Source: a virus (taxonomy: Duplodnaviria; Caudoviricetes). From it: DNA of 64,000 nucleotides. This document shows, piece by piece, positions 1-64,000 of the stretch. Within the stretch, counting starts at the first letter, position 1, and the number at the start of each line of letters is the position of its first letter. The DNA is taken from the IMG/VR virus record IMGVR_UViG_3300024259_001623, one strand, 5' to 3'. The notes beneath the pieces are model-generated. The model saw only the letters and a list, made by a program, of their open reading frames with translations, did not search any database and was not told the origin of the DNA. Position numbers and translations under genes: made by a program.

Positions 1-104
1 TTTTACCCTAAACCCACAAGATTTTAGTTCTTTACGAAAATCTTTAAGTTCCATTGTTAGTCCCCTTCATCTCTAATCGATTTCGTGTATTATCTCAGGG
101 AGAA

Positions 105-335
105 CTACTTACCGCAATTGAAGCAAGCCTCTTGTCCCATTTCTTCGCTGTAGTAGCCTTCCTCTGGCAGCGGCTTAATCCACTCTACCATGCCCATCCT
201 CAGAAACTTAGGGATTTCTTTGGTGATACCATTAGCTGAGTTGGGAGCTTGGATGATAGCTCCGCAAGTCTCGCATTTCGTGGTGTTGAAGAATGCGACC
301 CTCTTGTCGTTGATTCTCTTGAAATACTTATACAT
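105..335 (-). CDS. hypothetical protein with Cys pairs
   Basis: ORF in the dominant orientation; CETC and CFNC motifs. Confidence 0.55.
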   Translation of the reverse strand: MYKYFKRINDKRVAFFNTTKCETCGAIIQAPNSANGITKEIPKFLRMGMVEWIKPLPEEGYYSEEMGQEACFNCGK

Positions 336-392
336 GTTGAGGCTCCTTGGTTAAGTTACCTCTATGGATTTGTTGGTTGTGTTTCAGGGACT

Positions 393-611
393 TTATCTGT
401 TCGCATCCCAGGCAGAATAGAGATGGATAATCCACCCCATTAAAACACACCAAAGAGCTACTGCCACAACAAAATGACAAATCGCTTTAATTGGATGCCC
501 AGCCAATAATTGACCTAAACCAGGGATAATAAATGAAAGAATAGCGGGGAGACACCCCCCATGTTTTTGATCTTTACCCGAATTATTAATATAAATATCG
601 CCCAATTGCAT
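393..611 (-). CDS. small membrane protein (TM2-like)
   Basis: LSFIIPGLGQL motif followed by hydrophobic helices. Confidence 0.6.
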   Translation of the reverse strand: MQLGDIYINNSGKDQKHGGCLPAILSFIIPGLGQLLAGHPIKAICHFVVAVALWCVLMGWIIHLYSAWDANR

Positions 612-683
612 TTCTCCTTAGTTAAGTGATTTTTTAAAATACCTCGTTTCGTTCGTCCCATTGCATACAGAAAATAGTAATTT

Positions 684-890
684 TTAAGCGACTGGTATTC
701 TATATATCCAATCCCCACCAGTCCAAAAGTTCAGAAGCTCAAGAGCATCTGCCCGATTCCTACAATAAACAAAATTCATGCCGCTTTTATCTGTCGGAAT
801 ATATCTCCATTTATAATCGAAACGTATCAGACCTAAGTGTTCTGCGGCGATTCGATTTCTTGTGTAGGATATTTGGTGTTCTGTTAGCAT
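684..890 (-). CDS. hypothetical protein
   Basis: Start moved to ATG at 890 because the longer ORF overlaps tRNA-Leu. Confidence 0.5.
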   Translation of the reverse strand: MLTEHQISYTRNRIAAEHLGLIRFDYKWRYIPTDKSGMNFVYCRNRADALELLNFWTGGDWIYRIPVA

Positions 891-932
891 ACTCTTACCA
901 ATCTTTTCTACATTTTCAGGGGGAAATTTTAA

Positions 933-1018
933 TAGCACTGGTGGGAGTCGAACCCACACGGAGAATAAACTCCACGGATTTTAAATCCGTTGCCTCTTGC
1001 CAGTTGGGCTACAGTGCC
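933..1018 (-). tRNA. tRNA-Leu(UAA)
   Basis: Cloverleaf: acceptor GGCACTG/CAGTGCT, anticodon arm ACGGA-TT TAA AA-TCCGT, long variable arm, GTTCGA T-loop, A73; no CCA. Confidence 0.93.
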
Positions 1019-1060
1019 TTACTTCACAGCGTCTGCCATGCCGCCAAGCCGGCTTGATCG

Positions 1061-1696
1061 TTACAAGTTTACAATATCATCTACCTTTTCAGGGGCTTTG
1101 GTTTTTACAACCGTTCTCGCAGGTGGATTGGTTCTGACAAACCTGTGTGGCTTTGCTAACAAAGCATGAAGCTGCTCTAATGGAGTAGTGGGCTGTTTCT
1201 CAGGGATAGGCATTTGCATTGCTCTGTCAATCTCTCTCTGATTGTTGTTTACCCAAACAATCCGAGTTCCGCAACCACGGTGAACGTGACGATGCATATT
1301 CTGACTACGCCGGTGGCGATGTCCCACAACTTTCTTGCATCGCGGACAAACAGCGGCGATCTTACCTTCTGGCATTTTGGCCTTGAAGTCTAGGCGATGT
1401 GGGGTACATCCAATCTCCATCGCTTTGAGTTTCCAGACTCTATCATGCCCGTGACTATAACCGACCAAAGCATGAGCGATTTCATGCAATATGGTTTCCC
1501 TTACTTCTTCTTCTCCGTTAAGAGAAATCAGATAGCGTGACAGGGAGATATGGCTAACTTCCGGTATGCCACCTTTGCCGTATTTCCAATGGCATGTTCC
1601 TAACGTCTTTTTGCCTCTTGAGATTTTGAGCGGGCAAGTGATACCATGCTTTGCCATCAGTTTTGCCGCAATGATCTGAGCCTTGTAGATTTCCAT
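1061..1696 (-). CDS. SprT-like zinc metalloprotease
   Basis: ETILHEIAHA (HExxH), HxH-D-W motif and C-terminal CPRC..H..C. Confidence 0.85.
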   Translation of the reverse strand: MEIYKAQIIAAKLMAKHGITCPLKISRGKKTLGTCHWKYGKGGIPEVSHISLSRYLISLNGEEEVRETILHEIAHALVGYSHGHDRVWKLKAMEIGCTPHRLDFKAKMPEGKIAAVCPRCKKVVGHRHRRSQNMHRHVHRGCGTRIVWVNNNQREIDRAMQMPIPEKQPTTPLEQLHALLAKPHRFVRTNPPARTVVKTKAPEKVDDIVNL

Positions 1697-1776
1697 TGTT
1701 ATCCCTTTCAGTTAGACATAACAAATAGCAGATAGAAAAACAGGGAGAAGTGAATAACAGACCTTACAAGACTGGC

Positions 1777-1807
1777 GGGGGAAGGGCTTTTCGTACGCCC
1801 TTCCCCC
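1777..1807. terminator. GC-rich hairpin, probable terminator
   Basis: GGGGGAAGGGC / GCCCTTCCCCC 11-bp inverted repeat just downstream of ORF 1830..2168. Confidence 0.55.
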
Positions 1808-1829
1808 TAAACTCTTGCCGTTTGGGACG

Positions 1830-2168
1830 TTACAGCGTAACGCCCAAAGCCTCCTGCTGTTCGGGCGACAGCAACGCCAAGGCATCCTTGCGAGCCTGTT
1901 CCTTGGCAGCGTAAGCCTCGCGGCCGGCCTTGAAGTCCTCGACCGTGACGATAACGACCGCCTGGTTGGCCTTGATGATCGTCTGGACGCCATCCTCGGC
2001 CTCGCCCTCCAGAATGCCCTTAATCGTCTCGGCATCGCCCTTGGTAGCGACCGTGACAACATGCTTGCCAGGCCCCTTCTTGCCGTTACGCTGGCGAACG
2101 TCATAAGAAGCCGCCTCATTCGTCGCCTCAACCGCCTCAACCGCATCCGTCGTGTTCGCATCCGTCAT
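1830..2168 (-). CDS. hypothetical protein (GC-rich, acidic N-terminus)
   Basis: Clean ORF followed by a hairpin; clearly higher GC than the flanking DNA. Confidence 0.7.
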   Translation of the reverse strand: MTDANTTDAVEAVEATNEAASYDVRQRNGKKGPGKHVVTVATKGDAETIKGILEGEAEDGVQTIIKANQAVVIVTVEDFKAGREAYAAKEQARKDALALLSPEQQEALGVTL

Positions 2169-2228
2169 GATTACATCCTTTCAAGTTTGTGGTCGGCCCT
2201 GTTGCCGCCATCATTACCCATTTTTGGG

Positions 2229-2531
2229 TTATTTATCAGGGAAACTATTTCCCATGATCTCATTTGCAAAAAAATCTTTCAAGGCTCTCAGGACTTTCGA
2301 CAGCCGATGCTCTAGTCCGTTCAAGAACAAAACCCATTTGACAGACATAATAAAATCAATCAACTCAACAGGGGTCAGACTCAACAGCCTAGCCTTTACG
2401 TCAACAGCCAAGTCTTGAGAAATCTCGTAATCGCTCGGTATACTGCGATATTTACTAGACTTCGGAGGCTTTGTCTCAAGAGCAAACAAAACTGTTTCAA
2501 CAAACGTCCTCATATCTTTGTTGTCGCTCAT
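2229..2531 (-). CDS. hypothetical protein
   Basis: ORF with AGGA-type RBS upstream. Confidence 0.55.
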   Translation of the reverse strand: MSDNKDMRTFVETVLFALETKPPKSSKYRSIPSDYEISQDLAVDVKARLLSLTPVELIDFIMSVKWVLFLNGLEHRLSKVLRALKDFFANEIMGNSFPDK

Positions 2532-2659
2532 GTTGTTGTCCTTTCCTCGTCTGCCTTACTTAAAAGACAATCGTTTATCAGGGATAACATAGAGTATATT
2601 TTTCTCCCCTGAAGAAACGTAGAAAATGCTTAACAGATTTGTACAAAAAAAGAGACTTT

Positions 2660-3085
2660 TCAGCCTCTCAAATCTTTCCTTAATTCCATAAGAGCTTTAC
2701 CTAGCATGTTTTCGCCTTCGCCAGTAACCAAATCAATACCCCAAAACTTATCGCCCCAAGTATTGCCTTCTTCTAACTCTGCATCGCCAGTAAAAAGTAA
2801 TTGTTGCTTTAGGCTAGGATCAGAGAACTTCATACGTAAAGCTAAACACATTACATCTAGCTTGATGAATTCCCAATCATCTCTCATCTTTATCTGTCTA
2901 CCGATTTTCTTGGCTTTGCCAGGGGTTTCGGCTTCCATGACAGCATCATGGTCTTCTTCATCAGTAGCTTTAACAGCCTGATAGAAATGTTCTACTGACG
3001 GATATTCTTTTCCGCAAAAAGTAATTTTCGACGGAAAGAAATTCGACAAGAAGAATGTTGATTTATTGAATTCTTTAATATCCAT
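2660..3085 (-). CDS. NADAR (YbiA-like) family protein
   Basis: FLSNFF, YPSVEHFYQA, KFS..LKQQLL.TG...L.E and DKFWG motifs are characteristic of NADAR. Confidence 0.92.
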   Translation of the reverse strand: MDIKEFNKSTFFLSNFFPSKITFCGKEYPSVEHFYQAVKATDEEDHDAVMEAETPGKAKKIGRQIKMRDDWEFIKLDVMCLALRMKFSDPSLKQQLLFTGDAELEEGNTWGDKFWGIDLVTGEGENMLGKALMELRKDLRG

Positions 3086-3504
3086 TTTATTTTCCAGGCA
3101 TATGACAAGTTGCTATCATTGCGAAAAGGCCCAACCAAATACCTATTGGACCAGCAAAGTAGATAGCAAGCGGAATAGTAGCCCATATACCACAAATTGC
3201 GATACCTTTTCCAATAGACATTATATCAGCCTTTCTTACCACTCTTTCAAGAACTTCGGTTGTCTGCGTCAGTGCAAACTATAGCAATAGTAGCCACAGC
3301 AGCAGGGACGAAAGCCCAGACTCCAATAGTTCCAGCCATTGAACATATCGTAACAGCAGCAGCCCACATGGAGCCTATCATAATCATACTTCGGAATCTC
3401 ATTGTATCAACCTTTCTACAATAGTGCAAGAGAAAACAGAAATATATACTTAATCATTCTGATTTTGTGTTTCATGTTTTACTTCTTTATTGTTTGCATC
3501 ACCC

Positions 3505-3552
3505 CAAAAGGGTAGTAACATAAGCTGTCTTGCCTATATTACTACCCTTTTG
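3505..3552. repeat. 14-bp inverted repeat (hairpin)
   Basis: CAAAAGGGTAGTAA ... TTACTACCCTTTTG with a 20-nt loop, intergenic. Confidence 0.7.
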
Positions 3553-3569
3553 ATACTGTAGATCAGGGA

Positions 3570-3827
3570 CTACCTTGCGGAGGACGCAGCAGCAATGGCT
3601 CCAGAGATGGCGGCGCCGATCCAAAAGACGACTGCTCCAGCGACGTTAGCGAAAACGATCCTAACGACGCCCCAAGCGACACCCCAAGACTCGACCGGCT
3701 CGCATTTGGCCGCTTCGATGATGCCGACGATACCCAAAACCCAACCTTGGTAGATACAAACATACAGACCGCCGCCAATCGCCGCCAAGAACAACGCGAT
3801 TGCAAACATAATTCCAATGACCTTCAT
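3570..3827 (-). CDS. small membrane protein
   Basis: Multiple hydrophobic segments. Confidence 0.65.
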   Translation of the reverse strand: MKVIGIMFAIALFLAAIGGGLYVCIYQGWVLGIVGIIEAAKCEPVESWGVAWGVVRIVFANVAGAVVFWIGAAISGAIAAASSAR

Positions 3828-3865
3828 CTTCTTACCCTTTCTAATTATGGGGAAAATTCCCCCTG

Positions 3866-4120
3866 TTAAATTTTAACGTGCTTCCATTCTAGCTTAGGTT
3901 CCGTATCCCAAACGACATCATGGTTTTTCGCAACTCCGAGAGCCAAATTGAAAGGCCCGCTGTAGACGAAATTGCCATCGACAGCCAAGTCAAACCTACC
4001 AGATTTCTTGTTCTGGGACAGGGAAGCCTCGACTTGCCCCTTAGACTGGTCAATATGACCCTTGACAGGCTCGCAATGCGAAACCCTCTTGACATTTTTC
4101 AACTTCTGAGAATACGCCAT
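3866..4120 (-). CDS. hypothetical protein
   Basis: ORF with RBS (AAGGAAA). Confidence 0.55.
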   Translation of the reverse strand: MAYSQKLKNVKRVSHCEPVKGHIDQSKGQVEASLSQNKKSGRFDLAVDGNFVYSGPFNLALGVAKNHDVVWDTEPKLEWKHVKI

Positions 4121-4162
4121 TTTGTGTTTCCTTTCTTATGGTTTACTCATTTCCCAAAAAGA

Positions 4163-4543
4163 TTACTTATCTTCAGGGACGCTTTTTTGGTCGGCCTTAT
4201 CTTCTACTTTTTTTTGTTCTTCCGCTCTTGGGAAGGCATAATCAGCAAAAAACAGGAACGTGAATGTCATAACCCACCATTCCCAAGACACAAGCGAAGA
4301 CTGAAGGCCAGTGCAGATCTCCAACACAATAGAAAAAACCCATATACAAACCACTTGTTGGAAAAAATTGCTAGTAAAAACTCTCTTCAAGCCTCTACCG
4401 ACCTTAGCGAAAAACTTCTTAATATAAATCCAACCTGTCCAATCTCTTAATCCAAACTCAGTCCATAATATATATATTCCCACGATTATGATACCGATAA
4501 TAATTCCGTACATTTTGTTATCCTTTCGTGTTGCCTTTAACAA
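4163..4543 (-). CDS. membrane protein
   Basis: Three hydrophobic segments and a charged tail. Confidence 0.6.
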   Translation of the reverse strand: MLKATRKDNKMYGIIIGIIIVGIYILWTEFGLRDWTGWIYIKKFFAKVGRGLKRVFTSNFFQQVVCIWVFSIVLEICTGLQSSLVSWEWWVMTFTFLFFADYAFPRAEEQKKVEDKADQKSVPEDK

Positions 4544-4552
4544 AACTCTATT

Positions 4553-5104
4553 TTAGGACAGGGAGAGAATACGATCTTCCAATTCCTTAATCCTATCTTT
4601 CAGTTTCCTAATGAATAAATGATGAGTAGTATTTGTACATACTGCAAGATTCTCTATTCGATTATCATCTTTGATTCCATTTAGATGATGAATTATTTCG
4701 ATTTTTTTTAGTTTACGGCCTAAATGTTTTTCAATAATCCATCTATGCTGTAAAACAGTTTTTCCTCTTACAGTTGTAGAAAGATATCCTTTTCGATTAT
4801 GTTTCCATTCTCTTTCTTCTAATGGAACAATCTTTTTTTGTTTTCCTCTAGAGTGGTCATAACCGCATTTTTTAGAGCAAAATTTGCATTCACTATTATG
4901 TTTCTTAGCTTTTTCTATCTCAGACGGACTACGATAAAAAGTATTTCCACATTCCTTACATACAAAATTTATACCACTTTTGGGTCTTCCTAAGTCTTTG
5001 ATATACTCAGGGTTACCGTATTTCTTCCATTTTTGATAATGTTTAGTGCAATATCCTTTACAAAAACTTTTCCTATCACACTCTTTAACTTCACATATTT
5101 TCAT
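4553..5104 (-). CDS. HNH homing endonuclease with zinc fingers
   Basis: HRWIIEKHLGR...IHHLNGIKDDNRIENL HNH motif; N-terminal CxxC clusters. Confidence 0.9.
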   Translation of the reverse strand: MKICEVKECDRKSFCKGYCTKHYQKWKKYGNPEYIKDLGRPKSGINFVCKECGNTFYRSPSEIEKAKKHNSECKFCSKKCGYDHSRGKQKKIVPLEEREWKHNRKGYLSTTVRGKTVLQHRWIIEKHLGRKLKKIEIIHHLNGIKDDNRIENLAVCTNTTHHLFIRKLKDRIKELEDRILSLS

Positions 5105-5164
5105 ATTTATCTCCTTTCTAAGAAACTTGTTCCGAGAAAAGAGATAAATATCCTTTAATTATTT

Positions 5165-5833
5165 TTAAGACGATACAGTTTTTTCATGTTCAATCCTAAA
5201 AATTTTGTACCACTTCGTGACATTTCCAATCCAGTTACCATTTAGCCTACGTTCAGCGGCTGATAAATTACCAGTTGTGGGGCAATACCGATTACCTAAG
5301 AAGGTAATGAAATTCAGGCTTTTGTCAGAATTCAACCATCTTTGATAATTCTTGACTACAGTAGCAGCAGCCCAGCCAGCTTGAGTATCCAAATTGGTAT
5401 TGATTGCTCTTGGATGTAAAACTCCGAACTCTAAGCCAGGCCGTCCATTTTCGGCTTTACGAATAGCCAAAAGAATTAAAAACAAATCTCCACCGCATTT
5501 GTTACGATTCGCAGCGACGACAATAGTTTTCAACTCATTTTGACCAAAACGCTTAGGATTGACGTACCTAGGGTAATTGTCAATCTTTGGGTTATTATCT
5601 ATTGGTTGCTGTTTAGATGCATAACGGATAGGAGGCTTAGGCTTAGGAGGATACAAAGCTCCCGTTCCGTATGTATCTTCTACATATTGATTTGCTGAGG
5701 CTTCTTCAGGGGTAATATTTTCTTCTCCATCGCCCAAAGTAGAGATCAACATAAAAACGATAAGAGTTAAAGTCAAGCATACAATAAAGATACCAACGTT
5801 TTTAGCTTCTTCGAGCAAGTGAGCCATTTTCAT
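5165..5833 (-). CDS. membrane-anchored lysozyme-like (glucosaminidase/SLT-like) protein
   Basis: N-terminal TM, Pro-rich linker, LLAIRKAENG (putative catalytic Glu), YCP and NW..NV motifs. Confidence 0.5.
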   Translation of the reverse strand: MKMAHLLEEAKNVGIFIVCLTLTLIVFMLISTLGDGEENITPEEASANQYVEDTYGTGALYPPKPKPPIRYASKQQPIDNNPKIDNYPRYVNPKRFGQNELKTIVVAANRNKCGGDLFLILLAIRKAENGRPGLEFGVLHPRAINTNLDTQAGWAAATVVKNYQRWLNSDKSLNFITFLGNRYCPTTGNLSAAERRLNGNWIGNVTKWYKIFRIEHEKTVSS

Positions 5834-6128
5834 TTCCTTTCAGAGCGTGAGCTAATATGTTAGGATTAGCTAACATATATTTACCGAGCCTACAAGGCGT
5901 TTCGGCAGACTTCTCCATTTGTCCATGCGAAAAACAGGGAGTTTCATCGTACCAATCTTTATCATGGATTGAACAAGAGAATTGATCCCCATCTTTTTGT
6001 AGATGTTTACATGGTTGACCTTGACCATTATGGTGGATAATATTATCTTGTGCTATACCTTTGCTAGGATCATCAACGATCATAACAGACATTCGGTGAC
6101 AACAATATCCACATCGTAAGCAGATCAT
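5802..6128 (-). CDS. YkgJ-like cysteine-cluster protein
   Basis: CLRCGYCC ... CKHL ... CSIH ... PC pattern. Confidence 0.7.
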   Translation of the reverse strand: MICLRCGYCCHRMSVMIVDDPSKGIAQDNIIHHNGQGQPCKHLQKDGDQFSCSIHDKDWYDETPCFSHGQMEKSAETPCRLGKYMLANPNILAHALKGNENGSLARRS

Positions 6129-6276
6129 ATTAGTCTTCTATTGAAACAACAATCGTACCAACGAAAGCAATTGCAAACGCAATCACTCCCATATGGGCAA
6201 GAAAAATGCTACCAACCGCCGCTCCGACCCACATCGAAACAATTGCAATCGCCTTATCTCTGGATTTCATTGTTAT

Positions 6277-6636
6277 TTACCTTTTTGTTGGATTCACCAG
6301 TGCATCCCATTCTTTATCAGTGATATTATCAGGGATAGGACCGCCAGGGACATTGTACCAAGGAACTTCGTCGCTGTTCGTTTCGTCAAACCATTCTGTA
6401 CTGATTCCGAAAGCTACGCTTCCATCAGGGAATTGGACATTAACAAGAGTTTTATCTTCTACAAACCCTTTCCCTGCCTGAAAACGTTCAGGATGGCCGA
6501 TAACATCGAAATCTAGCTTAGAGCCAGCCCGAATTATTTCGGTGGAACCCTCAACATCGTCAAGAGCCTCATCATAGCTACTGATGACTTCAATTTCGCA
6601 GTCTGTGTTGAATTTGACTTTCATGATTTTCTCCAA
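6277..6636 (-). CDS. hypothetical protein
   Basis: ORF with GGAG RBS. Confidence 0.6.
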   Translation of the reverse strand: MEKIMKVKFNTDCEIEVISSYDEALDDVEGSTEIIRAGSKLDFDVIGHPERFQAGKGFVEDKTLVNVQFPDGSVAFGISTEWFDETNSDEVPWYNVPGGPIPDNITDKEWDALVNPTKR

Positions 6637-6643
6637 TTTTTAA

Positions 6644-6892
6644 TGGGCGGGCTGGGAATCGAACCCCGCGACCTTCTTCCGAAAGCATTACGATATTGCC
6701 TTGTCTTACAGGGAATTAAACCCTGGTCTCCTGGCCTAATGCCAGGTATCTTCCATGCAATCTGATACCCTTGGTAAGTCGATCAAACTTTGGTAGAGTA
6801 GTGTTGCACAGTTAGCCACTCATTAGACGATCAGACGCAATAATCTCCTAGGACTACTTTCCGGATGCTGTTATGCCAAATAACTTCCGCCC
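6644..6892 (-). ncRNA. 249-nt tRNA-scaffolded RNA with a nested tRNA-like domain
   Basis: Acceptor GGGCGGA/CCCGCCC, D-like stem GTTAT/ATAAC and GGTTCGATT T-arm enclose a ~180-nt insert that contains a second cloverleaf. Confidence 0.65.
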
Positions 6893-6899
6893 AGAAAAA

Positions 6900-6972
6900 T
6901 ACGCCCACCAGGACTCGAACCTGGAACCGCCACATTAAAAGTGTGATGCTCTGCCAATTGAGCTATAGGCGC
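6900..6972 (-). tRNA. tRNA-Lys(UUU)
   Basis: Canonical cloverleaf; anticodon loop CT TTT AA. Confidence 0.95.
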
Positions 6973-7067
6973 ATAAAGAACAAGAGGGCTTATCTTCCAG
7001 CCAGGATTACAACGTCAGTCAATCTAGCTCTTGTTCTCATTAGGAATTCAACATCAAACTACAGGGA

Positions 7068-7472
7068 TTACCAAGTAGACGGAATAGAGTTGGAAGACGC
7101 ATATGCCTTCTTATACTCAGCCGGCAACTCATCCCAAGGAACGATCTTATGCGTTTGCGTTTGTTCATCGTAATACTTGTACGTCTTTTCAGGGGTCTTT
7201 TTCTCATCTTCATACGAAACGGTGGGTATATTGATAGCTACCATTCCAGCAGGGGCCTCTTGTCCCATCGGACTATTCGGTTCCCTACGAGCAATGATAT
7301 TGGCAGTTTCGCCAAGGCCCATTGAATGAGTCACAGGAGCCTTCATAACCTCTAGGGTTGTAGAAGACGTAAAGGTGAGCCAGGCCCCTTTGCCTGTTTC
7401 AAGATGCGTACCGGCACAACCACCAAGAGCAATAGAGAACAAAACCATAGTGAGCATTGCAGAGCGTTTCAT
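7068..7472 (-). CDS. lipoprotein
   Basis: Signal peptide ending in lipobox LGGC. Confidence 0.75.
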   Translation of the reverse strand: MKRSAMLTMVLFSIALGGCAGTHLETGKGAWLTFTSSTTLEVMKAPVTHSMGLGETANIIARREPNSPMGQEAPAGMVAINIPTVSYEDEKKTPEKTYKYYDEQTQTHKIVPWDELPAEYKKAYASSNSIPSTW

Positions 7473-7535
7473 CGTTTTTCTCCTTCTATGAGCGATTGAC
7501 TCATGAGCATTTTACGAGTTATTGCAGGGATATGA

Positions 7536-7724
7536 TCAGCAGTCGCCTTTGTGTAGGTCCAATTTGGCCTTACGACGTTTTTTTCTGTTGGAAGGCTTTC
7601 CGCCCCAGGAATTGGAACGAAGTCGTCCTGACGCCCTTACAACGTCTAATTCGGCCTCTCTGGCCGCTCGACGCAGGGACTTGACCAATTTCTGCTGTTC
7701 CGTAAGTTTCTTTTTCTTAGCCAT
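7536..7724 (-). CDS. small, highly basic protein
   Basis: Lys/Arg-rich 62-aa ORF with AGGA RBS. Confidence 0.6.
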   Translation of the reverse strand: MAKKKKLTEQQKLVKSLRRAAREAELDVVRASGRLRSNSWGGKPSNRKKRRKAKLDLHKGDC

Positions 7725-7970
7725 AATAATCCTTCTTTCGTTTTACTATGACAATTTCCTTCATTTTATCAGGGAAGATATACCTGATCTGAATAGCACC
7801 AATGCCCATTAGCCAATATAAAAACCACCTTATTGGCCCTAATGTCATCTTCATCTACTTCATCAACATTAGTGCCGCACTTTGTACGAGGATAATCGGT
7901 GATCTGCATTTGTTCTATCTCAGTTCTACCGAAACGAGTATGGATTTCGTCGCCGATTTTAATCATTTTG

Positions 7971-8210
7971 TTATCCCAAGGCTATTTGAGGATCATACCA
8001 ATACGCAGTAAATTCCTTTGCCTTCATGTGTCTGGCCCATAAAGGCTTTTGCCAAACAAACGAAGGTATCCATTCTTCATCTTTTTGACAATAGCTGGCA
8101 GGGACATTCTTGCAATAATGATCCTTATCAATCAAGAAATAACGCCGATCAAGAAGAAAACATCGGCCAGTTTGATTATGTCTAATAACAACATAAACAT
8201 TCGACATCAT
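7971..8210 (-). CDS. hypothetical protein
   Basis: Overlaps the upstream gene by 4 nt (ATGA-type coupling). Confidence 0.55.
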   Translation of the reverse strand: MMSNVYVVIRHNQTGRCFLLDRRYFLIDKDHYCKNVPASYCQKDEEWIPSFVWQKPLWARHMKAKEFTAYWYDPQIALG

Positions 8211-8860
8211 TTTTCTCCTTCGAAGCTTATCTCGCTTAACCGATATCTTAAACCGCCTTCACCATGTATCTCAATAGACTCGTTTTTCTCCAGAACCTTG
8301 ACTGAGGGTATATCGGCCCCGGCCAAAGTAATATGTTCGACTATGAATCTACTCCAACTATTCATAACGATATCTCCCACACGAATTTCTTTTCTTTTTG
8401 CAGGGAGACAGAATTTGACGTAAAGTTCTAAATTGTGATCGTGTCTGAGGACTTCTTTTACTCTTTGTTCTGTTTTTCCCCCAGGAGAATATAAGAAAAC
8501 CCCTACGCAAGAATAATTATAGCCGCCCCCGAATTCTTCATCAATCATATCGATTGTGGCTTTTATAGTAGCCCCAGAACAAACAAAATCATCAATGATG
8601 ATATATTCGCATTGGTCTTTTTCGCAACCTTCTACCATAGAACTACTATGAGAGTTTTCGCAATCTTTTCTCACAAGAATCAAAGGTTTGCCAAGTTTAG
8701 CTGCTACGGCAGGAGCTACTACTGCTCCACTCATTCCCCTAAAGGCGATAGCATCAAACTTTTTTCTTGACTTTTTGATAACTCTGATAACATCATCAAT
8801 AACCGTTGACAAGATCTTACCAGACAGTTGTGCCCCCATATATTCGCTACGAATTGACAT
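8207..8860 (-). CDS. type I phosphoribosyltransferase domain protein
   Basis: FDAIAFRGMSG, LILVRK and the PRPP-binding loop YIIIDDFVCSGATI. Confidence 0.85.
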   Translation of the reverse strand: MSIRSEYMGAQLSGKILSTVIDDVIRVIKKSRKKFDAIAFRGMSGAVVAPAVAAKLGKPLILVRKDCENSHSSSMVEGCEKDQCEYIIIDDFVCSGATIKATIDMIDEEFGGGYNYSCVGVFLYSPGGKTEQRVKEVLRHDHNLELYVKFCLPAKRKEIRVGDIVMNSWSRFIVEHITLAGADIPSVKVLEKNESIEIHGEGGLRYRLSEISFEGEK

Positions 8861-8901
8861 ATTTTCCCTTTCAGTTGCTCTTTTTGATTTTGTGCTTAAT
8901 T

Positions 8902-9552
8902 TCAGGGAATCTTAAAATATGAGTCTGCCAACTCTTCTCTTGCTTTGTCGCAATTGTTATCATGTCTTTGAGAACATTTATCAGCCTCAAAATATTTCCA
9001 AATTACATGGATAGGCTCGAAAACCTTTCTTTCGACTAAACAAGTAGTAGCATAGCGATTATAACTATGATTGACAGTCATGAATTCAATCTTATCAAAG
9101 CCTCTCCAATCGCCAACTCCATTAGCAGTCCAACCAGTTGTAATAACAATTCCCCCATTTCTTACTAATCTAGGAAGAATCTGCTTGCATCTGACTATGG
9201 TATCTTGGAGTCTTGTACCTTTTTCCTTGACTTTATAAGCTTTGGCGTTTTGAGAAGCTGAGAAAGGTGGATCGAATATAACAACATCGGCCCTTACCCC
9301 TTGTTGATACAGAAACTCTAAGAAATCGGCAGCATCCATATGAAAAGCCGCATCTGTATCTCGGCTGATATCATTGGTGAAATTTGCCAATGTAGCATTT
9401 CTTGCGAAAGGATCTACAATAGTGGCATGAGGATTTGCGGAGATAGCTTCTGCGATATACCTACGCAGTAGTTCCCCAATAGGTTTGATCTTATGGACTT
9501 CTTTATTAGCAGGAGCCATATGATAACTTGTTGTAGGTATCTTAATTCGCAT
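8902..9552 (-). CDS. putative adenine-specific DNA methyltransferase
   Basis: IVDPFA motif I-like segment and VIFDPPFS motif IV. Confidence 0.75.
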   Translation of the reverse strand: MRIKIPTTSYHMAPANKEVHKIKPIGELLRRYIAEAISANPHATIVDPFARNATLANFTNDISRDTDAAFHMDAADFLEFLYQQGVRADVVIFDPPFSASQNAKAYKVKEKGTRLQDTIVRCKQILPRLVRNGGIVITTGWTANGVGDWRGFDKIEFMTVNHSYNRYATTCLVERKVFEPIHVIWKYFEADKCSQRHDNNCDKAREELADSYFKIP

Positions 9553-9581
9553 AGATTAGTCCCTTTCTCTACGCTGTATCA

Positions 9582-10037
9582 TTATTCTACTTTTTTACAG
9601 GGAGACTTTTTCTGCATTTTTTTCAGTGCTGCAACTTTTTCTTGTGCATATTTTACTCCGTCTTCAGCATACTCTAATTCTTTATCGAGAATAGCTTTAG
9701 GCAACTTGTAAACCCGTCGCCACACTACTTTTCGCCATTTGTCAGAGAAATTACTTAGTCTGCCAGTGTCATTTAGAAATTCGCCAGCCTCAGTAAATTT
9801 ATAATCTTCAGGGACTTCAATGTATGTCCACCTTTTGTCTACGCTATGCGACCAATGTTGTTTATACTTAATCCATCTCATTTTATTTTCCTTCTGGCAA
9901 AAACATTGCGCCCTACCATGAATATTGCTACAATGTTGGTGGTCCTTAATGCCTGTCATTTTGCTAATGCAATACGGGCATTTAGCATCACATGCAGCAG
10001 AACCAACAACAACGCTCATTGTCCTAATTTCTCTCAT
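9582..10037 (-). CDS. protein with a truncated radical-SAM-like N-terminus
   Basis: GSAACDAKCPYCIS (CxxxCxxC) but too short for a TIM barrel. Confidence 0.45.
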   Translation of the reverse strand: MREIRTMSVVVGSAACDAKCPYCISKMTGIKDHQHCSNIHGRAQCFCQKENKMRWIKYKQHWSHSVDKRWTYIEVPEDYKFTEAGEFLNDTGRLSNFSDKWRKVVWRRVYKLPKAILDKELEYAEDGVKYAQEKVAALKKMQKKSPCKKVE

Positions 10038-10447
10038 ATCTTATCTGCCTTTTCGCAATTACAGATTGTACACATTGTTTGAAAATTTCTCAGGGAGTCT
10101 TTGCCGCCTCTTGATTTAGGAATAATATGATCCTTTGTCATAAGAATCAATTGCTGTTGATCGTCTACCGCATACAGATTGAAATGCGGAATATTTGTAT
10201 TCGGGGGCAATTCCAAAATCATTTTGGTGCCAACAATACCGCATGTAACACAAGCTAAACTCTTTTTGAAACATGAATAGCGGGCTGAAGCCATTTTAAC
10301 TTTGAAAGCTTCCCCTCTTATAACAAATTCTCTAGGAGCAGCACCAGAAGAAGTCAAGGGAAGAACTTCTTCTGGCTTAAAATCAGCTAATCTTTTGTAA
10401 CTTTTTTGGCGACCCTTTTGCCGATTGATATTTTTCTTCTTAGGCAT
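10034..10447 (-). CDS. HNH endonuclease
   Basis: CVTCG ... TKDHIIPKSRGGKDSLRNFQTMCTICN. Confidence 0.9.
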   Translation of the reverse strand: MPKKKNINRQKGRQKSYKRLADFKPEEVLPLTSSGAAPREFVIRGEAFKVKMASARYSCFKKSLACVTCGIVGTKMILELPPNTNIPHFNLYAVDDQQQLILMTKDHIIPKSRGGKDSLRNFQTMCTICNCEKADKI

Positions 10448-10496
10448 ACTATGTCTTTCTTAACTAATGGTGGTTGCAACTATCGGTGCGACGATA

Positions 10497-10862
10497 TTAC
10501 GAATAGTTTACCGCATGTTCGTTAAGATGATCGATGTATGCTTTCGTGGCTCGGACAAAAACGTCCTTCCTCATATCGAAAACATAATGGAACCGAGATT
10601 GATTTTTGCTTTTGTCAATACTTCCGCCCTTCCAAGACATAATGACGGGCTTCATAACGACAAAAGGAAACTGATCGACATTGGCAACTTCCATAACGCT
10701 GCCAGTACGAGAACTATCAACGTCCCTCGTGAGAACAAGGTTCTCACCGACCTTGAAAGTCTTTACCTTACGGTTCGGAACGCGGAGATTCCCCTTACGA
10801 TCCAAATGCGGACGCCTGTGATTAAAAACATGATTCATTTTCTTACCCTTTTTTGGTATCAA
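10497..10862 (-). CDS. hypothetical protein
   Basis: Tiles with neighbouring minus-strand ORFs. Confidence 0.55.
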   Translation of the reverse strand: MIPKKGKKMNHVFNHRRPHLDRKGNLRVPNRKVKTFKVGENLVLTRDVDSSRTGSVMEVANVDQFPFVVMKPVIMSWKGGSIDKSKNQSRFHYVFDMRKDVFVRATKAYIDHLNEHAVNYS

Positions 10863-11136
10863 CAGCGACCCATTCGCCGTTTTCTTGTCTTTCTACCATC
10901 ACGCTTCCATCCTCAACCATAATCAAGGCAGAAGCAATATTACCATGAATAAAATACTCACTCAAGGTGCCTACTGGCCCCTTGCCATTGTAACGCATTT
11001 CGAAGACTTTACCAGCCATCGCTTCAGGGGTGTTACATTTCTGCTGAGGAGCATCTTTCAATGCCTTCGTAATCTTCTCAACCGAATTGTGTTTACTGTA
11101 AGACGTTACGACCAAAGTAGGATATAAATCATTCAT
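10843..11136 (-). CDS. hypothetical protein
   Basis: ORF with RBS. Confidence 0.55.
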   Translation of the reverse strand: MNDLYPTLVVTSYSKHNSVEKITKALKDAPQQKCNTPEAMAGKVFEMRYNGKGPVGTLSEYFIHGNIASALIMVEDGSVMVERQENGEWVAVDTKKG

Positions 11137-11183
11137 GGCAAGTTCCTTTCATCTTCACTCAATTGTTGTAGATTTTACAGGGA

Positions 11184-11645
11184 CTATTCTTGAGTCTCGC
11201 CCTTATCCAAAAACTCTTGCATGATATCGCCGATGGATTCTTCTAGGTCCATTTCCGCTTCTTCTATACCTTGAAGAGTTCCATCCAACATGTTTTCATA
11301 TCTCTTTAGCATAGCCCATCTTACGATATCCATAAGTCTATCGCTGGCATAAACTTCAGCCTCATCAACATCAGGAGGCGTTTCTCTATCACCAGAATAG
11401 TAATGAAATTCCGTTATAACAAAACCATCAATTGTTATGTCACCAGAGAGGGTTCTCTTAGTTACTGCATTTTGAGCATAATAGATACCCAAAAGCCCAT
11501 CAAACATAACAAGAGGATCGGAATTAGGATCGGTTTGTAGCTCGATGGTCGGGGAGTCATGCATCACAAAACTCGCCTTGTCAAGCATTTTTTTGAGTTC
11601 TTTGAGTTTTTCTAGTTGTTCTGTTTCAAACATTTCTATCTCCAT
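11184..11645 (-). CDS. hypothetical acidic protein
   Basis: 153-aa ORF. Confidence 0.65.
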   Translation of the reverse strand: MEIEMFETEQLEKLKELKKMLDKASFVMHDSPTIELQTDPNSDPLVMFDGLLGIYYAQNAVTKRTLSGDITIDGFVITEFHYYSGDRETPPDVDEAEVYASDRLMDIVRWAMLKRYENMLDGTLQGIEEAEMDLEESIGDIMQEFLDKGETQE

Positions 11646-11706
11646 AAAGGATTCTTGCGAGGGTAATATCTACCTCTCGCAAAAAATCCTTTATTTTCAG
11701 GGAGAA

Positions 11707-12039
11707 CTAGATAAACGCAACTGCAAGAGCCATCAGACCGATACCGATAAAACCAATAATCCAACGACCGATAGCAGTTCCCCAAAGATAAGTAGTCACT
11801 TCATCAATTTCCATGCCTTTTGTATCTTGCTTATAAGACTGGGCTTTGAAGATACCCATAAACATAGCAATTGCTGCGCCAACAGCAATCCCCATCTCAG
11901 GGGCTTCTACTCCAAACATGGAACCAACGACAGCAGGGACAACGACGTTCCATGCAATACTAACAATCAGTCCTTGCATGAACAGGTCCAGTGCAATCAA
12001 CACAAACCACGACATCACGAGAATAAAAGAAGCTACCAT
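11707..12039 (-). CDS. membrane protein
   Basis: Three hydrophobic helices. Confidence 0.65.
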   Translation of the reverse strand: MVASFILVMSWFVLIALDLFMQGLIVSIAWNVVVPAVVGSMFGVEAPEMGIAVGAAIAMFMGIFKAQSYKQDTKGMEIDEVTTYLWGTAIGRWIIGFIGIGLMALAVAFI

Positions 12040-12242
12040 TTTGAATTCCTTTCTAGTTAAATTTCTTTGGTAGACTCAGAAAGCCTAAACTGATTAGGCG
12101 ATCTTCTATTTTTGTATAATTAGCATTCGCAAGATCATCAAATGAATATAAACTCTCTCTACTAATAGAGATAAATGTTGAATGAGCTTTGGCAATATGC
12201 CTAATCATTCTATGCATAAAAATGCCTCGGATAGCATTAGCA

Positions 12243-12578
12243 TCATTCATCTCTGATTCTCCTAAACCTTTTTTTCTTTGTCTCAGGCCATCCGACTCTA
12301 TACGCACAAATTTTCCTTACATTTTCAGGGGAAATTTTAACCGACGTTCTTTTTTGCCCGATAAAATTAAAATCGAACAATGGGATATCAGTTACATCTA
12401 CTTCATACATAAAGTATTTCCCTCTAGGAGTATACTGGAAATACTGAGACAATATGTATCTTAAAGTCCCAAGATATATGTAGTCACTTTTAGGATAAAA
12501 AGAATTTAGAGTTTTTTGATTTATTTTTATTCCGTCAATATCTAACTTCGGTGATTTAGAAGCATGATACATTTTCAT
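12243..12578 (-). CDS. small protein, possible ADP-ribosyltransferase-like fold
   Basis: N-terminal MYHAS, YIYLG and YEVDV strands follow the order seen in H-type ARTs; weak evidence. Confidence 0.35.
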   Translation of the reverse strand: MKMYHASKSPKLDIDGIKINQKTLNSFYPKSDYIYLGTLRYILSQYFQYTPRGKYFMYEVDVTDIPLFDFNFIGQKRTSVKISPENVRKICAYRVGWPETKKKRFRRIRDE

Positions 12579-13153
12579 ATTGTTGCCACAGCAGTAGATT
12601 CCATAATAAATTCAACAACTTCTTTTGCCTCTTTCAAATGCATATCAGTCATCATTGCACGTAAAGCCTTTATGCATCGAATCTTATTCGTTCCAGAATT
12701 CAAAGCCACAGCAACCTTGTTATAAGCTTCTCTGGGAATGGGAATTGTTCCACATTCTTTTGTTTTTACATCTATGCTTTCTTCTGTGACAAGGATATTA
12801 GGATATTTCTTATAGACCCTTAATATCAATTCAAAAGCTTTATTTTTATTTTCTAGGCTGGCAGTGTTAGACATCAACACTTCTTTTGCCAAACCGATCA
12901 TTTCCAAATAATCTCTTAATACTTCTGGGTTGACACTGTTGTCCCCCGGCTCATCATCAATCTGAACATCAATAACTTTTATCTTTGCATCTTCCCCAAG
13001 TTCCTCTTGCCATGAAGCAGCATAAGATTCAAATACCTTTTGCAAAGCATCTTCTACTTGAACTTCGCTTGGAAACTTGAGAACAGCTTCAGATACATCC
13101 CTTGACAAAGGCTGAGTCACCTGAACTGTTACTGTATATTCGTCTTTATTCAT
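12575..13153 (-). CDS. protein with a C-terminal ribosomal bL12 (L7/L12) CTD-like domain
   Basis: KIRCIKALRAMMTDMHLKEAKEVVE resembles the bL12 KI.VIK.VR....GLKEAK..VE motif. Confidence 0.7.
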   Translation of the reverse strand: MNKDEYTVTVQVTQPLSRDVSEAVLKFPSEVQVEDALQKVFESYAASWQEELGEDAKIKVIDVQIDDEPGDNSVNPEVLRDYLEMIGLAKEVLMSNTASLENKNKAFELILRVYKKYPNILVTEESIDVKTKECGTIPIPREAYNKVAVALNSGTNKIRCIKALRAMMTDMHLKEAKEVVEFIMESTAVATI

Positions 13154-13157
13154 TTTG

Positions 13158-13373
13158 CTACCAACTGGCTTCTTTGTTGAAAGTCGCTACATAATCAATT
13201 GTATAAATAATTGCAAGTACGAGTAGGTTGATTGGGCCAAATGCTATACACATAGCCAAACATCCAATACGATGCCCTTCTGTCCATTTCAAATCATCCT
13301 TGGTGGCAACGTGTTTGTACAATGGATATGATACTAAAGCACAAATCAACCAGATTATAATAAACCATTTCAT
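13158..13373 (-). CDS. small 2-TM membrane protein (paralog family)
   Basis: IIWLICALVSY...FGP pattern; start moved to 13373 because the longer ORF overlaps tRNA-Pro. Confidence 0.6.
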   Translation of the reverse strand: MKWFIIIWLICALVSYPLYKHVATKDDLKWTEGHRIGCLAMCIAFGPINLLVLAIIYTIDYVATFNKEASW

Positions 13374-13407
13374 TTTATTTCCCTTTCTTTTTATTTCCCT
13401 TTCTAAG

Positions 13408-13481
13408 TCTGGGTGATAGGATTCGAACCTACGACTTTCTGCTCCCAAAGCAGACACGCTACCAAACTGCGCCACACCCAG
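13408..13481 (-). tRNA. tRNA-Pro(UGG)
   Basis: C1-G72 and A73; loop TT TGG GA. Confidence 0.95.
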
Positions 13482-13529
13482 ATACTATTATATATAAAAT
13501 ATTTTCCGCAGTCAGGGACTGTGATAATA

Positions 13530-14342
13530 TTATTTTTTACTAGTTCCAATTGCAGTGACAGGATTCCCAATTGCAGGCTTCCATTCAGAACCATCAGAAA
13601 ACTTAACTTTGTCTAAGGTTATAATGATTTTAGCAGTTGTTTCGTGGCCGTGAAGCGTCCAAGAAGACCGTTCACTTTCTCCAGTTTCAATTGTAGTTTG
13701 AGAAATACCAGAAACAATATTGATCTTTCCAAACATTCCTGTTACAGGTTTCTTAAAACGATCAAAACATGCAATAGATACTTCATAAGCAGCTACAGAC
13801 TTTAATGATACATTCTTCATTATTATATGAGCTTCGGGATTACCTATAACATTAAAAAGAACTCCCGCATGAGTAAAAACTAAAGGAGCGTGTACATCAG
13901 GTGAAAATATAATCAAAACTCGATGCGATTTCCATAAAAATTTATTACCATTTTTATATCTTTGTATGACCTGAAAGCTTTTAGTAGATGTTGTCGTTAA
14001 AAGTTCTTGCAATCTGCCATTCAATAATAATTCTGGGTATTTATTATTGGCTACTGGGCCGATACCCAAAATTTCATCACCTTTGTCTGGGGCGTTTGGT
14101 ATCGAAGAAGCCTTCAATTTGTTTGCTAAAACTGTATCAACAACTAAATACTTAGCTAAATTTTTATCATTTATTTCTTTTTGTAATTTTTCAATTTTGG
14201 CATCACGAGATGCTATAGCAGCCTGAAGCATCTTTATTTCAGCTTTATACTGAGTAATATTAGCATCTTCACCTAAAACAACAGATGAAAAAGAAAAAAC
14301 AATCAATATTGCCATATACAACGAAATTCTTTTTTTATACAT
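13530..14342 (-). CDS. secreted coiled-coil protein
   Basis: Signal peptide from MYKKR followed by a heptad-rich segment. Confidence 0.6.
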   Translation of the reverse strand: MYKKRISLYMAILIVFSFSSVVLGEDANITQYKAEIKMLQAAIASRDAKIEKLQKEINDKNLAKYLVVDTVLANKLKASSIPNAPDKGDEILGIGPVANNKYPELLLNGRLQELLTTTSTKSFQVIQRYKNGNKFLWKSHRVLIIFSPDVHAPLVFTHAGVLFNVIGNPEAHIIMKNVSLKSVAAYEVSIACFDRFKKPVTGMFGKINIVSGISQTTIETGESERSSWTLHGHETTAKIIITLDKVKFSDGSEWKPAIGNPVTAIGTSKK

Positions 14343-14679
14343 TTTCTTTCCTTTTTTTGTTCTGCCAAGCTGAACTACACCCAGAAAAATTGCTCGATCT
14401 CCCCGTCGGCCATACTGTTGCACTGTAACTATGGAGCCACGTTATTGCCAATAACGCTTTCGTATGTTTTTACCCTAGGGTCTGTCCTAGTTAATCGAAC
14501 TCAACTCACACTATACTTTACTATTGAATCAAAGGACACAATTCCTTTGCATCTTCATAACATTTGATCTTGGCTTCTGCCTTGCAACCAACAAGCTTCA
14601 TTGCTCCATCTTCATTGTCTTCGCAAATCTTATTCGTGCATTTCCAACAAATCGGCTCTTTCATGGCAGTTTCCTTTTA

Positions 14680-15342
14680 TTAGCCAACAACTAACGTGTT
14701 ACCATTGACAACGACCAGAACGTTCTGGTGACTCCCAAGATTAACCTTGCGGAGAATCCTATTGGAAATCCGAATAGCGTTGTCCTTATCCACAATATAT
14801 CTCATTGCAACAGGGGTCATTGACGGCGGTGCGGAAACAACCAACTTGCTAGTCCCGACATTGACAAAAGCCGTATCACCAGGCTTCAGTCCCATCGTCT
14901 TAACCAACGCAGACCTAATCAAAAGCCTACCTCGTTGATCTACTTTGCAGCCAGGCCCGCTCATAGGAGCAGCAGGTGCCGGTGCCGGCGTCGGTGCTAT
15001 AGCATTAGTGCTTGCCACAACAGGGGCCGTGGCAGGTGCAGACTGAAGATTATCAGGATCATAATCATTCGGATGCTTACTTTGCGGATAGTAAACATAC
15101 GTATTATAGTTAGCCAAGCAAGACAAAGCCCGACCATAACCATCAAACAGATAATCATCATCGGCGCCAACCGACCAATTATCATACATTCCATGAACAA
15201 CTTTCTTGACTTCGTAATGCTTGACCGTCAACCCATGAGTGTTACGCAGAACGGACGTAACATCAAAAGCCGAGAACATCTCATCAGCCTTGACAAAGCC
15301 CTCAATAACCTCAACAATCTTGTCTCTAGTCGTTTGATCCAT
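14680..15342 (-). CDS. protein with a C-terminal AbrB/SpoVT-like domain
   Basis: KVDQRGRLLIRSALVKTMGLKPGD swapped-hairpin motif after a Pro/Ala linker. Confidence 0.65.
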   Translation of the reverse strand: MDQTTRDKIVEVIEGFVKADEMFSAFDVTSVLRNTHGLTVKHYEVKKVVHGMYDNWSVGADDDYLFDGYGRALSCLANYNTYVYYPQSKHPNDYDPDNLQSAPATAPVVASTNAIAPTPAPAPAAPMSGPGCKVDQRGRLLIRSALVKTMGLKPGDTAFVNVGTSKLVVSAPPSMTPVAMRYIVDKDNAIRISNRILRKVNLGSHQNVLVVVNGNTLVVG

Positions 15343-15592
15343 TTTCCAATTCCTTTCTAATTCTATGAGCTATAGCCCATATGTGATTTTGATTCGGGTC
15401 CATTGCAGCCTTTTCCATCAACTCTTGTATTGCTTCATTGTCAATGGGATTTTTACGACGTTGAAAATAAAGATTCTCTCCATTAGTCAGTGCGTCAGAA
15501 CCATTATCGCAAATCTGTTCCCAAAAGCTTTCCCATTCTCTGTCATCTTGGCAATAATCCAAGAGAGCTTCAATATCTTTTGTCATTTTCAT
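15326..15592 (-). CDS. hypothetical protein
   Basis: Lies between PARP and the AbrB-like gene. Confidence 0.55.
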   Translation of the reverse strand: MKMTKDIEALLDYCQDDREWESFWEQICDNGSDALTNGENLYFQRRKNPIDNEAIQELMEKAAMDPNQNHIWAIAHRIRKELENGSND

Positions 15593-15629
15593 AATACTAC
15601 TCTCAAAAATGGCTCGATTTTCAGGGAGA

Positions 15630-16916
15630 TTACTTTTTGAACTCGATCAAGAAAACCGGATTGACTTGATTAGTCTTATAAACAATCATCTCATTGTTTT
15701 GTACGCCGCTTCTTCCAGCCTTCGCAAAAGTAGAATTGTAACCGCTCTTAGGGAAACTGCGCCCATAAGTAGCTGGGATATATTCTTTACCCATAGCAAC
15801 TTGACATAAGAACATAAAGCAGTTGCTATCTCTTGAGCCGCCCCAATATCCATAAGCATAATTCAAGCTTTTAGTGGATTGGTCAGAAAAATAAACGCCG
15901 TTTCCATACATTCGCCCCGTGCAATGAGAAGCATTAGACGGCGGAATTACAAAACCACCTTTAAGGATAGACAGCAAATTACTAGCCCTAGTTCCATGCC
16001 ATAAATCTCTTACATTGCCAATCTTCTTACCCTTTGCATTGAAGGCATCCAGCATGAAAGCGATTGATACAGAATAGACCCTATGGACCTTCAAAGAATG
16101 ACAAACATGCATTCTATTTCTAGTCTGTCCATACAGTTTCTTGATCCGATCAACAACTTTGCCTTCAGTTACAACATCCATAGCAACATTGAAAAGCTTC
16201 TTTTCGGCGACAACAACCTTCTTGCCTTTGTCATCTTTAGCCCCAGACATTGCAGAAGCATAGGACGATTCAAGACCATCCAAAACATCATTCTGCTTTT
16301 GGACAGCCGCAAGGTCAGGCAAGAACCCCTCAACAGTAAGCTTTCTGCCTACTTCTTGGGGAATAAGCATAAGGTAATCTTCTACATGACGCCTAGTAGA
16401 AGAAAGACCAAACTTTTGCTTTGCTACTGCATCGCCAAGAGAAGCCAAAATCTTTCTGGCTTCATCAATACTGTCTTTGGTAACAATGCCTAACGGTGTC
16501 TTAAAAAGACCGCTATCAACATCAAAAGTAATCTTACCACCAGTTGCATCATAGATATTATGAGCATTTACATCGGTAAGATACTCAATAAGCTTAACAA
16601 CAACTGGATTAGTAGACTGAATCTGTCGCTTGGCAATATCTTTGAGATTGCCTTTAGCAACAACTTTACTAGACGTAGATCCGCCACTATCCAAAGTAGC
16701 TACCGCACGATAGCCTTTATTCTCTTTTTCTCGGGCTTTCTTTTCAGCGTAACGCAGTCCAACACCAGAGAAGGTCTTACTTTGCATACCTTTACCGACT
16801 CTCCCCCATTCGCATAGAACATCGTCATTATCATATAAAGTATATTGCCAAACCTTATTAGAATTCACTTCAATAGAACTCAAAACAAACTTCTTAGTTT
16901 CTACCACGTTGGGCAT
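15630..16916 (-). CDS. WGR-domain poly(ADP-ribose) polymerase (PARP-like)
   Basis: EWGRVG (WGR domain), regulatory helical domain, catalytic HGT / GRMYGNGVYFS / NNEMIVY with an H-Y-E triad. Confidence 0.92.
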   Translation of the reverse strand: MPNVVETKKFVLSSIEVNSNKVWQYTLYDNDDVLCEWGRVGKGMQSKTFSGVGLRYAEKKAREKENKGYRAVATLDSGGSTSSKVVAKGNLKDIAKRQIQSTNPVVVKLIEYLTDVNAHNIYDATGGKITFDVDSGLFKTPLGIVTKDSIDEARKILASLGDAVAKQKFGLSSTRRHVEDYLMLIPQEVGRKLTVEGFLPDLAAVQKQNDVLDGLESSYASAMSGAKDDKGKKVVVAEKKLFNVAMDVVTEGKVVDRIKKLYGQTRNRMHVCHSLKVHRVYSVSIAFMLDAFNAKGKKIGNVRDLWHGTRASNLLSILKGGFVIPPSNASHCTGRMYGNGVYFSDQSTKSLNYAYGYWGGSRDSNCFMFLCQVAMGKEYIPATYGRSFPKSGYNSTFAKAGRSGVQNNEMIVYKTNQVNPVFLIEFKK

Positions 16917-17688
16917 TTGTAATTTCCTCTATAAAACAGAAAGTGTAATTTTTACATTTTCTTTTTCTTCTAATACTATTTGATATTGCTGAAGCAGTTA
17001 CCCCTAATCTCTCAGCCGCCTTGACTATACCATCAAAGACTTCACCAGTCTCTACACAAAATACACTTTTGAGCGACCAGACAGGGACTTTTCCAATTTT
17101 TGCTTGGCTCATTTTTCTTTTGTGTTCTTCTGACCATAATGAGGATGTTTCAGTCTTATCTTTTTTTATAGAAAACCATCGTCTCTTTGCTGCTTTAGAC
17201 AATTTTTGCTTATGTTCTTTTGTGAATTTTTTATTTTTCTTACCTAAAGAAATTTTATTGCGCCATTCTTTACTTCTGTTTTGTTGAGCTTGACGCATTT
17301 TTTCTTTAGTTTCTTCTGTTCTTTTTGTGCCTCTCAAAGATTTTGAAATCTTCTTTTTTGTCTCTTCAGACATATTTTTTCTGTCAGCGTTTAAAGCGTT
17401 AAATCCGAACTCTCTATCTAATGCTTTAAAATATTCTATCCAAAATTCTTCCCTCTTTAGTAAATCACTTTTGTCACATAGTTCTATTATACCAAAAATA
17501 AAACTTTTTTCTCCGTATTTGTTCCAAGAATTTTGTAAGTGCTGACTATGATGCTGATTGTTATTTAATCTGCAACGATGACCAGACCATCGTTTGCTGA
17601 TCCAAACAGCACTCCCGACATACATTTTGCCATTATCTGAACATTTTATCCCGTAAATACCAGTTTCTTTCATAATAAACCTCCACAT
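16894..17688 (-). mobile_element. GIY-YIG homing endonuclease with NUMOD3-type repeats
   Basis: TGIYGIKCSDNGKMYVGS; repeated MSEETKKKIS motifs; C-terminal HTH-like segment. Confidence 0.92.
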
Positions 17689-17707
17689 TTAAATTCGTGA
17701 AAGTTTA

Positions 17708-17788
17708 TCAAAATCCTCTGTTTACTTTATTGTTATTGTTGCCAATATTTGACATGACCCATTTTTTTGTTTCAACTACATTTGGCAT
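17708..17788 (-). pseudogene. truncated original 5' end of the PARP gene
   Basis: Encodes MPNVVETKKWVMSNIGNNNNKV-NRGF*, versus the PARP start MPNVVETKKFVLSSIEVNSNKV; has its own GGAGAG RBS. Confidence 0.85.
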
Positions 17789-18077
17789 TGTTATTCTCTC
17801 CTGCCTCTACCCTTTTCTGCTTTCTTTTTCAGGGGAAATTTCTTCTGCATAAATACCAGACCAATCAATATCTTCGTCAATTCCACTTTTTCTTTGTGAG
17901 ACATCTACGGCTGAACATATACCATATTGATTACTACCATAATCCATATAAGCCATTAACATTTCTACTGCTTGTACAGCACCATTACGAGGCAGGGTAA
18001 AAACCATTTCCGTTGCCTTAAAGGGATATCTAGACACCCTAAAAGGTCGTACTGTAACTCTAGTATACCTTGCCATC

Positions 18078-18554
18078 TTACTTATCCTTTTCATCTTCGA
18101 GGACTTCGATCTTCATAAGTTCCTTGTCGGTGCTGCCAAGCCAAACCGGGCAAACGCCTAACCATTTACGATATGTAATCCGAACCTTCTTACCAGCATA
18201 TCCAAACAATTCTTTGCCCAGATCATGCCGGTGAGTTGTTACTGTAAATTTGCTGTTGTTTTTCACTTCTCCGCAAAAAACATCAGCTTGATAGTCTTTC
18301 CACCAAATTCCCCCATATTCAACGCTTCCGACATAAACATCGGCATGACCTTCTTCGACTGGAATAAATCCAGTCGTAGCAGATAGAGTAATGCCAATCA
18401 AAAAAACAAAAATTGAGTATGTCATAACTACCAGCAACATCCCGCCAATCCATTCTCCAACATAATTAGAATATTTGCATTCCTTACAAAGAATCTTAAT
18501 GGCAATTGCCAAAAACACAACGCTCAACGCACAAAATAAAATAAATCCTAACAT
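18078..18554 (-). CDS. membrane protein
   Basis: Two N-terminal TM helices and a soluble C-terminal domain. Confidence 0.65.
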   Translation of the reverse strand: MLGFILFCALSVVFLAIAIKILCKECKYSNYVGEWIGGMLLVVMTYSIFVFLIGITLSATTGFIPVEEGHADVYVGSVEYGGIWWKDYQADVFCGEVKNNSKFTVTTHRHDLGKELFGYAGKKVRITYRKWLGVCPVWLGSTDKELMKIEVLEDEKDK

Positions 18555-19082
18555 TTTTCTTCTCCTTCTAACTACTCATAAAATTACGTAATTCTGCCGT
18601 AAACTGATTAAAACAATGACTACACAAGTCTTTACAGGTTGCCCCATCATGACCATTGATCTGTATATTATTTTTGTATTGAACTGTTCCAGCACCACGA
18701 TCAGAATTCGCAGTTTACAGAATCCCACATTTATCGCACTTTAATGCAGCAGCCATTTTTTACTCCTTAAATGTAGTTCATCTGCAAAAAGAAAAAGTGA
18801 TGCAGTAATCAGGGAGAAATTTTAGTTATTAATATTTTTCCCAGAACCTTTACATTTTGGACAAATTTCAAAACAATCATTATCAAAACACGTACTTCCA
18901 TACGGCGACCCGATACTTACTTGACAAAAACCTCTACATTCAGTACATGCATCATTAATGATATTTTTTTGCGAAAAAATTTGAACCAAACAGAACAAAA
19001 CCATAGTAATAAAAAACGACAATAAAACAGATACCACACAAATTGCAAGAATTGCTATAAACATAATTACCTCCTTATAAAG

Positions 19083-19109
19083 AAAAAAGCCTTCCCGAAA
19101 GAAGGCTTT
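19083..19109 (-). terminator. intrinsic terminator
   Basis: AAAGCCTTC-TTTCGG-GAAGGCTTT followed by a T-run on the minus strand. Confidence 0.8.
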
Positions 19110-19143
19110 ATCTTATTTTCCACCCAGTGTCTGCTGTTACTAT

Positions 19144-19172
19144 ATTATAGCATCGAAACACCGAAAAATCAA
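19144..19172 (-). promoter_or_regulatory. sigma70-like promoter
   Basis: TTGATT-N17-TATAAT. Confidence 0.6.
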
Positions 19173-19988
19173 TTACCAAATCACTTTCTTTTTGGCAATC
19201 TTCATTTTAATGCTTTTGCGGAACCTTTTTACCTTCCAGTCCAGACCATGAGCAACAATCGCAACGTCTTTGTCAGACGCATTAGAATCGCCGCTACAGA
19301 GTTTACATTTCTCGCAAATCGTCTTCCTGCCGCCCTCTACTGACGCAGGACAAACTATTTCATTCTTTTGTAGTGGATCATCTTTATCCAAACGAATGCG
19401 GAAACAACGCCAACCCCTAGCTTTCGCACGATGATATTCAGCCAAAGTATCAACTGACGCCATACAAAACCGCTTTAAGTCTGCGTCACAAAAGCTCTTT
19501 GCCCAATGATGAGTGTAGCCAGTCCAGCCTGCTGCGTTCCTAGTAATGGCTTCCCATACTTCCATAGGAACTGCGGAAGGATCACCGTAAGAACCCATTC
19601 TGACCACACTTTCATGGAACAGACGGACATTAACAGTGTTAGGAAATTCATACTTGCGATTTTTCCAAGCATTCCAAATATTATTCGGAGCATGGAAAGC
19701 CCTGGTATAACATGTTCCCCAACCGCCATTTGCAACAGAACTATGTTTACAATCGCCACAGACAGAACAGTCCTGACCCTTCATATATGCATCAAGGGGG
19801 CTTTTTCGAGCCGGCAATATCCAAGTCTGAATTTCGTCGCCAGTCTTTTCATTGTCGCTACCATTAAAACCAGTACTAATAACAACAATCTCTTTATTAT
19901 CGATAAGGCTAGGACCCCGATACAAAACAACACCCTGCGTAAGTTTTACTCGCGGATTCGCAATCGAATACATACTAAAGCCTTTCAA
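19173..19988 (-). CDS. conserved phage Cys-rich protein (radical-SAM-like / gp88-like)
   Basis: CSVCGDC, CYT, RMGSYGDP, GYTH and CPAS..C..C.LC motifs. Confidence 0.55.
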   Translation of the reverse strand: MKGFSMYSIANPRVKLTQGVVLYRGPSLIDNKEIVVISTGFNGSDNEKTGDEIQTWILPARKSPLDAYMKGQDCSVCGDCKHSSVANGGWGTCYTRAFHAPNNIWNAWKNRKYEFPNTVNVRLFHESVVRMGSYGDPSAVPMEVWEAITRNAAGWTGYTHHWAKSFCDADLKRFCMASVDTLAEYHRAKARGWRCFRIRLDKDDPLQKNEIVCPASVEGGRKTICEKCKLCSGDSNASDKDVAIVAHGLDWKVKRFRKSIKMKIAKKKVIW

Positions 19989-20356
19989 TAAAAGAGTTTA
20001 CGCCGAAGTTTACTGACGACTCCCCCACACTTTTTCGCTCCCATTTTCAGGGAGAAATTACATTTTGACTAGGGGAAGTTATTAATTGCACTGTACTAGA
20101 TTTAATAAAATTAACTTACTTCTTATTGTCATAACTCTAATTATCTTGTAACTACAGTTATGATAACAAGTTATGAATGCTAAGTCCTAAAGCTGTTTTT
20201 TATGTTAAGACTTAATATATTGATTGTATAACATCTCTTTCGCAAAATTTTATTTACTTAGAATTATAAACCGTTATAGAATAAGTAGTTACAAAATCAT
20301 TTTTGCACTTATTTAACTGCTACTAATCTATAAATTATAACGAAGTTAATATACTT

Positions 20357-21448
20357 TTATATGGTACAGTACAAAACTTCTGCTAACTTCTTAACTACTA
20401 CCGGATAACTGAATCTTTGTTTCACGTAAGTGTATGCAGCATCAGCCTTTACAGTCATCTCTTCTCTATGAGAAAAAGCATATCTCATCCTTTCTCTGAT
20501 TTGAGACACAGAGATATAGGGCCAGAGAGCATTTTTAAATTGGAAGATGTTGTCTAGACATGGTATTTTATTATAGCCTTCAGGGACCAATAATAATGAA
20601 GTATCCGTATTACCATACTCAACACAACCAGAATGATCTGGGACAATCGTAGGGACTTTTAAGGCCATTGCCTGTAATGCAGGTAATCCAAAACCTTCTC
20701 CTAAACTTGCAGAAATATAACAATCAAAAGATTTTATATAACTCGCTACGTCATCATCATTTATAGTCGAAACATCTATAATAATTTCAGGAAATTCTCC
20801 AATCTTTTTTATAGATCTTTTTATTCTTTTTATAGTATTTTCGACTTGTACTCTGGTTGTATTTGTAGTTTTGATAGTGAGAGAAACATCATCTTGTTTT
20901 GAGAATTCTTCTAAGAAAGCTGTTATCAATTTCTCATAATTTTTTCTTTGCTTCCATGTTCCCATGAACAGAAAATTAAAACTAGTTTTATGTACAACTA
21001 ATTTTAAAACTTCAGGTGTAAAAACATTAAAGTTTATACAGTGAGGTATATAAAAAATAGGAGTTGTGAGCTTTAGTTTTTTAAACTCTCTATAATTAAA
21101 CATGCTCGGTGTTATAATAGCATCATTGCGATTTAAGTAAATACTCCAATTATCCGGAGGACTTGTAGTTTCAAAAGTCGCATAACCTATTGTCCTACCT
21201 ACACTTCTAACTCTTCTCTGCATTTGAGGGATACAATGATAAAGAGCAATACTCGGATTTTTTACACTTTTTTTAATTAGTGATTTATAGAAATCATGCA
21301 GGTCACTATTTATTTTTTTATGAGAACCTAAGTCTAACGCAGTTATATTAACATCATAACCAGCTTCATGAAGTGCTTGTATATTATTTTTTGCTGCTGT
21401 AGCAAAGCCTGTAGCAGATAAAAAACATATATAGTTGATAGGGATCAT
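20357..21448 (-). CDS. GT4 family glycosyltransferase
   Basis: RKNYEKLI, SLGEGFGLPALQAMA. Confidence 0.9.
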   Translation of the reverse strand: MIPINYICFLSATGFATAAKNNIQALHEAGYDVNITALDLGSHKKINSDLHDFYKSLIKKSVKNPSIALYHCIPQMQRRVRSVGRTIGYATFETTSPPDNWSIYLNRNDAIITPSMFNYREFKKLKLTTPIFYIPHCINFNVFTPEVLKLVVHKTSFNFLFMGTWKQRKNYEKLITAFLEEFSKQDDVSLTIKTTNTTRVQVENTIKRIKRSIKKIGEFPEIIIDVSTINDDDVASYIKSFDCYISASLGEGFGLPALQAMALKVPTIVPDHSGCVEYGNTDTSLLLVPEGYNKIPCLDNIFQFKNALWPYISVSQIRERMRYAFSHREEMTVKADAAYTYVKQRFSYPVVVKKLAEVLYCTI

Positions 21449-22098
21449 AACACAGTCATTATCGGATTTTTAGTCAACTCATAATTTTCAGATAACACAC
21501 TAGCATTTATAAATTTTATATCGGCAGATTGATAAACACCAGTTCCCCCATGTATATGTCCAAATACATGTAGCTTTGGCTGTATTTCATACATTCTACT
21601 CAAAAGTATAGGACAACCAGCCAACGATCCATCCCAATGTACATAATCTCCATATCCTTTTGGTGGGCCATGAGTAATTACAATATCAGTGTCTAGTGGA
21701 ATAGTTTGATATAAAAGTGCTGCTCTAGTTTTACCAGCATTACCTGTGGGAAAATTAAATGCCCAATTATACCCAAAATGTGGACTCCAGGGACTTCCCC
21801 ATATTTTAATTCCATCAATCTCTACACTATCATTATAAAGATAGTGCCACGAAAGCTCAATAGTCCATTTTTTTGCATACTGGAAAACAAAATCGTGGTT
21901 ACCTGCAATCCCTACTATATTTTTAGCAGGCACAGAAGAAAGCCAACTGGCGAAATGATCTTTCAACCAGTTGGCTTGCCACGCTGCTTCGTGATTCGTA
22001 GTAGGGCAGATATCTCCCGCAATGATTAACAAGTCACATTCAGGGACCTGTACCTCATCCATCTGTCCATGCATATCAGATATACATGCAATTATCAT
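21445..22098 (-). CDS. calcineurin-like metallophosphoesterase
   Basis: SDMH, AGD, GNHD, THGPP and FGHIH motifs. Confidence 0.92.
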   Translation of the reverse strand: MIIACISDMHGQMDEVQVPECDLLIIAGDICPTTNHEAAWQANWLKDHFASWLSSVPAKNIVGIAGNHDFVFQYAKKWTIELSWHYLYNDSVEIDGIKIWGSPWSPHFGYNWAFNFPTGNAGKTRAALLYQTIPLDTDIVITHGPPKGYGDYVHWDGSLAGCPILLSRMYEIQPKLHVFGHIHGGTGVYQSADIKFINASVLSENYELTKNPIMTVL

Positions 22099-22106
22099 AT
22101 ATTTAC

Positions 22107-23234
22107 TTATCTCTCATCAGCAAGGTAGATAGGACTACGCTGCTTGATGATTAAACGACGCCCCTTAATATACTCTTCTTCCAGTGGCTTGATAACAATG
22201 CCTTCTCTGCGAACATCCGGATAAAGCATAGAATACCCATTAGAGGCTTGCTGTATCGTTACACCCTTCGGGAACAGATCAGTCTCGTGAGGATTCTTAG
22301 ACAGCAACCAATCTTCTAATGTTATATTATAGCCAAGAGTAGGAACAAGTATCAATCCTGCCTTCTTGCCAAACACCTTATTAATGTAATCAATAAAGAT
22401 CGGTGTATTAACCCAAAGACCATTGATTTTAAGGTCAAACAGTCTCACCGTATTCTCTGGGAATTTATAGATATTTTTTTGGACTTTCGGACCAAGCATC
22501 TCTCCATAAACAGTAACGCTTTTGCCTGGATGTTCATCGGCAATTGCATTAGCAAAATCCAAAATACCTTCTCTAATAGCTACTTGCCACCAAGGATTAG
22601 TAGACTTATCCTCAGTTTCAATAGTATGTCTACGAGAGTTAACGTACTCAGTTCTATCAACTCCAATAGTGACAGAGAAATTAGACCCTTCTACTTTCTC
22701 AGAAATCCAGCAAGGTCTAGTCATTAGTGCTTCCACTAGATGCTTATACCTTTCTGCACCTTCAATATCATAGATAGTAAGATCTTCAGGTAAAGTAGTA
22801 AGTTTAGTCTGATTCCCCCCCATCATGCTAAACTGAACAGGTGGCTCATATTTCTCTACTCCAAAATACTGAGTTAACTGTTCGGTGGTAAAAGGCTCAT
22901 CAATCTCGGTAGGATCAGGCTTCTCAACATCCTCGCCCAGCATATCCAGCTTACCTACAATGCCTTGACTAATCTCATCCCTTAGACGGACAGTTTTGAC
23001 ACGGTTTTTCTTACTGCCGGATAATTTTCCCAGTAATCCCATCTTCTCAGAAACCCAATCAGGAAGCAGAGAATCGATAGGGAAGTAGATAACCTCTTCA
23101 CCGGAAGTATAAACACCTTTAGGAATAACAAATTGAAATTCCATACCATCCAGTTTAGCCAGTTCAAGTCTATCTGCATTAGGATGCGGATATACTTTCT
23201 CTATAGTCTCAATTGTTACTCCGAAAAATGCCAT
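22107..23234 (-). CDS. RNA ligase, DRB0094/Rnl2-like family
   Basis: N-terminal HPNADRLELA OB-like domain; EKVEG motif I, YGE, FD, REGIVIK and IIK. Confidence 0.9.
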   Translation of the reverse strand: MAFFGVTIETIEKVYPHPNADRLELAKLDGMEFQFVIPKGVYTSGEEVIYFPIDSLLPDWVSEKMGLLGKLSGSKKNRVKTVRLRDEISQGIVGKLDMLGEDVEKPDPTEIDEPFTTEQLTQYFGVEKYEPPVQFSMMGGNQTKLTTLPEDLTIYDIEGAERYKHLVEALMTRPCWISEKVEGSNFSVTIGVDRTEYVNSRRHTIETEDKSTNPWWQVAIREGILDFANAIADEHPGKSVTVYGEMLGPKVQKNIYKFPENTVRLFDLKINGLWVNTPIFIDYINKVFGKKAGLILVPTLGYNITLEDWLLSKNPHETDLFPKGVTIQQASNGYSMLYPDVRREGIVIKPLEEEYIKGRRLIIKQRSPIYLADER

Positions 23235-23245
23235 TTTATTATCCT

Positions 23246-23869
23246 TTACTTAGTTTTAGTTGCAGAAACTACCTTATGACTGTGGAAAGAACGATACACT
23301 CCATCCTTCAAAATGAAGATCTCGTTCGATGCTCGTTTATTTCCCGCATTCCAAGTGATTAACAAGGCTCTATCAAGCTTTACACTAACGCCAGTTCCCT
23401 TATGAATACCGTTCAAAATACTTTTACCATCGGGTTGAATCTCAATTGTTCCATAAGTGAACTTATAAACGCCTTCCCACTTATGAGCTACACTTGTCGG
23501 AGGCAGAACAGGGACCGGCTTAATCTTAGGTGTTGCGGCCGGCGTTGCAGCTTCAATTTCTTTGTTAACCTCGGCCATTCTAAGAACAAGAATCTTAGAC
23601 AACGTTGCATCACCCTTGTCAACAGACTTCTTCAATTCTCCATGAAGTTGTTTAACATAATCCTTCTTAGCCTGCAATACCTTTGCTTGATATTCTTTTT
23701 CGGCCTGCTTCATGGAATTCTTTAGCTGGATATTAGCAAGCATCAAACCAAGATGCTGATAAGTATCCGCAGTAGGAGCCGCAGGTGCAGGCTTTGTTGT
23801 CGGGGTCTCTGCAACAACAGTACTCGTAGTGATAGCAATAAATAAAATCGCTAAAAATAACTTCTTCAT
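23246..23869 (-). CDS. secreted protein
   Basis: Signal peptide MKKLFLAILFIAIT..VVA and Pro/Ala linkers. Confidence 0.7.
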   Translation of the reverse strand: MKKLFLAILFIAITTSTVVAETPTTKPAPAAPTADTYQHLGLMLANIQLKNSMKQAEKEYQAKVLQAKKDYVKQLHGELKKSVDKGDATLSKILVLRMAEVNKEIEAATPAATPKIKPVPVLPPTSVAHKWEGVYKFTYGTIEIQPDGKSILNGIHKGTGVSVKLDRALLITWNAGNKRASNEIFILKDGVYRSFHSHKVVSATKTK

Positions 23870-23956
23870 TTTAAATCTCCTTTTCTTATAAGTACATGAG
23901 AGAACCTGGGATGATCACCCAGGTCAGTCTCATGCTTCAGTAACGATGTTTGTTAC

Positions 23957-24421
23957 TTACACAGTCGCGGCGGGGTCAGTTACAGTATCAGTTTCGGTGA
24001 CTGTTACTGTAACTTCGTTTTCTGGTTCATCACCGGCTTCTGCTTCCGATTCGGCTTCCGAATCTTCGACAACCGTAGCAACTACAGTTTCATCTACAGC
24101 ATTACCATCTGCATCAAAAACCTTAGTCCAATGACCAGCGTATTCGCCTTCAGTCAGCTTGGTAAAACCAGGCTTTGGCCGACCTCGGCCCTTTGCCAAA
24201 CGGGAAACCAAATTCCCATCGGCATCCTTCAACTCGACAGCGATTTCGCCATCAGGCCCAAAGGTAATATACTCAGGGGTAAAGCGAACAGCGTCAGCAA
24301 CGGGGCTAACAATAAAATCGCCATTGTCTTGCTTCACGGCGCCACGCGGGGGACGACCCTTACCCTTGACCTTACGACTCAGTTCGTTTCCTTCTGCATC
24401 AACATAAATCAGTTCAGCCAT
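23957..24421 (-). CDS. AT-hook DNA-binding protein with an acidic tail
   Basis: KGKGRPPRG and KGRGRPKPG in duplicated modules; E/D-rich C-terminus. Confidence 0.65.
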   Translation of the reverse strand: MAELIYVDAEGNELSRKVKGKGRPPRGAVKQDNGDFIVSPVADAVRFTPEYITFGPDGEIAVELKDADGNLVSRLAKGRGRPKPGFTKLTEGEYAGHWTKVFDADGNAVDETVVATVVEDSEAESEAEAGDEPENEVTVTVTETDTVTDPAATV

Positions 24422-24479
24422 TGCTACATCTCCTTAAAAAGTTTAAATTTGCTTTCTACTATATTCTAGCATAAAATCG

Positions 24480-25328
24480 CTAAAATGCAACACAATAATC
24501 TGTTTTTTCGAGGAATTTTTTCAATTTACGTAAACCGTTTTCCTCATGGTGTTTAGCCCACGGCCTGCTTACTCCAAGCTCTTTACCAACATCAGAATAA
24601 GTGGGTTTCTTTCCATCAAAAAAGTATCTCATTTCAACAGCGACTCTTTCTTGGTAAGTTAGTCCAGCAGAATTATCTTTTAATGCTGTTCTAATAACAT
24701 CTATTAACTTACTATAATCGGTGGATAGATCTTCTACATCTTCTCCATCTTCAGTGTCATAAGAGACAGGGAACTTTTCTTCTCTCTCTTGTTTCTTCTT
24801 AATTTCTCCGGCAAAAGTTTTTATAATAGACCAAGTTGCATAAGTCGAAAACTTATTGCCTCTAGAAATATCGAATGTCTTAATAGCTCTCAGTAATGCT
24901 TCATTACCGACAGATACCATATCTTCATAATCTAAACCACTCTTCAAAAATCTCTTTGTTGTATTTATGACTAGTGCTAGATTATATTCTACTAACTTCT
25001 TTTGCATTGCTAATACAACTTTATACCAATGCATTATCTCTTGTTTAGCTGTATCCGTGAGTCCATCAGGATATGACTCTTTTACCTGAGAAATTCTTTT
25101 TCGCGCTAAATTATAACGCAAAAATACATTCCGTTCTTCTTCCCGACTTAATACAACAATATTTTTAGACGTTCTAACAGGAAGATCACAATTGAAAAAC
25201 CAAGATACATCCACATCCTCTGGAAGGTCTTGGTTCTCAATGCGTTCAGAAATTGTAGAATCCTCAAAATCAGGATGGTCTACGTATCTATTCTGTTCTA
25301 AAATATTCTTTAAGTCTTCTAGTTCCAT
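24480..25328 (-). CDS. sigma-70 family RNA polymerase sigma factor
   Basis: Region 2 (LVEYNLALV, EDMVSVGNEALLRAIKTFD..RGNKFSTYATW) and a region 4 HTH. Confidence 0.92.
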   Translation of the reverse strand: MELEDLKNILEQNRYVDHPDFEDSTISERIENQDLPEDVDVSWFFNCDLPVRTSKNIVVLSREEERNVFLRYNLARKRISQVKESYPDGLTDTAKQEIMHWYKVVLAMQKKLVEYNLALVINTTKRFLKSGLDYEDMVSVGNEALLRAIKTFDISRGNKFSTYATWSIIKTFAGEIKKKQEREEKFPVSYDTEDGEDVEDLSTDYSKLIDVIRTALKDNSAGLTYQERVAVEMRYFFDGKKPTYSDVGKELGVSRPWAKHHEENGLRKLKKFLEKTDYCVAF

Positions 25329-26491
25329 TACTTCTCTTCTTCAAAACGATTCATAGCAGTAGAAGGCTCAAAACCTTCCAATACATTGCCAGTAGGTCTA
25401 AACAATTCGAACAAACTATTACGAAGTTTAGACTTAGACCCAGTTCGTATAGTCTCTAAAAAATCTCGTTTTCTACAGGGAAAAACGAATCTTTTAACCC
25501 TTGGGTCGATAGTATTGTTTGGATTCTGCAAATACATTCCTAACTCTTTATCACCCAACTCTTTAGTAGATAGATAAACCTCTTCTACCTCAGTTAAAAG
25601 ATCGTCCAGCTTCCCATTCAGTATAGATTCTATAGCATCAAAATCTTTACGAAATTCCTCTGGCAAATCTTTTTTCGCATTTTCAAGATCATCTAAGTTT
25701 CTCATCATGTCCCAGATAACCAATGGAGTGCAATTAGAAACTAAGCGATGCAACCTGCAATACTCATCACCCTTGATCTTGATACGATAACCATTAGTAA
25801 ACCGTACAACGAAACCCTCTTCATTATACGACAACGTTTTGCAAACTCCCAACATATCATCCAAAGAATCAAAATGAGCAGTTTCAGTCAAACCCATTCC
25901 AGTCTCTCTACTGGTGGCTTCCAATATCTCTCTTTGCAATTCATGACCAGTATCTACAAAGTACCCCCCCAGTAAAACTAATCCCTCAAAATCATAAGTT
26001 ACAACAATGCGATTCTGAGTATAGATTATTTCCACTAAATAAGTAGCATTCTCATGCATATAATCAAGCATGTAGCTCTGTAAATTCTTCTCAGCCCAAA
26101 CAGCTTGATCAGAAGCAAAAGAACCACGAGTAGCTACATTCCATTTTCCATTCCAAAAATAAACGATCCCTAAAGATCCATCCATCTTCAAAGTAGTAGA
26201 AAAACCCAAATCAGGTAGGTCTTCTTCTACCTCTCCATAATTGAAGAACTTGGGAAAAGGAGCAGCGACTACCTTCTTTTGAGAAGGGCAAAGGATTAAA
26301 CCTCTGGCCACAAGAGTAAAAATGTTCCAATGCTTATCATAAGTAGCAGTAGCACTATAATTGAAAAGCTCTAAATCATCTTTAGTTTGAACGTTGATGT
26401 ATCCAGCCTCTACCTCTTCCTGAAGACCTTTATACAAGTCATCGAACGGAAGAGTTAAAGCAGGATGTATGTGATATTCTATTTTTTCCAT
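25328..26491 (-). CDS. T4 Rnl1-like RNA ligase
   Basis: ARGLI, FPKFFN, KMDGS, TRGSF, EII, EGFVV and KIKG..Y. Confidence 0.92.
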   Translation of the reverse strand: MEKIEYHIHPALTLPFDDLYKGLQEEVEAGYINVQTKDDLELFNYSATATYDKHWNIFTLVARGLILCPSQKKVVAAPFPKFFNYGEVEEDLPDLGFSTTLKMDGSLGIVYFWNGKWNVATRGSFASDQAVWAEKNLQSYMLDYMHENATYLVEIIYTQNRIVVTYDFEGLVLLGGYFVDTGHELQREILEATSRETGMGLTETAHFDSLDDMLGVCKTLSYNEEGFVVRFTNGYRIKIKGDEYCRLHRLVSNCTPLVIWDMMRNLDDLENAKKDLPEEFRKDFDAIESILNGKLDDLLTEVEEVYLSTKELGDKELGMYLQNPNNTIDPRVKRFVFPCRKRDFLETIRTGSKSKLRNSLFELFRPTGNVLEGFEPSTAMNRFEEEK

Positions 26492-26535
26492 GAGTTTTTG
26501 CCCTTTCAGACAAGCTCACAATTTTCCAGCTATTT

Positions 26536-27588
26536 TCAGGGAGATTTTCCCATCATTTCTTCTATATAATTATCTTCTTCTAAAGACTCTTTGCGCAAGG
26601 AGTTAATAAATTCCGCGCAGAAAAGATTAAACCCCACTTGTCTTTCATGAAGATCAGGATCAAAGCCCTGTCCTCTAGTCTGTAAAGGCAACCAAGTCTT
26701 CCCAATCACATAAGTCATTGCCATAGAAACAGATGCAAGCTCACATAATGAATCCCTGAATGAAGTCCATCTAATATCATTAGTATCAACGCCATCAGAA
26801 ATGGCTTTATAGATAGGCTCATAGTACAACTTAGACCATAATGTTATATTATACCTTTTATCCTCATTAAAACCTAAAAACCGATTATGTACCTCTTCTG
26901 AGTCACTGGCGGGCGTTAAATCTAATGCTGCATTAATCGCTATAACAGTATGAGAAGCAGGCCAATGAATATCACTCATTGTAAATCTTGCACGTTCATT
27001 ATCCTCAATCGCTGCAAAATTCTTTTTCGCCCAATTATACCAACAATCAGCATGAGATTTAATATTGTCAAAATATGAAATTTCAGAATGCCAATCCAAA
27101 ACCTTCAATGACAATAAACCAATCGCTTTTTGATAAACATCTTCATGTACCAAACAATACATGAGTTGTTGCCAATCCTGCTCGAAATGAGGACTCTTCC
27201 CAAAAACACTTATGTCAATCCGAAAATCCATCTCATACCCAATGATCTTCAACCATCTAAGAAGACCATTACCATACTCTTTGTATCTCCCTTCCGGAAA
27301 ATCCTTACCAAGATCGATTCTTCCCTCTTTCTGAAGTCGCTCAAAAAATGACAACAAATGTGTAGACATCGGATCTTCTTCGTCTACGTCTATGCAACCA
27401 TAATCATCATATTCACCTTTTATTGCAACAGAAAAAGGTTGAAAAAGATCATCTGATTTGATAATACTATCTTGCACAGGATGACCACATCTCCCCTTAA
27501 TGTCTGGAAGCAAAAGAACTAAACGTACCTTGTCTCCACACAGAATAGGTAAATTGGACAAATTGCAACATGCATTATAACATCCCAT
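26536..27588 (-). CDS. hypothetical phage protein
   Basis: Probable start MGCYNACC, coupled (TAATG) to the upstream ORF. Confidence 0.65.
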   Translation of the reverse strand: MGCYNACCNLSNLPILCGDKVRLVLLLPDIKGRCGHPVQDSIIKSDDLFQPFSVAIKGEYDDYGCIDVDEEDPMSTHLLSFFERLQKEGRIDLGKDFPEGRYKEYGNGLLRWLKIIGYEMDFRIDISVFGKSPHFEQDWQQLMYCLVHEDVYQKAIGLLSLKVLDWHSEISYFDNIKSHADCWYNWAKKNFAAIEDNERARFTMSDIHWPASHTVIAINAALDLTPASDSEEVHNRFLGFNEDKRYNITLWSKLYYEPIYKAISDGVDTNDIRWTSFRDSLCELASVSMAMTYVIGKTWLPLQTRGQGFDPDLHERQVGFNLFCAEFINSLRKESLEEDNYIEEMMGKSP

Positions 27589-28181
27589 TATTCCGCTTCT
27601 CCATAAAGGTCTTTGACTAGAGCGATATCTATATCCCAATCGTTTGCTTCGACATTCGAAACCAACCTGTCGAAAAACTTTTTTATCCTTGTCTTGCAAA
27701 AAGGTTCTTTTTCAATTAACAGCCTAAATGCAAGCACAGCAATGTTTTCTATCTCTAAAGCTTTTGCCCAATATTCTGTATATTCATCAAAATCATACCC
27801 AGAAGCAGCAAATGCAATAATTTGAACATATTTATCAACGAAATCACCATTAATAGCTCTTTTGAAGTCACTTACGGCTCTCTGCTGAAAACCAGGATAT
27901 GCTGTCATCTCAACAATATGAAAAAGAAGATGAATAGCAGAATCCACTTTCTCCACAGGCATATTCAAACGCTTATCACCAGATAATGCAGGACCAAGCA
28001 GGGATCGGACAGATCCCCACGCCTGAATGATAATCTTTAACTGCTCATCTGATGTATCTTCATCTTCCAAAAGATTACAAATCTTATCTTCTGGATATTC
28101 ATCAATATGACCACAAGCTAAAGGTTCGGTGCTACAGCCCATTATTCGGTCTACCACCTGCCTGTATGTTATCTCTTCCAT
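27588..28181 (-). CDS. hypothetical protein
   Basis: 197-aa ORF. Confidence 0.65.
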   Translation of the reverse strand: MEEITYRQVVDRIMGCSTEPLACGHIDEYPEDKICNLLEDEDTSDEQLKIIIQAWGSVRSLLGPALSGDKRLNMPVEKVDSAIHLLFHIVEMTAYPGFQQRAVSDFKRAINGDFVDKYVQIIAFAASGYDFDEYTEYWAKALEIENIAVLAFRLLIEKEPFCKTRIKKFFDRLVSNVEANDWDIDIALVKDLYGEAE

Positions 28182-28288
28182 TTTATTATGGCCTCAAATC
28201 CTGAAGTCTACTAATATCTCTTCCTTGAAGCTTTACCTCTCGCGCAAGATTTTGTAATTCTTTAGTCAATGTAAGAACGCATTGGATC

Positions 28289-28372
28289 ATTGTTTTCGGG
28301 CTACCGCCCTACTCTCGGACTTAAACCGACAATCGTATGTCTACGTGCGTCTACCAATTCCGCCACCCGCCT
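28289..28372 (-). ncRNA. tRNA-Leu-like 5' half fused to a non-tRNA multibranch structure
   Basis: AGGCGGG-TG-GCGGAATTGGTAGACGC D-arm with no matching acceptor 3' strand. Confidence 0.45.
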
Positions 28373-28378
28373 ATATAA

Positions 28379-28451
28379 CACGCCTGACAGGATTCGAACC
28401 TGTAACATTCTGCTTAGAAGGCAGATGCTCTATCCATTGAGCTACAGACGC
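28379..28451 (-). tRNA. tRNA-Arg(UCU)
   Basis: Loop CT TCT AA; canonical arms. Confidence 0.95.
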
Positions 28452-28973
28452 AAATGTCTATTGAATATCGCTCGGGAAAAGATAACTAGCGATACCTATA
28501 ACAACAGCAGCTATAAACATCCCAATATCACCAGTTACGAAAAAACATGACAGAAATACTATTGAAGCTATTAAGCAAGGTAATTTTAACATTATTCTAC
28601 CTTCTTCAATAACTTAATAAAGTTTTTGGTGGTAGGGTTCATCCGGGCAGGCTCAATATCAGCCAAGTCAGAAAGAAGTTCCCCAATCTCTACCTTCAAT
28701 AAAACAAGAGGAACACTAGGCAACTCAGGGTTCTCATTAAGCTGCACAAGATCAATCGTAGTTGTTTCGACAGCACCAGTCCCATGAGTCTTCTCAAGAG
28801 TAATCTTCATCTTTTATTCCTTATCTAATTGACGTTCAACTTCAACTATGCGCTCAACCAAAACTTTATTGTCCTGCTCTAATTCTTCGATTGAGTAACT
28901 TTGCATTAGATTTACAACATGAGCGAGTATTAATGCAATACAAATAAGAGTGATAGCTAAATATCTCATCTTT

Positions 28974-29297
28974 TTAATCCTTAAATTGAGGAATGTCCAA
29001 ATACATTCCATCAAGACTCTCTTTTACAACTACAAACAGTGATCGAGTCATATTACTCGCAATAATCGTCTTGCCTTCAGGGACTTCCTGATGATACCAA
29101 TTCACTCGAAATCGACCTAACCATACTCGTTTATCAATCCCATTAGTCTGTAAGTCTTTAACTAAAAAGAAGTTCTCACAATCCTGCTGCTCGTCTGCTG
29201 CCCATTTCTCTACAAATTCTTTCATCAAATCTTTTTTCTGGGCGTCAACAACAACACTAACTTTCGAGTTCTTTTGGCTCGGTTTTATCTGGGGCAT
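28974..29297 (-). CDS. hypothetical protein
   Basis: ORF tiles with its neighbours. Confidence 0.55.
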   Translation of the reverse strand: MPQIKPSQKNSKVSVVVDAQKKDLMKEFVEKWAADEQQDCENFFLVKDLQTNGIDKRVWLGRFRVNWYHQEVPEGKTIIASNMTRSLFVVVKESLDGMYLDIPQFKD

Positions 29298-29618
29298 TAT
29301 CTATTTCCTTATTTTTAATAAATGAGTCTTCATTCATCTTGTTAAACAAACGATTACGTAAATTACGCTCATTAGCCTGCTGCTGTAATCCTGCACACAA
29401 CTCAGTAAACCTCTCGTCAGAAAGTACAACAGCAGAAACCAATAAACTCTCAACTTCATTCTTCAATAACATATTGTCTCCAAAATGAAAACCACTTATC
29501 AGAAAATATAAGATTTACACACTTTATTGCAAAACCGGAAATGAGTTATATAATATATATACTCTGTATATATATTATATAAAAACTCATGTTCCTTCTT
29601 TAAAATTATGTAAAATTA

Positions 29619-30122
29619 TTATTTTAGGTCAAACATGACGCTCTGAGGAACAAAAACCTCATACTTCTTCGTCTCTTTAGCATTGAATGAAACAAGGCAA
29701 ATCCACCAAGGAGTAGGAACGTAACGATGAGTATAAACGACCCGAGGTTTGTCAGATGAAAGATCATCCTTGATAATCTTGCATTCTTTGACGCTGTAAG
29801 GGACTACAATTCTTTTACCGTCTAAGTCATGTAAAATTAAATTAATGCCCTTAGCGTCCGTTTCTGAGCTTACAATGGCATTTTCTGCGTCAGTACCCTC
29901 AAGGACTTCGGTGGTATACGTATTTTGAACAAACTCATCGCTTGTCATGTCTTGACTGGCAGAATGACAGCCAATGGTGATCCCAGTAACAACACAAGTA
30001 AAAAATACCAAAACTACAATAACAGCGATGGTATCTCCAAGATCTTTGTAATGATTATTATCCTTGTAATAAGAAACCAACGGCAGAAAAATCGACAGAC
30101 TCAGTAAAATCCAAAATATCAT
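29619..30122 (-). CDS. 2-TM membrane protein (paralog of 30119..30607)
   Basis: Shares the MIFWIL start and a YV..PWWI motif. Confidence 0.7.
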   Translation of the reverse strand: MIFWILLSLSIFLPLVSYYKDNNHYKDLGDTIAVIVVLVFFTCVVTGITIGCHSASQDMTSDEFVQNTYTTEVLEGTDAENAIVSSETDAKGINLILHDLDGKRIVVPYSVKECKIIKDDLSSDKPRVVYTHRYVPTPWWICLVSFNAKETKKYEVFVPQSVMFDLK

Positions 30123-30607
30123 CGTTTTGTCCTTTCCCTAATTTGGAAAACAGTGTTATGACTTACAACAAGTTGATACTCAACGAGAGTACGAACTCTA
30201 TAACTGTATGGAGATATCCACCAAGGAACATCTACATACGATTTATCAATATTTAATACAGGTTTTGCTTCTTTCACATCTGTATATACAATCTCAAAAT
30301 TATCGTCATTCATTGTAAATTCTTTACCAGAAACGAATAACGATAATTCAGAATCCTCTTTGGTGATTGAAATAACTGGATTTCCAGCATCTCTAACAGG
30401 GATAATTAGTGATTCCCGCTCATGAGTTTCTTGATTTTGATCAGTAACAGCAGCCATATGTAATATAGCAACTATATTAGTTATGCCTACAACTACTAAA
30501 AATAAACTCATCGCTATAGGAATAACTACTGGATGAAAACGACCTTTAGCCATAATACCTATAGTTATTAAAACAGCAGCTATAATCATTAATATCCAAA
30601 ATATCAT
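30119..30607 (-). CDS. 2-TM membrane protein (paralog of 29619..30122)
   Basis: Shares the MIFWIL start and a YV..PWWI motif. Confidence 0.7.
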   Translation of the reverse strand: MIFWILMIIAAVLITIGIMAKGRFHPVVIPIAMSLFLVVVGITNIVAILHMAAVTDQNQETHERESLIIPVRDAGNPVISITKEDSELSLFVSGKEFTMNDDNFEIVYTDVKEAKPVLNIDKSYVDVPWWISPYSYRVRTLVEYQLVVSHNTVFQIRERTKR

Positions 30608-30705
30608 CTTATTGCCCTTCTACAGGGATTGAATCTTTCCCTGTTATTTTTTTCTTCGCAATTAATAATTTTACCCGAAAATTCAGGGAGAAAATCCCCC
30701 CCTGT

Positions 30706-31179
30706 TTATCTCAACGCAGTATGAAAATCTTTTTTATCTAAAAATACTTTCATAGCTTTGTCATGATCCGCTTTCTTCATAAAGACTTTCATAAATACAG
30801 CATCGCCATGAATCCCAGCAGCGATGAAGTCTTTACGATATACTGTCACAGGGATAACAATGTCATTAGAAAACTTGGTTAAATGATGAGCCGCACCTTC
30901 CTCCGTACAATAAACATGAATGCCTTTCTCAATTACATTATAGGTGGAATCGTCCCTCAACGTTCGCTTCTCACCATTAGTCAATGCTTTTTCAATACGA
31001 TCAGATTTGATCCAACCAGGAGTATATTCTTTGCAGCGCCATCTATAAGGAGAACGTAATGATGCGGTTCCCCATCGCTTTTTGATCCATAAAGCCTTAA
31101 ACATAACAAGCTTACCACCATTCTCATCAAATAACTTGTTGATCCTAGCAGTAGCTTTATCATCAATGTATAAACACAT
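30706..31179 (-). CDS. MCL...GIHV paralog family member 1
   Basis: MCLYID, KGIHVY, IPVTVYRKDFIAAG, AVFMKV. Confidence 0.8.
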   Translation of the reverse strand: MCLYIDDKATARINKLFDENGGKLVMFKALWIKKRWGTASLRSPYRWRCKEYTPGWIKSDRIEKALTNGEKRTLRDDSTYNVIEKGIHVYCTEEGAAHHLTKFSNDIVIPVTVYRKDFIAAGIHGDAVFMKVFMKKADHDKAMKVFLDKKDFHTALR

Positions 31180-31250
31180 AGTCTTCTTCCTTAATTTTCA
31201 AATCTATTATTTATTTTTCGCCCACCAATATTATCAATAAGATAATAGAT

Positions 31251-31706
31251 TTATTTTTTATTCCCAAATATTCTACGCCAGAATCGTTTCCGACGTTTAG
31301 CGTTTACTTCAGCACAAAATACCAGGAAAGCTTTCAGGGACTTCTGAGCAGACGGTAATACAGCCAACTTTTGTACAGTTACTACAGGCATATCAATAAC
31401 CCTCACAGTAGCTCTATCCCAAGCAGGAGGATTAGATGGATCATAACTAATAGGAGGAAGCTCTACAGCAGGACGAGGCTGCTGAACACAAGAAAACATT
31501 GACTTATAAGGACCAGACTTATAAGGATCAGACTTGATAGAATTCTCTCTAATATAATCATCCATCTTTGGATCAATATAATTAATTTTATTAATATATT
31601 TTTCATTCATATAACTCTTATTATGAATGATGCTGTAAGTATCATAAATGTCATCCCGACCAGAATCATACCTGCAACATTTACCATAATCATGTTCTTT
31701 AACCAT
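31251..31706 (-). CDS. hypothetical protein
   Basis: 151-aa ORF next to the repeat region. Confidence 0.5.
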   Translation of the reverse strand: MVKEHDYGKCCRYDSGRDDIYDTYSIIHNKSYMNEKYINKINYIDPKMDDYIRENSIKSDPYKSGPYKSMFSCVQQPRPAVELPPISYDPSNPPAWDRATVRVIDMPVVTVQKLAVLPSAQKSLKAFLVFCAEVNAKRRKRFWRRIFGNKK

Positions 31707-31795
31707 TGTATTAGTTCCTTATTTTATTATTAATAACTAAAATGAATTAAATTATTAATTGTTGGGGTAACGCCTCATTAAATAGAGATTAATTA

Positions 31796-32050
31796 ACTCC
31801 AGACATATTTGAAAAGTACTCCAGACATATTTGAAAAGTACTCCAGACATATTTTACTTTTTGTACCAGACATTTTTCAAACGTATTCTCAGCATATTCT
31901 CATAACGTATTCAAGTGTCTTTTTCTATTTTATTTTTACATTTAATTAATAAATATTAAATATATAATTTGGTAGTGTATACTGTATACAAAAGTGTATA
32001 CTGTATACAAAAGTGTATACTGTATACTGTGGGTGCATACTTGTATACAC
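31796..32050. repeat. iteron-like repeats flanking an AT-rich tract (candidate origin)
   Basis: 22-bp ACTCCAGACATATTTGAAAAGT x2 plus partial copies; AT-rich tract; 19-bp AGTGTATACTGTATACAAA x2 plus a partial copy. Confidence 0.75.
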
Positions 32051-32074
32051 ATCTATTTTATTTTACAATTGATT

Positions 32075-32479
32075 TTATTCATCGATTAGTGCTTGTCTTT
32101 GTTTAGGAGTAAGTAGTTTAATAGCTTTTTCGTACATATTGGCTTTAGCTTCTAGTGGGTCCGTTGCATATTCTGTTCTGAAGAATTTATCCATAAGATC
32201 ATTAACATCTAGGGCTTTCATAAGTTCTTCGTTATTTTGAACTAGTGTTAGTTGTTCTGTTTCTAGTGTTCCATTGTTTCCTTTAGTTACTGTGGGTTCT
32301 TCTTTCTTTTGAGGGGTTATTTCTTTACCATCTACAAGGACTTTAGCATTATGTATTTCAGCTAGTGTTATAACTTCTTGTAGGTCATTTTTGTGTACTA
32401 TAGTATTTCCTCTCCATATATGTGTTAGCATATAGAGAGTCATGGAATCGTTATAATCTGCTACGAATCTATTTTCCAT
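32075..32479 (-). CDS. hypothetical protein
   Basis: 134-aa ORF directly upstream of the repeats. Confidence 0.6.
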   Translation of the reverse strand: MENRFVADYNDSMTLYMLTHIWRGNTIVHKNDLQEVITLAEIHNAKVLVDGKEITPQKKEEPTVTKGNNGTLETEQLTLVQNNEELMKALDVNDLMDKFFRTEYATDPLEAKANMYEKAIKLLTPKQRQALIDE

Positions 32480-32748
32480 CTGTTATTAGTTTAATTGTTA
32501 TATTCATAGTTATTACCAGGGCATACCTCTTGGTGGTACTTTAGCTGCTTTTCTTACTCTATTAAGTTCATCATTTGTTATATGCAGTTCATTATTTAGT
32601 CTTTTTATTTCTTTTTGTAGTAGTGTGATTTGTTCTGTGAATTTATCATTTAATTCTTTGAATTTATCATCCATTTCGTCTTTTTCTTGGTTTGTCATTT
32701 TATTATTCTTCTTTTATTGTTGGGTTTTTATTATTATGCGAAAAATAT

Positions 32749-32991
32749 TTAATCTAGTATAATATCGATAACATCTTCATCATCTGTGACTGGTGTGAAG
32801 TTTTCTGTATGCATACCTGTAAAGACTTTATTATCTTTCATTCTAATAACTGTGCAGTGTCCTGGCATTTGTATAATATCTCCGAGATATATAAATACAT
32901 CATCATGTTCTAGTCCTATGTTTCTATATTCGTAGTGATATTTTGTGGGTAACGAGTCCATATCGAATTTTACTAATGTATTATTTTCCAT
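32749..32991 (-). CDS. hypothetical protein
   Basis: TAATG-coupled ORF. Confidence 0.55.
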   Translation of the reverse strand: MENNTLVKFDMDSLPTKYHYEYRNIGLEHDDVFIYLGDIIQMPGHCTVIRMKDNKVFTGMHTENFTPVTDDEDVIDIILD

Positions 32992-33151
32992 TATTCTTCT
33001 TTAATAAAATCTCTTTTTATAATGATATTGAAGTATTCGGGGTGAGTATTGACAAGACTCCCGATAGCTTCCATTGGAGTTTTACCGCATCCCCACATGC
33101 CGTTTTCTGCTTCTGCATGGTAGTCATTTAATCTTTTTGTAACTGTTATAT

Positions 33152-33622
33152 TCATAGTGTGCTTTCTTTTTCTACCCAATCTTTAAGCATATTCTCTTCG
33201 GTTATATCATTTTGTACGACTTTTCCATCTTTTACGAATACTTCTTCTTTTACTACTTTACCGCTTTGGTTTTCTTTTATAATATCTTTTTTAGTATTGT
33301 CATCAGCCATTTGATTGATTTCATCTACAAGGTTATTCATATCTGTTTGTAGTTGTTCTTTTTCTAGTGCATCTACTACGGTTTGTGACATTTCGTTATA
33401 ATCAACTTTTGTGCGATTTTTTTCTTCTGTATAGTGGATTAACCATAGTATTGCTGCAACTGCGAGTGCTGGTGGACCTAGAAGTGCCCAGGGGATAAAG
33501 AAGATTTTACTTGGTATTCTACCTTCTTTTCTTTCTAGTTTAGTAACTGACTTATAGGCAATATATGAGGTTGTTGCCCATATTGATAAGATAAAGATTG
33601 TCCAAAGTATTGTAGTGATCAT
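33152..33622 (-). CDS. 2-TM membrane protein with an acidic tail
   Basis: IW.TTSY...LLGPP pattern shared with 35406-36306. Confidence 0.65.
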   Translation of the reverse strand: MITTILWTIFILSIWATTSYIAYKSVTKLERKEGRIPSKIFFIPWALLGPPALAVAAILWLIHYTEEKNRTKVDYNEMSQTVVDALEKEQLQTDMNNLVDEINQMADDNTKKDIIKENQSGKVVKEEVFVKDGKVVQNDITEENMLKDWVEKESTL

Positions 33623-33666
33623 TGTTATTTCTTCTTTCTTTATTATAGATTTATTGTTATGCGAAA

Positions 33667-34278
33667 TTAATTTCTTGGGTATACATCTTTATAAAAGAGT
33701 GATTTATACCGATCATCTATATATTGTTTTCTTGCATCATGTTGTTGATCATAGAAGTATTGTGTTTTTGTATCGAAGCGCTTATCATCGAAGCGCTTAT
33801 CATAGAATTGTTTCACTACAGGGTAATCATCGTCATTGAAGAATATCTTTGTATGATCTTTGTCAAAGAAATCCCCTCGTGCAGATTTTGCTGCTTGTTT
33901 AGTGTTCATCAGGTCTTTTCGTTTGACATAGACTTTAGTAAAGACAGCATCTTCATTATCCCCTACTGCTACTAATGCATCTCTTGTAACAATAACTGGA
34001 AGAATAACTTGGTAGCTCCAATTATCGCTTGCTATGGCTTTTGCGAGTGAAGTATAGACATGAATGCCTTTATAAATTCGAGGTACTAACTTTTCCTCAA
34101 CGCTCAGGTCTGTCATTAGTCTATCTGACTGGTTACATCCTGGTTTATATGTAAAGTCTTGATATAAAGACCTTACTTCATCTCCAGTTACTCTAACAAC
34201 CTTATACATGGTGAGATCACCACCATCTAGTCGTGTTAGCATTTGTAACGTTTTTGCTACATCCATTCTAAGGCACAT
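33667..34278 (-). CDS. MCL...GIHV paralog family member 2
   Basis: MCLRMD, KGIHVYT, AVFTKV, extended tail. Confidence 0.8.
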   Translation of the reverse strand: MCLRMDVAKTLQMLTRLDGGDLTMYKVVRVTGDEVRSLYQDFTYKPGCNQSDRLMTDLSVEEKLVPRIYKGIHVYTSLAKAIASDNWSYQVILPVIVTRDALVAVGDNEDAVFTKVYVKRKDLMNTKQAAKSARGDFFDKDHTKIFFNDDDYPVVKQFYDKRFDDKRFDTKTQYFYDQQHDARKQYIDDRYKSLFYKDVYPRN

Positions 34279-34369
34279 TTTATTATCCTTTCGATGTTTC
34301 GTCTAGTCATCTGGATTTTGGAGATTTTTTCAGGGGTGCGAAAAAAATTACCAGTTTTGTTTATTTCTA

Positions 34370-34398
34370 TTGACAAAGTATCCTATTGGTACTAGAAT
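34370..34398 (+). promoter_or_regulatory. sigma70-like promoter (antisense to the local genes)
   Basis: TTGACA-N17-TAGAAT. Confidence 0.5.
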
Positions 34399-34430
34399 CC
34401 ACTAGATTAAGGTGTAAATCATTAATTCTA

Positions 34431-34913
34431 TCATTTGGTTCTAGCCCTTGCTTTAAATAACCTTTCCCATCCCATCCATTGAGTTATTGCTTTAAATAAC
34501 CTTTCCCATCCCATCCATTGAGTTATTGCATGTTCAAGGTCTGCTTCGTCTATATCAATTTTCATAAAAACTGCATCTCTTTCCCCTGCTCCAATAAAAT
34601 CTTCTTTTTTTACTATAACGGGAATGATTTTTTCCCATTTTGCTCTACATTCTTGTCCTTGAGAAGCTGCCCATCTTGTTGTAAAGACGTGGATACCTTT
34701 ACGGATTATTTGTCTATTCCTTTCATCTTCTGTCAATGATATTGATTCTCTATCAGAGACATTTACGCCTGGATTATAGACATATTCAGAATAGTATAGA
34801 CCTTTTGGAGTGCCTTTCCTTACATCTACTATCTTATACATAGTCATTTGTCCAAAGTCATCGAACAATTTTGATAGATGTTTGGTATTTAATTCACTTA
34901 TTTCTAAGCACAT
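34431..34913 (-). CDS. MCL...GIHV paralog family member 3
   Basis: MCLEIS, KGIHVFT, IPVIVKKEDFIGAG; 13-aa tandem duplication at the C-terminus. Confidence 0.8.
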   Translation of the reverse strand: MCLEISELNTKHLSKLFDDFGQMTMYKIVDVRKGTPKGLYYSEYVYNPGVNVSDRESISLTEDERNRQIIRKGIHVFTTRWAASQGQECRAKWEKIIPVIVKKEDFIGAGERDAVFMKIDIDEADLEHAITQWMGWERLFKAITQWMGWERLFKARARTK

Positions 34914-34925
34914 TTTATATTCCTA

Positions 34926-35375
34926 TTAAGGTTGACTCGCATTGATATGGGGCAGTCTTCCATTCATAATCTTATCATATATTGATTGTTTAACAAAGAC
35001 TTTCATAAATACGGCTTCATTGTTTTTGCCGCCCATAACGAAGTCTTTTTCTTCGACCATAACAGGGAGAAGAACTTCGCTCATATATGCGGAGAATCTT
35101 TGGGCTTGTGCTAATGTAGTATATACATGAATACCGGCGTTTATGACTCCAGCATGTTTTTCATTATCTGTGAGCCAAATTAGGGGTCTACTTGATTTGT
35201 TCCATCCTGGAATATATTCAAGTTCTCTATGGATAGATATTAGTTGTTTTTTTCTACCTTGAGTAGTTACATTGTCAACCATGTCTACTATTTTGTACAT
35301 AGCTAGTTGACCTTTACTCTTTGCGAACATGGCTTTGATTTTATTTGTTTCTTCTTTGTTGATTATCAGGCACAT
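34926..35375 (-). CDS. MCL...GIHV paralog family member 4
   Basis: MCLIIN, AGIHVYT, AVFMKV. Confidence 0.8.
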   Translation of the reverse strand: MCLIINKEETNKIKAMFAKSKGQLAMYKIVDMVDNVTTQGRKKQLISIHRELEYIPGWNKSSRPLIWLTDNEKHAGVINAGIHVYTTLAQAQRFSAYMSEVLLPVMVEEKDFVMGGKNNEAVFMKVFVKQSIYDKIMNGRLPHINASQP

Positions 35376-35405
35376 TGTATTTCTTCTTTTATTATGCGAA
35401 AAATA

Positions 35406-36306
35406 TTACCATTTTGAGGGTGAATCATTGTTAAACAATTTATCGATTGGCTTCTCGAATATAAACAAGAGCAGCAATAGAAAGCAAGCTATAATACCGA
35501 AAAGCATAGACATGGCAATAGTTTCGTTTCTATATCCTACTGTCCAAGCTAATGTGGGAAATGTCTTACGATGTTCTCTTCTTAATAGTTTGTATGTTAT
35601 AATAGGGCAGACAACAAACCAAAGTACAAGTATAATTATCAATGTAGTCATATTAAGTTCCTTTTACCATTTTGCTGGTTTATCGCCTCTATCAGGGTGA
35701 ACTCCATCGACAACAAACGAAATAACCAAAGCAAGAGGTCCAAGTAAAGACAAAGCAATGACCATTCTTCTATCGTTTGTTGTCCACAAACCAGTTTGAT
35801 AAGTAATTGCCTTTTTTATACGAGGATATGTTAAAACTGAACAAATCAACCAAATGAATATAATCATGAATATAATCAAAAATGTAGTCATCTTATATCT
35901 CCGTTATGATCTCGAAAAAATACTACTTCTAGTATCAAACACCAAGGAGCGAAAAACAAGCAAATCAATGCTGTTTCTATGCTATAAGCCCCAGTCCAAA
36001 CTGGGTATATTTTCATCTCTCTATGCTTGACCATATAATATGATGAAACTGCTAAAATCAGCCATATACAAATAACAATAAACTGTATCATTTTTCTTCC
36101 TTTTGGGTCAATTTATGATAACCAGAGACCAGCACGGTAATGACCAAAAGTGGACCTGCGATCAGGGAAGCATATATCATATCTGATGTATTACCTTTTC
36201 CCCAAGACAGGTTCCTCACTTCTCTTTTAATGAGCAAAAAAGCTATGGTCGAGGATATCAACCAAACCCCTACAATGCTTAATAATATAATATATAAAAT
36301 AGTCAT
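35406..36306 (-). CDS. four tandem small 2-TM proteins (35406..35651, 35664..35891, 35888..36091, 36088..36306)
   Basis: Each has I.W.I.S..(T)Y, a basic loop and a second TM. Confidence 0.65.
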
Positions 36307-36841
36307 ATAACACCTATGGTCCCGAAGGCAATTCCGTCCAAGCCTTTATCTTTTTCGAGGATATTTCTTCTCTTGCCCACGAGTCTTGTCGCATCCATTT
36401 TCCATAGCGATAATAGGCAACAATATAAACGTTTCTTGTAGTAATAACTAGTACATCTCTGGCGTCATCGGGTAATTGCATTTCATTCCAAGACATTCTG
36501 TTGCTCCTTGTTATGCTCTCTCCATAGAGATAGTTTCTACGAATAAATCTCCGACTTGTACTCCATCATAAAAGTCATCATCTTCATTGAAATCATCGAA
36601 CAGTTTTTTAGATTTTGGTATGCACGTTTTTGTTGCATCTTCTATTAGCATAACAACTGTACAGTTCTCAAATGAGCAGGCATATCCACCTTTATCGCAG
36701 AAGCCTGATACTTGCATTGTATTCTTAATTACTGACATTTTATTGATCTATCCCATTTAGAAAATTTTTATAGGTTTTATAGGTTTTTATAAAACTGACT
36801 ATTTATTATAAGAGTTATTCACCTATTTTGTCATAACTTCT

Positions 36842-37300
36842 TTATTCGCAAGCAGTTGTAGAACATTTTTTAGAAAAAAGATGTAATCTGTCGGCGATTG
36901 CTTTGCCATAATCTTCTTTATTTAGAAAAACTTTCATGAAAACTGCCTCATGATTTGTTCCTGCTCTAATAAAATCTTCTTCTAGGACTGTCACAGGAAC
37001 AATAATTTCCTCATCAAATATGAGTCGGGAAAGGGCTTCTGACTTATTTGTATAGACATGGATACCTAAACAGATTTCTTTTGAACGGTGATCCACATAT
37101 TCCGACGTTCTGCTAGATTCATTTTTGCCTGGTAAAAAAATCATTTTTTGAAAAGGAGTTATCAAAGCTAAATCTTGGAAACCATAGGCTCCTTCTACTG
37201 TATCTAGCACTAACATCTTCCACATAATGGTTTTACCGCCATTATCTTTCAATGTTCTTTTGACTCGTTTGGTTCTTTTATCATCAATTTTAAGACACAT
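36842..37300 (-). CDS. MCL...GIHV paralog family member 5
   Basis: MCLKIDDKRTKRV, LGIHVYT, VPVTV..EDFIRAG. Confidence 0.8.
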   Translation of the reverse strand: MCLKIDDKRTKRVKRTLKDNGGKTIMWKMLVLDTVEGAYGFQDLALITPFQKMIFLPGKNESSRTSEYVDHRSKEICLGIHVYTNKSEALSRLIFDEEIIVPVTVLEEDFIRAGTNHEAVFMKVFLNKEDYGKAIADRLHLFSKKCSTTACE

Positions 37301-37733
37301 TATTAGATACCTCAATCTGTTTTATTGCATCAATTGTTTTATTATAAGCCTCTTTGTCAAGATGTACTTTAACAAAAACAGCATCTTCATCATCGCCAGC
37401 AGCAACAAAATCCTTTTCTCTTACTGTTACAGGAACAATAATTTCATCCGGTTTCATATAATGCTTGGCCCGAGCAATACTTGTAAAAACATGAATGCCA
37501 TGTTCTACTTCTCTTCTTGCTTTCTCATCTATAGACAAATCTTTTCCATAATCTCTGTCAGATACATTATCCCCTGGAGAAAAGACTTTCTCTATGAAAG
37601 GACTAACCAATTCATATTGACCATCAGCTTTTTGGCGGTACCTTAACCTTTTGAGCATAACGCCTTTGCCATTATTTTTTCTGAGTTCTTTTAGAATTTC
37701 TTCGGTGTTACGAACATGTATATAAAGACACAT
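37290..37733 (-). CDS. MCL...GIHV paralog family member 6
   Basis: MCLYIH, HGIHVFT, VPVTVREKDFVAAG. Confidence 0.8.
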   Translation of the reverse strand: MCLYIHVRNTEEILKELRKNNGKGVMLKRLRYRQKADGQYELVSPFIEKVFSPGDNVSDRDYGKDLSIDEKARREVEHGIHVFTSIARAKHYMKPDEIIVPVTVREKDFVAAGDDEDAVFVKVHLDKEAYNKTIDAIKQIEVSNNVS

Positions 37734-37736
37734 AGC

Positions 37737-38171
37737 TTACTCCAAATTCCAAGGCAAGGCTTTACTATAATCTTTTTCAGATAAATGAATCCGATTAAAA
37801 ACGGCATCATAATCATTGCCCGCAGCTATAAAGTCTATTTTCCTTACTCTGACAGGGACAACAACGTAGACCTCTTGGTTACAAAGCCACTCTCTTTTCC
37901 ACTTCAATGCCTCTTTATTATTAGTGAAAACATGAATCCCATGATAAATGATTCCAGTTATCATTTCATGATCAGTAAGTTCGGCGGATACTCCTAAATG
38001 TACATGCCTATTAGAATCATTAATCCCTGGAAGATATTTTGTATAATGATAAGGAGCAATCAATTCACCATTCGATCTACGAAGTATCTTCCACATAACA
38101 CATATATCATCATGCTCTTTAAGAGTTCTAAGAACCCTTTTTGTCCGTTTTTTGTTAATAGCTAAACACAT
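37737..38171 (-). CDS. MCL...GIHV paralog family member 7
   Basis: MCLAINKKRTKRV, HGIHVFT. Confidence 0.8.
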   Translation of the reverse strand: MCLAINKKRTKRVLRTLKEHDDICVMWKILRRSNGELIAPYHYTKYLPGINDSNRHVHLGVSAELTDHEMITGIIYHGIHVFTNNKEALKWKREWLCNQEVYVVVPVRVRKIDFIAAGNDYDAVFNRIHLSEKDYSKALPWNLE

Positions 38172-38254
38172 GTTATTTCACCCTTTCAATGTTGTTGTCC
38201 CGCCGCCATGCGATCTTTTTAGTGAACTAGAACAGGGATAACAACTTCACTATT

Positions 38255-38728
38255 TCATTTCTCAAACGATGCAAGATATTTTTTGTAATCTTCTATAGCT
38301 TGATCATAATCTTTTTTGGCAAGAAAAACTTTTGTAAAAGCAGCATCATAATTCTGACCAGCAGCTACAAAATCTTTTAACTGTACTGTAACAGGTACAG
38401 CAACTTCAAAATCATGTTTGAATTCTTTAACTCTTTTGAGATTTGTTAAGACATGAATCCCAAGTTCAATATCCTGAAATGGATTAGAACTATATGGCCT
38501 ATACACCAAAGATTCTTGTTTAGTAAGTTTTGTGCCCTTCCTATTCGATTTATTCCAACCAGGAAAATATCTTGTTTTCATAAATGGAGTCTCAACAATA
38601 TATTTTTTACCTTTATGGTCGGGTATTGGTCTGACTATCAAAACTTTCCACATGGTAGCCTTTCCGCCGCGATCCTTTAAAGTACGCAAAACTCGTTTAG
38701 TTCTTTTGTCATCAGTTTTTAGGCACAT
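38255..38728 (-). CDS. MCL...GIHV paralog family member 8
   Basis: MCLKTDDKRTKRV, LGIHVLT. Confidence 0.8.
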   Translation of the reverse strand: MCLKTDDKRTKRVLRTLKDRGGKATMWKVLIVRPIPDHKGKKYIVETPFMKTRYFPGWNKSNRKGTKLTKQESLVYRPYSSNPFQDIELGIHVLTNLKRVKEFKHDFEVAVPVTVQLKDFVAAGQNYDAAFTKVFLAKKDYDQAIEDYKKYLASFEK

Positions 38729-39174
38729 GTTATTTCTCCTATTGCTTTTTTATATTCTTCTTTTGAAAGATGAACTTTTGTAAATACGGCTTCATAACGA
38801 CATCCGGCAGCAACAAAATCTTTTAATCTTACAGTCACAGGAACCAAAACCTCCCAAAAACTTTTAGCTTCTAAAGCTTTTTGTTTATTGGTATATACAT
38901 GAATTCCTTTATAAACTGCTTCACATTTTTTTTCTATAACCGAGATATCGGTTGACTTCCTATTAGAAACATTATCCCCAGGCGAATATTCATATCCTTC
39001 TACAGGACTGATTAAAATATTTTTTGTTTTGTAATCGAAACCCCTTAGCGGGCTGGTTGAATAGTAACCCAAATTTTTTAGTTTAAGACGTTTCCACATA
39101 ACGGTTTGACCACCATTATCTTTCAAAGTTCTTCTAACTCTTTTGGTTCTTTTTTCATTGATATTGAGACACAT
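38719..39174 (-). CDS. MCL...GIHV paralog family member 9
   Basis: MCLNINEKRTKRV, KGIHVYT. Confidence 0.8.
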   Translation of the reverse strand: MCLNINEKRTKRVRRTLKDNGGQTVMWKRLKLKNLGYYSTSPLRGFDYKTKNILISPVEGYEYSPGDNVSNRKSTDISVIEKKCEAVYKGIHVYTNKQKALEAKSFWEVLVPVTVRLKDFVAAGCRYEAVFTKVHLSKEEYKKAIGEITCA

Positions 39175-39219
39175 GTTATTTCTTCCTTTAATCAATGCTG
39201 CTCTAAAAATTAAGCTTAA

Positions 39220-39292
39220 TAGACCCGAGTGGATTCAAACCACTAACCTCACCCTTATAAGGGGTGCGCTCTGTCAATTGAGCTACGAGTCT
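39220..39292 (-). tRNA. tRNA-Ile(UAU)
   Basis: Stem CACCC/GGGTG, loop CT TAT AA; atypical D-loop (TGAC) and T-loop (TTTGAAT). Confidence 0.85.
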
Positions 39293-39378
39293 TTATTTAC
39301 CATTTACAATAGCTACCAATTATGCTACAATTCCTTTTACCATAACACTTTATAAATTGAGCTACGAGTCCTTTTGCT

Positions 39379-39660
39379 TTATTCGGTGATATCGCTTTTG
39401 AATTCTTCCTTCTTTCTTTTTTCTTTTCTCTCTTTATAATCTTCAAATATTTCTTTATATTCGTTAAAAGTAATTTTGCCATCTTCCAAAGCCTTTTGCG
39501 TTTGGCATTTCACTTCATCGTCAGACGAAGACAATCGAGCTAACACTTCATAAGTCCCTGAATCTACTTCTTTGTGCGCTCTTTGATAACTGGCAAACCC
39601 AAAGGCTAAAGCTATCATAAAAGCAAAAATAATTAAAACTATAATATGTTCTTTTGTCAT
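39379..39660 (-). CDS. TM protein with a DGKI..EY motif (paralog family)
   Basis: LEDGKITFNEYKEI. Confidence 0.7.
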   Translation of the reverse strand: MTKEHIIVLIIFAFMIALAFGFASYQRAHKEVDSGTYEVLARLSSSDDEVKCQTQKALEDGKITFNEYKEIFEDYKERKEKRKKEEFKSDITE

Positions 39661-40020
39661 AATATATCTCCTTACCAGCTTACTGAGATAAGGTAATCTC
39701 CATAAGGCAGAAAACCTTTATTCGCTAAGAAAAGAAGAAATTGTTCTAAACCAAAACAACTAACAGAACGAGTAACTTTGCCTGTTGAGTCTTTAGTTTC
39801 CCAAATCAAATCTTCTTCTTCCGATATTTCACCTTCTTTTATAGTCACACTATAACTGGTATCATTAGGGCTATCATTCAGTTCTAGTCGAGAATCAAAA
39901 CCTAGACATTTAGCAGCATATTCATCTAAGCCTAGTTTGCCTTCTTTTCGTACCCATGCGTAAGTAAACCAATCCAAACAATAAACATGTTTTTCCTCAA
40001 AAGCAATTTCTTCTGGCATC

Positions 40021-40323
40021 TTATCCATTTTTCTTTCCTCTTTTGATTTTTCTTTTTTTCTTAACGTCTTTAAATTCCCAGAGTTGTGACCAACGTGAAC
40101 TATTCCAGCCTGGAGTATCAAATTGTAATCCTACTCCCATCCCGAAATCACACGCAAAGTGTAATCCATACCATTGTTCTTGAAAATATCCAACATAATA
40201 TTTATAACCAAATCTGTCATTTTTACCTATTTTAGCCAAGTACAAATTATCTTTACCCAATTTAATATCAGGATGATTATGTTCCTTGCCCTTAGATAAA
40301 TCTATTTCTGTTAATTTAATCAT
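40021..40323 (-). CDS. hypothetical protein
   Basis: ORF with GAGG RBS. Confidence 0.55.
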   Translation of the reverse strand: MIKLTEIDLSKGKEHNHPDIKLGKDNLYLAKIGKNDRFGYKYYVGYFQEQWYGLHFACDFGMGVGLQFDTPGWNSSRWSQLWEFKDVKKKRKIKRGKKNG

Positions 40324-40958
40324 TTTATTACCTCAAAACGACTTCGTGAGCATCATTACATTCTTCGCAAAAAACATAAACGCTCAATTCGTTTTCCTTA
40401 CCGTTGCCAGCGTCACAATTAGTACAAGGAGAAAAAAACTAAAGTCTATGGAGCTAACTTCATCTTCTACTATCTTGCCGGTTTTCGGACATTTGAATCT
40501 TATGATAGTTTCTTCTAGTTTCGCTTTTTCTGACATTGTTATTCTCTTTTAAAATTTAGTATAATTTTTATGGTAGCCGCATTTAGTACATGTCACTGAA
40601 ACACGGGTTATTTTATTCGAAAATATAGCATCATCAAAACAATTTTTAGTAACTATAGTGCATTCTTTCTCTTCAGTTTTCCAGTCATGCTTACAAAAAC
40701 ATTCTCGTAGATAATTAATAATAAATTTCATTGTTTATCTCCTATTTACTTCTTCGACTTCACAATCAGGCATGAAAGCAGCATTTTGGGTCATATGATC
40801 TCTTTGCATACAATAGAAAACCATAGAACATTCATCATTACCATGTAAAGGAATGAATGCTCCCTTATACCATACCAATCCACGGCCAAGAGTAGGCACA
40901 ATAAAATGCGATCCTTCAGTCAAATCTTTCAATTGTGTCATGTTTGATCTCCTTAAAC

Positions 40959-41032
40959 TGGGCCTACTAGGACTTGAACCTAGAACCTTCGCATTATGAG
41001 TGCGCTGCGCTAACCGATTACGCCATAGGCCC
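40959..41032 (-). tRNA. tRNA-CAU (Ile2 or elongator Met)
   Basis: Loop CT CAT AA; acceptor GGGCCTA with C4:G69 and C5:G68, as in TilS substrates. Confidence 0.9.
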
Positions 41033-41316
41033 GATACATATTTATACAGGTTGATGAGGCAATGATGCCCAATGAGTTACTTTCCCTAATATTAAATAAT
41101 GTCTTCCTGATGAAGCAGTATACCAAGAGTCAACACTTTTGATATATATAGCGATATCAATAGATCCATGAGAAACTAAAACTCTTGTCTCTTGTTCAGG
41201 CATAACATCTTCAACTTTATTCCAAGTGTCATACATTTTTATTCCTTTCCAAGTAATATAAAGGCTCCCGATAACGCCGGTGGTATACCGCTTAATCGTT
41301 AGGGTCGCTCTTATAT

Positions 41317-41742
41317 CTATTCCTTTCCAAGTAACATTCTTAGATCGTATAAAGAATAACTCATATCTAAGTTTTCACTAATAAGTCTCCGCGCTCGTTC
41401 CAATTGCTCAGGGTCTTTTGCATACTTTCTTTTATAAAACTCTATGATTGTCGGGATTTTTACCTCAACAGTTTTGATATTAGTTTCAACAACAACTTCG
41501 ACTACTTCTGTATCATTTGGATCAAAATAATGAGTAGGAGTTTCATAATTGGCGTTGTACCATCTTGTAGAATTATGCCTAACCCATTCTGCATTAATGG
41601 CTTCATCTACCAACCACATTTCATCTTCTGTTCCATCTAATATATGTTGAATATCGCAGGCATCTCCAGAATTGGGATTCCTATAGACTCCAAGAACCTT
41701 ATCAGTTTTTTTATGTCGTAATCCGAATTTTGTTACTTTCAT
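41317..41742 (-). CDS. hypothetical protein
   Basis: 141-aa ORF. Confidence 0.65.
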   Translation of the reverse strand: MKVTKFGLRHKKTDKVLGVYRNPNSGDACDIQHILDGTEDEMWLVDEAINAEWVRHNSTRWYNANYETPTHYFDPNDTEVVEVVVETNIKTVEVKIPTIIEFYKRKYAKDPEQLERARRLISENLDMSYSLYDLRMLLGKE

Positions 41743-41746
41743 TTTA

Positions 41747-42217
41747 TTATTCCCGCAAAAAATCTAAAGCCTTTTTGTATTTCTTTCTTAATCTATCTTG
41801 CGTCTTTTGATCTAACTTCGACAATCTTTCTTCGCTTGTGTTGTGTGCGATATCGGCGAATTTAACATCTAAAGCGATAGGATTCGCTTTAACTCTGGCA
41901 AGGTAATCCATATAACTCTCGCCTTTTCTATGAGTTATAGCGTCTACCGCACCAGCAATATCTTTTCCAAAGTAATGCTGTATGACTGCCAAATCCATAT
42001 CAGTATCTTCTACGGTATCATGCAGCAACGCAACAGTCGATCTTTTAGAACCAATCTCAAAGCTTTGCGAGACAGCAATGGGATGGAAAATATAAGGTAC
42101 TCCAGATTTATCTATCTGGCCTTCATGGGCCAACTCTGCACTTTGCAAGGAATAGATATATAATTGTATCTTTTTATGTCCTGCAATAACTAATTGTCGT
42201 TTTTCTTCTTTATCCAT
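41747..42217 (-). CDS. HD-domain hydrolase, RelA/SpoT-hydrolase (small alarmone hydrolase)-like
   Basis: AHEGQ.DKSG.PYI.HP, ALLHDTVEDT, VKFADI.HN. Confidence 0.85.
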   Translation of the reverse strand: MDKEEKRQLVIAGHKKIQLYIYSLQSAELAHEGQIDKSGVPYIFHPIAVSQSFEIGSKRSTVALLHDTVEDTDMDLAVIQHYFGKDIAGAVDAITHRKGESYMDYLARVKANPIALDVKFADIAHNTSEERLSKLDQKTQDRLRKKYKKALDFLRE

Positions 42218-42221
42218 AATA

Positions 42222-42482
42222 TCACTTTTTCAAACTCTTTACACTCTTTTCTATTTCTATATCTTTGTATAGACGAACAATCGAATCATATTCCGAACAT
42301 GTAACTTTATCATCTTCTAAAGCTTTTTGTATTTTATTATCTAATTTTATATCGTATTTCTTTAAAGACGCTAGACTATCGTATTGTTCAGGACTGGCTT
42401 CTTTTAGAACAGTAGCATAAGTTCCAAAAACAATAAGACCAAAAATAACAATTGGAATACTAATCCAGCCTACCCTGCAAAC
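42222..42482 (-). CDS. TM protein with a DDKV..EY motif (paralog lacking a standard start codon)
   Basis: Open frame SVCRVGWISIPIVIFGLIVFG...ALEDDKVTCSEY; no in-frame ATG/GTG/TTG at the 5' end. Confidence 0.45.
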   Translation of the reverse strand, partial: VCRVGWISIPIVIFGLIVFGTYATVLKEASPEQYDSLASLKKYDIKLDNKIQKALEDDKVTCSEYDSIVRLYKDIEIEKSVKSLKK

Positions 42483-43358
42483 GCTTTATACTCTTTTCTG
42501 ACATTATCTCGGTGTGTAAGTCGTGAATGTCACGACATTCCGACCATGGTACTTTGCCATCATCCAATGCTTCCTGAATCGCTGTATCTAGTCTTTTATC
42601 CTGCGTTTTCAGGGACTCCAAGGTGACGTAATGAGCGGGACTTATCTCTCCCCAAATGCAAGTATAACCTACTACCAACCAAATAGGACTAGTCATAGCT
42701 ACAACGGCTATAATGAACACTGTCCAGTAAACAATCATGTTAGTCAAAGAAGTTTGTTTTCTTTTTCTTTTCATTTTGTTTTCTTGCTATTTTCTACTAG
42801 TTTACGTTTTGAACGTGTTTTGTCAAAATTAACGATTTCTCTATATTCTTCTCTGCTTATTTTTCCATCGCTCATACATTCATCTATCTTATTTTTGACT
42901 GCTTCATCATTTTGTGACACTGTATAAAGATGGTCATAAAAATGATTTGGGATTTCTGAAGATTCCATGTGGCAACAAAAGCCAACCACTACCAGTATGA
43001 TTCCCACGGCAACGGCAACAAGTGTAAAGTTATTCTTGTATTTCATCTACTTATCCTTACCAGAAAGTTTTTTCTTTACTCCATCTTTATCGTTTTCGTA
43101 ATCAAAAAGTTTGATTTCACGATACTCTGCAAAAGATATCTTTCCATCGCTCATACATTCGGCAATTTTATCTTTGACTGCTTCATTGTCATCAGCCAGT
43201 GCAGACAATTCATCATAACTGCTCTTGGATATTTCAGATTTTTTCAAGTTGTCAACACATCCATCAATCCCGATTATAAGTAATATAGCCGCAATAATAA
43301 AAACAATTACCAAAAATATATTACCTTTTGTTTCTGATCTCATTTTTATTCGTCCCAT
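42460..43358 (-). CDS. three tandem TM proteins with a DGK(I/V)..E motif (42460..42774, 42771..43046, 43047..43358)
   Basis: LDDGKVPWSEC, MSDGKISREEY, MSDGKISFAEY. Confidence 0.7.
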
Positions 43359-43441
43359 TTCGTTTCCTTTTTAAGCAATAGATTGAATCTACCCAGAGAC
43401 CCGATCATACTCAGGCCCCTGGGATAGACTTAATCTATTAT

Positions 43442-43735
43442 TTACTTGACTGGACATACAGCAAGGTACGCGTCCCAAATGGTCTTGCGAGTATTCTTGC
43501 TCTTGCTCCACTTCTTAGCCGCGCGAGTCAAAGAAACCTTACGCCCCGCCTGCTTATTAAACTGATCCTTGTGATGCTGCATCGCCGTACCTCTGGCAAC
43601 TGGCGTATATCGCTCACTACCGACCTTATTAGGATCGATACGAGAAATCTTACACTCGGTTTCCATCCTACCATTGGCATTCGCAACATACTTAAACCTA
43701 ATGTCATACTCATTACCGCTAACGTTGAACTTCAT
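43442..43735 (-). CDS. hypothetical phage protein
   Basis: D.FNK..GRK.SL.RA motif common in phage ORFans. Confidence 0.6.
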   Translation of the reverse strand: MKFNVSGNEYDIRFKYVANANGRMETECKISRIDPNKVGSERYTPVARGTAMQHHKDQFNKQAGRKVSLTRAAKKWSKSKNTRKTIWDAYLAVCPVK

Positions 43736-43811
43736 CTTACTTCTCCTATAAAAATGTTTTATTGTCTCGTCTTAGTTCCACTCTTTTTTCAGCTTCTTGT
43801 CAGGGATAATT

Positions 43812-44339
43812 TTATTTGAAAACCCCGAATTTCTCTAATGCTGCCAAAGCTAAATCGCATTCTTCTAATAGAGCCAACTTATGTGGAGTATAGCCACTAT
43901 TATCTTTCATCTTAGGATCAGCATTTTCTTTTAACAACTGTAGAATCTTATCTGCATCATCTGATAAGACGGCCAAATGCAATTTCGTTCTACCGTAATC
44001 CCCCTTTTCGTCAATAGACGAAATAGTTTCCATTTCATCATCAGAAAATACTTCTCTACTTTCGTAATATCTTTGCCAACGTAGGATTCTATCTTCCACA
44101 GATTCTTCTGGTGCAATCTTCATCTGATCCATAACCTCAAGGTTCTTATCTCCTTGAGTATCGTGGAACGTATCAAATTCCCATTCATCTTCTTCATGTT
44201 TAAAGAAAGGGTCTAAAAAATGACTCTCACCATACTTCTTCTTTAAAATGTTTAAGATACGATCCCTATGGTAAACAGAATAGTTTCTACGTTTCAGTCC
44301 TCTTGATACGCAGGACAAAAACTTATGAGTTGCGTTCAT
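43812..44339 (-). CDS. ankyrin-repeat protein
   Basis: GRTKLHLAV...LLKENADPKMKDNSGYTPHKLA. Confidence 0.8.
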   Translation of the reverse strand: MNATHKFLSCVSRGLKRRNYSVYHRDRILNILKKKYGESHFLDPFFKHEEDEWEFDTFHDTQGDKNLEVMDQMKIAPEESVEDRILRWQRYYESREVFSDDEMETISSIDEKGDYGRTKLHLAVLSDDADKILQLLKENADPKMKDNSGYTPHKLALLEECDLALAALEKFGVFK

Positions 44340-44360
44340 AATTTCTCCATATAAAAAATC

Positions 44361-44414
44361 TGCCGGAAGAGAATAGAATTATTCCAATTTACTATAATTC
44401 TAACTCTCCCGGCA
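44361..44414. terminator. long hairpin downstream of the Ro60 gene
   Basis: TGCCGG..AGAG..TAGAATTA / TAATTCTA..CTCT..CCGGCA. Confidence 0.5.
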
Positions 44415-44425
44415 GGGGCAACAGG

Positions 44426-46096
44426 CTATATTTTACCGAGAATAAAATCGCTAACCATTTGAGGCGTTGCAGTATCGAAACCTACAACGTTCAACGAGTT
44501 ACGATCTTCGTTGTCAGTGATGCTATAAGGATTAGCTAACATACCACAAGCAATCATCTTAGCATCGTTTCTTCTTTTCTTACTGTCCCGATACAACTTC
44601 AAAGACCGATCTACATGAGTCTCGCCAGCCCAAGTCTCCATATCAGAGAGAATAACAAAAGCATCAACATCTACATTCTTACTCTTTGCCCAATTGGTAG
44701 CGATAGCTGCATCGGTGCCACCAAAGTTGCTCATCTGGGCCTTCTTCATTGCAGTCTGAATCGAATCCTTGGCAGTAATCTTCAAGTCTACCAAATTATG
44801 AGCGAAGCCCATGATATGATAGTTAGGTTCGGTTCTGGCAAAGACCATAGCCATTGCAGCAGCAGCAACGCAAGGACTCATATTACGGATACCAGATACT
44901 TCACCGCCAGCCATAGAACCAGAAACATCAACCGCCAAAAGGATATTCTTACCAGTTGGCTCAACATTCTTGAAGGACAGATAAAAAGCATCGTCCAACG
45001 CATCAAGAATCTGAGGAACTGGCTCATAACCTAACGAAGTAGGATAACCCCAATACGAATGGGTAAACTGATTGCTATAGGCACACATCGCTGCTAATAC
45101 GCTCAAAGGATGAATTCTGGCCTTATGCAACACTTCCTCATTTCTCAAAGTCTCACAAACATACTTTGTAGACGAGGATAGCGGAGTCAAAACGCCTGCC
45201 TTTGTCATATTACGGATATTACGAATCATAGCAGTCATTGGCATACCATCCAGCAATGCCTTCCATACCTTCTTATCATAAAGAGTATTAGGTACGCTCT
45301 CACGAACCAAACCATACTTCTTAATCATAGAAACCATTTCCTTGCTATCATCTACAGTCTTAGCAGTCTCATGTGCCCAGATATATCTAGTGGCATCATT
45401 CTTCTCCAACTTCGCAAACTGGACCTTGGTGAATCCCTTTCTTCCCTTAACGATATACTTCAAAACGGTTTGCATATCCTTACTACCGGGGATCAAGTGG
45501 ATTTTACGCAGCAAATCTCTATGCGACCAAGACGCTTCGCCTTCTACCTTACGCTGAGGATACTTACAAGCCTGGAATGCTACGGAATTAGGAGTCTTAC
45601 TGGTATACCAACTACCAATAGCCTTACGCAAACCTCTACCCCATCCTCTCATTTGGTCTACATAAGTCACGAAACTGAACAAATATGTTCCGATACGACA
45701 GACCTTGTTTAAGTTATCCAAAGCGTACTTACGAATCTCGTCATTATCGCAAGAAGCTGCTAAAGCCATAACAAAGATAGCAGGATCATTCTTGGCTGCA
45801 CGACCTTCATTAGAAACTGCGATAGTTTCGTCAATAGCAGCCATTCCGCCTTCGGTAGTCTTAAACAGCTTAGTTACATTCTTGGCGTTTTCCTTAGCGA
45901 ACTTTTTCTTACCAACATAAAAAGTTCCGCCATCAGAACCAAGAATTAAGAACCTACGAAGATGCTCTAACCGATCAACAGAATAAACATACCCACCGGC
46001 GTTATTCTTGACTTGACGCTTGTTCGCTCTCTGAGTCTGAGGAACGTCTACGTTACGTGAAGCTAAACCACTATCCTTAACAATATTCTTAGCCAT
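44426..46096 (-). CDS. rsr: Ro60/Rsr TROVE-domain RNA-binding protein
   Basis: NNAGGYV, RRFLILGSDGGTFY, MPMTAMIRN, RIHP, vWA MIDAS LAVDVSGSM, GGTD, DAFVILSDMETW, VVGFD. Confidence 0.96.
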   Translation of the reverse strand: MAKNIVKDSGLASRNVDVPQTQRANKRQVKNNAGGYVYSVDRLEHLRRFLILGSDGGTFYVGKKKFAKENAKNVTKLFKTTEGGMAAIDETIAVSNEGRAAKNDPAIFVMALAASCDNDEIRKYALDNLNKVCRIGTYLFSFVTYVDQMRGWGRGLRKAIGSWYTSKTPNSVAFQACKYPQRKVEGEASWSHRDLLRKIHLIPGSKDMQTVLKYIVKGRKGFTKVQFAKLEKNDATRYIWAHETAKTVDDSKEMVSMIKKYGLVRESVPNTLYDKKVWKALLDGMPMTAMIRNIRNMTKAGVLTPLSSSTKYVCETLRNEEVLHKARIHPLSVLAAMCAYSNQFTHSYWGYPTSLGYEPVPQILDALDDAFYLSFKNVEPTGKNILLAVDVSGSMAGGEVSGIRNMSPCVAAAAMAMVFARTEPNYHIMGFAHNLVDLKITAKDSIQTAMKKAQMSNFGGTDAAIATNWAKSKNVDVDAFVILSDMETWAGETHVDRSLKLYRDSKKRRNDAKMIACGMLANPYSITDNEDRNSLNVVGFDTATPQMVSDFILGKI

Positions 46097-46141
46097 TTTT
46101 CATCTCCCTTTTATAGTTATATCCCAAAATTTTTATAAATT

Positions 46142-46270
46142 ACTAGGTAAGTTAGTAGCATGGTTATATGCCCCCGTTCTATCATTAAACTATATCGCCG
46201 CTATTGCGACGACACCAGGAATCAAACCTGATTTTGGGGTTTATGGATAACCCAATGCCTTCGACCCAGT
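46142..46270 (-). ncRNA. yrlA: Y RNA 1 (YrlA-type, permuted tRNA domain)
   Basis: 5' ACTGGGTCGAAGG / 3' CTTACCTAGT Ro stem enclosing a T-arm, a loop-closed acceptor and a D-arm. Confidence 0.85.
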
Positions 46271-46290
46271 TATGTTCTTCTATATAAAAT

Positions 46291-46423
46291 ACTAGGTAAG
46301 TTATTAGTATGGTTGATATTACTGACGCTCTGCCGTTGAGCTATATACCGGCTTTGCCGATATAGCAGGATTCGAACCTACAACCTTCAGTTCCGGTTGA
46401 TAAACCAATACATTCGACCCAGT
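46291..46423 (-). ncRNA. yrlA: Y RNA 2 (YrlA-type)
   Basis: Same termini; GTAGG-TTCGAAT-CCTGC, acceptor closed by GGC-AAA-GCC, TAGCTCAACGGCAGAGC D-arm. Confidence 0.88.
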
Positions 46424-46461
46424 TATTTTCTTCTTTTTTATCCCTTATATTTTTATAAAAT

Positions 46462-46589
46462 ACTAGGTAAGTTGTTGGAATGGTATAATGCTCTGCCAAT
46501 TGAGCTATGTCGCTACATTGTAACGACAATGGGAATCGAACCCATAACCTTCTCATTAAAAGTGATAAACCATATCCATTCGACCCAGT
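46462..46589 (-). ncRNA. yrlA: Y RNA 3 (YrlA-type)
   Basis: Same termini; ATGGG-TTCGATT-CCCAT, TGTCG/CGACA, TAGCTCAATTGGCAGAGC. Confidence 0.88.
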
Positions 46590-46715
46590 TATTTTCTTTT
46601 AAAGCAAAAAATAAGTTGCCTAACAAATTAATATTAAGCAACTTATCCTTTTTTAAGCACCCGACGCCCTCTTACACCAATACATTTCCGAACGAGTCGT
46701 CACAGTTTATAAAAA

Positions 46716-46780
46716 AAGGCAAGTTAGTGTCAATAGCGTAGTGATCATTAAAAGTGATAAGCTATCGAAATTCGGCCCTT
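46716..46780 (-). ncRNA. Y RNA 4 (short)
   Basis: AAGGGCCGAA / ACTTGCCTT stem, TTATC motif, apical ATCA-CTTTTAA-TGAT hairpin. Confidence 0.7.
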
Positions 46781-46799
46781 TATTTTTCTATTTTATATA

Positions 46800-46879
46800 A
46801 AAGGATAAGTTTACGTTAATAGTTTTATTGGTTTTGATCTCTTAAATCATAATTGATAAACTATCAACTTCGACCCTTT
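46800..46879 (-). ncRNA. Y RNA 5 (short)
   Basis: AAAGGGTCGAAG / ACTTATCCTT stem, TTATC motif. Confidence 0.7.
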
Positions 46880-46976
46880 ACTTTCTAAGTTAATACCTAT
46901 TTTTTTATTTATAGGTCTTTTGACGTTAGGTATCAAACGCCCGGTAGCGAACCGGCTGACCTCCATTCTAAAACAA

Positions 46977-47042
46977 AAAGGCAAGTTATTATTAATAGTT
47001 ATTTTTATCCCTTTGATGATAAACTATTAAATTCGGCCCTTT
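46977..47042 (-). ncRNA. Y RNA 6 (short)
   Basis: AAAGGGCCGAA / ACTTGCCTTT stem, TTAATAGTT/AACTATTAA upper stem, TTATC motif. Confidence 0.7.
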
Positions 47043-47110
47043 AAAAAATCTCGGTTCCTACACCGTCATATAGACGGGAGAAGAAAATTCGAGATCATTT
47101 CTTCAAAAGA

Positions 47111-47280
47111 TAATATGAGGCGGCTCTAGGAAAAATTAAAAAACCTGAAACCTATTATCCAAACCTTACATCGGCTCCTGTCAACTGTTCTCTCCTGGTA
47201 AGGAGCCTACGATACAAACCAAACCGACTCAACTTTGCAATAAAACAAACTTTATGAAAAGAAAGAGCCGCCTCATATTA
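47111..47280 (-). ncRNA. 170-nt rod-like structured RNA candidate
   Basis: Perfect 17-bp terminal inverted repeat TAATATGAGGCGGCTCT; inner GGCTCCT/AGGAGCC stem; U-rich bubble. Confidence 0.55.
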
Positions 47281-47282
47281 AA

Positions 47283-47379
47283 CGAAGACCGCTGGATTCG
47301 AACCAACAACCTCAAGGGCTAATCCTTAGTCCCAACAACCTTTTTTGCCCTTGCGCTCTGCCAATTGAGCTACATCTTC
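47283..47379 (-). ncRNA. tRNA-like RNA with an expanded anticodon loop
   Basis: Canonical D- and T-arms; 7-bp CAAGGGC/GCCCTTG stem closing a 27-nt loop. Confidence 0.65.
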
Positions 47380-47385
47380 TTATAA

Positions 47386-47452
47386 ATCGGATTAGGTTTG
47401 TCCGTAGGGGGCTTTCATTCTCTATATGATAACCTACAAACTTCGACCCGAT
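47386..47452 (-). ncRNA. Y RNA 7 (short)
   Basis: ATCGGGTCGAAG / ATCCGAT stem, TTATC motif, 5' end just downstream of the promoter. Confidence 0.65.
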
Positions 47453-47457
47453 GTTAT

Positions 47458-47486
47458 ATTATAGTATCGCGTTATCAGAAACGCAA
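47458..47486 (-). promoter_or_regulatory. sigma70-like promoter for the ncRNA/Ro60 island
   Basis: TTGCGT-N17-TATAAT, 5 nt upstream of Y RNA 7. Confidence 0.7.
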
Positions 47487-47496
47487 CAACTTTTTT

Positions 47497-47907
47497 TCAA
47501 CTTTCTTCGCTTTCGCCTCCATACTCAAAATTGGAAAACTCTTCAGGGAGATTATCGTTAGTCTCAACCACTTCCATGACAAAAACATTAAAAGCGTCAA
47601 GTTCACAAAACGCTTTCATAAAAGCAGTCAAATTATTTCTCATCAGTTGATAAATGCACCCCAGAATAAGATGATTATAATACAGATCATCTCCAAATTT
47701 ATTTTGTATCTTTTGTATATCTCTGGCAACATCTGCCCTGGTAATAGAATTACCAGTAGAAGTCATTTCGTTGCCTCTCACAAAATCATGGTGATAGGTA
47801 AATGGAACCCTACCATATATAATACCAGGAATATCAGACAACTTCAGCCAAGCTACCAATTCTTCTACCAAATGATGTTTTTTAATTTCTTTCATTTTAG
47901 TCTCCAT
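47497..47907 (-). CDS. hypothetical protein
   Basis: Start moved to METKMKE because the longer ORF overlaps tRNA-Leu. Confidence 0.55.
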   Translation of the reverse strand: METKMKEIKKHHLVEELVAWLKLSDIPGIIYGRVPFTYHHDFVRGNEMTSTGNSITRADVARDIQKIQNKFGDDLYYNHLILGCIYQLMRNNLTAFMKAFCELDAFNVFVMEVVETNDNLPEEFSNFEYGGESEES

Positions 47908-47915
47908 ACTGTTAA

Positions 47916-48000
47916 TACTCCCTCCCGGGATCGAACCGGGACACCCGAAGGTACAGGTGCCTAAAACCTGTGCGTCTGCCATTTATTCCGCCAAGGGAGC
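47916..48000 (-). tRNA. tRNA-Leu(UAG)
   Basis: Loop TT TAG GC, long variable arm, A73. Confidence 0.93.
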
Positions 48001-48204
48001 TTATATTACTCCACCAAAAAATAACTGCTGTTTCAGGGAGATCAAGAAGGCAACGCCCAACGCATGAACCTTTTGAACCGACTTTCCTTTTTAGTCATGT
48101 CGAAGTAAATCCTGAAAGGTGCTAGACATTTCTTCTGAGTCACCACTAATCTCAGCGTAAACTCTTTTTTCTACCAATTCAATGAATTTCATCTATATTA
48201 TCCT

Positions 48205-48651
48205 TTATTTAAACTCTTTGGGAATATATTCTAATTTTAGCATTATTGCAACTGTATAACCACCCAAATGTCTCCATACAACATCTAGATAATCTTTAAA
48301 AGTTGGATAAAGATTTTCTTTTGGTGCTATTTTCTTATCTGTGCCTTCATCCGATATCTTCCCCCCGAATTGCAGAGCTACTTCATTAATGATAGAATGA
48401 TCTACCCACCAAATAAAATTCCCGCCGCCACCATGTCTCATTTCAAAATGTTTTTCGCCTTCTAGCCAGCAAATTCTACTCTCATTAATTTGTGGACATT
48501 TAATAGTCCAGACATGATCTGCAAAACCATCTTCTGAGTATTCTACCGTGAGAGTATTTTTAAACTTATCTTTAATAAGCCTATTAATTAGTTCAGTAAT
48601 TTGTTCTGGATCAATTTTCTTACGAGTTTTCACCCAAGCATGATTAGCCAT
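48205..48651 (-). CDS. hypothetical protein
   Basis: Coupled (TAATG) to the ligase C-fragment. Confidence 0.6.
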   Translation of the reverse strand: MANHAWVKTRKKIDPEQITELINRLIKDKFKNTLTVEYSEDGFADHVWTIKCPQINESRICWLEGEKHFEMRHGGGGNFIWWVDHSIINEVALQFGGKISDEGTDKKIAPKENLYPTFKDYLDVVWRHLGGYTVAIMLKLEYIPKEFK

Positions 48652-49262
48652 TATTCTTCTATCCCATTTTTTATAATCTTTTCATATCGCCAATGACAAC
48701 TTGTTTGTACATGATTGGCTCTTACATATTTTGCTAATGATCTCTGGAAGTCTCCATACGAAAAACTATCAACCAGTCTAACAACATATCCTTCACATTC
48801 ATCATTGTTATGTTCTTTTTCAAATAACTCTTTTATCTTGTCAACGTCCCAGATGCCTCTATACAGTTCAGGGACAACTGATACCCCTAAAACATCTGCC
48901 CATTCTACCATATCATCCCAACTCAAACATTCATTCTTATCATTCCATATACTAAACAGATAAAAATACGATTTTAGATTTTTATAGTGAATAGAATGTT
49001 TGGCAAATAGGTTCTCTCCACAGAATCTCCAACCATCTGGAATCTCATAAGATATTTTAGAATGAAGATTCTTTACCCAACCTCTGGATGGATGAGAAGC
49101 TCCGAAAATAGATCGAGCGTGTAAATAGTCTTTATACATAGAACAATTATGTACTAATATTCCATTGGCAAAAAAATTATTATTACCACTGACGGATATA
49201 TCATATAATTTTGATTTATTAGATATTTTCTTTATTTTTTTGATTTTTACTTTTTTCAACAT
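48651..49262 (-). CDS. split-intein C-half (39 aa) plus the C-terminal part of an RNA ligase
   Basis: LYDISVSGNNNFFANGILVHN|C intein block F/G end, then ligase motifs CGEN, FSIW, EGYVVR and KYVR. Confidence 0.92.
   Translation of the reverse strand: MLKKVKIKKIKKISNKSKLYDISVSGNNNFFANGILVHNCSMYKDYLHARSIFGASHPSRGWVKNLHSKISYEIPDGWRFCGENLFAKHSIHYKNLKSYFYLFSIWNDKNECLSWDDMVEWADVLGVSVVPELYRGIWDVDKIKELFEKEHNNDECEGYVVRLVDSFSYGDFQRSLAKYVRANHVQTSCHWRYEKIIKNGIEE
49146..49262 (-). mobile_element. IntC of a naturally split intein
   Basis: Ends in HN with Cys+1; 9 Lys versus 1 Asp. Confidence 0.9.
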
Positions 49263-50271
49263 TTTTTAACCTATCTAATAATAATTCCATTAACTCACAA
49301 TCATCAATGGCTTTCATCTCTTTTTCCCATATATAAATAACAAAATAATTATATTTTTCTGCTATTGCATTTTTTAGAGAATCTTTTTTCCAAACCTCTC
49401 CTGCTTTTATGATACCATTAGGAAACTTTAAAATATCATCTTTTTTATAAATTTCAGGATTAGCGTGCCAATAGTCACCATTAATTTCTAAAATTATTCT
49501 TGTTTTATTTATTTTGAAATCGAAACTTTTTCTATTTATCCAAAATTGTCTAGTAAAACCGATATTAAGTTCTTCTAAAACATTAGAAATTCTTGTTTCA
49601 AGCTTACTAGAGAAATTATGAACAAAGTTTTTACATCTTTTCTGTATTATAATATTCTTTTGCTCATCTGATAAGTTTTTCCAATATTTTTTATATCCAT
49701 CGTGTAACTTATCCATCCTAATCTTTTTATCTTCTGGCGAAATTATTTGCCAGTGATCATTCATTTTTCCATATCTATTAGGAAGCGATTTTTTACCGTA
49801 ATTCTCTAACATATAGTCATGCAACCATGAATAATATTCTTCAGACTTCCATATATTATCTACTCCATAATTTTTCAAAAAAGTTTGTTTCTTTTTATCT
49901 TGTATATCTTTTGATTTAGAAACATTATCAACACCATATTTCTTTTCGCATGTATTCTTATATTTTTGTCTAGTCCTTATCGTAGACGTTGCCTCTCTTT
50001 TGGTCCTTTTATCAATGCCGAAATATTTTAATAAAAATTGACTTTGTACAAAATTAAGTCCATATTCTTGTAAAAAATCTGTTAAACTCCAAAACTCATT
50101 AATGTATTTATTTTTAAAATCTTCTTTATCAAATATATTTTTCTTATCAAAACATATTTGTTTAAATCTTAATTCCTGTTTATCTAAATTGATATTGTTT
50201 TTTTTAGCACAAAAATAAATATGACGAGAATTTCTTTTGTTAATTTGTTCTTTACATATAAAGCATTCCAT
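49219..50271 (-). mobile_element. Vsr/DUF559-like (EDxHD-type) homing endonuclease
   Basis: YGVDN repeats, S.LE, FDF, LEINGDYWH and WE motifs; sits between the intein halves. Confidence 0.85.
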
Positions 50272-50328
50272 AGAGTTATCTCCTTTTTATTACTATTCAA
50301 CAATAAAAATGGAGATTCCTCTATTTTA

Positions 50329-51147
50329 TTAGTCGTTTATAAGAAATTCATCATTTTCTGATAAATCTTTGACGCATCTATAACAATTTAAATTAGGCAA
50401 CCAAACTCTATGTTCTCCCGTTATTTTTATCATTCTGCCATCTTCTAACTCAATTTCATACCATTCTTTTTTACTATTCTCATTGATAGAGAATCCATCA
50501 ATTTTTTTGTATTCAATCTGACCAGTTTCAGCATCCATAGATAAAACTTTACAATCTATTTTTTGCTCACAAACGTCTTGTATGCTCTTTATTCCCAAAT
50601 CCGTATTTAACTCAGTTTCTTGGTCAAGACAGTTCTCACCGTCCATTTTAACGGTCACAACGACCTCTCTACCTTCAAAGTGTTCTGTAGACTTTAATTG
50701 TCGATCATCATTAGTTAATCCAGGACTCCAAGGCAAATGTAAAGTTCTAGGATACTTAATATATTTAGAAAATAAATATAATACTTTCCCTTGCTTTAAA
50801 ATCTTTTGTACTGAATGATCAAAGAATAATTCTCCTTTTAATCTTTCTCCGCTTGGCAACATAATATTTCCCCACTTATCATATTCATATTCGTCATATA
50901 AATGAGAAGGAATAATTACGTTTTCGATGCCAGCAGCCATTCTTAAATCTTCACAAGAAAGATGAGTTTGTTCAGCCGCAATATGATGATATCCGCACAA
51001 AGAGACACCGTTATCTAAATGATAACCGCCATCATCCCATAAACGTCTTTCTATGATATGATGAGCATCTTGCGCATCTTTTCCGCATATAACGCATTTG
51101 TGGTTATCTCTTTCAAAAACAGATTGTCTAAATTCATCTCTAGTCAT
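50329..51147 (-). CDS. HNH domain plus RNA ligase N-part plus split-intein N-half (100 aa)
   Basis: FERDNHKCVICG..DAHHI HNH domain; KYPRTLHLPWS and KMDGEN motif I; then CLDQET...TGEHRVW intein blocks A/B. Confidence 0.92.
   Translation of the reverse strand: MTRDEFRQSVFERDNHKCVICGKDAQDAHHIIERRLWDDGGYHLDNGVSLCGYHHIAAEQTHLSCEDLRMAAGIENVIIPSHLYDEYEYDKWGNIMLPSGERLKGELFFDHSVQKILKQGKVLYLFSKYIKYPRTLHLPWSPGLTNDDRQLKSTEHFEGREVVVTVKMDGENCLDQETELNTDLGIKSIQDVCEQKIDCKVLSMDAETGQIEYKKIDGFSINENSKKEWYEIELEDGRMIKITGEHRVWLPNLNCYRCVKDLSENDEFLIND
50332..50631 (-). mobile_element. IntN of a naturally split intein
   Basis: Begins with Cys1; TxxH block B; 23 acidic versus 12 basic residues. Confidence 0.9.
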
Positions 51148-51152
51148 TTTAA

Positions 51153-51560
51153 TTATGTTTGTAATGCTTCGTTAAAATCTTTCTTTTTAATAAATATTTT
51201 AGTAAATACGGCATCGTAACTTTTGCCTGCTGCTAAAAAGTCTTTTTTGTAAACTACTACAGGGACAACCACTTCCCAGGTATGGGCAAATTTTATAGCA
51301 CTAGGCTTATTAGTAAAGACATGCAGACCATGATGGATTTCGTGACTAGCCTTTTCAAACTTAGTTAATGTTTTACTCTCCCGATCAGAAATATTCCAAC
51401 CAGAATCATAATGTGTCTCCCGCCAAGGAGCTATTAAAACCCATTTGCCATCGATGATTGTTTTCTTATATAGAACTTTCCACATAATACATTTGCCACC
51501 ATGTTCTTTTAAAGTTCTTAAAACTCTTTTGGTTCTTTTATCATAAATTTTGCAACACAT
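51153..51560 (-). CDS. MCL...GIHV paralog family member 10
   Basis: MCCKIYDKRTKRV, HGLHVFT, AVFTKI. Confidence 0.8.
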   Translation of the reverse strand: MCCKIYDKRTKRVLRTLKEHGGKCIMWKVLYKKTIIDGKWVLIAPWRETHYDSGWNISDRESKTLTKFEKASHEIHHGLHVFTNKPSAIKFAHTWEVVVPVVVYKKDFLAAGKSYDAVFTKIFIKKKDFNEALQT

Positions 51561-51571
51561 AATTTATTCCT

Positions 51572-51994
51572 TTATCTCCCTGATCTCATGTTTCTATCAT
51601 CGCTACGAATATCATCTTCGGTTGATGGTTGTCCATCTGCTCCATAAGATATAATCAACGGTGCATTATTCTTGGAATATCTAAAATTATTTCCAAAAGA
51701 ATCTATGAAACGTTCATCTTCTATAGTTCCCTCATTGTCAGCAGTTCCCTGCATTAACGATGCTATTTCAGGAATAGTTAATACATCTTTTAAATATCTA
51801 GGATATTCTTGATGATATCTATGATAGGTTAGAACAGCCTTACTCAAAACTTTCAGTCTAGCACTTGTCTCATCTTCTTGCGCTCTTACTTGAACATAAC
51901 TTCCTACACTTACAATCAAAGAAATCAATATACCCATAATACTAATAACAACCAACATCTCTATAATAGTAAAGCCTTTTCGTTTCTTACTCAT
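51572..51994 (-). CDS. type IV pilin / GspG-like pseudopilin
   Basis: KRKG|FTIIEMLVVISIMGIL class III signal peptide; D.FGN.F.Y and ISYGADG C-terminal motifs. Confidence 0.88.
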   Translation of the reverse strand: MSKKRKGFTIIEMLVVISIMGILISLIVSVGSYVQVRAQEDETSARLKVLSKAVLTYHRYHQEYPRYLKDVLTIPEIASLMQGTADNEGTIEDERFIDSFGNNFRYSKNNAPLIISYGADGQPSTEDDIRSDDRNMRSGR

Positions 51995-52256
51995 TAGAAT
52001 CTCACTCCCTTATCACTTTTGGCGATTACAACGGCTTCCAAGCATTGTCTTTCAGTATCGAACTTATGAGCATCCATTCTGACAGTATGAGAAAAAGCCC
52101 ACGTACCGAATAAACGAACGAGTTCAACTAATGTATTCCAGTTCCAATAAAAAGCATACCAGCGACCATAACAAGTCTGATGTACTTTTACCCCAGCCTC
52201 TTCAGCAAAAGAGCGTAGTTCTTCAATAGTTTTTATATTGTCAACTTCTATGCACA

Positions 52257-52694
52257 TTATAATGTTTCCAATTCTTCGATGGCCTTATAATAATCAGCTT
52301 TTTTAAGAAAAACCTTCATAAACACAGCATCATACCAATCTCCAGCATACATAAAATCTTTTTGATGTACTGTGACAGGGACTACTAAACAATCACCTTC
52401 ATTGTTGAATTCATCCTTCTTAACCCACAATGCTTGTTTTTTATTAGTAAAGACATGAATGCCCTCTTCTACCGTATTACCGTAAAGTTCGTAATCATCT
52501 AATTTTTTGCTGTATCTATTAGACCTAATGCAACCATATTTGTATTCATAGTCCATATATGGAGTGATCAACTTTACACCTTCATATCCATGATCTTCTA
52601 CAAACAAAACTTTCCACATGACGCATTTTCCGCCATTCTTTTTGAAAGTTCTTCTTACCCTTCTGGTTCTTAAATCATCGATTTCTAAACACAC
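52257..52694 (-). CDS. MCL...GIHV paralog family member 11
   Basis: GTG start (M)CLEIDD, EGIHVFT, VPVTVHQKDF. Confidence 0.75.
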   Translation of the reverse strand: MCLEIDDLRTRRVRRTFKKNGGKCVMWKVLFVEDHGYEGVKLITPYMDYEYKYGCIRSNRYSKKLDDYELYGNTVEEGIHVFTNKKQALWVKKDEFNNEGDCLVVPVTVHQKDFMYAGDWYDAVFMKVFLKKADYYKAIEELETL

Positions 52695-52899
52695 TATTTC
52701 TTCTCCATAAATAAATCTTCTAACTCTGCTCCTTCTATCCATCGAGCATATTGATCTTCTGTTATACCTAAAAAATCTATCAGAGAAATATCTTCTTCTG
52801 AATTATGCCATGTTTCAATAAAATCATCTATTTGGTCTGATGTGACTTTACCTTGTCGGAATTGTTCAGCAAATGTTTCTTTATTCATCGTTTTCTTTC

Positions 52900-53106
52900 T
52901 TAAGGAATAAATTTTTTGACTGACCACTGTTTACAATTAGGGCATCTGATTGTGACGCAAATCTTTGTTTTTTCATGGCCCCATTCATCCCCTTCTTCAA
53001 TATAAAAATCATCTTCATCAATTACAACATGAAATTTACGATTACAACAGGGACATTCACCTGTGACTTCAAAATCAAGTTCTGATGTTATTTCTTCGTA
53101 TGACAT
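52900..53106 (-). CDS. small zinc-ribbon protein
   Basis: CPCC ... CPNC. Confidence 0.6.
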   Translation of the reverse strand: MSYEEITSELDFEVTGECPCCNRKFHVVIDEDDFYIEEGDEWGHEKTKICVTIRCPNCKQWSVKKFIP

Positions 53107-53117
53107 ATCATTCCTCT

Positions 53118-53558
53118 TTAAGCTGGCATCGTAGCCGCATAATAATCTTCCTTTTGTAAAAAGACTTTAGTAAAAACAACATCTCCTAAATTACCAGCAG
53201 CAATAAAATCATTTTTACTTACTGTTACTGGTATCACAATAAGACTTACTTCATCATGATTTTCATTATCATAATATTTTTTCCGAAGACGAAGATACCT
53301 TTTTGCTTGTCTCTTACTATAGAAGACATGAATACCATAATTGACTTCTTCCCACCTTATCTCAATATCAGTCAATTTGTTACTTGTTCTATTTGAATAA
53401 ATCCAGCCTGACTTATATCTAAAACCATACGAAGCAAAATACATAGGAAGTAATTGATTATTACGTAGATTAACAACCTTGTACATAACAAGACTGCCCT
53501 TCTTCTCAAGCTTTTTTCTTATCTTTTCAGTTCTTGCGTCATCGATTTCTAAACACAT
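53118..53558 (-). CDS. MCL...GIHV paralog family member 12
   Basis: MCLEIDD, YGIHVF, IPVTVSKNDFIAAG. Confidence 0.8.
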   Translation of the reverse strand: MCLEIDDARTEKIRKKLEKKGSLVMYKVVNLRNNQLLPMYFASYGFRYKSGWIYSNRTSNKLTDIEIRWEEVNYGIHVFYSKRQAKRYLRLRKKYYDNENHDEVSLIVIPVTVSKNDFIAAGNLGDVVFTKVFLQKEDYYAATMPA

Positions 53559-53583
53559 TTTATTTCTTCCTAATGATATGTAA

Positions 53584-53658
53584 TACTCCGGACGGGACTT
53601 GAACCCGCAAACTCCGGGATGAAAACCCAGCGACTTTATCCAATTTGTCTACCAGAGC
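53584..53658 (-). tRNA. tRNA-Glu(UUC)
   Basis: Loop TT TTC AT. Confidence 0.93.
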
Positions 53659-53666
53659 GAATATAA

Positions 53667-53740
53667 TACTCTGAACGGGATTCGAACCCGTGATCTTTAG
53701 ATTGAGAGTCTAACGAATTAAACCGCTATTCTACCAGAGC
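53667..53740 (-). tRNA. tRNA-Glu(CUC)
   Basis: Loop CT CTC AA. Confidence 0.93.
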
Positions 53741-53748
53741 GTATATAA

Positions 53749-53822
53749 AACTCTGGACGGGATTCGAACCCGCGATCTTTAGGATGAAAACCTAACGAAT
53801 TAAACCGCTATTCTACCAGAGC
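53749..53822 (-). tRNA. tRNA-Glu(UUC)
   Basis: Loop TT TTC AT; 5' half identical to the CUC copy. Confidence 0.92.
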
Positions 53823-54173
53823 GTAAGTTTTTATGCAGAAACAAAGCGACACATACCTTGATCAGCAGTATTAATACGCCAATCCATTTCTTCCAATTCT
53901 GACATTTCATCATCAGAAATCAGTTCTGTATCGACCATGACAAAAATTTCATCATGGTCAGCACACATTACATAATCTTCGTCATTATACTTCTCGAAGA
54001 TTTCGAAAGCTCGCTTAAAGCCTGCAAAACTGTTACCATTAATCTTCTTTACTTCATCTGTCATCTTACATTCCTTCAAAAAGTTAGTTCTTCTCTATGC
54101 AACAGCAATTCTGATTCTCCCGTCAGGGAGATATTCTATTATATAACCTCAATTACATAAAAACAAGACAATT

Positions 54174-55514
54174 CTATTCATAATCTTTCAGTTTGAAAGT
54201 TTTGCTTTCTTTTGGAATAAATCTTGTATTTGACCCATAACCCCATCCATCATCTGATAAGAACCAGAACCATCTATCAGAATATGCTGGAGCAACAGGG
54301 TTCCCATAGCCATCCGTAATCACAAAAACAGCATGAGGATACTTGATCTTCTCTATATTCATCACTCTTTGAATATGACTCTCCATTATATCAAATCTAG
54401 TACCACCGCCACCATAAACCTTCCTGCTTTCCAAGGTAGTTTCTTGGACAGAAGTATCAAAGCAAAACAGCCTAACGTTAAAGCGATCTTCTGGTAGCGA
54501 CTCAGCAGCTTTAAAGAACCTATCCTTCAAATTCCAACAAGAACCAGATGTATCCAAGAAGAAATATACATCGATTCTAGTATCATCTTCAAACAAATCT
54601 TCTACATCCATATCCGAAGGAAGATACATATCTCCTTGTCCAGGATAACTATTGAACATCTCTAGCCTTCTAGGAACTCTTGCCCACTGTTCGACTTCTC
54701 TATAATCAGATTTCAAGTAAGGAGAAGCCCAATTTTTTATAACTTCTTCCCATTTCCTTTTCTTTACAACCTTTTTCTCTGGCGAAAGAAAAACCCATCC
54801 TCCCGTACCAGTGGCACTTCTATTCTTTTTGCCCTCTTTATCCTTTTCTTTATCTTCGTCATCCTCTTGATAATGCTTCTCTATAACGTCCTTTAAAATT
54901 TCATCCTTCTCAGAATCATCAAGGAATTCATTCAAATCTTCAATGACTTCTTTCAGTTCTTCTTCACTCCAGAATCCATCATGGTCATCAACCAAACTAG
55001 GCATGTTTTCCATGAACTCATCTGAAAGTTGTTTCAGCTTATTGTAGTAGAATTCAAAAGATTTGTCATCTGGGACTTCTTCATCTTCGAATACAGTATC
55101 TACCCAACAAAATGAATCAGCATTATTCACCTTTTCTCTATTGAAATCGAACTTGTTAACCAAAGTATGATTTACAACAAGGTCCAAAGCAATATTGGTG
55201 ATCTCTTTTGCTTTCTTGAATACATCCTTTGCCCTTGATCCATGATTCAAAATAACATGAAGCATCTCATGGGCAATAAAAAATTCTCTGGAATACTGGT
55301 CGTTATTCTCCCAAAAATCAGGGTTGAAGTAGAAGCCAGTCTGACAACCTTCTTTGTCAAAGGTCACACAGGCCGTTGAGATAGCCTCTGTGAACCTCGG
55401 GGCACCAAGTTCCCAAAACTTGTAGAAGATTGCATGTTTGTTTTGTAAAGACCTACTGATTGCAAAAAACTCATCATCAGTAAGAACCGTTTTCTTTTCT
55501 ACTTTAGTATCCAT
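54174..55514 (-). CDS. metallopeptidase-like (HExxH) plus vWA domain protein (DUF2201-like)
   Basis: AHEMLHV, NIALDLVVN, FLDTSGSC, GGGGT.F and ITDGYG. Confidence 0.85.
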   Translation of the reverse strand: MDTKVEKKTVLTDDEFFAISRSLQNKHAIFYKFWELGAPRFTEAISTACVTFDKEGCQTGFYFNPDFWENNDQYSREFFIAHEMLHVILNHGSRAKDVFKKAKEITNIALDLVVNHTLVNKFDFNREKVNNADSFCWVDTVFEDEEVPDDKSFEFYYNKLKQLSDEFMENMPSLVDDHDGFWSEEELKEVIEDLNEFLDDSEKDEILKDVIEKHYQEDDEDKEKDKEGKKNRSATGTGGWVFLSPEKKVVKKRKWEEVIKNWASPYLKSDYREVEQWARVPRRLEMFNSYPGQGDMYLPSDMDVEDLFEDDTRIDVYFFLDTSGSCWNLKDRFFKAAESLPEDRFNVRLFCFDTSVQETTLESRKVYGGGGTRFDIMESHIQRVMNIEKIKYPHAVFVITDGYGNPVAPAYSDRWFWFLSDDGWGYGSNTRFIPKESKTFKLKDYE

Positions 55515-55547
55515 AACTCAAACTCTTTCTGTTGTGCGGATCAGGGA

Positions 55548-57035
55548 CTACTCAAACAAAAATCGGTCCTTATTTGCGACGATGTATTTGTTAAGATCAG
55601 GATACTTCTGAACAAACTCCAACTTAACCAAAGGCTTTTGCAATTCCTCCATACGAGCAAGACAATGGTTGATCAACCCCATAAAGTTCTTATAGTTATT
55701 ATCGATAGACTTTATGTGACTCTTTCCGGCAATCTTGTCAATAGTCTCAAGAACCTTTATAAGTTCTTGATAAGTCATCAATTGAGCTATATGAGGCAGC
55801 AAAGATGCATAATAACTCTTTCTTGAATGGGTGTCACTTAATCCCATTTCCTGTATCACATTACAATGCGGAATGATTTTATTAGTATTCGTTACCGTAT
55901 AATAATACCGTTTGAAATTCGTTTTCTTCACTCCCTTTGTAATGGCAGAATTAACCCAATTCCTTTCAAATGATCCCTTCGTATGTCTAGTGATCTTAGT
56001 GCATAATTCCTTATTCGCTCCTGCCTTTACGATTTCTTCCAGAACCTCTTTCAGCTTTGGTTCCTTTTCGTAATTCCACAAAGCAGTATTCCTAGCCATA
56101 TCATTCTCAGCGATGAGTTTAGCGATCTTCTCATCTGGCATCAATGGCAAGAAGAATTCGCACAAACCTTTCTTATCTACAATAGCAGCTAACGTCTGAG
56201 AATAGTTATCCTCATCTGCCAAGAAAGCCATGCCTTCTGCTTTATTTTTTGTAGTAAAAATACCTTTTAGTTTATTCACAGCAGGGGTATTCTTCATTTT
56301 ACTTACGAAACTGTTGATATTCGCCCCAGCAGGCAATACATCATTCAAGTCTCCGCTGAGGAAGTAATAATCTAAGGTGTATTCCAAACGTCTAGGAGAA
56401 ACCATATTCTTGACTTCTTCCGTTTGTTCCTTCCACCAAGTAATAGCTTGAGAAGCAACATCATTACCGTACTTCTGAGAGAAGAACTTTCTATTTGGCT
56501 CATAAGGGATTTCTACTTGAATTTGAAATCTATCAACTTGAGCAGGGTCAGCTTTTTCCACATCATAAGTATTTACATCATCTTCATCTGGGTTAATAGC
56601 AACCCAAACGATTTTCAGATTCTTCAAAACCTTACCATTAATGGACTTAAACTGAATCAGTTCCATAACGGCATTACGAATCTTCTTATGAGAACGATTG
56701 TACTCATCAATGAAAATCGCTTCTACTTCGTCTTGAGCAATTGCTTTAGGACGAATGAATTTAATGTATGTTTCTCCGGTGTCAGGATCAGTATGTTTTT
56801 CAGGAATACCAATGAAATCAACCCAAGGGTCTAAAGTAGCTCCACTAAAGTACATATAATTAAGTTTTGCTTTCTTCCAAGCATCCAAAATTATAGACGT
56901 TTTGCCAACTCCATGACGCCCAACGAACATAACATTCAGCCCGCTATCGATCCACAGGCTCATTTTGTGGTCGTTGATGAGATGTTTCCTTCTACGAGGC
57001 ATTTCCGACTCCTTAAAAATATTCTTTTCTCTCAA
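55548..57035 (-). CDS. MoxR/dynein-like AAA+ ATPase
   Basis: GRHGVGKT Walker A, IFIDEYNR Walker B, AINP, DRF and VSPR. Confidence 0.88.
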   Translation of the reverse strand: MREKNIFKESEMPRRRKHLINDHKMSLWIDSGLNVMFVGRHGVGKTSIILDAWKKAKLNYMYFSGATLDPWVDFIGIPEKHTDPDTGETYIKFIRPKAIAQDEVEAIFIDEYNRSHKKIRNAVMELIQFKSINGKVLKNLKIVWVAINPDEDDVNTYDVEKADPAQVDRFQIQVEIPYEPNRKFFSQKYGNDVASQAITWWKEQTEEVKNMVSPRRLEYTLDYYFLSGDLNDVLPAGANINSFVSKMKNTPAVNKLKGIFTTKNKAEGMAFLADEDNYSQTLAAIVDKKGLCEFFLPLMPDEKIAKLIAENDMARNTALWNYEKEPKLKEVLEEIVKAGANKELCTKITRHTKGSFERNWVNSAITKGVKKTNFKRYYYTVTNTNKIIPHCNVIQEMGLSDTHSRKSYYASLLPHIAQLMTYQELIKVLETIDKIAGKSHIKSIDNNYKNFMGLINHCLARMEELQKPLVKLEFVQKYPDLNKYIVANKDRFLFE

Positions 57036-57345
57036 TAGATATAAATAGCACCAGCGCTTTCAGGGATAAAAAAAGAGCCAGCCTTCATAACAAAAGACTG
57101 ACTCTCGTTTATCCATGACAATTTTAAAGAGTTCGCCTTCTCTAGCCTCGTGGGAATGACTCCCACATCAGGACCACCAGGTAGTGTTTAAAGAGGCTAC
57201 CAACTCTTCGATACAACGATCCATACTTATCTTAAAACATACGCAACTAATTATCGTAGAAGGGTCCAGTAATGGTTGACGCCATTACTTTCCCTGTCGT
57301 CAAACAAGCGAGCTATTTGCCCGCCCTTCTCCGAGAATAAGTTCT

Positions 57346-57648
57346 TTATCTTACCATTTTTGCCTTTTTGTAATCCTCTTCGATTAACTCTCTGATGATT
57401 GCATTTGCATCTTTAGACGACATTGGACGCATAGCATTAGTCTTATCATTCATCCAAAAGTTTTCGCTATCCCGATACAGCATACCAGTCTTGCCAGTTC
57501 TCTCTCCGATGATAAAACCTTTCTTAAACCTAACCAAAGAGTATCTTGGCGCCTTCTTTACCGGCTTATTATGAGGATTCTTAACATCATCGTCATCATC
57601 ATAATCATCGTCATAATCTCGGCTTCGTCTGCCTCTGTCCTGTCTCAT
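57346..57648 (-). CDS. hypothetical protein
   Basis: Promoter TTGCAA-N16-TATAAT at 57685-57712 upstream. Confidence 0.6.
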   Translation of the reverse strand: MRQDRGRRSRDYDDDYDDDDDVKNPHNKPVKKAPRYSLVRFKKGFIIGERTGKTGMLYRDSENFWMNDKTNAMRPMSSKDANAIIRELIEEDYKKAKMVR

Positions 57649-57726
57649 TTTTTTTCCTTTACTAAAAAATATTTACGACACTATATTATACTTGGATGTT
57701 ATTATTTTGCAATTAAAATATTTTAA

Positions 57727-57800
57727 TAGCGATGGTGAGGATCGAACTCACAGCCTCTCGCTTATGAAACGAGCGCTCAGACCTATTGAGCTTCACCGCT
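57727..57800 (-). tRNA. tRNA-Met(CAU)
   Basis: Loop TT CAT AA; A at position 8 is atypical. Confidence 0.85.
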
Positions 57801-58058
57801 TTCTATCATATTTATTAGATCGTCACGATCTAATTCGACGGCCAATTCTTTAGTCCCTCTAATCGAGCTAATATTATCAAAACTATCCCCAGGAGGCAGT
57901 AAGAATCTAGTACCTTTATCGGCTCTTATAACGTTTGCTTTGCCAGTTGGGCCATAAATAGTTATGCTATCACGAATAACATAAACCTTTGTGCCTGTTA
58001 TTTTTGTAACCCTTTTGCCTACTGGTATATCTTTAGCTGGCATTATTGCTTTCAACAT
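57783..58058 (-). CDS. hypothetical protein
   Basis: GGAG RBS; its stop codon overlaps the tRNA 5' end. Confidence 0.55.
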   Translation of the reverse strand: MLKAIMPAKDIPVGKRVTKITGTKVYVIRDSITIYGPTGKANVIRADKGTRFLLPPGDSFDNISSIRGTKELAVELDRDDLINMIESGEAQ

Positions 58059-58077
58059 TATACATCTCCTTCTTAAA

Positions 58078-58176
58078 ATCAGCGAAAAGGATTCGAACCA
58101 ATAACTGCCCTCTACCAGTAAGATAGCATGTTGCTTACTAAGCGGGGAGCCATGTTGCCAATTACACCATCGCTGA
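58078..58176 (-). ncRNA. tRNA-like RNA with an inserted hairpin in the anticodon arm
   Basis: Acceptor TCAGCGA/TCGCTGA, D-arm, weak T-stem; AGTAAG/CTTACT insert. Confidence 0.55.
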
Positions 58177-58652
58177 TATATTATCAGACTGGATTTCTAT
58201 ACATAATCATTTGGAATATTTGAATTCAGTATATTTGCTTCTTTTATCTTCGCTTCTCGTATTTTCTCAAGCATTTTTGCTCTAATTAAACGAGAAGAAT
58301 GCATTTTACCACTAAGCATGTTCACTCTGCAACCAGTATCTTCGTGATGAAGGGTTTCCGAAAAACCAGGAATAATTGCTTCAATTAAGTCAGTGTTAAG
58401 TGTGATATATTTTAGCACTACGAAAGCCATTTTATTTATCTCCTAAATGTTTTCTAATCTGGTCAATAGTATCTGTAGCAGATTCACTTTTGCCTTCCAA
58501 AAAAGCAAGTTCCAAATTATCAGAAATCATTCGTTTTGCAGAATAATAATTTGCATCGCCTCTGAATAGTCCCATTGCAGACAAAATTTCAGACGCCTTA
58601 TTATCAAAATATTTTTTGCGTATTGCATCCATTATTTCTTTTCTCCTTCAAA

Positions 58653-58769
58653 TAAATAGGACGGGATTCGAACCCGCAACCTTCTGTTTCAGGTTGGATC
58701 AGCCTGTGAGGAATAGAACCTGCATAGGTCAGCCGTCGCTTGTATTTAACCAGTTAATACTACCTATTC
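58653..58769 (-). ncRNA. 117-nt expanded tRNA-like RNA
   Basis: GAATAGG/CCTATTT acceptor, GTATT/AATAC D-stem, GCGGG-TTCGAAT-CCCGT; ~60-nt insert. Confidence 0.65.
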
Positions 58770-58784
58770 ACCAATCAATCCAAA

Positions 58785-58939
58785 TACCAAGAGCAGGATT
58801 CGAACCTACACGCCTTTAGTTCCTATATACGCCTATGATATATAGCGAACTCTGTAAAATCAAATAGACTTCAAATATTCAACCTTACTTCAGCAACGGG
58901 TATTATCCCGTCGTGTCTAACCATTTCCACCATCTTGGG
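58785..58939 (-). ncRNA. 155-nt Leu-type tRNA-like RNA with a giant variable region
   Basis: GGTGGAAATGGTTAGACAC D-arm, ACGGG/CCCGT with a 6-nt loop, T-arm, A73. Confidence 0.65.
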
Positions 58940-58948
58940 ATATAACAA

Positions 58949-59109
58949 TGCAGAGAGTTGGACTCGAACCAACAAACCTAAGTAGAATAAAATCTAAGTT
59001 CATTCTTAACTTGCATACTAGACATCAATGTCCTTGTCATTGCACCCAGTTATGCTCTAGGTCATAGAACCATAAGCTCTAATTGCGTTACCAATTACGC
59101 TACCTCCGC
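58949..59109 (-). ncRNA. 161-nt expanded tRNA-like RNA
   Basis: GCGGAGG/TCTCTGC acceptor, GCGT/ACGC D-stem, GTTGG-TTCGAGT-CCAAC; multi-hairpin insert; 5' end overlaps the sigma-factor stop codon. Confidence 0.65.
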
Positions 59110-59916
59110 TTTAAATCCTTCCGCATACCTCGCAATATCAGCATTAATTCCACTCCTATCAATACTAAACAATCTATGAACTTCGCGTAAAGCCGCTTTA
59201 TATCTGTAATGCGCTCCACTCTCTGTCAGTCCAAGTTCCTTGGCTATTTGAATTTTTCCCTCTCCAAAAACAGCCGATTTAATAAGAATATCCCTATGTT
59301 CATTACTAAGCTTACTAATCAACGAATATACCAAATCTTTATCTTCAAGAGCCTGATCTGGACTTCTGTGAGGATCAAGTATCGGTGTATCAAAGTCCGG
59401 CGTTATCGTTATAGATTGTTTTGTAAACCATTTAACAGCACTATCTATGCAAGATATATTTTTATCTGACAAATTAGCCTCTTCTTTAATACGTTTTGGA
59501 GACTCATCTTGCTTACCATGCAAGTCAAATTGGGCCTTTCTATATGCAGCCATGTTACGACGAACAGAACGAGGAATACCACTCCATTCAGATTGACAAT
59601 CAACTATCATACCACGAACCCTTCTATACGCATAAAGAACAAAAGAATCAATCCCTTTGTCTTGCTGCTCCGGGTCAAACTTTCGTAACGCTTTCACTAA
59701 ACCTATAGAAGCTTCCGCTATCAAATCATCAAGGTCTACCTGTATATTAAAATACTTTTTAGTAGTAGAAGATAATTTAATAATCCAAGCCCAATAATTT
59801 TTTACCAAAATATTTTCATCATGGCTATTATGATCGGCTTTATATCTCAGCCATACTTTTTCTAACTTATTTTTATCTAAGCTTTTAGCTATGTTTAATC
59901 TTTTTTCTTTCTGCAT
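59095..59916 (-). CDS. sigma-70 family (FliA/sigma28-like) sigma factor
   Basis: DDLIAEASIGLVKALRKFDP, YAYRRVRGMIVD and a region 4 HTH IAKELGLTES. Confidence 0.9.
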   Translation of the reverse strand: MQKEKRLNIAKSLDKNKLEKVWLRYKADHNSHDENILVKNYWAWIIKLSSTTKKYFNIQVDLDDLIAEASIGLVKALRKFDPEQQDKGIDSFVLYAYRRVRGMIVDCQSEWSGIPRSVRRNMAAYRKAQFDLHGKQDESPKRIKEEANLSDKNISCIDSAVKWFTKQSITITPDFDTPILDPHRSPDQALEDKDLVYSLISKLSNEHRDILIKSAVFGEGKIQIAKELGLTESGAHYRYKAALREVHRLFSIDRSGINADIARYAEGFKAEVA

Positions 59917-59946
59917 CGTTTTTCCAATCCATTATATATCCACAAG

Positions 59947-60026
59947 GACCGTTAGTAGGAATTGAACCTACGAATATTCCCAGGCTTAACGCCATAGGAA
60001 TGCGTGTACCTCTCGCCTCAACGATC
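59947..60026 (-). ncRNA. tRNA-like RNA with a lengthened anticodon arm
   Basis: 8-bp acceptor (G-1:C73 style), T-arm GTAGG-TTCAATT-CCTAC, TTCCT/GGGAA plus inner GGC/GCC stem. Confidence 0.55.
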
Positions 60027-60041
60027 ATTTACAACAATAAG

Positions 60042-60203
60042 GGCCAGCGACCGGATTCGAACCGGCAAGCCTAGTATATTTTTCCAAAAACGATTACTTT
60101 TTCGAAGCATCCTTCGCAAATTCTGTATAACTTTTTATACAGTAATAATGCTTTCGGCCACGGGACCGTCTTCCCGCTGCGTTTCCAATGCGCCACACTG
60201 ACC
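60042..60203 (-). ncRNA. 162-nt expanded tRNA-like RNA
   Basis: GGTCAGTG/CGCTGGCC acceptor, GCGGG/CCCGT with an 8-nt loop, ~90-nt variable region with hairpins, T-arm. Confidence 0.65.
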
Positions 60204-60214
60204 ATATTAAACTA

Positions 60215-60487
60215 TTATACATCTCCATTCTTATCAATAGCCTTATCTTCATAAGGAGCAACAATCCTACGAGAGAACTCTGCTTTGCAACAATCAAACG
60301 TTCCTATAATGTCTTGTAACGTATGATATCTTACTCCAAGTCTCTCAGCAAGCTTCTTAGCTAATCTATACATAATATAATTATGATGACCTTTAATCGC
60401 CTCATCGGTTTCACAAGCGAGTATATCTACTAATTCATCTATGTACTCATCGTATTGTTCTCTCAATTCTTTTTTAATGTATGGCAT
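60215..60487 (-). CDS. conserved phage protein (DUF6899-like)
   Basis: MPYIK, G.HNY...L, K.EF.RR.VAPYED..I.KNGDV. Confidence 0.65.
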   Translation of the reverse strand: MPYIKKELREQYDEYIDELVDILACETDEAIKGHHNYIMYRLAKKLAERLGVRYHTLQDIIGTFDCCKAEFSRRIVAPYEDKAIDKNGDV

Positions 60488-60490
60488 ATC

Positions 60491-60796
60491 TTACTCCAAT
60501 GGGAATTCATCTTCCCAGTATTTTCTATCTTCTTTATCCCAAGGGATATGAAACCAACAAATTTCAAAACAATGAGGACAGCGAAACACTCCCGCCAAAT
60601 AAGTTCCTTTAAAAGAACATTTCCAGGGGGCTTCACAAGAACCAACAAAATCTTGTTCTTCTATATCTGAACAAAAATCACAAATATCTTCGTCACAATT
60701 AGGGCAAACTGAACCTTTTTCTACAGAATAATTGTGTTCGCCTAACAACGCTGAATTAACTCTTAAATGAGCATTTTTATACATGTCTGTTGGCAT
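60491..60796 (-). CDS. Cys-rich hypothetical protein
   Basis: CPNC and CPHC motifs. Confidence 0.55.
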   Translation of the reverse strand: MPTDMYKNAHLRVNSALLGEHNYSVEKGSVCPNCDEDICDFCSDIEEQDFVGSCEAPWKCSFKGTYLAGVFRCPHCFEICWFHIPWDKEDRKYWEDEFPLE

Positions 60797-61045
60797 TTTC
60801 TTCTTCTAATTTTACAATTATTCAGTCATACGACAATGCATAACGAAATCACCATCTAACGTCTTTTCTAAATAGCCACCTTCTCGCCTAACATCGGTTA
60901 ATGGGGCAGGTTCTCCATTCCCATTAATTTCAAACCAAAAATCTGCGTCTTGTTCGCCTTGCCCCTCATACCACTCCGCAAAAACTTTTGCTTGATTTTC
61001 GGTAATACCATCAATAATTAGCTTTGCCACTTCATTCTCCTTTAA

Positions 61046-61120
61046 TACGTCATATCAGATTCGAACTGATACCTCAACCTTGGAAGGGTCGTGTGCTAAA
61101 ACCATTAACACCAATGACGC
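61046..61120 (-). tRNA. tRNA-Gly(UCC)
   Basis: Loop CT TCC AA. Confidence 0.92.
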
Positions 61121-61271
61121 TTATGCAAATTATGTTTTTGAACTACCAGTCAGGGACATAATTTATAATCGTATAAAATAAAAATTCCACAATCATATTT
61201 TTTTTTAAAAAAAGGTTTATTTTGTTTTATGTCGAACTATAAATTATACCATAACATAGAGGAATACGGTC

Positions 61272-62039
61272 ATGCGAAAAAGAACTAGTAAAATATGGCA
61301 AATTTCCAAAACTGATCTTCAACTATTAGTTAATAAATCAAACAGTATCGTAGAAATATTAAAAACATTAGGTCTAAAACCTTATAGTGGCAATCATAGA
61401 ACATTACATAAAAGAATTCAAGAAGATAAAATATGTTTAAATCAGCTAGAAACAAATAGACATAATTGGAGAATTCATTTTATGCAATCTATGGGGTCAA
61501 AATACTCCATCAATAACAAAGATATATTTTGTAAAAATAGTAAATATTCTAACAACAGTCAAATAAAGAAAAAAATCATTAATGAATACGGGATTTTAGA
61601 ACAATGTTCTATCTGTCAAACAGGTAATATTTGGAATAATGAACCATTATCTTTACAATTAGATCATATTAATGGCATTAATAATGATCATAGATTGGAA
61701 AATTTAAGATTATTATGCCCTAACTGTCATAGCCAAACTGAAACTTTTTCTGGTAAAAGAAAAAAAACACAACAAAAACAATGTAAAAAATGTTCTCAGC
61801 CGATATCTGATAAAAAATTCGCCAAATTCTGTGAATCTTGCAGAACAAAAGAAAAACAAAAAAATTATATAAAACGATCTAAATTTAATCCTAATAAAGA
61901 AGAACTCACAAATGTACTGAAATCTAATAATTGGAATTACAGTGCTACTGGTAGACATTATAATGTCTCTGATAATTCAATTAGGAAAAAATGTAAAAAA
62001 CTAAACATAACAAAAGAAGGCAGGAACTCTGCCAATTGA
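61272..62039 (+). mobile_element. HNH homing endonuclease (plus strand, against the local gene orientation)
   Basis: CSIC..LQLDHINGINNDHRLENLRLLCPNCHSQT; GAGG RBS. Confidence 0.92.
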
Positions 62040-62050
62040 GTTACACCCGC
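62016..62050 (-). pseudogene. 5' half of a tRNA-Gly broken in the anticodon
   Basis: GCGGGTG TA ACTC AATTGGCA GAGT T CCTGC CT TC, then unrelated sequence. Confidence 0.75.
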
Positions 62051-62057
62051 TTATTAT

Positions 62058-62357
62058 TTAAGTAAAATGACTAAAAGCCCATACTTTTACATCAGCTTCC
62101 TCAATACCAAATTCACTGAAAATTAATGCTTGTAACACAGCAAATTCTTGTTCTGGAACATCAGTACAATTCGTTATTTCCAATCCATATCTGCTTTTGT
62201 CTATAACTTCACCAATGAACATATACTTTCCATTCATGCCATCAGAAATAACTGTCAAACCATTTTTGGATTCAATCGCATCCTTATACGAATTGTCCAG
62301 ATAATCTTCAACATCTTCAAATTCAAACTGGTCAAATGGCAATTTGACAGCCAACAT
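62058..62357 (-). CDS. hypothetical acidic protein
   Basis: 99-aa ORF. Confidence 0.55.
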   Translation of the reverse strand: MLAVKLPFDQFEFEDVEDYLDNSYKDAIESKNGLTVISDGMNGKYMFIGEVIDKSRYGLEITNCTDVPEQEFAVLQALIFSEFGIEEADVKVWAFSHFT

Positions 62358-62763
62358 AATCTATTCTATCAACACCCATGTTCTTTATCCTAATAAATGA
62401 TAAACCGGAAGGATACCAACATTGTCTCCATCCATGTCTACCTTTGTACCTTCTTTATCGTAAATATATTGAGGAATATCATTTATACAATTATAATCCT
62501 CATCTAAAAGAATATCATTATAACGAATACGATAAGTCAATTCAATAACATGCCTTCTTACCAATAAGCCTAAAACCCAAACTAAACGAATAACAGAAAA
62601 TTCTGTCTTTCGGTCAATAACATCAGTAGGGACAATTACTGTTTCATCAGGATAACTATTTCTCCATGACTGAAGAAGCCGCAATTCTTGCTCATATTCT
62701 GGAAAATCATTTTTATATTGTAAGAAGTTCATCTTCATACTTTATACAAAATCACATTCACTC

Positions 62764-63240
62764 TCAGGGACAAAAACTGATATCATTTTCTTTTAAATAC
62801 TTTTTGATATTCTCTATATCGTCGGACTGTTCAGCGAGTTGATGTTTAAACATGGCTAAAAAACATTTAGGCATATTCTCTACAATCTCGCCTTTAATTG
62901 TCATAACCCTTATGAACTCAGTAGGTTCTATTAGCCACATTTCACCAGTTATATCTTGATCATTTACTCCATGAGGCTCTGTTCCAATAACCTTATACTT
63001 TGTTCTATAAACATAAACATTAATGTATTTAGGAGCTTCAGTTATTTTCCAAGAACCAGTTATAGCCCATCTAGGAACTGCTCCAAAACATCCCCAAAGT
63101 TCAGGGGCAACACATATTCTAGGAACATCAGGTTCATCAGCGCTTCTGTTAGAGTCAGAAATCTCGTCTTGACCTTTTGGCGTTAGAAGCTTTTCTTTGC
63201 CCCATCGCTTCTTCGTAATATGATAATAATACTTCTTCAT
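62764..63240 (-). CDS. possible ADP-ribosyltransferase-like protein
   Basis: YYHIT first strand, PRICVA..LWGC, YVY and a distal Glu (TGEMW). Confidence 0.45.
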   Translation of the reverse strand: MKKYYYHITKKRWGKEKLLTPKGQDEISDSNRSADEPDVPRICVAPELWGCFGAVPRWAITGSWKITEAPKYINVYVYRTKYKVIGTEPHGVNDQDITGEMWLIEPTEFIRVMTIKGEIVENMPKCFLAMFKHQLAEQSDDIENIKKYLKENDISFCP

Positions 63241-63262
63241 TGTTTTAATCTTTCATCGTTAA

Positions 63263-63334
63263 TGGAGCTAGAGGGACTCGAACCCTCAAAAACACCGTGC
63301 AAAGGTGCTGGTTTCCCAATTAGCCTATAGCCCC
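63263..63334 (-). tRNA. tRNA-Ala(UGC)
   Basis: G3:U70 and A73; loop TT TGC AC. Confidence 0.95.
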
Positions 63335-63479
63335 GAATTATATTATACTAAGAACAAACGCAATTACTGAAATAAAACAAAACACAATTTGCCATTTTTT
63401 CGATACTTTTGGCATCCACGGCATTTTCTTACGTAACCAATCTTCTGTTTGTTGAGCATAATCTACTTTCGTGTTCATA

Positions 63480-63923
63480 TTATTTATTTTTTAAAGCCTT
63501 ATATATGGATACATTATTGGGATCAGCTTTATCCCAATCAATTTTATCATGATTTAATGCTCTTTTGGTTCCTCTGCATGATGGGCATATTACATACACC
63601 CCTCTGTCATCCCAACCATAATCCTTATTCTTAACTTGTCCGAAACTATCACAACGATTGCATTTTTCAAAAGTTAGAGTTTCGATATATTCGCATTGCT
63701 TACAAAACTTAACCCATGCAGCATCTAATGAAATATCGCTATTGTGAGCTATAATATAAGATAAAACATAAAACGATGTTTGACAAAAATCATCTTCAAC
63801 AATATTCTCTGGTATATTTAACTTATTATCAGATAAAACTTTAATAAACAGACCAGTTAACTCTCTGCCAGAGTAAGTTCTTCTCAACCATACCATATAT
63901 GCATCTAGATTATTAATATCCAT
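63480..63923 (-). CDS. protein with a DnaJ-type zinc finger
   Basis: CNRCDSFG ... CPSCRGT. Confidence 0.55.
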   Translation of the reverse strand: MDINNLDAYMVWLRRTYSGRELTGLFIKVLSDNKLNIPENIVEDDFCQTSFYVLSYIIAHNSDISLDAAWVKFCKQCEYIETLTFEKCNRCDSFGQVKNKDYGWDDRGVYVICPSCRGTKRALNHDKIDWDKADPNNVSIYKALKNK

Positions 63924-64000
63924 TATTATTTATTTCCATTTATGATCATCATCGTAATGCATATTAAATATATTTTCAAAAACATCTTTTTTGAGAGGAT

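Follow-up and report, generated by a model that had tools for sequence, protein, structure and literature searches.

In the 64,000-nt window analysed here (the whole stretch of DNA under study, from a giant marine phage of roughly 435 kb), the gene for an RNA ligase is broken in two, and a third gene lies between its halves. Very probably, this is a fractured gene whose two products are joined by a trans-splicing split intein and whose intervening gene specifies a Vsr-like homing endonuclease. Judged by its sequence, the host protein belongs to the ATP-dependent RNA ligases (PF09414; Rnl2/Rnl5-like) and carries a fused HNH domain. As the split intein cuts the ligase after its active-site lysine motif, the enzyme is probably joined as a protein.

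Layout of the locus and the ligase host

All features described below are located on the minus strand. The N-half gene (50329..51147; 272 amino acids and a stop codon) carries an HNH domain, the N-terminal part of the ligase with motif I and the N-terminal intein segment, IntN. The C-half gene (48651..49262; 203 amino acids) starts with the C-terminal intein segment, IntC, followed by a Cys and the remainder of the ligase, while the free-standing homing-endonuclease gene (49219..50271; 350 amino acids) sits between the two halves. The three minus-strand open reading frames had been predicted in the first-pass annotation, which read them as a fractured gene; they are present exactly at these coordinates, and a recount by script returned the same lengths and motifs for an acidic IntN and a basic IntC and the same 336-amino-acid product. 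Several lines of evidence bear out its fractured-gene reading: the intein motifs, the insertion site as compared with intein-less alleles, the predicted binding of IntN to IntC, an endonuclease of Vsr/EDxHD fold, and relatives in which the same layout recurs.

The arrangement is far beyond chance. Residues 1-175 of the N half match positions 4-179 of the 342-position RNA ligase profile phrog_24030 (E 2.8e-73) and the C half matches positions 175-340 (E 4.2e-60), so that the two halves abut exactly on one ligase. The HNH nuclease domain occupies approximately residues 1-62 (50962..51147), with HNH phrogs and Pfam HNH_2 matching residues 4-60; all of 35 relatives share C18, C21, H29, H30, N46, C51 and H55. 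The N-extein (50632..51147; residues 1-172) ends with KMDGEN, which is motif I and includes K167, the lysine that is adenylated; K167, D169, G170 and E171 are invariant across relatives. The C-extein (48651..49145; 164 amino acids and the stop codon), of which the +1 Cys is the first residue, contains ligase motifs III (CGEN), IV (EGYVVR) and V (AKYVR). Across 39 intein-less homologues, the ligase motif columns do not vary. As the N half contributes motif I and the C half contributes motifs III-V, ligase activity would be expected to require both. The predicted spliced product of 336 amino acids has the junction KMDGEN|CSMY, within the peptide …VKMDGENCSMYK….

Pfam RNA_ligase (PF09414) matches the C half with E 5.4e-26 (92.2 bits versus a cut-off of 27), and a comparison by sequence of the C-extein with solved structures yielded nothing meaningful. 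The ligase fold was checked on a 66%-identical intein-less homologue (P0067) instead of on the spliced product. Its model (pLDDT 90.9; pTM 0.85) had 36 fold matches at E<=1e-3, all but one of them RNA ligases, including NgrRnl (Naegleria), T. brucei REL1, T4 Rnl2, Rnl3, Rnl1 and Trl1; the other is 3QWU, deposited as a putative DNA ligase.

In four independent seawater runs, contigs match the sequence of the locus with 0 differences. Among these contigs, no cassette-free form of the same phage with a precise joint was found; joints inside the endonuclease gene, with short sides of 21-37 letters, were disregarded as probably stemming from contigs of other organisms or from repeats. The locus was not found in any RNA run. 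An HMM scan of the window detected one DUF7487-type endonuclease and one IntN, with no further copies of either. At the locus, sigma-70 promoter matches were no more numerous than in shuffled sequence, and a terminator search found none. A Ro60 gene is located 2.5 kb from the ligase locus, and tRNA genes are also near.

The intein halves and their insertion site

IntN (50332..50631; residues 173-272 of the N half) consists of 100 amino acids with a net charge of -11 and starts with CLDQET, while IntC (49146..49262; residues 1-39 of the C half) has 39 amino acids and a net charge of +8 and ends in ILVHN. From these sequences and from structural modelling, they are predicted to constitute a class-1 naturally split intein, the parts of which would bind each other and trans-splice. 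The first intein residue, Cys1 (C173), directly follows KMDGEN and is invariant in 33-35 relatives. Block B is T243-G-E-H246, which corresponds in the alignment to TxxH in Npu and Ssp DnaE; its Thr and His are at least 90% conserved in the same 33-35 relatives. The block B His is replaced by Gln in three relatives, so the members of the family need not all splice alike. IntC has the penultimate His and terminal Asn, after which Cys40 provides the +1 residue. In 33 relatives, IntC measures 35-39 amino acids, has a net charge between +1 and +8 and ends in LVHN (KHN in one), and the +1 residue of the 33 intein-bearing relatives is Cys in 30 and Ser in 3. The identity of IntN with the more than 30 relatives that keep these motifs is only 32-49%. 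The Pfam profile Intein_splicing is recovered in two pieces, positions 7-91 in the N half (residues 185-267) and positions 121-155 in the C half; the scores of 30 and 34 bits per piece are just below the gathering cut-off of 35.8, as each piece is a partial domain.

The predicted complex of IntN with IntC scored 0.74, while the best control scored 0.00. Of 78 solved complexes, 51 attain this mark; of 108 mismatched pairs, 2 do. At least 90% of contacts recur between runs, with a partner pLDDT of 68 or more, and the tightest predicted contacts are between IntN 230-235 and IntC 5-13. Solved split inteins already known to the model may account for part of this result.

In intein-less relatives, the corresponding sequence reads KMDGEN-T(T/S)MY, with no gap at the junction. 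The +1 position of 71 intein-less IMG/VR loci is occupied by Thr in 57, by Cys in 6 and by Ser in another 6, and one intein-less allele with 88% identity (P0009) differs at the junction solely by T for C. A contig from seawater run X12 matches the N-extein down to position 50633 and then continues with KMDGEN-TNIYHDVIH: it is an intein-less allele, the match breaking exactly at the insertion site. Intein-bearing and intein-less alleles thus coexist in seawater. A residue that is mostly Thr without the intein and always Cys or Ser with it is the switch to be expected if splicing is required.

The endonuclease gene, the proposed mechanism and other readings

By sequence and model, the product of the intervening gene is a putative homing enzyme of the Vsr-like/EDxHD type, with putative activity and target. 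It is built from an N-terminal CCHC finger, DUF7487 repeats and a C-terminal Vsr-like/EDxHD catalytic domain. Profiles matched are DUF7487 (E 4e-13), the homing endonuclease family phrog_3339 (E 4.9e-14) and, weakly, DUF559; a search by sequence against solved structures gave no match. The AF2 model (pLDDT 90.6) has 3R3P chains A and B, 1CW0 and 1VSR as its top four Foldseek matches (E 4e-4 to 1e-3; probability 1.00). D251, E262, W268, H269, K300 and E316 are invariant in 42 endonuclease sequences and D297 is at least 90% conserved; these residues were assigned to their Vsr counterparts by motif order, without residue-level superposition.

An RNA hairpin (50270..50324) is located in the 57-nt gap between the stop codon of the N half and the endonuclease start. 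Its 3′ arm masks the AAGGAG ribosome-binding site as well as the A and U of the AUG, and at -21.6 kcal/mol (z -4.9) it is more stable than each of 200 shuffled sequences. Two relatives (L003 and L002) have weaker hairpins over the endonuclease start. The exact T4-type late promoter TATAAATA was not seen in the endonuclease leader. The 3′ end of the endonuclease gene overlaps the start of the C half by 44 nt (49219..49262); the overlap measures 50 nt (L002), 14 nt (L003) and 20 nt (L005) in relatives.

We propose that a class-1 intein would have invaded the ligase gene directly after motif I, changing KMDGEN|T into KMDGEN|C, and that a free-standing gene for a Vsr-like (EDxHD, DUF7487) endonuclease would then have split it at the usual site. 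The N half and the C half would be translated separately, the latter beginning within the 3′ end of the endonuclease gene, and IntN and IntC would pair through their oppositely charged long strands into a HINT domain. Cys1, the block B Thr and His, the terminal His-Asn and Cys+1 would then perform trans-splicing, yielding the 336-amino-acid ligase with one Thr-to-Cys change as compared to the intein-less enzyme. The endonuclease, with its ribosome-binding site in the hairpin, would cut intein-less alleles of co-infecting relatives, into which the whole cassette would be copied. We infer that splicing takes place, that ligase activity depends on it and that the endonuclease is active on such a target.

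A variant of this scheme, in which splicing persists while the endonuclease has decayed or been domesticated or silenced, leaving the cassette to vertical inheritance alone, seems unlikely. The strong hairpin that locks the ribosome-binding site and the start codon would suit a silenced gene, and no cassette-free form of the same phage occurs in the contigs examined. However, the 350-codon reading frame is intact, its product is modelled with the pLDDT of 90.6 given above, and the conservation of D251, E262, H269, K300, E316 and D297 in the 42 homologues argues against decay; such hairpins have been viewed as regulators of active fracturing endonucleases (PMC2677866), and the presence of both allele types in seawater speaks against an enzyme that does not home. 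A different suggestion, quite improbable and speculative as to any regulatory use, is that the split acts as a gate on RNA repair, by which trans-splicing would set the timing of ligase activation or make it depend on the redox or stress state. Trans-splicing requires two cysteines and both halves; in this view, the N half would already work as an HNH nuclease before splicing.

It is very improbable that the intein pieces hold the two halves together as a non-covalent heterodimer, with no splicing reaction. Tight binding of IntN to IntC is indeed predicted, and Dassa et al. (2009) described some fractured genes that lack inteins, the SbcD-like locus among them, but Cys1, TxxH, HN and the +1 Cys or Ser are all retained in inteins that are otherwise 32-49% identical, and every intein-bearing allele has Cys or Ser where most intein-less alleles have Thr. 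Moreover, a 139-amino-acid HINT domain left beside the adenylated lysine would probably block the active site. One relative (L035) has its ligase in broken pieces without an intein, as one might expect of a dead gene disrupted by a mobile element; that this is the state of our locus, or that it is an assembly artefact, with no functional product in either case, is scarcely credible and already largely refuted. Each half is an uninterrupted open frame and no ligase motif is missing; the layout occurs at 48-64% identity on many independent assemblies, and the independent runs gave the sequence with 0 differences. The preferred reading remains a fractured ligase gene with a trans-splicing intein and a homing endonuclease.

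Known fractured genes and related inteins in other ligases

Fractured genes were described by Dassa, London, Stoddard, Schueler-Furman and Pietrokovski (2009; PMC2677866) for gp41-1 to gp41-8, NrdJ, NrdA, IMPDH, DnaE, DNA ligase and terminase, including hairpins before the endonuclease gene and endonuclease 3′ ends that overlap the downstream half. Our locus shares with them two adjacent host reading frames on the same strand, an intein broken at the usual endonuclease site, an acidic IntN and a basic IntC, an intervening Vsr-like endonuclease gene that is preceded by a hairpin and overlaps the C-half start at its 3′ end, and a phage origin. The first-pass annotation had likened the layout to that known from gp41-1, NrdJ-1 and IMPDH-1, rightly so, as the same features are found there. 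Unlike the eight host types of that study, the host is an HNH-fused ATP-dependent RNA ligase; the single “DNA ligase” locus reported there is probably the nearest case.

With gp41-1 and Npu/Ssp DnaE (6QAZ, 6RIZ, 4LX3, 4KL5, 1ZD7), the intein has in common the class-1 chemistry (Cys1, TxxH, HN, Cys+1), the split site, the lengths of about 100 and about 36-39 amino acids and the charge complementarity. Among solved structures, IntC is matched best by the gp41-1 intein (E 3.6e-5; roughly half of the residues identical, as counted on the alignment) and IntN by the Npu/Ssp DnaE N-inteins (E 2.3e-5; about a third identical, likewise counted), whereas IntN matches the gp41-1 IntN with only E 0.16-0.36 and belongs to a distinct sequence family. 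As IntC is about 50% identical to the gp41-1 IntC, cross-reaction with gp41-1 may occur, and the orthogonality of the pair proposed in the first-pass annotation is putative.

The endonuclease resembles I-Bth0305I (3R3P) in its C-terminal catalytic fold (TMt 0.74; probability 1.00), which also matches Vsr (1CW0, 1VSR), in the conserved Asp, Glu, Trp-His and Asp and in the combination of an N-terminal DNA-binding region with a catalytic part. Unlike I-Bth0305I, which is encoded in a group I intron of recA, its gene is located inside a split intein; the two are about 20% identical, and the N-terminal CCHC finger and DUF7487 repeats are not those of I-Bth0305I.

HNH-Rnl2-family RNA ligases of jumbo phages were described by Iyer et al. 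(2021; PMC7824862). Our ligase is of the same family and domain order, with 46-60% identity over the N-extein and a similar neighbourhood of RNA-repair genes; intein-less examples are present in Salicola phage SCTP-2 (gp101), Ralstonia RsoM2USA, Caulobacter CcrBL9 and CcrSC and Acinetobacter ME3. Among 50,697 GenBank phage records, no HNH-ligase match reached into IntN, and a tblastn search with IntN alone gave only two weak matches, both in other genes. The inteins of RtcB (Novikova 2016, PMC4760082; actinophage survey, bioRxiv 10.1101/2025.01.02.630785) also reside in an RNA ligase, but one of unrelated fold and chemistry, and they are contiguous, whereas ours is split. Our search of published papers found no intein in an Rnl-type (ATP-dependent) RNA ligase; the element may already be listed in InBase or the Pietrokovski intein database. 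The layout is known since 2009, while the RNA-ligase host is new as far as the literature searched goes. The proposal that the split-intein pair itself is new holds in part: no paper on such a host was found, and the element is common in metagenomes. The fractured-gene phenomenon thereby gains a new host class, the ATP-dependent RNA ligases of giant phages. At this locus, an enzyme of RNA repair, its gene close to Ro60 and tRNA genes, would depend on a ligation step at the protein level.

The order of N half, DUF7487 endonuclease and C half is repeated in L002, L003, L005 and L006, and contigs of other metagenomes with the same three-gene order measure 212, 197, 107 and 258 kb. A profile of IntN detected 1,069 cluster representatives at E<=1e-10, the best 143 of which are mostly in RNA-ligase N halves. 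Dozens of natural, diverged Cys1/Cys+1 (some Ser+1) pairs of the compact type, with 100 + 35-39 amino acids and related to both DnaE and gp41-1, are at hand for protein engineering. Other RNA and DNA ligases of phages carry the nearest intein relatives, likewise at motif I, which makes the intein described here one branch of a large clade, with KxDG|C, KMDGE|C and KMDGEN|C alleles. These data support the existence of one large split-intein clade, for which motif I of phage polynucleotide ligases may be the favoured site, and show the KxDG active-site motif to be a recurrent intein target. Hosts of the clade elsewhere include PHA02142-type, Rnl1-type and NAD-dependent ligases; in one case (L088), a related intein and a DUF7487 gene fracture an NAD-dependent DNA ligase.

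A ligase gene in two halves

Three consecutive ORFs on the minus strand make up the locus: the N half of an RNA ligase (50329..51147; 272 aa), an endonuclease gene (49219..50271; 350 aa) and the C half (48651..49262; 203 aa). By scripted sequence check, the N half reads HNH domain, N-terminal ligase part, KMDGEN and a 100-aa IntN (CLDQET...TGEH...) up to the stop codon; the C half begins with a 39-aa IntC (...ILVHN), followed by a Cys and the remaining ligase sequence. The net charge of IntN is -11, that of IntC +8. The expected spliced product is computed to be 336 aa long, with the junction KMDGEN|CSMY. The script reproduced all ORF coordinates, intein piece sizes, junction and product length given in the first-pass annotation; the fractured ligase locus is confirmed as an observation and its interpretation as a fractured gene is supported. 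An identical N half is recorded on a 434,625-bp contig, the locus DNA is present in many seawater metagenomes, and contigs from four independent runs match it with 0 differences.

The host is one RNA ligase in two pieces. Residues 1-175 of the N half match positions 4-179 of PHROG 24030 (RNA ligase, 342 positions; E 2.8e-73) and residues 38-201 of the C half match positions 175-340 (E 4.2e-60), i.e., the two halves abut exactly on the profile. The C half also matches Pfam RNA_ligase (PF09414) with 92 bits (cut-off 27). The N half holds motif I, including the adenylated lysine, and the C half holds motifs III (CGEN), IV (EGYVVR) and V (AKYVR); the columns of all four are invariant in 39 intein-less homologues. 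From this distribution of motifs over the halves, we infer on sound grounds that ligase activity would depend on splicing. Of the 36 structure matches at E<=1e-3 to an AlphaFold model of one intein-less homologue (pLDDT 90.9, pTM 0.85), 35 are RNA ligases, including Naegleria NgrRnl, T. brucei REL1, T4 Rnl2, archaeal Rnl3, Rnl1 and Trl1; the sole exception, 3QWU, was deposited as a putative DNA ligase. Fusions of HNH with Rnl2-family ligases have already been described in jumbo phages (PMC7824862).

The succession of N half, DUF7487 gene and C half recurs on four related contigs, L002 (212 kb), L003 (197 kb), L005 (107 kb; Ser at +1, the first C-extein residue) and L006 (258 kb). In two of these, a further ORF separates the N half from the endonuclease gene (L002:5853-6359, 168 aa; L006:4852-5535, 227 aa); neither ORF has a significant Pfam match.

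The window endonuclease matches Pfam DUF7487 (E 4e-13) and, weakly, DUF559, and is a "homing endonuclease" in PHROGs; several of the 496 homologues found are named Vsr endonucleases by JGI. In 42 of these homologues, D251, E262, G265, W268, H269, K300 and E316 are invariant, and D297 and an N-terminal C-C-H-C set nearly so. The four best PDB matches of its AlphaFold model (pLDDT 90.6) are the I-Bth0305I catalytic domain (3R3P, TMt 0.74) and Vsr (1CW0, 1VSR). It is a member of the Vsr-like family first described in fractured genes by Dassa et al. (2009). The 57-nt gap before its gene folds into a hairpin (-21.6 kcal/mol, z -4.9), whose 3′ arm spans the AAGGAG site together with the A and U of the AUG; in L003 and L002, the start of the endonuclease gene is covered by weaker hairpins. 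The 3′ end of the gene overlaps the start of the C half by 44 nt (50, 14 and 20 nt in relatives). Both features, the hairpin and the overlap with the downstream half, have been described for fractured genes (PMC2677866).

Intein motifs and predicted pairing

The Pfam Intein_splicing profile is divided between the halves: the N half matches its positions 7-91, the C half positions 121-155. IntN is nearest to the Npu and Ssp DnaE N-inteins (E 2.3e-5), its TGEH aligning with the TxxH of both, and IntC is nearest to gp41-1 (E 3.6e-5), about half of the residues being identical as counted on the alignment. All of 35 relatives spanning the whole N half (48-64% identity) keep Cys1, the first intein residue, and conservation of the Thr and His of block B is at least 90%, at an IntN identity of only 32-49%. 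Three of the 35 (P0017, P0019 and P0038) have Gln for the block B His (T-E-N-Q, T-E-D-Q and T-P-E-Q, respectively), and may have altered splicing chemistry or be inactive copies. IntC in 33 C halves measures 35-39 aa, with a net charge of +1 to +8 and an HN end.

With short extein flanks included, the predicted complex of IntN and IntC scored 0.74 (best control 0.00) and supports binding of the two pieces, although the prediction may draw on solved split inteins; 51 of 78 solved complexes and 2 of 108 mismatched pairs scored that high. Contacts agree by at least 90% between runs, with a partner pLDDT of at least 68. The closest predicted contacts are between IntN 230-235 (...YEIELE...) and IntC 5-13 (...VKIKKIKK...), which are the two long, oppositely charged strands.

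Intein-less alleles and the insertion site

Hundreds of contiguous homologues of ~340 aa read KMDGEN-T(T/S)MY...HARS without a break. In the closest intein-less allele (P0009; 88% identity), the junction differs solely by Thr for Cys. Matches to GenBank phage homologues (SCTP-2 gp101, RsoM2USA, CcrBL9, CcrSC, ME3 and others) all end at residue 172-174, and these homologues are therefore intein-less. A contig from the seawater metagenome run X12 follows the N-extein to 50633 and then diverges, reading KMDGEN-TNIYHDVIH: it is an intein-less allele that departs from the locus precisely where the intein is inserted. Among the run contigs fitted to the locus, none showed a precise cassette-free form of the window's own phage. 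An IMG/VR locus, L035:4178-5011, has the HNH-ligase in separate short ORFs without an intein, and is probably a decayed gene.

The residue following KMDGEN is Thr in 57, Cys in 6, Ser in 6 and another residue in 2 of 71 contiguous IMG/VR loci, whereas the +1 residue is Cys in 30 and Ser in 3 of 33 C halves. Hence, +1 is always a good nucleophile when the site is occupied, and this switch, as read from the sequences, is exactly what a splicing requirement would predict.

An intein clade at ligase motif I and the genomic setting

At E<=1e-3, an IntN profile built from 33 sequences matches 6,431 cluster representatives, of which 1,069 remain at E<=1e-10. The best matches outside the query family (among P0351-P0497) are IntN pieces located C-terminally on short proteins, the exteins of which end in ...EK(x)DG|C, ...EKIHG|C or ...KTDE(E)R|C. 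Scanning of the best 143 matches found a PHA02142 OB domain in 57 (PHA02142 proteins are annotated as putative RNA ligases), RNA_lig_T4_1 (Rnl1) in 16 and an NAD-dependent DNA-ligase adenylation domain in two. In L088, an NAD-dependent DNA ligase is fractured by a related intein, in the order N half, DUF7487 gene and C half with DNA-ligase adenylation and OB domains. Since IntN relatives occur at motif I of several ligase types, this motif is an insertion hot spot in phage polynucleotide ligases; a large clade of split inteins is centred on it, and the element in the window forms one of the branches. At L090:1523-4117, two IS605 OrfB/TnpB genes take the place of the Vsr-like endonuclease after an IntN-bearing PHA02142-ligase N half.

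On a 379-kb contig, one 711-aa ORF (L021:3983-6118) encodes a ligase of the same HNH family; here the intein is contiguous, with a LAGLIDADG_2 endonuclease domain in frame. Its site is one residue upstream of the window's (KMDGE|C...VHN|CTTMY), and it may be either a shifted allele or the result of a separate invasion. Only two GenBank phages match IntN (36-37% identity): Salicola phage SCTP-2 in gene 204, a 656-aa hypothetical protein (L086:1903-3873), and Streptococcus phage vB_SagM-GXN1 in an unannotated stretch (L087:3001-3276). Both are probably other, unannotated inteins.

The fractured-gene layout with a split intein that had been proposed from the sequence is borne out by the abutting halves, the intein motifs, the Vsr fold and the recurrence in relatives. 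This kind of system is already known, with gp41, IMPDH, DnaE, NrdA, NrdJ, DNA ligase, terminase and one unknown as hosts (Dassa et al., 2009; PMC2677866). RtcB, listed as an intein host in intein surveys, has a ligase fold unrelated to that of the window's RNA ligase. Our full-text literature search, which did not extend to InBase, turned up no paper describing an intein within an Rnl-type ligase; the ATP-dependent RNA-ligase host and the ligase-motif-I intein clade appear undescribed in the literature searched.

The window looks like giant-phage DNA; its 13 tRNA genes are all on the minus strand. An intact Ro60 gene (44426-46096, minus strand; TROVE E 1.4e-34, vWA_Ro60 E 6.4e-47) is separated from the ligase by 2.5 kb, across a non-coding island with a tRNA-Lys. 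In L089, a PHA02142-type N half is likewise near a Ro60 gene, and ligase and Ro60 may thus form an RNA-repair neighbourhood. Just upstream of the ligase are three paralogous minus-strand genes of 135-161 aa (51153-51560, 52257-52742 and 53118-53558), with 36-45% identity and 38 invariant positions (...GIHVF...VPV...DF...AG...D.VF.K.F...), without a Pfam or PHROG match. The phage also encodes a pseudopilin (51572-51994, minus strand; N_methyl E 2.2e-8, T2SSG E 8e-7), and three tRNA-Glu genes (UUC, CUC, UUC) stand in tandem, 8 nt apart, at 53584-53822 (minus strand).

Follow-up and report, generated by a model that had tools for sequence, protein, structure and literature searches.

Oversized tRNA-shaped RNA genes without a usable anticodon next to a sigma factor gene of a huge phage

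Stable RNAs resembling tRNAs are annotated in the genomes of the phages T5 and T4. T5 (accession no.: NC_005859) encodes RNA1 (rna1, T5s03) and RNA2 (rna2, T5s06), both annotated as 'tRNA-like stable RNA with unknown functions', and T4 (AF158101) encodes RNA C (species 1) and RNA D (species 2), stable RNAs of 119-139 nt located in the tRNA cluster; at its end, RNA C has a T arm together with an acceptor-like stem. The function of the T4 and T5 RNAs is annotated as unknown and standard tRNA finders overlook the class. Irregular tRNAs and allo-tRNAs (Mukai et al. 2017, PMC5389517) are encoded in polycistrons and have extra stems; some of them are charged but are not used in translation. Further tRNA mimics with added domains are tmRNA and the YrlA Y RNA, of which the latter is circularly permuted and carries a Ro60-binding stem. 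Here, we describe three elements, E1, E2 and E3, of a huge phage and compare them with these systems.

The window analysed, a stretch of 64,000 nt of the IMG/VR record IMGVR_UViG_3300024259_001623 (Duplodnaviria; Caudoviricetes), is part of a huge uncultured phage of 434 kb; the sigma factor adjoining E1 was found on contigs of up to 434,625 bases. ORFs in the window lie mostly on the minus strand, 13 tRNAs were found by ARAGORN and the ordinary tRNAs of the phage are mostly without an encoded CCA. The gene content includes three RNA ligase genes, Ro60, Y RNAs, PARP, NADAR and a second sigma factor. An RNA ligase gene (48651-51147, minus strand) is fragmented and contains intein-like segments and, between its parts, an ORF of 350 aa, which suggests nested mobile elements. 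Directly before the Ro60/TROVE gene (44426-46096), three tandem repeats (46100-46600, minus strand) have the layout of YrlA, i.e. a terminal stem of the Ro60-binding type, a T arm, a closed acceptor hairpin and a D arm; one repeat (46520-46593) was miscalled as tRNA-Lys by ARAGORN. An apparently normal tRNA-Leu(UAG) (47916-48000, minus strand) was missed by ARAGORN with default settings and by Rfam at the gathering threshold. Further, the minus strand encodes about 12 scattered paralogous ORFs of 135-203 aa with a common cysteine-containing N-terminal start (30706-53558) and a prepilin-type N-methylation/T2SS-G protein (51572-51994). An HNH endonuclease gene (61272-62039) lies on the opposite (plus) strand, adjoins a tRNA-Gly and is among the few plus-strand genes in the public annotation.

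A sequence-only reading of this DNA had described three back-to-back oversized tRNA-like RNAs of 161, 155 and 117 nt with spacers of 9 and 15 nt. Indeed, E1 (58949-59109), E2 (58785-58939) and E3 (58653-58769) have these lengths and spacers, and all three are encoded on the minus strand. The spacing had also been equated with that of the tRNA-Glu operon; with spacers of 8 and 8 nt in that operon, the first gap is similar and the second is not. The stretch around E1-E3 is base-identical in eight other assemblies and, therefore, an assembly error is excluded. The acceptor stem is paired at 7/7 positions in E1 and in E3, where it is A/U-rich, and at 6/7 positions in E2, which has a C1xU72 mismatch that had been overlooked before. 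A D loop containing GG, a T loop on a 5-bp stem and a terminal A73 are present in each element, and CCA is encoded in none. The 7-bp acceptor, the D arm and the 5-bp T arm of a canonical tRNA are intact in all three, apart from the 1x72 mismatch of E2, and a usable anticodon is present in none. A canonical anticodon arm (5-bp stem, 7-nt loop, U33, in register after position 26) is precluded in E2 by a 6-nt loop and in E1 by a displacement of 2 nt, and E3 has no such arm at all. None of the elements was detected by ARAGORN or at Rfam gathering thresholds, and at a relaxed Rfam threshold only E1 was recovered as tRNA (36.2 bits). When the T arm was kept and the upstream sequence was shuffled, a matching acceptor and D arm arose by chance in 0.5-1.5% of the trials. 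E3 fell outside the strict acceptor and D-arm rule because of its 5-bp D stem and a U at position 14. Folding z-scores against shuffles were -2.6 for E1 and E2 and only -1.3 for E3; E1 and E2 thus fold more stably than shuffled sequences, and E3 does not. In sum, E1-E3 are genuine oversized tRNA-shaped RNA genes that are unable to read codons.

E1 and E2 have a common layout: the tRNA body is of class II, a short hairpin takes the place of the anticodon arm and the variable stem leads into two long hairpins. The 7-bp acceptor of E1 contains G3.U70, which together with A73 is the alanine signal (PMC9976931), and its D stem has 4 bp. The anticodon-position hairpin of E1 (59065-59081) allows a 7-nt loop around UAU to be drawn, but its register is off by 2 nt; it is followed by the expanded variable domain (58975-59063) with a 7-bp closing stem and hairpins of 17 and 8 bp; the mean probabilities of seven E1 helices are 0.85-0.99. 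In E2, the 16-nt hairpin at the anticodon position (58896-58911) has 5 bp and a 6-nt loop, and a 77-nt insert (58815-58891) with two 13-bp hairpins sits in the loop of a leucine-type variable arm. The leucine-type determinants that had been read from the sequence of E2, namely A73, the D loop, the long variable region and also the 6-nt loop, are all present. A73, A14, A15:U48, the leucine D loop and C2-G71 give E2 a leucine identity set of the E. coli type, its variable stem is of class II, and with a model built from E2 canonical tRNA-Leu genes ranked next (46-62 bits). E3 is less clear: the structure of its middle 63 nt is weakly defined and the variable region ends class-I-like with 5 nt.

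The trio is not isolated, since further elements with histidine- and glutamine-like acceptors flank it on the same strand. Upstream of the sigma gene are E0a (60042-60202), with 161 nt, a short hairpin and an expanded variable domain as in E2, and G-1 and C73, and E0b (59946-60026), 81 nt in length, whose body is histidine-like (G-1:C73) and whose hairpin at the anticodon position is elongated. On the other side lie a canonical tRNA-Met(CAU) (57727-57800) and a glutamine-like body of 99 nt (58078-58176) that has no anticodon and whose T stem is mismatched. The shells around the sigma gene thus differ in acceptor identity (Ala, Leu, His and Gln-like). Unusual elements were also seen elsewhere. 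A 97-nt tRNA-like element (47283-47379, minus strand; Rfam tRNA, 43 bits) has an enlarged anticodon arm, and a tRNA was restored by no single excision. An element of about 249 nt with tRNA-like ends (6644-6892, minus strand) directly follows a tRNA-Lys; its insert had no match among the loci collected in this analysis. Three further oversized tRNA-shaped elements are located just past the right end of the window (L008, 4288-4985), one with a 5-bp arm and 6-nt loop closely resembling that of the E2 homolog described below.

Lak megaphages encode oversized intron tRNAs (Devoto et al. 2019, PMC6784885), and the elements described here are like them in their large size (~150-185 nt in Lak), in their location in huge phages and, in the case of E2, in a strongly conserved insert. 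E1-E3 could then be tRNA genes with Lak-type introns, which are spliced and ligated by the phage RNA ligases, and RNA ligases are encoded in the window. Therefore, every single excision was enumerated and it was asked whether a canonical anticodon arm results. Four of four intron-type controls, oversized tRNA-Leu genes from other viral contigs, were recovered. All four carry structured inserts in the loop of the anticodon arm. Three of them (L024:1617-1769, L051:1697-1845 and L055:2880-3024) have a CAA solution and contain an inner T-loop hairpin as in Lak introns; for the fourth (L053:792-920), the solution is UAA and the insert follows position 37. Single excision did not yield a canonical tRNA from E2, the E2 homolog, E3 or four neighbours. 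E1 gave one solution with a UAG loop, but the cut lies right after position 26, the stem is a weak A/U stem and a solution of this type was reached by ~2% of shuffles, which is near the chance rate with eight elements tested. Unlike the Lak inserts, which are located in the loop of an anticodon arm that is itself intact and whose removal restores the tRNA, the inserts of E2 and E3 cannot be excised to this effect. Splicing of E1-E3 is unlikely, and we hold the complete scheme of Lak-type introns joined by phage ligases to be the most improbable of the explanations considered. Oversized leucine-type shells are widespread in viruses: 44 viral loci matched a generic pattern and comprised 15 distinct clean oversized shells, 11 of which are not spliceable. 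In a tRNA array of a 248-kb phage, two such shells of 152 and 139 nt are encoded back to back (L043:1767-2065, minus strand), the first with C1xU72 and A73 as in E2.

A search of the protein collection with the sigma factor gave one close relative, L016, with a sigma factor that is 56% identical. In L016, E2 alone follows the sigma gene (L016:1415-1568); E1, E3, E0a and E0b are absent, and the 99-nt element has a 70-nt counterpart (L016:1792-1861). E2 and its homolog are 88% identical overall, and the 77-nt insert is identical at 73/77 positions (95%). As a neutral baseline, four-fold codon sites of five neighbouring genes were compared, of which 100/182 (55%) are identical; the identity of the insert is well above this (binomial P 6e-15) and similar to that of the canonical tRNA-Met, with 70/74 identical positions. 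The homolog keeps 47/48 pairs of E2, with one compensatory change in the acceptor and two one-sided changes, and the only broken pair is at the base of the 6-nt loop; the remaining differences are in loops or neutral to pairing. Covariation was not significant (263/500 shuffles), with two sequences only. The anticodon-position arm stays at 16 nt in both phages, but the loop sequence is changed and U33 is lost; the 1x72 mismatch is kept. The claim that E2 does not decode is borne out by the unusable 6-nt loop and its lack of conservation. An insert conserved to about the same degree as tRNA-Met next to a variable loop at the anticodon position fits a functional RNA without decoding, and E2 has probably been kept by selection as an RNA that has a leucine-type shell but does not decode. 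Alternatively, the high identity could result from a recent transfer between the two phages.

Apart from L016, homologs were scarce. Neither the sigma factor nor the AAA ATPase had a match in viral contigs, the 91-aa ORF found only itself, and the next relative of the AAA protein (L064, 49%) is not syntenic and has ordinary tRNAs only. DNA patterns specific for E1 and E2 gave no relevant match in viral, metagenome and genome collections (the single metagenome match was an ordinary bacterial tRNA-Leu), and BLAST against cultured phages returned short generic pieces only. The inserts had neither antisense nor paralogous matches within the window or among the collected loci, and no homology to other RNAs was detected. 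For E1 and E3, no homolog was found in viral, metagenome, genome or cultured-phage searches.

These gaps speak for a second explanation, according to which E2 alone is functional, while E1, E3 and a number of neighbouring elements derive from tRNAs and are now neutral or decaying; their shells would be left over as RNase P marks of the polycistron or would be recent pseudogenes. It is in line with the lack of E1, E3, E0a and E0b in L016 and of E1 and E3 homologs elsewhere, with the poorly defined middle of E3 and with the mismatched T stem of the 99-nt neighbour. Against it stand the helices of E1, which are all intact, its low z-score and the layout it shares with E2; moreover, decay would not yield long perfect hairpins. 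We consider it unlikely.

The sigma-70-family gene next to the trio (59095-59916, minus strand) encodes a protein of 273 aa with Pfam domains Sigma70 r2 and r4_2. Its last four codons and the stop codon are inside E1, so that the end of the ORF and positions 1-15 of E1 overlap by 15 nt (59095-59109), as had been noticed before. The notion that the last sigma codons encode the 5' acceptor strand and the D arm of E1 is correct for the acceptor strand, but of the D arm only the 5' strand of the stem is included. From this overlap it had been proposed that RNase P would truncate the sigma mRNA and couple the two; processing of the first RNA would make the mRNA nonstop and production of the RNA would switch sigma off. 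A cut at 59109/59110 would indeed remove the stop codon. Besides, the overlap is found in both phages with two different partner RNAs, with 15 nt for E1 and 38 nt in L016, where E2 supplies the stop, and in each case the first RNA starts a few bases after the last conserved residue of sigma. However, such an overlap is common. A census of 273 canonical phage tRNAs, with a few near-duplicate loci among them and with ORFs called mechanically, gave 50 that have an upstream ORF ending nearby, and 27 of these 50 contain its stop codon. The tRNA-Met of the same gene run does so as well, in both phages (in the window, the upstream 91-aa ORF has its stop codon within the first 18 nt of this tRNA), and the curated T5 record has the same overlap at tRNA-Gln, -Ser, -Asn and -Met. 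Of the frames that run into a tRNA, 32% encounter a stop codon in the first 15 nt and 57% in the first 39 nt. Since stop triplets abound at the 5' ends of tRNAs and canonical tRNAs share the overlap, the arrangement is ordinary. The sigma tails of the two phages are unrelated in sequence and differ in length, as expected after a single ancestral loss of the sigma stop, which would have had little cost and explains the overlap in both genomes. A programmed frameshift at the end of sigma was ruled out because there is no in-frame slippery heptamer. Thus, the overlap reflects a packing that is usual in phage tRNA regions and not a special switch; loss of the stop codon upon cleavage is mechanically possible, but a dedicated coupling is highly improbable. 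Taken alone, the overlap contributes little to the significance of the locus.

With slightly better than even confidence, we favour E1-E3 as non-decoding tRNA-shaped small RNA genes of the huge phage that are processed like pre-tRNAs and serve as mimics or scaffolds. In a scan for promoters and terminators, the T arms were the only signal between sigma and E3, which suggests that the region, including sigma and the genes on either side, would be transcribed as one message. Each shell would be released by host RNase P and 3' trimming, and CCA would be added, as the ordinary tRNAs of the same phage, mostly lacking an encoded CCA, require as well. The tRNA shell could then protect the RNA and present the acceptor end and elbow, as in an engineered tRNA scaffold; in E. 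coli, a tRNA shell is sufficient to make a foreign insert stable (PMC3753655). Without an anticodon, the RNAs would neither miscode nor offer a standard site to anticodon nucleases. The overlap with sigma would be a by-product of tight packing. The varied acceptor identities and the richness in RNA repair genes suggest mimics directed at host tRNA-binding proteins. A more specific role is put forward tentatively and is, on its own, less likely than not: mimics that occupy host proteins which bind at the acceptor end or elbow, such as tRNA-targeting defence enzymes, with the two-hairpin domain of E2 as a binding or structural module. Toxins acting on the acceptor end exist (CapRel, PMC13728456), and the RNA ligases, Ro60 and Y RNAs in the window are compatible with pressure on tRNA (PMC7824862); a link to a defence system was not found. 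A pure decoy would leave the conservation of the E2 insert unexplained, and this conservation suggests an added binding or structural role.

That the leucine-type RNA could be charged without decoding, as the sequence-only reading had it, is plausible from its identity elements, although the C1xY72 mismatch could hinder charging. For the LeuRS of E. coli, anticodon and variable arm are both dispensable (PMC9976931), and irregular tRNAs that are encoded in polycistrons, charged and not used in translation are known (PMC5389517). On this precedent and with the identity elements present, E2 (Leu) and E1 (Ala) could be aminoacylated and act outside the ribosome as amino acid donors or regulators. 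The 1x72 mismatch of E2 is conserved, however, its large insert may clash with the synthetase, and no transferase that uses aminoacyl-tRNA is among the window genes examined, which makes this role very unlikely. A broader version, in which E2, with E1 and E0a, forms an aminoacylated chassis that is excluded from the ribosome and carries, in its variable arm, a conserved two-hairpin effector domain, and in which the panel of identities would be an anti-defence or regulatory system, possibly tied to turnover of the sigma mRNA, is also quite unlikely. As a test case, E2 combines a leucine identity set and an unusable anticodon with an insert whose conservation is close to that of a real tRNA. Natural tRNA scaffolds are, in addition, of practical interest.

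Several known RNAs were considered as relatives of E1-E3 and rejected. E1 shares the G3.U70 and A73 alanine signal with tmRNA, but its D stem is paired, there is no tag frame and ARAGORN made no tmRNA call. Allo-tRNAs require an 8/4 or 9/3 acceptor branch; E1-E3 have 7/5 and are much larger. The added features of YrlA are absent from E1-E3, whose arms are in normal order, and there was no Rfam YrlA match within 57000-64000; the 3' end of E3 matched a YrlA-like RNA before a Ro60-type gene of phage ET08, but only a variable-loop and T-arm motif is shared. A literature search, with the older T4 and T5 papers outside its scope, returned no paper on tRNA mimics with an expanded variable arm.

The closest described systems are the stable RNAs of T5 and T4. 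Like RNA1 and RNA2 of T5, which are 125-144 nt long, E1-E3 are encoded in a phage tRNA region and have acceptor, D and T arms but no anticodon. T5 RNA1 even shares the leucine-type D loop of E2; its score on the E2 model is 34 bits, below ordinary tRNA-Leu genes. Unlike in E1 and E2, where the variable arm is expanded, the insert of T5 RNA1 extends the anticodon arm and the variable arm is normal. E2 was not accepted as a homolog of T5 RNA1: its insert is in the variable arm, a BLAST comparison of the inserts with the T5 tRNA region gave no match, and the model score reflects the shell only. Also unlike E1-E3, T4 RNA C has no recognisable D arm and T4 RNA D no T arm, and neither matches the E2 model. 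Nevertheless, T5 RNA1, T5 RNA2 and T4 RNA C form a loose class with the ends and the elbow of a tRNA, a large structured insert between them, no anticodon and a location in a phage tRNA region, and E1-E3 have these features. As judged from sequence comparison, E1-E3 appear to belong to this known kind of phage RNA and to be distinguished by the insert site, a two-hairpin junction in the variable arm with the short hairpin kept, and by the density of such elements around one gene.
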